IMG/VR virus record: IMGVR_UViG_2684622669_000006
Coordinates: 1 to 6,753 of that record
Length of the DNA stretch: 6,753 nt
Reading direction: 5' to 3' (one strand)
Source: a virus
Lineage: Duplodnaviria; Heunggongvirae; Uroviricota; Caudoviricetes
The position numbers and the translations under genes were made by a program. Below, piece after piece: positions 1 through 6,753 of the stretch. How positions within the stretch are numbered: the first letter of the stretch is position 1; every line of letters starts with the position of its first letter. The notes below the pieces were generated by a model. The model had not been told where the DNA came from. It made no database searches and worked only from the letters and a program-made list of their open reading frames with translations.

Positions 1-46
1 AAACGCGTGCTTTTGCGCCCGGGCATAAAGTTTTGAGGATTAACAA

Positions 47-577
47 ATGACCACTATAACCAAAGGGCGACTGCTGACAATCAAGCAGTGGCGCGAAACA
101 TACGGACCGGGTAGCAACGTTGTACTGCCAGCAGAAGAAGCAGAAGAACTGGCACGGATTGCACTGGCATCGCTGGAAGCAGAGCCAGTGGCGTGGAAGG
201 CAACCTTCACGCAAATTGACAATAAATATAATACGTTCACCACTATGTATTCTGACAAAGCAGAAGTCGAACGCTGGGTGCGACTGCATGAAATAGGTGA
301 CTTTCGGGCAGAAATAACACCGCTTTACGCAGCGCCGTCAGCGCCGGTAATTCCGGATGGTTGGATAAGCTGTAGTGAGCGGATGCCTGAAAAGAACCAG
401 AACGTGCTTATTTCGGTGAATTTCGATAGCTCTCTGGTTGAACCGCTAATATGCTCCGCACGCTATACAGGAAGCACATTCCGGCGAGGAGAAGCAACGA
501 TTAAGCCGGGTAATGGTATTGAGCAGGCAACTCACTGGATGCCGCTACCGGAACCACCGCAGGAGGTGAATCAATGA
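47..577 (+). CDS. Phage hypothetical protein with C-terminal DUF551-like domain
   Basis: 176-aa ORF with GAGG Shine-Dalgarno at 35-38, 8 nt before ATG 47. The C-terminal segment (DGWISCSERMPEKNQNVLI ... THWMPLPEPP) matches what I remember of the DUF551 domain common in lambdoid early-region proteins. Assignment is from memory, not a search. Confidence 0.65.
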   Translation: MTTITKGRLLTIKQWRETYGPGSNVVLPAEEAEELARIALASLEAEPVAWKATFTQIDNKYNTFTTMYSDKAEVERWVRLHEIGDFRAEITPLYAAPSAPVIPDGWISCSERMPEKNQNVLISVNFDSSLVEPLICSARYTGSTFRRGEATIKPGNGIEQATHWMPLPEPPQEVNQ

Positions 578-657
578 CCTGGCCTGAAGCATTCACAATG
601 GTAGGAATTGCGATGGCGGTGGCGCTGGTGGTGTATTCGATTTGCCGCTGGGGATAA
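574..657 (+). CDS. Small hydrophobic peptide (27 aa, MTWPEAFTMVGIAMAVALVVYSICRWG), predicted single transmembrane helix
   Basis: ATG 574-576 overlaps the TGA stop of the upstream gene (ATGA). A near-perfect SD AGGAGGT at 561-567 sits 6 nt upstream. The product is almost entirely hydrophobic with a C-terminal RW, and the bidirectional terminator follows directly. Confidence 0.45.
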   Translation: MTWPEAFTMVGIAMAVALVVYSICRWG

Positions 658-663
658 CAAACA

Positions 664-692
664 AAAACCCCGGATTGATGGTCCGGGGTTTT
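664..692. terminator. Bidirectional rho-independent terminator between convergent operons
   Basis: Stem CCCCGGA (668-674) pairs with TCCGGGG (682-688) around a 7-nt loop. It is flanked by an A-run (663-667) and a T-run (689-692), so it reads as a hairpin plus U-tract on both strands. It lies between the plus-strand peptide stop (657) and the minus-strand antitoxin stop (714). Confidence 0.6.
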
Positions 693-713
693 GCTATTCA
701 TGGTGAATTTTTA

Positions 714-1031
714 TTAACAGATTGACTGAATTCCGTTTTTCTCAACCACAGAAAGCAAACGAAGGGCAGGGCCACCAGGGCGCTTTATTCCCCTTTCCCA
801 GTCTGAAATGAGGTTTTTACTGACATTAAGATATCTGGCGAAAACAGGTTGAGACAGATGCTCGCGCTCGCGAAGTGCCCGGATTCTTTCTGGCGACATT
901 GTTGGCGCTGGTTGCAGACAGAGTTCATCAAACTCTCTCATAGTTTGTTTTGTAACTGCGCCAATATCCTGAAGTGACTCCATCATTTCATGTACGGATG
1001 CAAGTGCATCACTGCGGTAATTTTTACTCAT
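714..1031 (-). CDS. Type II antitoxin, HTH DNA-binding (MqsA/HigA-2-like, COG2944-type C-terminal HTH)
   Basis: 105-aa ORF whose C-terminal half (SPERIRALREREHLSQPVFARYLNVSKNLISDWERGIKRPGGPALRLL) has the pattern of the HTH found in HigA-2/MqsA-type antitoxins. SD GGAGGT lies 5 nt upstream of the ATG (minus strand, within the toxin 3' end). The start overlaps the toxin stop by 8 nt (ATGAGTAA). Confidence 0.8.
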   Translation of the reverse strand: MSKNYRSDALASVHEMMESLQDIGAVTKQTMREFDELCLQPAPTMSPERIRALREREHLSQPVFARYLNVSKNLISDWERGIKRPGGPALRLLSVVEKNGIQSIC

Positions 1032-1395
1032 TGGGTACCTCCGTAAACTGACCTTGCAGGATCAATTGCGCCAGTTGTTCATCAGTAAGATTGAGAACGT
1101 GATGCGCAGCTTTTCGAAATGCGTTTTCCTCGATGGCTGTAATATTTTCTCTCTCATTCTTTGCGTACGCATAGATGAAAAAAGCCTTTTCTGCGACGCG
1201 GTAAAAAATTATTGTCCTATAACCGCCTGATTTACCGCCACCTCTTCGGGCTAATCGCTGCTTAATGACACCACTACCCAAATCTGCGGATATGAGTCCC
1301 TTATCAGCTAGTTCCACGACTTCTCGCAGAGCTTTATCGGAAATCCGATTTTTTCGTGCGAAGCGTTCAAACCAGGCATTTTTGAAAATGCGCAT
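1024..1395 (-). CDS. Type II toxin, RelE/ParE superfamily (HigB-2 / DUF1044-like); start uncertain (ATG at 1395 or 1407)
   Basis: The coding part of the 171-aa track ORF starts at MEPNMRIFKNAWFERFARK. The Gly-rich motif RRGGGKSGGYRTIIFY and YAYAKNE match what I remember of HigB-2-family toxins. The upstream 44 codons of the track ORF are AT-rich and look non-coding. Neither candidate ATG has a good SD. Confidence 0.7.
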   Translation of the reverse strand: MRIFKNAWFERFARKNRISDKALREVVELADKGLISADLGSGVIKQRLARRGGGKSGGYRTIIFYRVAEKAFFIYAYAKNERENITAIEENAFRKAAHHVLNLTDEQLAQLILQGQFTEVPNE

Positions 1396-1411
1396 GTTTG
1401 GTTCCATACCG

Positions 1412-1436
1412 TTGTGTAATACATAGTGTGACACAA
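1412..1436. promoter_or_regulatory. Candidate operator: nested inverted repeats immediately upstream of the toxin start
   Basis: TTGTGT (1412-1417) and ACACAA (1431-1436) are an inverted repeat, with an inner palindrome TGTG-A-CACA (1427-1435). It sits in the AT-rich divergent intergenic region, directly 5' of the toxin ATG on the minus strand. Confidence 0.3.
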
Positions 1437-1636
1437 TTAAATAGGGCAGGCAATATCCATACAGAGGACTTGCTAAGGAATGGCGGCTCAAAAAACACTC
1501 TATTTTTAGAGTATACAAATGACAGAAAGAAAAAGTCATTGTTTTTTCTCATGAAATACGCATTTTTTGGGAGTGAAATCGTTATTTGTAGTGGATATAT
1601 TCCAGCCATGTTTTATCCAATACCAGAGGTTTTACA

Positions 1637-1849
1637 ATGCAGAAGTTGATCGCCGCGAATTGTAAGTACGCAGTTATTCGTTGTGACGATATGTCGGTTG
1701 TAGCTGAAATGGATTGTTTTCCGGATGGAGCCAGAGCTGTATGGCATCGAAAAGGGAACATGCTTAGGGTAAGAGCTTTGCGGGCTGATGAGCGAATTGT
1801 ATCGAAAACAGTGCTCAGGGAGATCGTGTATCAGTTTATGCGGACTTGA
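1637..1849 (+). CDS. Hypothetical protein (70 aa)
   Basis: ORF with SD AGAGG (1625-1629) 7 nt before ATG 1637. It is divergent from the toxin-antitoxin operon. No recognisable motif. Confidence 0.5.
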   Translation: MQKLIAANCKYAVIRCDDMSVVAEMDCFPDGARAVWHRKGNMLRVRALRADERIVSKTVLREIVYQFMRT

Positions 1850-1913
1850 ACAAGTTGTATGTATCAACAATAATGCCACCCAAAATGGCTGAACACCATT
1901 TTACCTGACAAAG

Positions 1914-2213
1914 ATGCGCCAGCAGAGACAACCGATGGCGCACGATACCAAATTACACAATTCTGATAATCTCGCCGTCCCTGCCAGCAGGCGCGGGCGG
2001 CGTTCTCATGCATTCAAATCTGACTGGTTCCAGCATGATCCATGCACTGAAGAACAGGCCGAATGGCTGATTCAGAACTACCGCAGACGTGGTTACGAGT
2101 TTCAGAAAGACCTCAGCCTCGACTTCCGACACTGGATCATCTCAGTCAGACTGCCTTACTCTGAACGCCCACCGCGTCCGTCCCGCACATTCCAGCAACG
2201 GATCTGGAGGTAA
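1914..2213 (+). CDS. Hypothetical protein (99 aa); start uncertain (ATG 1914 or 1935)
   Basis: Its TAA stop (2211-2213) sits between the GGAGG SD (2206-2210) and the GTG start (2215) of the downstream gene, which indicates coupling. Where the two track ORFs overlap (2089-2213), this frame gives protein-like sequence and the other frame gives low-complexity S/T-rich sequence. No clear SD for either ATG. Confidence 0.45.
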   Translation: MRQQRQPMAHDTKLHNSDNLAVPASRRGRRSHAFKSDWFQHDPCTEEQAEWLIQNYRRRGYEFQKDLSLDFRHWIISVRLPYSERPPRPSRTFQQRIWR

Positions 2214-2214
2214 C

Positions 2215-3270
2215 GTGCGGGTATTACTTCGACCTGTTCTGGTACCGGAACTCGGGCTGGTGGTCCTTAAGCCAGGTCGTGAATCCATGCAGGTATTTCA
2301 CAATCCTCGAGTGCTGGTGGAGCCGGAACCCAAAAGCATGCGCGGTCTGCCGTCCGGCATCGTCCCTGACGTTCGCCAGCCGCTGGCGGAGGATAAATCA
2401 TTACTGCCATTTTTCAGCGACGAACGGGTGATTCGTGCTGCTGGTGGCGCTGGCGCATTGTCTGACTGGTTACTGCGCCATGTTAAATCCTGCCAGTGGC
2501 CACACGGCGATTATCACCACAGTGAAACCGTCATTCACCGTTATGGCGCTGGCGCGATGGTGTTGTGCTGGCACTGTGACAACCAGCTGCGTGACCAGAC
2601 ATCCGAATCACTCGAGCAACTTGCTCATCAAAACCTGTCAGCATGGATGATTGACGTCATCGGTCACGCAATAAGCGGTACGCAGGAGCGTGAATTATCT
2701 TTGGCTGAATTATCCTGGTGGGCGGTCCGCAATCAGGTGGCGGACGCGCTACCGGAAGCGGTATTACGTCGTTCGCTGGGGTTGCGTGCGGAAAAAATCC
2801 GCTCAATGTACCGTGAAAGCGACATCGTACCGGGAGAGCAGACCGCCACCAGCATACTGAAGCAGCGCACAAAAAATCTTGCGCCGCTGCCTCACGCCCA
2901 CCAGCAAAACCCGCCACAGGAAAAGACGGTGGTCAGCATTGCCGTTGATCCGGAGTCACCGGCTCAGTATCTCCAGCGCCAGAAACCACAACGGGAAGAG
3001 ATGCCTGTATACACGCGTTGGGTAAAAACGCAGAAATGCATGACGTGCGGTAATCAGGCAGATGATCCGCATCACATCATTGGTCATGGACTGGGAGGGA
3101 TGGGAACAAAGGCTGATGATTTGTTTGTTATTCCGCTGTGCCGTAAATGTCATAACGAACTGCACGCCGGGGTAAAAGATTTTGAAGAAAAACACGGCAG
3201 CCAGCTGTTGTTGCTGATTCGTTTTTTAATGCACGCGAGAAATTCGGGTGTCCTGAAGTGGAAAGCATGA
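2215..3270 (+). CDS. Phage nin-region protein, DUF968/YdfU-like, with C-terminal HNH-like Cys/His motif
   Basis: In-frame GTG at 2215 lies 4 nt after GGAGG, giving a 351-aa product starting VRVLLRPVLVPELG. The C-terminus (CMTCGNQADDPHHIIGHG ... LCRKCHNELHAG) looks like an HNH/zinc-binding nuclease motif. The first ATG of the track ORF (2089) adds an implausible low-complexity extension. It sits directly upstream of rusA, as in lambdoid nin regions. Confidence 0.7.
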   Translation: MRVLLRPVLVPELGLVVLKPGRESMQVFHNPRVLVEPEPKSMRGLPSGIVPDVRQPLAEDKSLLPFFSDERVIRAAGGAGALSDWLLRHVKSCQWPHGDYHHSETVIHRYGAGAMVLCWHCDNQLRDQTSESLEQLAHQNLSAWMIDVIGHAISGTQERELSLAELSWWAVRNQVADALPEAVLRRSLGLRAEKIRSMYRESDIVPGEQTATSILKQRTKNLAPLPHAHQQNPPQEKTVVSIAVDPESPAQYLQRQKPQREEMPVYTRWVKTQKCMTCGNQADDPHHIIGHGLGGMGTKADDLFVIPLCRKCHNELHAGVKDFEEKHGSQLLLLIRFLMHARNSGVLKWKA

Positions 3271-3651
3271 ATGACTGAACGCATAGAATTTGTTTTGCCT
3301 TACCCGCCGACGGTGAATACCTACTGGCGACGTCATGGCAATACGTATTTCATCTCGGAAGCCGGAAAGCGTTATCGCCGTGATGTGGCGCTAATTGTTC
3401 GCCAGCAGCGGCTGAAATTAAGCCTGTCCGGAAGGCTGGCGATAAAGATTATTGCAGAGCCACCGGATAAGCGCCGCCGCGACCTGGACAATATCCTGAA
3501 GGCACCACTGGATGCACTGACACATGCAGGACTGCTTATCGATGACGAGCAGTTTGACGAAATCAATATAGTGCGCGGTCAGCTCGTTCCTGGTGGGCGA
3601 CTGGGCGTGAAGATTTACGAAATAATGCATGACGGGCAGGTCAAAAAATGA
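3271..3651 (+). CDS. rusA: Crossover junction endodeoxyribonuclease RusA (Holliday junction resolvase)
   Basis: 126-aa product. PYPPTVNTYWRRH at the N-terminus and DKRRRDLDNILKAPLDALTHAGLLIDDEQ match the conserved RusA core (compare E. coli RusA PDRRRRDLDN ... DALT ... DD). ATG follows directly after the upstream TGA (TGAATG). Confidence 0.9.
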   Translation: MTERIEFVLPYPPTVNTYWRRHGNTYFISEAGKRYRRDVALIVRQQRLKLSLSGRLAIKIIAEPPDKRRRDLDNILKAPLDALTHAGLLIDDEQFDEINIVRGQLVPGGRLGVKIYEIMHDGQVKK

Positions 3652-4469
3652 AACTGGAAGATTTACCGAAATACTACTCCCCAAAATCGCCTGGCCTGAC
3701 TGATGCATCCGTCTCGACGTCAAAAGATACGCTGAGTATCACTGATGTGATGGCTGCGCAGGGTATGACACAAAACCGTGCTGAGATTGGATTTTCTGCG
3801 TTCCTGGGGAAAATGGGCATTAGTATGAATGACAGGGCGCGGGCAACAGAATTACTGGCAGATTATGCATTAAGTCAGTGCGATCGCGTGGCGGCGTTAA
3901 GAAAACTTCCGGCAGAAATAAAACCGGCAGTGATGCGCATTATGGCTTCGTATGCTTTTGAGGATTATGCCCGCAGCGCAGCGAGTAAAAAGCAGTGCCC
4001 TTGTTGCCATGGGGAAAAATTTATTGAAAGCGTAGTTTTTACAAACAAGGTTCAGTATCCGGATGGCAAGCCGCCAGTATGGGCAAAGTGTACGAAGGGT
4101 GTGTATCCGTCTTACTGGGAAGAATGGAAAAAAGTCCGGGAAGTGGTAAAAGTTGCCTGTCCTGAATGCGGGGGAAAGGGTGAGGTCTCCACCGCCTGTA
4201 AGGATTGCCGTGGGCGTGGTGTCGCCATTCATCGTGAAGAGTCGGTAAAACGTGGTATGCCTGTTATCAGGGACTGCCAGCGTTGTGGCGGTCGTGGCTA
4301 TGAAAGACTGCCATCAACGGAGGCATTTAATGCCATATGCGAGGTCACAAATCAGATAACACGCGCGTCATGGGAAAAAACTGTTAAGCAATTCTATGAC
4401 AAGCTGGTGGTTCGGTTTGACATTGAAGAGGCATGGGCGGAGCGACAGTTAAAAAAGGTAACCAGATAA
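3648..4469 (+). CDS. Putative late-gene antitermination protein Q (Q82/QuuQ-like), Cys-rich zinc-binding domain
   Basis: ATG overlaps the rusA stop (ATGA). 273-aa product with CPCC (aa 117-120) and three CxxCxGxG repeats (CPECGGKG, CKDCRGRG, CQRCGGRG; aa 171-217). Position is immediately upstream of a promoter plus terminator and the lysis genes. The Q assignment rests on synteny and the Cys cluster, not on direct homology. Confidence 0.5.
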   Translation: MKLEDLPKYYSPKSPGLTDASVSTSKDTLSITDVMAAQGMTQNRAEIGFSAFLGKMGISMNDRARATELLADYALSQCDRVAALRKLPAEIKPAVMRIMASYAFEDYARSAASKKQCPCCHGEKFIESVVFTNKVQYPDGKPPVWAKCTKGVYPSYWEEWKKVREVVKVACPECGGKGEVSTACKDCRGRGVAIHREESVKRGMPVIRDCQRCGGRGYERLPSTEAFNAICEVTNQITRASWEKTVKQFYDKLVVRFDIEEAWAERQLKKVTR

Positions 4470-4474
4470 CAAGG

Positions 4475-4502
4475 TTGATTTTTCCGGAATCTGTGGTAAA
4501 TT
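4475..4502 (+). promoter_or_regulatory. Candidate late promoter (PR'-like), sigma70-type
   Basis: TTGATT (4475-4480), 16-nt spacer, TAAATT (4497-4502), located 6 nt downstream of the Q-like gene stop. An intrinsic terminator follows about 50 nt downstream. Confidence 0.4.
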
Positions 4503-4552
4503 TGCATCTAACGATGGGCGTTTTGTGCCTGACGTTAGAAGAATTTTTACAG

Positions 4553-4575
4553 CCCGCCTCCAAGCGGGTTTTTTT
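4553..4575 (+). terminator. Rho-independent terminator (tR'-like)
   Basis: GC stem CCCGC (4553-4557) pairs with GCGGG (4564-4568) around loop CTCCAA, followed by seven T (4569-4575). Confidence 0.6.
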
Positions 4576-4696
4576 ATGCCCGAAAAGCGGTACGGTACAT
4601 TAAACACGCTGGTGGTCGTGAATACTGACTTTTTATCTTGCTGGCTTTTTAGACAAGAGTTATTGGTATGTCATGTTAACCAGAAGGGAAAAAGAC

Positions 4697-4900
4697 ATGC
4701 TAAAACAGCAAGATATGACAGAAACCGCCGCCGCAGTCCTTCATTTCTTACCTGCTGACAAGTGGGTAACGCCACGCATGATGACGAGAACTACCGGAGT
4801 AAGCGAAGCCCGGTGCCAGTTAATACTGACTCAGTTAGTTCTGGCGGGTCTGGCGAAGGATAACGGCGGGTACGGGAATAAATTCAGACGCTGCCAGTAA
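4697..4900 (+). CDS. Small hypothetical protein, possible winged-helix DNA-binding (67 aa; alternative start ATG 4673)
   Basis: SD AAGGG (4684-4688) 8 nt before ATG 4697. The product (MLKQQDMTETAAAVLHFLPADKWVTPRMMTRTTGVSEARCQLILTQLVLAGLAKDNGG) has a helix-turn-helix-like pattern. The DNA-binding assignment is inference. Confidence 0.45.
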   Translation: MLKQQDMTETAAAVLHFLPADKWVTPRMMTRTTGVSEARCQLILTQLVLAGLAKDNGGYGNKFRRCQ

Positions 4901-5050
4901 TGGCGGTTTCCTGCTGTGAAAATGGGCGGCTGGTGGGTGTTGGTAGCACCTGCCAGCCATTCGCTCATGCTTACTGGTCACAAGCGAACCACGGCCCACT
5001 GCTTTAGCGCAAAAGCAGAGTGAGCCTACCAGAGTTACGCTTACTGATCC

Positions 5051-6753: not shown

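Follow-up and report, generated by a model that had tools for sequence, protein, structure and literature searches.

A conserved micro-ORF coupled to a DUF551 gene probably encodes a helix-packing membrane microprotein of a mosaic phage family

Within the 6,753-nt window (the whole stretch of viral DNA analysed here), a 27-codon ORF lies directly downstream of a DUF551 gene, and on comparative sequence evidence it is a real gene, maintained by selection, for a 27-residue predicted membrane peptide. We consider it probable that this ORF is a coupled early-operon gene of a mosaic phage family, coding for a single-pass membrane microprotein that would act by helix packing. The ORF alone does not rise beyond chance, because 27 ORFs that reach 20 aa or more fall wholly or partly within the first 1.5 kb of the window; it is the comparison with related loci that raises it above chance. 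The features of the locus are listed in Table 1.

Table 1. Features at and around the micro-ORF in the window
Feature	Position	Strand	Evidence or remark
DUF551 gene, 176 aa, 5′ of the micro-ORF	47..577	+	PF04448 (Pfam), E=5.7e-23; RefSeq DUF551 in an identical locus
Shine-Dalgarno AGGAGGT, 6 nt before the micro-ORF ATG	561..567	+	Inside the DUF551 P-Q-E-V codons
Microprotein gene, 27 aa, MTWPEAFTMVGIAMAVALVVYSICRWG	574..657	+	ATG ORF; predicted single-pass N-out/C-in membrane peptide
ATGA stop/start overlap, translational coupling junction	574..577	+	DUF551 TGA at 575-577
G+C-rich bidirectional hairpin terminator, common to the convergent toxin-antitoxin operon	664..692	.	dG -19.9 and -19.1 kcal/mol on the two strands
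Type II toxin-antitoxin module: HTH regulator/antitoxin 714-1031, RelE/ParE-family toxin 1024-1395	714..1395	-	RefSeq, identical locus

The start signals of the micro-ORF are embedded in the gene that precedes it. The Shine-Dalgarno sequence (SD) is a piece of the conserved DUF551 C-terminal coding sequence, in which PQEV is written CCG CAG GAG GTG, and the same DUF551 tail precedes many unrelated downstream genes; the SD region folds no more stably than shuffled sequences (z=+0.53) and is thus unstructured. Across the family, an SD-like core lies upstream of the retained ATG in 76 of 77 contexts, and codon 2 begins with A in all 77 (ACC, AGC, AAC, ACT, AAT or ATC, with Ser always written AGC), so that the upstream TGA is preserved. 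ATGA or TGATG overlaps are the rule among family members. An earlier note on this DNA, made from its letters, had pointed to the stop/start overlap, to a well-spaced SD and to coupling with the DUF551 gene; the first two are present as described, and the third is borne out by conservation of both signals across contexts. The single hydrophobic helix that it described is also recovered, as the best 19-residue Kyte-Doolittle window of the peptide averages 2.25 from residue 6, and five variants average 2.25 to 2.42 from the same residue, values expected of a bilayer-spanning segment. The C-terminal R-W that it reported needs a small correction: both residues are there, and the actual C-terminus is R-W-G.

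The gene is widespread, and its surroundings are mosaic. Copies occur in 1,634 of 5,426 complete E. coli genomes (~30%), at 3,110 places, with up to seven per genome and 163 on plasmids. Among phages, 94 records carry it, including ArgO145, the Stx phages 933W and VT2-Sakai, the lytic Vequintavirinae phages Av-05 and TH18 and the P1-like phage-plasmid SJ46; IMG/VR adds 527 relatives. Exactly 27 codons are present in 80 of 89 non-redundant contexts, with the ATG present and the stop (TAA or TGA) at the same position. Homology spans ATG to stop precisely and the flanking genes vary, the junction sequences falling into at least five classes upstream and more than 20 downstream. The upstream genes are mutually unrelated (DUF551, a 114-aa protein without a Pfam domain, 933W L0139, Av-05 gp123 and SJ46 gp092), and Pfam finds no DUF551 domain in four upstream genes inspected. 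Disrupted copies occur in ~6 of the 89 contexts, and the gene is therefore dispensable: codon 3 is a stop in the viable phage POCJ13 and in locus L209, a 1-nt deletion interrupts the copies in L009 and L219, and the copy in L134 has decayed. The one K-12 prophage junction examined, between yfdS (DUF551) and yfdT in CPS-53, has no copy. A second 'hypothetical protein' annotated under the match in Stx1 phage NC_004913 was set aside as an over-annotated antisense ORF rather than the micro-ORF gene.

The pattern of substitution is that of a coding sequence under purifying selection. A tree-based count over all haplotypes gives 87 synonymous and 65 nonsynonymous changes (dN/dS ~0.22), using a simple NJ tree and Fitch parsimony on short recombining sequences, and 95 of the 152 changes fall at codon position 3 (binomial p=1.5e-19). 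The first 80 IMG/VR loci had been picked by protein similarity, which biases a sample toward synonymous change, and for this reason we drew a second sample by DNA, anchoring on a 16-mer of the DUF551 tail. This peptide-independent sample gave 46 synonymous versus 36 nonsynonymous changes (dN/dS 0.25, p=7.7e-10). The other forward frames have ratios above 1.3. A low ratio (0.355) is likewise obtained for the antisense frame with which the wobble position is shared, and the 66-aa ORF of that frame (501-701, minus strand) was rejected because conserved starts and stops are lacking: the antisense start codon is available in only 24 to 29 of 85 contexts, and the ends of the ORF are heterogeneous. 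Length variants of the micro-ORF (25, 29 and 31-35 aa) all differ by multiples of 3 nt and stay in frame. The two sequence comparisons that the earlier note had called for, of synonymous with nonsynonymous change and of the reading frame among relatives, thus both favor a coding sequence, and its proposal that the micro-ORF is translated is very probably right, given the conserved frame, start and stop, the low dN/dS and the in-frame length variants. The peptide is not in the supplements of an EHEC ribosome-profiling study, which set 30 aa as its minimum ORF length, nor in the supplementary text of a study of the Enterobacteriaceae microproteome (PMC11188072).

In the libraries searched, the peptide has no name, description or family. 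No family in Pfam, PHROG, NCBIfam or PADLOC matches it, PDB sequences give nothing significant, and the best small-protein match is KdpF, at 14.1 bits versus a cut-off of 26.85; full-text literature searches for peptide strings returned nothing. RefSeq does not annotate the gene, its PGAP annotation leaving the micro-ORF out, as had been predicted for so short an ORF. The protein search combined exact-sequence look-up with phmmer of a 30-aa in-frame window translation against 1.84 billion representatives. Some 90% clusters join the peptide with DUF551 proteins of 121 and 185 aa; on reading the sequences, these are a clustering artefact and not fusions.

The family extends beyond these close copies. 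A scan for the MxWPxAFxIVG pattern in DNA identified 72 viral stretches, versus none for a control with scrambled residue order, and the matches resolve into ~30 distinct peptides of 21-33 residues, nearly all matches being hydrophobic ORFs of such size on contigs with a GC content of 0.36 to 0.63. A recoded homologue, MNITNWPEAFTYIGCAFAIAIIFYSMFRWG, comes from a 28%-GC contig whose relatives are uncultured huge phages; over 25 aligned codons it is 60% identical to the window peptide in amino acids and 64% in nucleotides, with the differences concentrated at codon position 3. Stop/start overlap by 1 or 4 nt is seen in 22 of 31 family members, and W3, P4, A6 and G11 are invariant in a 26-member alignment. 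In all of 37 members, a small residue (A, S or G) lies four positions past the Gly, a position that the search pattern does not fix. None of these 37 has an N-terminal K/R, 35 have an N-terminal D/E, and 33 have K/R within the last seven residues, a charge asymmetry that by the positive-inside rule points to an N-out/C-in orientation. We propose a family defined by M-x-W-P-x-A-[FLI], with G four residues later, a small residue four past this G, a basic/aromatic C-tail and a total of 21-33 residues; the window peptide, which carries M1, W3, P4, E5, A6, F7, G11, A15, R25 and W26, fits this definition, and in the alignment these columns vary little or not at all. Within the libraries searched, the MxWPxAF peptides are, by these sequence features, a previously undescribed phage microprotein family. 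Of two high-GC variants searched by tblastn against cultured phages, one had no match, and the matches of the other were confined to phages of enterobacteria (Klebsiella and E. coli). A Pseudobdellovibrionaceae MAG (L013) encodes a 65-aa protein that begins MTWPEAFAIVGVAF; it is a plausible member, or perhaps a chance match to the pattern.

Downstream of the micro-ORF lies a stable hairpin that begins 7 nt past the TAA, and none of 200 shuffled sequences is as stable (dG -19.9 kcal/mol, z=-3.3). A consensus scan calls it as a terminator on the minus strand, i.e. for the convergent toxin-antitoxin (TA) operon, and on the plus strand it is followed only by UUUU GCUAUUC; we conclude that it mainly serves the TA operon. 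Only ~8 of 89 contexts have this hairpin-type downstream class, which lies outside the conserved cassette, and the terminator that the earlier note placed immediately after the ORF is thus present at this locus, in few others, and mainly for the opposite strand. That note had also taken the location beside a TA module as a hint of function, which the wider comparison does not sustain. We found no functional link between the module and the micro-ORF, and RelE/ParE plus HTH modules are near the gene in only two of 81 contexts, convergent and with the terminator between. TA loci of some kind lie within 1 kb downstream in 52 of the 81 (hok in 43, ParDE in seven, RelE/HTH in two); these represent three unrelated families and may point either way, and the remaining 29 contexts lack all three, a pattern that suggests a common insertion site rather than a common function.

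These neighbors bear on the proposal that the peptide is type I toxin-like. A membrane-damaging product, type I toxin-like or holin-like, would depolarise or permeabilise the inner membrane on its own, possibly in connection with a TA locus. The peptide resembles TisB, DinQ, ShoB and Ibs-type toxins in size and hydrophobicity, TA loci are frequent downstream, and the repeated occurrence of nonsense and frameshift alleles might mean that a harmful product is selected against. Nevertheless, we consider this reading unlikely. No toxin family (Hok_Gef, Ldr, TisB, Ibs, ShoB and others) is matched in Pfam or NCBIfam at E up to 10 or in PADLOC at E up to 0.1. A consensus scan of 81-1509 detects no minus-strand promoter-like site, although an atypical promoter could escape it, and 400-1100 contains no Rfam antitoxin RNA. 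Type I toxins typically have sequestered translation, and the strong, unstructured SD (z=+0.5) coupled to the upstream gene is the opposite of this. Moreover, up to seven intact copies are tolerated per genome, the TA neighbors are as varied and as often absent as described above, the hok promoter begins only after the micro-ORF stop, and the gene sits outside the lysis cassette, with the holin ~5.5 kb downstream.

A different possibility is that the peptide has no function: either it is the translating of the ORF that matters, or the DNA or RNA is preserved for its role as a recombination junction or RNA element. The first variant would make the ORF a coupling spacer, or an upstream ORF controlling the terminator or downstream expression; as the stop comes 7 nt ahead of the hairpin, a ribosome terminating there could cover the hairpin's left arm. 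The DUF551 tail does serve as a reusable junction for many cassettes, and the many near-identical copies could reflect recent spread. However, selection acts on the amino-acid sequence, as the dN/dS of ~0.22-0.25 and third-position excess indicate, and the peptide is kept alongside more than 20 different downstream sequences. Its motif, charge pattern and G-x-x-x-small spacing persist across recoded genomes of 28-63% GC, and in the 400-1100 interval no Rfam family reaches its gathering score, the weak matches falling on the ORF's 3′ end and on the terminator hairpin. A functionless peptide is therefore very unlikely. It is extremely unlikely that the peptide is a C-terminal membrane anchor, added to the upstream protein by frameshifting or fusion. 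Two database clusters (143 and 206 aa) do join an Ea22-like protein in frame to MSWPDAF...RWG, uninterrupted by a stop, the 206-aa form being confirmed on its contig L224, and in several loci the micro-ORF frame is open for some codons upstream, giving extended annotations of 40-45 aa. But such in-frame fusions are rare, the ATG and SD are conserved in all but one of the 77 contexts, and the overlap of 1 or 4 nt in most family members is the classical geometry of reinitiation. Nor is there a constant partner, as the upstream genes are mutually unrelated, or a slippery heptamer before the stop at 575-577, as judged by reading the sequence.

The helix-packing microprotein thus remains our preferred explanation, and its topology and mechanism are read from hydropathy, charge and motif rules. 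The gene would be the distal cistron in the early accessory operon of a lambdoid prophage, in which replication genes are followed by Ea22-like genes and then DUF551, and the ATGA overlap, together with the SD inside the final DUF551 codons, would couple its translation to that of DUF551. We infer that the product is made and inserted as a 27-residue single-pass inner-membrane microprotein, N-out/C-in. In the predicted layout, the acidic M-T-W-P-E end faces the periplasm, ~19 residues form a helix that bears the conserved packing motif G11-x-x-x-A15, and R25-W-G sits on the cytoplasmic side. The helix would most probably pack against a host or phage membrane protein, or against itself, in lytic or early development, and we regard a stand-alone poison as less likely than such packing. 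The gene would travel between phages as a cassette of exactly ORF size in mosaic fashion. It is possible, though doubtful, that a pan-proteobacterial family uses its packing motif and its conserved N-terminus, near the periplasm, to target one conserved host inner-membrane machine, and that in this way it controls superinfection, lysis-lysogeny or host takeover in phages that include the Stx phages; the DNA-entry channel, FtsH/HflKC, YidC/Sec and the divisome are examples of candidate targets.

Provided that the peptide is made, the reference annotation omits a conserved gene for a predicted membrane protein that is present, in one or more copies, in ~30% of complete E. coli genomes, and also in 933W and VT2-Sakai, two classic Shiga-toxin phages. 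The gene sits with Ea22-like and DUF551 genes in a poorly understood early accessory region. This region corresponds to the exo-xis region of lambda and Stx phages, whose genes influence the lysis-lysogeny decision and hence Stx-prophage induction (PMC10834534). With 27 residues, four invariant positions and a packing motif, the peptide offers an easy genetic and biochemical handle, and is a widely distributed, concrete test case for phage microproteins at the host membrane. A simple profile could let annotation pipelines recover the whole MxWPxAF family.

Several known systems offer comparisons. Small single-pass inner-membrane proteins of enterobacteria, such as AcrZ, MgtS, MgtR, PmrR, KdpF and CydX, modulate larger membrane proteins; they have fewer than 50 residues, one hydrophobic helix with very short flanks, and act by helix-helix contacts, and gene callers often miss them. 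By analogy, the conserved G-x-x-x-(A/S/G) of the phage microprotein would fit this mode of action, although it has no sequence relationship to these proteins and differs in being phage-borne, a coupled early-operon cistron, and in its MxWPxAF N-terminus. The type I toxins (Hok/Gef, TisB, DinQ, ShoB, Ibs and Ldr) are similar in size, hydrophobicity and positive charge near the C-terminus, and a hok locus is frequently next downstream of the micro-ORF; unlike them, the microprotein lacks homology, an antisense RNA and a promoter of its own, and has an accessible SD, coupling and, probably, early-operon expression. T4 Imm and Sp, HK97 gp15 and P22 SieA are membrane proteins that phages express early and that prevent superinfection or the entry of DNA. 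The microprotein is likewise phage-encoded, predicted to lie in the inner membrane, located in a non-structural early or accessory region, dispensable for plaque formation, and present in temperate and lytic phages; those proteins differ in having 80-160 residues with more than one helix or soluble domains, and we detected no similarity between them and the microprotein. A close parallel in kind is provided by the microprotein clusters that Fesenko et al. predicted in Enterobacteriaceae from intergenic ORFs of 15-70 codons under purifying selection ('The Cryptic Bacterial Microproteome'), which are mostly hydrophobic, without Pfam domains, and often collinear with and downstream of a gene (PMC11188072). 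The micro-ORF shares these properties, being small, hydrophobic, without a Pfam domain, under purifying selection and downstream of a gene.

The micro-ORF, the DUF551 gene before it and the signals around them are collected with coordinates in the table. The ATGA overlap with the upstream stop, the well-spaced AGGAGGT Shine-Dalgarno (SD) sequence and the single hydrophobic segment described in an earlier note are all present, the last with a Kyte-Doolittle mean of 2.25 across the 19 residues from residue 6, the only hydrophobic stretch of the peptide. The C-terminal R-W is there too, but the actual end is R-W-G. The first 1.5 kb of the window overlaps 27 ORFs that reach 20 aa or more, so an ORF of such size alone is not unusual, and the case must depend on cross-sequence comparison.

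Features of the micro-ORF region and of compared loci (L-numbers: phage, prophage or contig stretches)
Feature	Sequence	Position	Strand	Remarks
DUF551 gene, 176 aa	window	47-577	+	precedes micro-ORF; TGA stop 575-577
Conserved DUF551 C-terminus	window; loci L098-L216	541-577 (window)		HWMPLPEPPQEV; contains built-in AGGAGGTG SD
SD AGGAGGT	window	561-567	+	6 nt before micro-ORF ATG
ATGA overlap	window			DUF551 TGA (575-577) and micro-ORF ATG
Micro-ORF	window	574-657	+	ATG start; encodes MTWPEAFTMVGIAMAVALVVYSICRWG
Hairpin	window	664-692		7 nt past micro-ORF TAA; dG -19.9 kcal/mol, z=-3.3
RelE/ParE-family toxin/HTH regulator	window	714-1395	-	convergent
(GCGATG)n expansion	L218	601-690		
Ea22-like read-through ORF	L224	156-776		
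34-aa ORF WP_001278450.1	L002	2838-2942		
yfdS-yfdT junction	L221	498-644		
48-aa follower ORF	L225	1280-1426		homologues in L227, L235, L262, L266, L268, L269, L281, L296

The synonymous-versus-nonsynonymous and conservation analysis proposed in the earlier note, run across homologous loci, indicates that selection acts on the encoded peptide. Exactly 27 codons are kept in 80 of 89 non-redundant contexts (loci carrying micro-ORF relatives). By parsimony reconstruction on a neighbor-joining tree of 46 distinct haplotypes, the annotated frame has 87 synonymous versus 65 nonsynonymous changes (dN/dS ~0.22; p=1.5e-19 for the synonymous excess), with 95 of the 152 changes at codon position 3, and the other forward frames score 1.3-1.5 on the same type of measure. 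Since that sample was picked by protein similarity, a second was drawn with a 16-nt stretch of the DUF551 tail as anchor, giving 46 synonymous versus 36 nonsynonymous changes (dN/dS 0.25; p=7.7e-10). The wobble-sharing antisense frame scores 0.355, has an upstream start codon in only 24 of 85 contexts and ends heterogeneously; the two open antisense frames have such starts in 24 to 29 of the 85. One identical peptide, MTWPEAFTTVGIAMAVALVVYSICRWG, is encoded by ~25 nucleotide haplotypes, and the length variants found (25 aa, 29 aa and (GCGATG)n expansions to 31-35 aa) are in frame. This hexanucleotide slippage adds AM (or AV) repeats to the helix, taking it from 27 to up to 35 residues (proteins P0059-P0062; locus L218). 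A few copies are broken, by TAG or TGA at codon 3 (POCJ13, L209), by a 1-nt deletion (L009, L219) or by general decay (L134), so the gene is dispensable. The Trp3 TGG was hit twice independently, in L095/L109 (phage POCJ13) and in L209, once giving TAG and once TGA, and one of these nonsense alleles sits in a viable, sequenced Shigella phage.

A phmmer search of 1.84 billion representatives with the in-frame 30-aa translation returned only 24 matches, all of the same family, which carries the N-terminal signature M-x-W-P-x-A-F. One member, MNITNWPEAFTYIGCAFAIAIIFYSMFRWG, comes from a contig of 28% GC. Its peptide is retained and its codons are rewritten: identity is 64% for nucleotides and 60% for amino acids, the differences falling mainly at position 3. 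The proteins adjoining it (L223; ENA ERZ27247121) have weak Pkinase and PP2C matches, and the kinase-like neighbour matches only uncultured 460-600-kb 'huge' phages, at ~33% identity. Klebsiella prophages carry a 22-aa form, MDWPTAFCIVGCAFAIAWLFRS, at the equivalent position near int. The DNA pattern M-x-W-P-x-A-F-x-I-V-G matched 72 viral stretches, and a control pattern of identical residues in scrambled order matched none; the matches comprise ~30 distinct peptides, nearly all of 21-33 aa, on contigs with GC of 0.36-0.63, and in 22 of 31 family ORFs the overlap with the upstream stop measures 1 or 4 nt. In a 26-sequence alignment, W3, P4, A6 and G11 are invariant and M1, A15, R25 and W26 nearly so. 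Among 37 members the N-terminus has K/R in none and D/E in 35, the last seven residues include K/R in 33, and A, S or G stands four residues past the invariant Gly in all, a position left free in the search pattern. An IMG/VR contig (L248, GC 0.36) has two tandem paralogous micropeptide ORFs 9 nt apart, MMWLTAFMIVGWILIITFWWRGL then MDWPTAFTIVGCSFAILGVFWILVKA. In Klebsiella-type prophages a 48-aa ORF (MNREFEIW... or MHKAFEVW...) without a Pfam family regularly begins a few nucleotides after the micro-ORF, and in PhiR12-type E. coli phages a DUF4222 protein follows it.

Of 5426 complete E. coli genomes, 1634 contain the 84-nt sequence, at 3110 places in all (as many as 7 in one genome, and 163 on plasmids); tblastn matched 94 phage records, and 527 IMG/VR stretches encode relatives. 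Carriers inspected include 933W, ArgO145, PhiR12/PhiR5, POCJ13 and the lytic Vequintavirinae Av-05 and TH18, and P1-like SJ46 carries a 24-aa variant. Homology among copies runs from the ATG to the stop, and BLAST matches in many genomes begin at query base 55 (position 574 of the window). There are at least 5 classes of upstream junction and more than 20 downstream sequences; no DUF551 domain was found in four inspected upstream genes (a 114-aa protein, 933W L0139, Av-05 gp123 and SJ46 gp092). Boundaries that match the ORF are what phage mosaicism yields at genes, and they mark the micro-ORF as a conserved, mobile, ORF-sized cassette. In some genomes the micro-ORF, hairpin and toxin-antitoxin (TA) block travels together and has another gene upstream, as is seen from matches H10 and H12, which begin at position 574. 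The K-12 prophage CPS-53, which also carries an annotated small 'toxic protein YodE', joins the DUF551 gene yfdS directly to yfdT by an ATGA overlap, with the micro-ORF absent.

In 76 of 77 contexts there is an SD-like core, and in all 77 the second codon begins with A (ACC, ACT, AGC, AAC, AAT or ATC; serine is AGC in every case, never TCN), so the upstream TGA is preserved. The perfect SD of the window is not private to the micro-ORF: its bases encode P-Q-E-V in the conserved tail of DUF551, and the same tail with identical overlap geometry heads many unrelated genes; the WPEAF micro-ORF follows in only 28 of 120 hits of the DUF551-tail anchor. Dozens of unrelated cassettes use this tail as a portable junction, joined through ATGA, TGATG or GTGATG overlaps. 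Several of the alternative genes likewise encode small hydrophobic proteins (L143, L129/L154, L128/L152, L181, L214), such as MPPVKVVIITLVMIVIARIMSGEIGWIW, MNKCNALLYAMVIGFGLVAG..., MDSFAKYTIIDWIAFLQVLLIWFYMAY... and MSLFRLTVAVILLMLAGLAGYAWERGK..., which suggests a recurrent membrane-peptide slot after DUF551.

A lambdoid prophage in E. coli Z1323CEC0005 matches the window at 100% identity. In it, YdaS/YdaT-like genes, replication genes, DUF1627, Ea22-like genes, DUF4752 and DUF551 are followed by the unannotated micro-ORF, the convergent RelE/ParE and HTH TA pair, and then DUF968, RusA, a Q-type antiterminator, a DNA methyltransferase, holin and lysozyme. From this order, the micro-ORF is the last cistron of the early accessory operon. 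In lambda, the choice between lysis and lysogeny is influenced by the exo-xis region, ea22 included; in one Ea22 variant from Stx phages, the C-terminal domain is DUF551 (PMC10834534). The directly following terminator noted earlier exists as a hairpin, but it was reported for the minus strand, where UUUUUGUUUGUU comes after it, and is found in only ~8 of 89 contexts; it is the common end of two convergent units, outside the cassette, a bidirectional terminator for the early operon and the RelE/ParE-family toxin/HTH regulator. With coupled translation from the far end of an early operon under repressor control, the micro-ORF would be expressed when the phage infects or is induced, and not while the lysogen is quiescent.

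As the earlier note expected of standard gene callers, RefSeq (PGAP) omits the micro-ORF in Z1323CEC0005 and in every other RefSeq E. coli locus inspected. Some GenBank submitters call the common variant a 'bacteriophage protein', 'Prophage protein' or hypothetical protein (e.g., AOM45384.1, ASL59396.1); the window's own T9M variant is absent from a 15-billion-protein collection. That collection places the 27-aa peptides in clusters 1 and 3 (90% identity), represented by 121- and 185-aa DUF551 proteins, and some copies bear the label 'DUF551 domain-containing protein'. The representatives, when read, do not contain the peptide; this clustering artefact could mislead automated annotation transfer. 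A full-text literature search found no paper containing the sequence. The peptide is absent from the supplements of an EHEC ribosome-profiling study, which took in only intergenic ORFs of 30 aa or more, and was not found in the searched supplementary text of an Enterobacteriaceae microproteome survey, which treats such ORFs in general terms (PMC11188072).

Pfam, NCBIfam, PHROG and PADLOC gave no significant model match to the peptide (the best below threshold were KdpF, 14 bits versus a 26.85-bit cut-off, and two unknown-function PHROGs at E=0.01 and above), PDB chains gave none, and no Rfam family reached threshold for the region. The toxin-like role and tie to the neighbouring TA module raised earlier are not supported. 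A TA locus does lie within 1 kb downstream in 52 of 81 contexts (hok 43, ParDE 7, RelE/HTH 2), but these occur in both orientations, 29 contexts have none of them, and the hok promoter starts past the micro-ORF stop; the tie is positional. The micro-ORF lacks three features that define type I toxins: homology to a known family, an antisense RNA with its own promoter (by consensus and Rfam scans) and an SD sequestered on its own transcript. Between the micro-ORF and hokD of E. coli O145 RM9872 (L002) lies an unrelated 34-aa single-helix ORF, MSDDISLAMEGALAVIAVVGVYCLVVFLMDRLGN, annotated in RefSeq and present on about 1000 or more contigs, with no Pfam, PHROG or NCBIfam family match. Since the ATG and SD are conserved and the upstream genes share no relationship, frameshifting or fusion is unlikely to be how the peptide mainly arises. 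In-frame fusions to an Ea22-like protein occur, but rarely. In L224 (also P0068, P0073), an Ea22-like coiled-coil protein runs in frame, with no stop, into MSWPDAFAIVGVAMSIALIVFAIYRWG, possibly a natural tail-anchored fusion.

The comparison establishes an ORF-sized, selected and coupled cassette; its product is a hydrophobic peptide that has a conserved acidic N-terminus, a basic C-tail and, between them, a G-x-x-x-small motif. The micro-ORF is very probably a real translated gene, and its product is quite probably a membrane microprotein. We regard it as a real finding and as a new, unnamed family among phage-encoded small membrane proteins, widespread in E. coli and Shiga-toxin phages and readily testable. 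The peptide would insert N-out/C-in into the inner membrane and, in early or lytic development, act by helix packing with a membrane protein or itself; a partner-binding mechanism is put forward tentatively, and we speculate that DNA-entry channels, FtsH or the divisome could be targets. AcrZ, MgtS, MgtR and KdpF are small enterobacterial modulators of membrane proteins; the micro-ORF peptide would resemble them in its helix-packing mode, although it has no homology to them.

Follow-up and report, generated by a model that had tools for sequence, protein, structure and literature searches.

A probable HigBA-2-class toxin-antitoxin operon carried as alternative cargo in a slot of an E. coli lambdoid prophage

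Described systems related to the module

The toxin of the V. cholerae HigB-2/HigA-2 pair (PDB 5JA8, 5JAA, 5J9I and 8A0X) belongs to Pfam family PF06296, in which the toxin gene precedes the antitoxin gene (PMC11980606). Its active site includes residues K49, R51, R64, Y82 and K84 (PMC5416850, PMC10098735), and the footprinted HigA-2 operator is TGTACGC-N5-GCGTACA (PMC11006873). The DNA analysed here, a stretch of 6,753 nt called the window below, carries a toxin-antitoxin (TA) module which resembles this system in several respects. The toxin belongs to the same family and its gene comes first, the active-site residues and the Gly/Lys-rich loop are kept, the antitoxin is of similar length (105 aa against 104 aa) with a similar C-terminal helix-turn-helix (HTH) fold, and a palindrome of the same 7-N5-7 architecture lies upstream. 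However the relationship is distant. The toxin finds HigB-2 with an E-value of only 2e-4, covering residues 34-90, and is longer (123 aa against 110 aa) with an extra C-terminal helix in a low-confidence model. The N-terminal segment of the antitoxin has no detectable sequence similarity to residues 1-37 of HigA-2, the base-contacting residues of the HTH differ, and the palindrome half-site is TGTCACA instead of TGTACGC. Moreover, V. cholerae HigBA-2 resides in a superintegron while the present module is located in a prophage.

The closest experimentally tested pair is ToxP/AntitoxP (CBUA0028/CBUA0027) of the Coxiella burnetii plasmid QpH1, for which toxicity, inhibition of translation, neutralisation and binding to the promoter were demonstrated (PMC10098735). 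Gene order is the same. The toxins share 43% identity over 120 aa and the antitoxins 44% over 96 aa, including the N-terminal residues 10-43. ToxP carries 16 additional N-terminal residues in the PGAP annotation, and the Coxiella pair is plasmid-borne in an obligate intracellular host, where it serves plasmid maintenance, unlike the prophage-borne module described here. Bicistronic relE-yiaG modules, composed of a PF_RelE toxin and a YiaG-like antitoxin in the order T/A, have also been described with E. coli examples (Gerdes 2025, PMC11980606). Their antitoxins combine two N-terminal helices with a HigA2-like HTH, as in our AF2 model. For their toxins the same paper stresses extended, heterogeneous N-termini, whereas the conserved product here is the short 123-aa form. 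The module is therefore already known in kind: its family is catalogued and its toxin is named by automatic annotation.

Two other E. coli systems share part of these features. MqsR/MqsA is also toxin-first and the C-terminal HTH of MqsA is related in fold (3fmy, Foldseek E = 0.025), but the N-terminal zinc-binding domain of MqsA is missing here and the toxin is not a PF15723 member. In the K-12 Qin prophage RelBE, together with hokD, occupies the equivalent position beside rem and ydfU (DUF968). Its toxin is likewise an mRNase of the RelE superfamily, but the antitoxin gene comes first, RelB is a ribbon-helix-helix antitoxin, and the operon is codirectional with ydfU, rem and hokD while the present module is antisense to its neighbours. 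Similarity between the toxin and K-12 RelE, a protein assigned to PF05016 (PMC11980606), is marginal by BLASTP (E = 0.013 over 35 aa). A canonical RelBE of the K-12 type was rejected in view of the toxin-first order, the HTH antitoxin and the lack of a PF05016 match to the toxin in the Pfam search. A. baumannii HigBA2 was not retained as a comparator since the paper on it gives no firm basis for a Pfam assignment.

With a probability of roughly 85%, we interpret the locus as an intact, autoregulated type II TA operon of the HigBA-2 class, formed by a PF06296 toxin and a YiaG/HigA-2-like HTH antitoxin and carried as alternative cargo in a prophage slot.

Family membership of the two proteins

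Residues 1-120 of the toxin align with the whole PF06296 profile (positions 1-120 of 120; 159.7 bits for a cut-off of 27; E = 4.2e-47), formerly DUF1044. The same profile is carried by 120 of 120 toxin homologues among the matches listed, and the only significant PDB sequence matches are HigB-2 chains. This agrees with the preliminary description, which had assigned the protein to the HigB-2/DUF1044 branch of RelE/ParE and pointed to a Gly-rich RRGGGKSGGYRTIIFY and a YAYAKNE motif, both of which are found in the toxin. Residues K45, R47, R60, Y77 and K79 align with K49, R51, R64, Y82 and K84 of VcHigB2, and the Gly/Lys-rich β2-β3 loop is aligned as well. Most close relatives have Phe at position 77, which corresponds to the catalytic Tyr82, so that the exact catalytic set is uncertain in this subclade; Y75 is invariant. 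The AF2 model of the toxin, built with 47 homologues, reached a pLDDT of only 54. The three best PDB hits of the corresponding Foldseek search are all HigB2 (E = 0.04-0.2, TM 0.38-0.48) and, given this pLDDT, lend slight support to a RelE/BECR fold.

The activity presumed for the toxin is that of a ribosome-dependent mRNA endonuclease. The RelE/ParE fold can support both RelE-like and ParE-like activities, the superfamily includes gyrase poisons (PMC11980606), and PGAP gives the identical protein the generic name RelE/ParE family toxin. A ParE-like protein poisoning DNA gyrase is nevertheless extremely improbable here, since the toxin matches PF06296 and not PF05016 and keeps the basic residues of a RelE-type active site, and since the tested PF06296 members, HigB-2 and ToxP (the latter placed by its 43% identity), cleave ribosome-bound mRNA or inhibit translation.

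The antitoxin matches the Pfam HTH_3 profile (E = 8e-8). Its best PDB sequence matches are the HigA-2 entries 5jaa and 5j9i, with E = 9e-8 (phmmer, residues 44-99) and 3e-8. Its AF2 model has a pLDDT of 84, Foldseek ranks 1-8 are all HigA-2, and the C-terminal domain superposes on HigA-2 with an rmsd of 1.0-1.4 Å over about 63 residues at 35% identity. This model thus predicts a dimerisation and DNA-binding domain of the HigA-2 type. The HTH had been described beforehand as MqsA/HigA-2-like. The HigA-2 half of that label is the top match by both sequence and fold, while the MqsA half fits only loosely, and membership of that family was rejected: the score against TIGR03830 (MqsA) is 31.8 bits (E = 1e-7), below the cut-off of 61.8 and limited to the C-terminal part, and there is no N-terminal CxxC...CxxC zinc-binding domain, the only Cys residues being C38 and C105. 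Among NCBIfam models a weak match was obtained to PRK10072 (E = 1e-4), the YiaG model. Residues 1-43 are highly conserved, form two predicted helices in the AF2 model and are common to Coxiella AntitoxP; they constitute a putative toxin-neutralising segment.

Gene layout and control elements

The features of the locus are listed in Table 1.

Table 1. Coordinates of the module, its candidate control elements and the surrounding cassette in the window.
Feature	Position	Strand	Description
Exchangeable cassette	661..1914		segment differing from otherwise collinear sister prophages
Intrinsic terminator hairpin	664..692	-	AAAACCCCGGA-N7-TCCGGGGTTTT + T-run, 3' of antitoxin gene
Antitoxin gene	714..1031	-	105 aa, C-terminal HigA-2-type HTH
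Toxin gene	1024..1395	-	123 aa, PF06296 / HigB-2-class RelE-superfamily
Translational-coupling junction	1024..1042	-	GGAGG + antitoxin ATG/toxin TAA overlap
Candidate operator	1415..1433	-	imperfect 19-bp palindrome TGTCACA-CTATG-TATTACA, 7-N5-7
Candidate sigma-70 promoter	1510..1539	-	-35 ATGACT, 18-nt spacer, -10 TATACT
Unannotated 70-aa ORF	1637..1849	+	divergent from TA operon, inside cassette

Two minus-strand ORFs span 714-1031 (105 aa) and 1024-1539 (171 aa). The toxin stop codon (TAA, 1026-1024) and the antitoxin start codon (ATG, 1031-1029) overlap by 8 nt, ATGAGTAA, and a GGAGG Shine-Dalgarno sequence at 1042-1038 lies within the 3' end of the toxin gene, 6 nt ahead of the antitoxin ATG. 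In the Salmonella and Halomonas homologues the toxin gene likewise comes first, with the same 8-nt overlap. The neighbouring genes (DUF551, rem-like, DUF968, RusA, Q and methylase) are all on the + strand, so that the module is antisense to them, and the GC content upstream of the toxin gene is 0.345-0.35 (1401-1700) against about 0.44-0.59 in the rest of the window. The preliminary description was accurate on all these points, namely a two-gene minus-strand operon with overlapping genes, a strong internal Shine-Dalgarno for the antitoxin, an orientation opposite to the flanking phage genes and an AT-rich upstream region. It erred in ending the module at 1407. That position is merely an upstream in-frame ATG (MEPNMRIF), and the conserved 123-aa product (MRIF...) starts from the ATG at 1395. 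The O26 and O157 copies carry an in-frame TAA six codons upstream of this ATG, which identifies 1395 as the real toxin start. The 171-aa ORF is most likely fortuitous, in view of the same O26/O157 stop and of the Pfam profile, which begins at M1 of the 123-aa form. The functional unit exceeds 714-1407, since the terminator hairpin and the palindrome have to be added to the two genes.

The palindrome is located 20-38 nt upstream of the toxin ATG. It occurs once in the window (0 expected by chance) and is the sole conserved block in the otherwise unrelated upstream regions of six loci that span gammaproteobacterial orders and include E. coli, Salmonella, Halomonas and a Thioflavicoccus-like contig. 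It is likely to represent the operator of the module. The four base-contacting residues of VcHigA2 are not kept in the antitoxin (alignment, with PMC11006873), so that it is the conservation of the palindrome which argues for this assignment. Being kept from E. coli to Halomonas, it provides an operator candidate for a large and little-studied subclade of HigA-2/YiaG-like antitoxins. The putative promoter matches 9 of 12 consensus positions, and -10-like hexamers (TATACT, TACAAT and TATAAT) occupy the same alignment columns in three of four aligned loci. However the consensus scan found 5 promoter-like sites against 3.2 +/- 1.9 in shuffles, a count not exceeding that of shuffles, and this promoter is thus only a candidate; a weaker promoter overlapping the palindrome is an alternative.

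The terminator has an 11-bp stem with 6 GC pairs, fully (100%) complementary arms and a T-tail. Its RNA folds with a dG of -20.5 kcal/mol (z = -3.7) and the + strand folds as well (z = -2.45). The hairpin has an A-run on one side and a T-run on the other and could therefore act on rightward phage transcription too. A LexA/SOS box has been reported for Salmonella higB-2 (PMC8072944). Between positions 1 and 4260 of the window no CTGT-N8-ACAG site was found with up to one mismatch, and SOS control of the module is thus not supported. An Rfam scan of the whole window (E <= 1) gave three sub-threshold matches, none inside the module, and no sok-like or other known RNA in the window.

The mechanism that we infer from these elements would involve a single leftward transcript starting in the AT-rich region and ending at the hairpin. 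The toxin would be translated from a weak ribosome-binding site and the antitoxin from the strong GGAGG, coupled through the overlap, which would keep the antitoxin in excess. The conserved N-terminal helices of the antitoxin may wrap the toxin and hold it off the ribosome, while a dimer of the C-terminal HTH bound to the palindrome would repress the operon. Should antitoxin synthesis be halted or the cassette lost, the freed toxin would enter the ribosomal A site and cut the translating mRNA with K45, R47, R60, Y77 and K79, leading to growth arrest.

Among 5426 complete E. coli genomes, 215 carry a related module. The DNA has a 100% identical counterpart in E. coli SLK172, whose annotation already names the protein a RelE/ParE toxin. 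Many related toxin genes are damaged. Those of O104:H4 and of PhiR12_3, the only deposited phage genome with the module, have a frameshift after about residue 15 next to an intact antitoxin gene; those of JNE082640 and 94-3024 are split in two and that of NMBU-W12E19 is interrupted by an IS66 element. Two toxin CDSs are listed in 7 of the 30 records sampled. An active toxin is therefore not selected for everywhere, and the frequent association of a broken toxin with an intact antitoxin would fit a decaying remnant, in which the toxin is inactive and the HTH protein is retained only for regulation or as an orphan antitoxin. For the present copy this is very unlikely. Both ORFs are full length, the toxin spans the whole Pfam profile with its catalytic residues present, and the coupling overlap and Shine-Dalgarno are intact. 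Compared with the 80%-identical O26 copy, dN/dS is 0.046 for the toxin (dS 0.79) and 0.045 for the antitoxin. As judged from these values (about 0.05), both genes are under strong purifying selection. Together with the Pfam E-value of the toxin, this speaks against ORFs arisen by chance.

The cassette, its slot and possible roles

The module is located between the replication genes and the rem/DUF968-RusA-Q region of an E. coli lambdoid prophage. Homology to two sister prophages (L006 and L007) stops at 660 and restarts at 1915, and that to K-12 Qin restarts at 1918. Besides the TA operon and the AT-rich control region, the intervening cassette contains the terminator and a small ORF on the + strand. 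We compared the slot in 17 contexts (16 E. coli prophages and one phage genome). In sister prophages the segment is replaced by hok, HicAB, ParDE, RelBE, Doc or an HTH/ImmA pair, and other replacements are the IteAS anti-phage system (IteA/IteS, in strain TUM14664), QueH and the Paa adhesin. Where the preliminary description spoke of an insertion, the module is better described as one of many alternative cassettes. A swappable TA or defence slot had been proposed by analogy with relBE and hokD, described as lying beside ydfU in Qin; cargo indeed varies across the 17 contexts, and the order ydfU-rem-hokD-relE-relB was found in Qin. The sequence to the right (1915 onward) occurs at 9104 places in 4547 of 5426 E. 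coli genomes, while segment 1604-1914 is present in just 10 of the 5426, each time with the present TA variant. This one short slot, in a prophage backbone very common in E. coli, cycles through at least seven TA types; a named anti-phage system, a tRNA-modification gene and an adhesin occur in it too. It thus offers a convenient "cargo bay" of natural origin in which to look for new defence or addiction genes.

The most probable role of the TA operon is a selfish one, namely to stabilise the cassette or prophage, and phage exclusion may be a side effect of it. The addiction role is assumed by analogy (PMC8706911, PMC12548467). The main function could instead be directed against phages, by superinfection exclusion or abortive infection: a phage entering the cell would shut off host transcription or inactivate the antitoxin, and the mRNase thus freed would stop translation before the cycle of the invader is complete. 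The prophage location is in keeping with such a function, as is the presence in the same slot of IteA/IteS in TUM14664 and of hok, HicAB, ParDE, Doc or the HTH/ImmA pair elsewhere. In addition, other toxins of the RelE superfamily, the HigB toxins of TAC modules, trigger abortive infection when the lambda tail protein is sensed (PMC11980606). However the toxin has no match to the defence-protein models of PADLOC-DB 2.0, and its PHROG families are of "unknown function". In the literature searched, no defence phenotype was found for any PF06296 member, and on plasmids from many phyla the toxin family is no less common (274 records), the role documented there being stabilisation. Defence as the main function is thus rather unlikely. 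At the molecular level, an abortive-infection role and a HigBA-2-class TA operon are compatible. The antitoxin gives only generic HTH matches in PADLOC-DB 2.0 (E = 3e-5 or weaker).

A more specific proposal, which we consider clearly doubtful, is that the segment upstream of rem/DUF968 is a dedicated exchange hotspot for TA and anti-phage systems and that the antisense module works as a switch, either coupled to induction or acting by abortive infection. Conserved recombination anchors at about 574-660 and from 1915 onward may bound such a hotspot. As an example of the switch, convergent early-right transcription upon induction or superinfection may silence antitoxin synthesis and free the mRNase, and the divergent 70-aa ORF may be part of the system. 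No specific prior description of the nin-region slot as a TA hotspot was found in the literature, which does not prove its absence.

The 70-aa ORF was annotated in none of 10 complete genomes. It is preceded by an AGAGG 7 nt ahead of its ATG and matches phrog_1813 (E = 7e-16). The identical protein is encoded on 210 contigs, and homologues with 46-69% identity are found in Citrobacter and Salmonella.

Operon organization and identity of its products

Two overlapping minus-strand ORFs lie between the DUF551 and rem-like genes of an E. coli lambdoid prophage, in a window that covers its early-right (replication-to-Q) and lysis-proximal region. The upstream member encodes the toxin (MRIFKNAWFERF...TEVPNE) and the downstream member the antitoxin (MSKNYRSDALAS...GIQSIC). 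At their junction, GGAGGTACCCAATGAGTAA, a strong Shine-Dalgarno is located 6 nt before the antitoxin ATG, and this ATG and the toxin stop share an 8-nt overlap. This toxin-first, translationally overlapping layout, opposite to the flanking phage genes and preceded by an AT-rich region (GC drops to 0.345-0.35 upstream of the toxin gene), is as given in the preliminary description. Its right-hand end at 1407 is not: that position is an upstream in-frame ATG, and the 123-aa product starts at 1395. The best public match to the window is E. coli SLK172 (97% identity, 92% of the window covered, 100% identity over 700-1620).

Features of the window (+, left to right; -, right to left)
Feature	Position	Strand	Remarks
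DUF551 gene	47-577	+	profile/annotation
Exchanged cassette	661-1914		
Hairpin then T-run	664-692	-	GC-rich; 22 nt past antitoxin stop
Antitoxin ORF	1031-714	-	105 aa
Toxin ORF	1395-1024	-	123 aa
Candidate operator	1415-1433		imperfect 7-N5-7 palindrome; TGTCACACTATGTATTACA
Candidate promoter	1539-1510	-	ATGACT-18-TATACT
70-aa ORF	1637-1849	+	AGAGG 7 nt upstream (good Shine-Dalgarno); divergent from operon
rem-like small gene	about 1935-2213	+	
DUF968 gene	ends 3270	+	
RusA gene	3271-3651	+	
Q-type antiterminator gene	3648-4469	+	
Trp_leader-like match	4470-4577		directly 3' of Q gene
N6/N4 DNA methylase gene	5051-6103	+	
LexA-box-like sequence	5061-5076		codons 4-9 of methylase gene
Holin gene	after methylase gene in + strand order	+	

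Upstream of the real start the toxin frame contains no stop for 48 codons, and one pipeline calls a 171-aa protein (1024-1539, minus strand; cluster P0001, 118 member sequences). This longer ORF was rejected as a fortuitously open frame because the O26:H11 and O157:H7 copies carry an in-frame TAA six codons upstream of the toxin ATG and the Pfam profile PF06296 starts at the first residue of the 123-aa product. Over-long predictions of this sort may account in part for the "extended, heterogeneous, disordered N-termini" described in PF_RelE toxins adjoining yiaG homologues (PMC11980606).

The toxin matches the whole of PF06296 (positions 1-120 of 120; 159.7 bits, E = 4e-47), in agreement with its earlier assignment as a HigB-2-type RelE/ParE toxin. 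This family, to which V. cholerae HigB-2 belongs, is catalogued among the ribosome-dependent mRNases and has toxin-first order (PMC11980606). HigB-2 chains are the only significant PDB sequence matches. In the alignment with HigB-2, whose PDB chain numbering is the same as the published one, toxin residues K45, R47, R60, Y77 and K79 lie opposite the active-site residues K49, R51, R64, Y82 and K84 (PMC5416850; PMC10098735), and RRGGGKSGGY lies opposite the Gly/Lys-rich beta2-beta3 loop, SKGKGKRGGS. Among 47 close homologues, position 77 is mostly Phe and Tyr75 is invariant. The AF2 model of the toxin is of low confidence (pLDDT 54). RefSeq names an identical protein type II RelE/ParE toxin and its partner HTH protein.

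The antitoxin contains an XRE-type HTH. Its best sequence match is HigA-2 (E = 9e-8, residues 44-99), and in its good AF2 model (pLDDT 84) two N-terminal helices precede a four-helix HTH domain. HigA-2 occupies Foldseek PDB ranks 1-8, with the C-terminal domain superposing at 1.0-1.4 A. Of the MqsA/HigA-2 type first proposed, sequence and fold retain HigA-2. The relationship to MqsA is more remote: the antitoxin lacks the MqsA zinc domain and scores under the TIGR03830 cut-off. An MqsRA system was rejected on that score, and a canonical RelBE system by BLASTP comparison with K-12 RelE.

The match to the profile, the active-site residues, the order of the genes and the HTH fold of the antitoxin place the module in the HigBA-2 / PF_RelE-YiaG class. 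Among experimentally tested pairs the closest is ToxP/AntitoxP of Coxiella burnetii plasmid QpH1 (43% toxin and 44% antitoxin identity), for which toxicity, translation inhibition, neutralisation and promoter binding were demonstrated (PMC10098735). Bicistronic PF_RelE + YiaG-like modules, E. coli examples included, have already been described (Gerdes 2025, PMC11980606). The module is an already-known kind of element and not surprising in itself; its residual value lies in the cargo slot, a deeply conserved operator candidate and an unannotated 70-aa ORF.

Candidate control elements and a small divergent ORF

Alignment of otherwise unrelated toxin-upstream regions revealed a single common block 20-40 nt before the ATG, present in the O26 and O104 (TGTAACACTATGTGTTATA), Salmonella (TGTAATACTATGTGTTATA), Halomonas (TGTCACACTAAGTATTATA) and Thioflavicoccus-like (ATAACACTAAGTGTGAC) loci. 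The window has a single copy of the motif. Its palindromic layout is shared with the DNase-footprinted HigA2 operator, TGTACGC-N5-GCGTACA, which covers the -35 to -10 interval (PMC11006873). This likeness and the conservation suggest that the palindrome is the operator of the operon. Hexamers resembling the -10 of the candidate promoter occupy the same columns in 3 of the 4 loci aligned; a weaker one that overlaps the palindrome is just as possible. Window positions 1-4260 contain no LexA box (CTGT-N8-ACAG, up to one mismatch).

The hairpin downstream of the antitoxin has a folding dG as RNA of -20.5 kcal/mol (z = -3.7). An A-run borders it on one side and a T-run on the other, and the + strand folds too (640-716, dG -25.6 kcal/mol, z = -2.45), so the hairpin could be a bidirectional terminator that stops early phage transcription running rightward. 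Its left edge (about 660) is precisely where homology to sister prophages stops.

The 70-aa ORF product matches phrog_1813 (E = 7e-16), is identical to an "uncharacterised protein" of 210 contigs and has homologues in Citrobacter and Salmonella (46-69% identity). All 10 complete E. coli genomes with this segment lack an annotated feature there, and the ORF is probably a genuine small gene that annotation has overlooked.

The slot upstream of rem/DUF968

In collinear sister prophages homology to the window ends at about 660 and resumes at 1915, which delimits the exchanged cassette. It contains the terminator, the operon, its AT-rich control region and the small + strand ORF. At the same place K-12 Qin carries relB-relE-hokD-rem, in line with the preliminary description. 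Other cargo comprises hokD with an HTH/ImmA pair (Z1323CEC0004), hok with HicAB (Z1323CEC0016), antisense ParDE (RMDEC465), QueH (epoxyqueuosine reductase) with hokD (TUM1886, WP4-S17), hokD only (CH10982), the Paa adhesin with hokD (UTME-2; Paa region, locus L019 1225-1983), the annotated anti-phage system IteA ATPase + IteS S8 peptidase (TUM14664; locus L023 1-2612), unnamed antisense genes (MB06101), and ORF6N with hokD and the HigBA-2-like module (O26, O157, JNE082640, 94-3024). Such variety, observed in a sample of 17 contexts and not a census, supports the earlier proposal of a swappable slot for TA or defence genes.

Of 5426 complete genomes, 4547 have the right-hand slot anchor (9104 places), 215 the module (221 places, all chromosomal) and 10 the exact window cassette. 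NinB-type backbones (O104:H4, NMBU-W12E19, 2013C-3033) carry the module too, in every case antisense; in the first two it adjoins hokD and a Doc toxin. In a Salmonella lambdoid prophage (locus L015 2164-3682) and a Thioflavicoccus-like contig (locus L017 409-2185) it lies directly beside a Phd/YefM-PIN (VapC) pair, with which it forms a small TA cluster.

Selection, decay and possible role

Against the 80%-identical O26:H11 copy, dN/dS is 0.046 for the toxin (dS 0.79) and 0.045 for the antitoxin (dS 1.28), pointing to strong purifying selection in each case. The order of toxin then 105-106-aa HTH protein is kept in the Salmonella prophage, a Halomonas chromosome and the Thioflavicoccus-like contig, and the 8-nt overlap in the first two. 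Several relatives have a broken toxin beside an intact antitoxin: it is frameshifted after about residue 15 in O104:H4 and phage PhiR12_3, split into two CDSs in JNE082640 and 94-3024, and truncated by an IS66 element in NMBU-W12E19. Toxin loss with antitoxin retention is the usual decay course of toxin-antitoxin pairs.

Family membership, intact ORFs with coupling signals and terminator, purifying selection and the conserved palindrome are shown by the sequence; the steps of the predicted mechanism follow those of the family. The toxin would be a ribosome-dependent A-site mRNA endonuclease, neutralised by binding of the antitoxin N-terminal segment, and an antitoxin HTH dimer at the palindrome would repress the operon. 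A presumably weak toxin ribosome-binding site and the strong coupled antitoxin site would ensure antitoxin excess; loss of antitoxin supply would free the toxin. The role assumed by default is selfish stabilisation of the prophage or of the cassette, with ParESO/CopASO in prophage CP4So (PMC8706911) and the plasmid-borne relatives (274 plasmid records) as analogues. Abortive infection is a live alternative, but PADLOC gives no match to the toxin, whose PHROG families have unknown function.

Further downstream, the Q antiterminator contains DnaJ-type CXXCXGXG zinc-finger repeats, with a match to PF00684 (E = 5e-7) that stays below the cut-off. The adjoining Rfam Trp_leader match is sub-threshold (25.2 bits, gathering score 41); it falls where one expects a late promoter and terminator region, and it is probably no more than a terminator-like hairpin. 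The methyltransferase gene sits between Q and holin, where related prophages also have tRNA genes and Stx phages their stx genes. The perfect CTGT-N8-ACAG within it may be a chance occurrence: the window has 5 matches, and about 2 are expected.

Follow-up and report, generated by a model that had tools for sequence, protein, structure and literature searches.

The open reading frame at positions 3648–4469 (+ strand; 273 amino acids plus stop) of the window, i.e., the whole 6,753-nt stretch of DNA analysed here, very probably codes for Q, a late-gene antiterminator belonging to a lambdoid prophage of E. coli, in the common “long” form of the Q-lambda family. The protein is ordinary and already known: it is an annotated Q, accompanied by its cognate late promoter, pause element and terminator. 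The exact 273-residue sequence is public in 348 contigs under the name “antitermination protein [Escherichia coli]”, and 3058 of 5426 complete E. coli genomes contain DNA at least 80% identical to positions 3600–4700, annotated there as “antitermination protein”.

Three families of Q proteins share one genomic slot and correspond to the Pfam families PF06530 (Q21), PF03589 (Q-lambda) and PF06323 (Q82) (Yin et al. 2022, PMC9388147). In a Pfam scan, PF03589, “Antitermination protein Q”, scored 182.1 bits on the protein (E 2.1e-54; gathering score 26.7). Since PF03589 is the only one of the three families matched, Q is assigned to the Q-lambda family rather than to Q82 or Q21. The PHROGs family phrog_127, “anti-termination protein Q-like”, covers residues 1–273 (E 1e-111). 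The top PDB sequence match is lambda Q (chain Q of 7UBM/7UBN, E 3.3e-40), with which HMMER aligns the protein in two collinear blocks, residues 1–113 to lambda 1–113 and residues 182–273 to lambda 116–207. Identity to lambda Q is about 38–42% in the aligned blocks and 29% over the whole protein (tblastn). An AlphaFold2 (AF2) model obtained from a 56-sequence alignment (mean pLDDT 80.1) retrieved lambda Q, 7ubn_Q, in Foldseek searches (E 6.8e-14). In this model, the protein is predicted to adopt a four-helix-bundle body with a helix-turn-helix and a zinc-ribbon arm, the fold by which the Q-lambda family is recognized (PMC9388147). The PF03589 HMM matches two regions of the protein, residues 24–111 and 182–265. 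An internal duplication was considered and rejected; BLASTP between the two halves gave zero similarity, and the double match is regarded as a quirk of the Pfam model.

The domains of the protein follow those of lambda Q. Residues 1–44 (3648–3779, + strand) are collinear with lambda 1–44 and are the counterpart of the segment that, in lambda Q, refolds into a torus (nozzle) at the RNA exit channel (PMC9388147). In this segment 23 of 44 residues (52%) are identical, G39 is kept, and torus folding is predicted. The low pLDDT of residues 1–44 in the AF2 model is expected, because the segment is disordered in the free protein. Residues 61–113 (3828–3986, + strand), aligned to lambda 61–113, make up the first half of the four-helix body, in which helices H60–80 and H92–108 are modelled with pLDDT values of about 93–95. 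This half is closed by S110-A111-A112, the same residues as in lambda Q, where S110–A112 touch the RNA polymerase (RNAP) beta' zinc-binding domain (PMC9388147). At the body/arm hinge, the HMMER alignment breaks (Q 113/182, corresponding to lambda 113/116), and a 68-residue insert (residues 114–181; 3987–4190, + strand) replaces lambda P114-G115. The insert consists of the cysteine motif R1 (3996–4019), a long beta-hairpin (4020–4157) and the cysteine motif R2 (4158–4181), all on the + strand. In the AF2 model, strands E125–136 and E159–170, joined by a small helical tip, are flanked by R1 and R2 (pLDDT 67–83). In contrast, lambda Q has no such insert, hence neither the second cysteine pair-of-pairs nor the beta-hairpin.

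Downstream of the insert, residues 182–218 (4191–4301, + strand), aligned to lambda 116–152, correspond to the lambda-type zinc-ribbon arm and carry the motifs R3 (4197–4220, + strand) and R4 (4275–4298, + strand). The tip of the arm is poorly conserved, with 17% identity to lambda. Residues 219–273 (4302–4466, + strand), aligned to lambda 153–207, form the second body half and the C-terminal helix. A helix-turn-helix is predicted in this region by AF2 (helices 223–233 and 239–272), and W242, K244, K247 and F249 are invariant in the 56-homologue alignment. Among the lambda residues contacting the flap-tip helix, L202 and T206 are kept as L268 and T272, whereas others are changed (C53L, H56M, L58I). 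As a whole, the protein has in common with lambda Q (PDB 4MO1, 7UBJ–7UBN) the PF03589 family, the fold, the four zinc-ligand cysteines and the torus-forming N-terminus.

Four CxxCxGxG-type repeats occur in a single reading frame, the first ending in K, not G. R1 is C117-PCC-HGEK (CxxCxGxK, with an additional cysteine at position 119), R2 is C171-PEC-GGKG, R3 is C184-KDC-RGRG and R4 is C210-QRC-GGRG. The CPCC and the three CxxCxGxG repeats noticed in an earlier, sequence-only reading of this DNA are indeed present in one frame; the range assigned to them, 3996–4286, is bounded by the outermost cysteines of the motifs and covers part of the gene. In an alignment of 56 Q homologues (54–95% identity), C171, C174, C184, C187, C210 and C213 are invariant, and C117, C119 and C120 are kept in at least 90% of the sequences, so the motifs are real and under selection. 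Two CxxCxGxG motifs (C118RDCHGTG and C144GRCKGVG) are found in lambda Q, whose zinc-ribbon arm spans residues 114–152 (PMC9388147). Because the zinc ribbon of lambda Q itself uses CxxCxGxG, the DnaJ-like motif is a family trait and no oddity. The same reading had regarded the zinc domain as unusually DnaJ-like, a description that does not hold, four cysteine pairs being the family norm. DnaJ likeness had earlier been remarked for a lambda-Q-like protein of the Acinetobacter phage Loki (PMC5313236).

We infer that the four cysteine motifs are structural zinc ligands. In the alignment, the lambda zinc ligands C118, C121, C144 and C147 correspond to C184, C187, C210 and C213, and the R3–R4 spacing, 26 residues, is equal to that of lambda. 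By homology to the solved structure, R3 and R4 would therefore form the lambda-type zinc site of the arm. For R1 and R2, the most likely arrangement is a second zinc ribbon at the foot of a long, lineage-variable beta-hairpin at the body/arm hinge. Two zinc ions per protein are predicted, in a serial topology (R1+R2, R3+R4) rather than in the nested topology of DnaJ. A Q-lambda antiterminator with nested zinc ligation, in which R1 would pair with R4 and R2 with R3, might be suggested by the R2–R3 spacing of 13 residues, which resembles that of adjacent-repeat zinc sites such as those of anti-TRAP, and by the alignment of the anti-TRAP (RtpA) model to residues 169–193, i.e., to R2+R3. Moreover, an alternative HMMER alignment (4mo1 domain 1) pairs C117PCCHG with lambda C118RDCHG, and the spacings of 14, 13 and 26 residues found in members with a minimal insert permit either topology. 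We nonetheless consider nested ligation unlikely and favour serial ribbons, because the 26-residue R3–R4 interval is homologous, residue by residue, to the lambda zinc-ribbon interval, because lambda, which is devoid of R1 and R2, retains a zinc site from R3 and R4, and because in the AF2 model one beta-hairpin is bounded at its ends by R1 and R2, and another by R3 and R4.

The Q gene is followed by the equivalents of the lambda late promoter PR', its pause element and the terminator tR', all on the + strand. With 8 of 12 consensus matches, the late promoter was left uncalled by the generic sigma-70 consensus scan; it was located by its homology to lambda PR' and by alignment with phi80 pR'. 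It features a -35 hexamer, TTGATT (4475–4480), a spacer, TTTCCGGAATCTGTGG (4481–4496; 17 nt and of other sequence in lambda), and a -10 hexamer, TAAATT (4497–4502), identical to that of PR'. A 7-nt gap (4503–4509; 6 nt in lambda) separates the -10 hexamer from the sigma-dependent pause element, AACGAT followed by GGG (AACGATGGG, 4510–4518), which is the same as in lambda. The distance from the -35 hexamer (TTGACT in lambda) to the pause element is 35 nt in both. In contrast, the sequence of the spacer, the putative place of the Q-binding element (QBE) in the window, differs between lambda and the window. A terminator scan identified an intrinsic terminator with a 7-bp G+C-rich stem, a 6-nt loop and T7 at 4551–4576 (called at 4551–4570 plus the T-run), about 40 nt past the pause element, while lambda tR' is located at about +194. 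The RNA fold of positions 4509–4578 has an energy of -20.8 kcal/mol (z -2.78). The promoter and terminator that the sequence-only reading expected after the gene are thus both in place, the former by homology and the latter by scan. Since an Rfam scan of the whole window returned zero families, there is no curated family to which the short PR' transcript belongs. CII-type TTGC-N6-TTGC sites, which would denote an antisense promoter similar to lambda paQ, are absent from the window.

This layout was compared at 45 loci carrying homologous Q genes, from more than 15 enterobacterial genera, and recurs among them. The sequence AACGATGGG is found 39–77 nt past the Q stop codon in most of the 45 loci, and in about half of them a simple scan revealed a terminator 3' of the pause element. 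Phage vB_EcoS-640R1 matches the window from 1915 to 4574, and phages Ayreon, cdtI and mEp460 match it from 4550–4553 onward. Phage homology breaks exactly at the terminator; therefore Q, promoter, pause element and terminator have been inherited as one module.

The spacer between the -35 and -10 hexamers contains a 15-bp element, TTTCCGGAATCTGTG (4481–4495, + strand), which is a good candidate for the Q-binding element of the Q subtype found here. Of the 52 loci fetched, 30 contain the pattern TTTCCSGAAWCTGTG, each a single time and each on the strand that encodes Q; in the loci tabulated for promoter layout, it sits between the Q stop codon and the pause element. In the window it was seen once, against 0.06 occurrences expected by chance, even when two mismatches were allowed. 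The candidate role is proposed because the pattern travels with the Q subtype, is fixed in strand and position, and is rare by chance. TTTCCSGAAWCTGTG is absent from lambda, phi80, mEp460 and K-12 Qin, the Q proteins of which are of other subtypes. TTTCCGGAATCTGTG occupies the position of the annotated Q site of phi80, TCGCGGA.

By homology to lambda Q, the following mechanism may be envisaged. RNA polymerase would start at the promoter directly 3' of Q (-35 at 4475, -10 at 4497) and would pause as sigma-70 region 2 rebinds the -10-like AACGAT at 4510. In the absence of Q, transcription would terminate at 4551–4576, yielding a transcript of about 66 nt. Q would bind the spacer element (the candidate TTTCCGGAATCTGTG) through its helix-turn-helix body and zinc-ribbon arm, dock on the paused polymerase, contact the beta' zinc-binding domain and reposition sigma region 4. 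With NusA, the approximately 44 N-terminal residues of Q would adopt a nozzle fold at the RNA exit channel and block terminator hairpins, just as the lambda Q nozzle excludes them (PMC9388147). Read-through would then reach the 75-residue ORF, the DNA methyltransferase gene, the phage-21-type holin gene and the lysis genes.

The gene neighbourhood is that of a lambdoid prophage. The rusA gene, encoding a Holliday-junction resolvase (3271–3651, + strand; PF05866, E 9e-16; phrog_34), lies immediately 5' of Q, and the two genes share an ATGA in which the stop codon of rusA overlaps the start codon of Q. The proposal of the sequence-only reading, a Q antiterminator in the slot after rusA, agrees with both the gene order and the PF03589 match (182 bits). 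That reading also had the lysis genes directly next, but an ORF of 75 amino acids (4673–4900) and a DNA methyltransferase gene (5051–6103) follow the terminator, ahead of the first late (lysis) gene that can be recognised, which encodes a phage-21-type class II holin (6108–6386, + strand; PF04971, E 3.6e-35). The counterpart of the latter in E. coli SLK172 is annotated as “class II holin”.

The prophage could be cryptic and its Q gene unexpressed. The Q gene might then be an intact-looking relic that has ceased to act as a switch, like YdfT/QuuQ in the K-12 Qin prophage; a neighbourhood featuring DUF968/YdfU and toxin-antitoxin genes recalls Qin, and many of the related sequences in the 3058 E. 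coli genomes presumably reside in defective prophages. This is improbable, however, as the Q ORF is full length and retains every family-invariant residue, promoter, pause element and terminator are intact, the phage genome record mEp460_ev081 carries a Q protein 96% identical to the one described here, and the downstream lysis module is 98–99% identical to those of phages Ayreon, cdtI and mEp460. A functional late-gene antiterminator of the Q-lambda family is the reading that we retain.

The motifs of Q are shared with the DnaJ cysteine-rich domain (PF00684) and with anti-TRAP (RtpA), which feature similar repeated CxxCxGxG zinc knuckles, although profile similarity is weak. The sequence-only reading had entertained a different zinc-finger protein in the Q slot, and a DnaJ-like or anti-TRAP-like chaperone or protein-binding factor, devoid of antitermination activity, could be imagined there. 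DnaJ_CXXCXGXG (PF00684) matches Q at 30.4 bits (E 4.7e-7), below its gathering score of 32.7; lambda Q and phi80 Q score 23.1 and 24.0 with the same profile. TIGR02349 (DnaJ_bact), with a cut-off of 377, reaches 22.7 bits, and the anti-TRAP RtpA model NF058604, with a cut-off of 65, reaches 23.6 bits, over residues 169–193 only. One source labels a homologue, P0028, “chaperone protein DnaJ”, and Foldseek gave a weak match to DnaJA2 (E 0.66). All of these profile matches fall below the curated cut-offs and are confined to the cysteine motifs, neither the J domain nor the DnaJ_C domain was matched in the Pfam scan, residues 1–113 and 219–273 are those of lambda Q, and the gene is adjoined by a cognate promoter, pause element and terminator. 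The PF03589 and lambda Q matches refute such a protein, the probability of which we regard as negligible. Unlike in DnaJ and anti-TRAP, the motifs of Q are embedded in a predicted DNA-binding antiterminator, and their zinc topology is probably serial.

A Q82-type or Q21-type antiterminator is no more credible: it is suggested by genomic position only, a slot common to all three Q families (PMC9388147), while PF06323 and PF06530 gave zero matches at E <= 0.01 in the Pfam scan, Q21 chains are absent among the PDB sequence and fold matches, the strong matches of both kinds go to lambda Q, and QuuQ itself is of the PF03589 type. Consequently, of the label “Q82/QuuQ-type” used previously, the QuuQ half stands (40% identity) and the Q82 half does not. 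The comparison with Q families proposed at that time did reveal similarity, to lambda Q (7UBM, E 3e-40) and to QuuQ.

Two known proteins are likewise of the long form and carry the insert motifs. The Q protein of phi80 (gp17) is 41% identical from end to end, with just 4 gap positions, and has a homologous insert; a phi80-like representative, P0123, is 63% identical in the hairpin. R3 is of the CxC type in phi80 (CRCHGKG) and of the CxxC type here. The phi80 genome record annotates pR' with a -35 hexamer, the Q-binding site TCGCGGA right after it, a -10 hexamer and a terminator, a layout shared with the window. The pause element, in contrast, is AACGCT in phi80 and AACGAT here, and the phi80 spacer, TTCGCGGAAAAACTGGA, differs from that of the window, TTTCCGGAATCTGTGG, which implies another DNA specificity. 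An experimental study of this long-form protein was reportedly carried out by Guo & Roberts 2004 (J Bacteriol 186:3599; cited in PMC9388147). YdfT/QuuQ, encoded by the cryptic prophage Qin of K-12 and annotated as “putative”, is of the PF03589 type, is 40% identical to Q and has the same four cysteine pairs. Its gene is followed by TTGCAT...TAAAAT...AACGATGGG and a terminator. It differs in length (250 amino acids), in its hairpin, which is 23 residues shorter, and in its spacer, TTTTCAAAAAATATGGA.

For a survey of the family, 1.84 billion cluster representatives were searched exhaustively with HMMER (E <= 1e-3). Because just 232 representatives matched, the Q family is small; homologues named by organism are enterobacterial without exception. 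All four cysteine pairs are present in 28 of the 33 full-length representatives at 50% identity, and R1 and R2 likewise occur together in 28 of 33. As judged from these sequences, the long form, which includes phi80 Q and K-12 YdfT/QuuQ, is the majority form of the Q-lambda family. Lambda-like sequences are the sole ones among the 33 without both R1 and R2. The R1–R2 interval ranges from 14 to about 60 residues, and in many of the 33 aligned representatives R3 is CxC instead of CxxC. One representative, P0197, appears to retain R2 and R4 only and, unless misaligned, fits the R1+R2/R3+R4 arrangement poorly. Variation within the family is greatest in the hairpin, and conservation is strongest in R2–R3, R4 and the N-terminal segment.

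The lambda residues that touch the beta' zinc-binding domain are 110–112, 117 and 122–126 (PMC9388147), and the 68-residue insert maps exactly between residues 110–112 and 117/122–126. Since the insert emerges between contacting residues, it is possible, if somewhat doubtful, that the second zinc ribbon and hairpin add an extra contact (to the beta' zinc-binding domain, the flap, NusA or upstream DNA) in the Q-loading or Q-loaded complex. In the literature searched, outside which Guo & Roberts 2004 lies, we found no paper on the role of the second zinc module, and a search on QuuQ/ydfT and PF03589 retrieved nothing relevant.

To our knowledge, lambda Q is the sole member of the Q-lambda family with solved structures. 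The findings clear a mislabel, in that CxxCxGxG motifs encoded in the Q slot of lambdoid prophages mark the Q-lambda family, and neither Q82 nor a chaperone. The understanding of Q antitermination is left unchanged by the prevalence of the long form and by the candidate Q-binding site. TTTCCSGAAWCTGTG provides a testable candidate Q-binding site for a widespread Q subtype. Within the family, the four-motif long form, predicted to bind two zinc ions, is the rule, and the two-motif form of lambda is the exception; should the extra contact prove true, the lambda protein would stand apart within its family as a pared-down version.

The antiterminator Q differs between two records that share a phage name. 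The Q of phage mEp460, which resembles QuuQ of the K-12 Qin cryptic prophage, shares 39% identity with the window Q, whereas the record named mEp460_ev081 encodes a Q 96% identical to it, accompanied by a spacer element that matches that of the window late promoter. The difference between mEp460 and mEp460_ev081 looks like a recombinational exchange of the entire Q cassette. Both halves of the window Q are strongly matched by the Pfam model PF03589 (E-values of 6e-23 and 5e-30), at positions 3717-3980 (residues 24-111) and 4179-4466 (residues 178-273), and both halves of the lambda and phi80 Q proteins are likewise matched. BLASTP comparison of one Q half with the other found no similarity, and the model, 87 positions in length, seems to be a mixture of two unrelated regions.

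The late terminator (4550-4574) is the site of a mosaic junction. Phages vB_EcoS-640R1 and 813R8 align with positions 1915-4574 at 91.5% identity; the alignments of Ayreon, cdtI and mEp460, at 98-99% identity, start at 4550-4553 and extend through the window's end. As judged from these alignments, the late-gene module has a history separate from that of the module comprising Q, promoter and terminator.

Upstream, profile matches identified two overlapping minus-strand genes, which encode an HTH_3 protein (714-1031) and a PF06296 'RelE' family toxin (1024-1539), and the pair resembles a type II toxin-antitoxin module. The start of the listed 171-aa toxin ORF was probably called too far upstream, because the E. 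coli SLK172 counterpart, annotated as a RelE/ParE toxin, spans only 372 nt. Similarly, the plus-strand gene listed at 2089-3270, whose product belongs to the DUF968/YdfU family (PF06147, E-value 7e-64; phrog_96) and has an HNH-like C-terminus, likely starts near 2215 rather than at the GTG at 2089, since its RefSeq counterpart is 351 residues long. With this start, the 99-aa ORF at 1914-2213 would be the equivalent of the upstream 'hypothetical protein'.

Q-independent termination is predicted to yield a late-promoter transcript of about 66 nt (4509-4576, plus strand), folding into two hairpins (-20.8 kcal/mol, z-score -2.78), for which an Rfam scan of the whole window returned no family match. 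Comparable short transcripts from PR', the late promoter of lambda-type phages, function as sRNAs in Stx phages (StxS; PMC7547250).

Two plus-strand genes, a 75-aa ORF (4673-4900) assigned by PHROGs to phrog_331, of unknown function, and an N6/N4 DNA methyltransferase gene (5051-6103; PF01555, E-value 2e-42), occupy the interval that separates the late terminator from the holin gene. In Stx phages, the same slot holds the stx genes. Genes residing in this slot would be expected to depend on Q for their expression.
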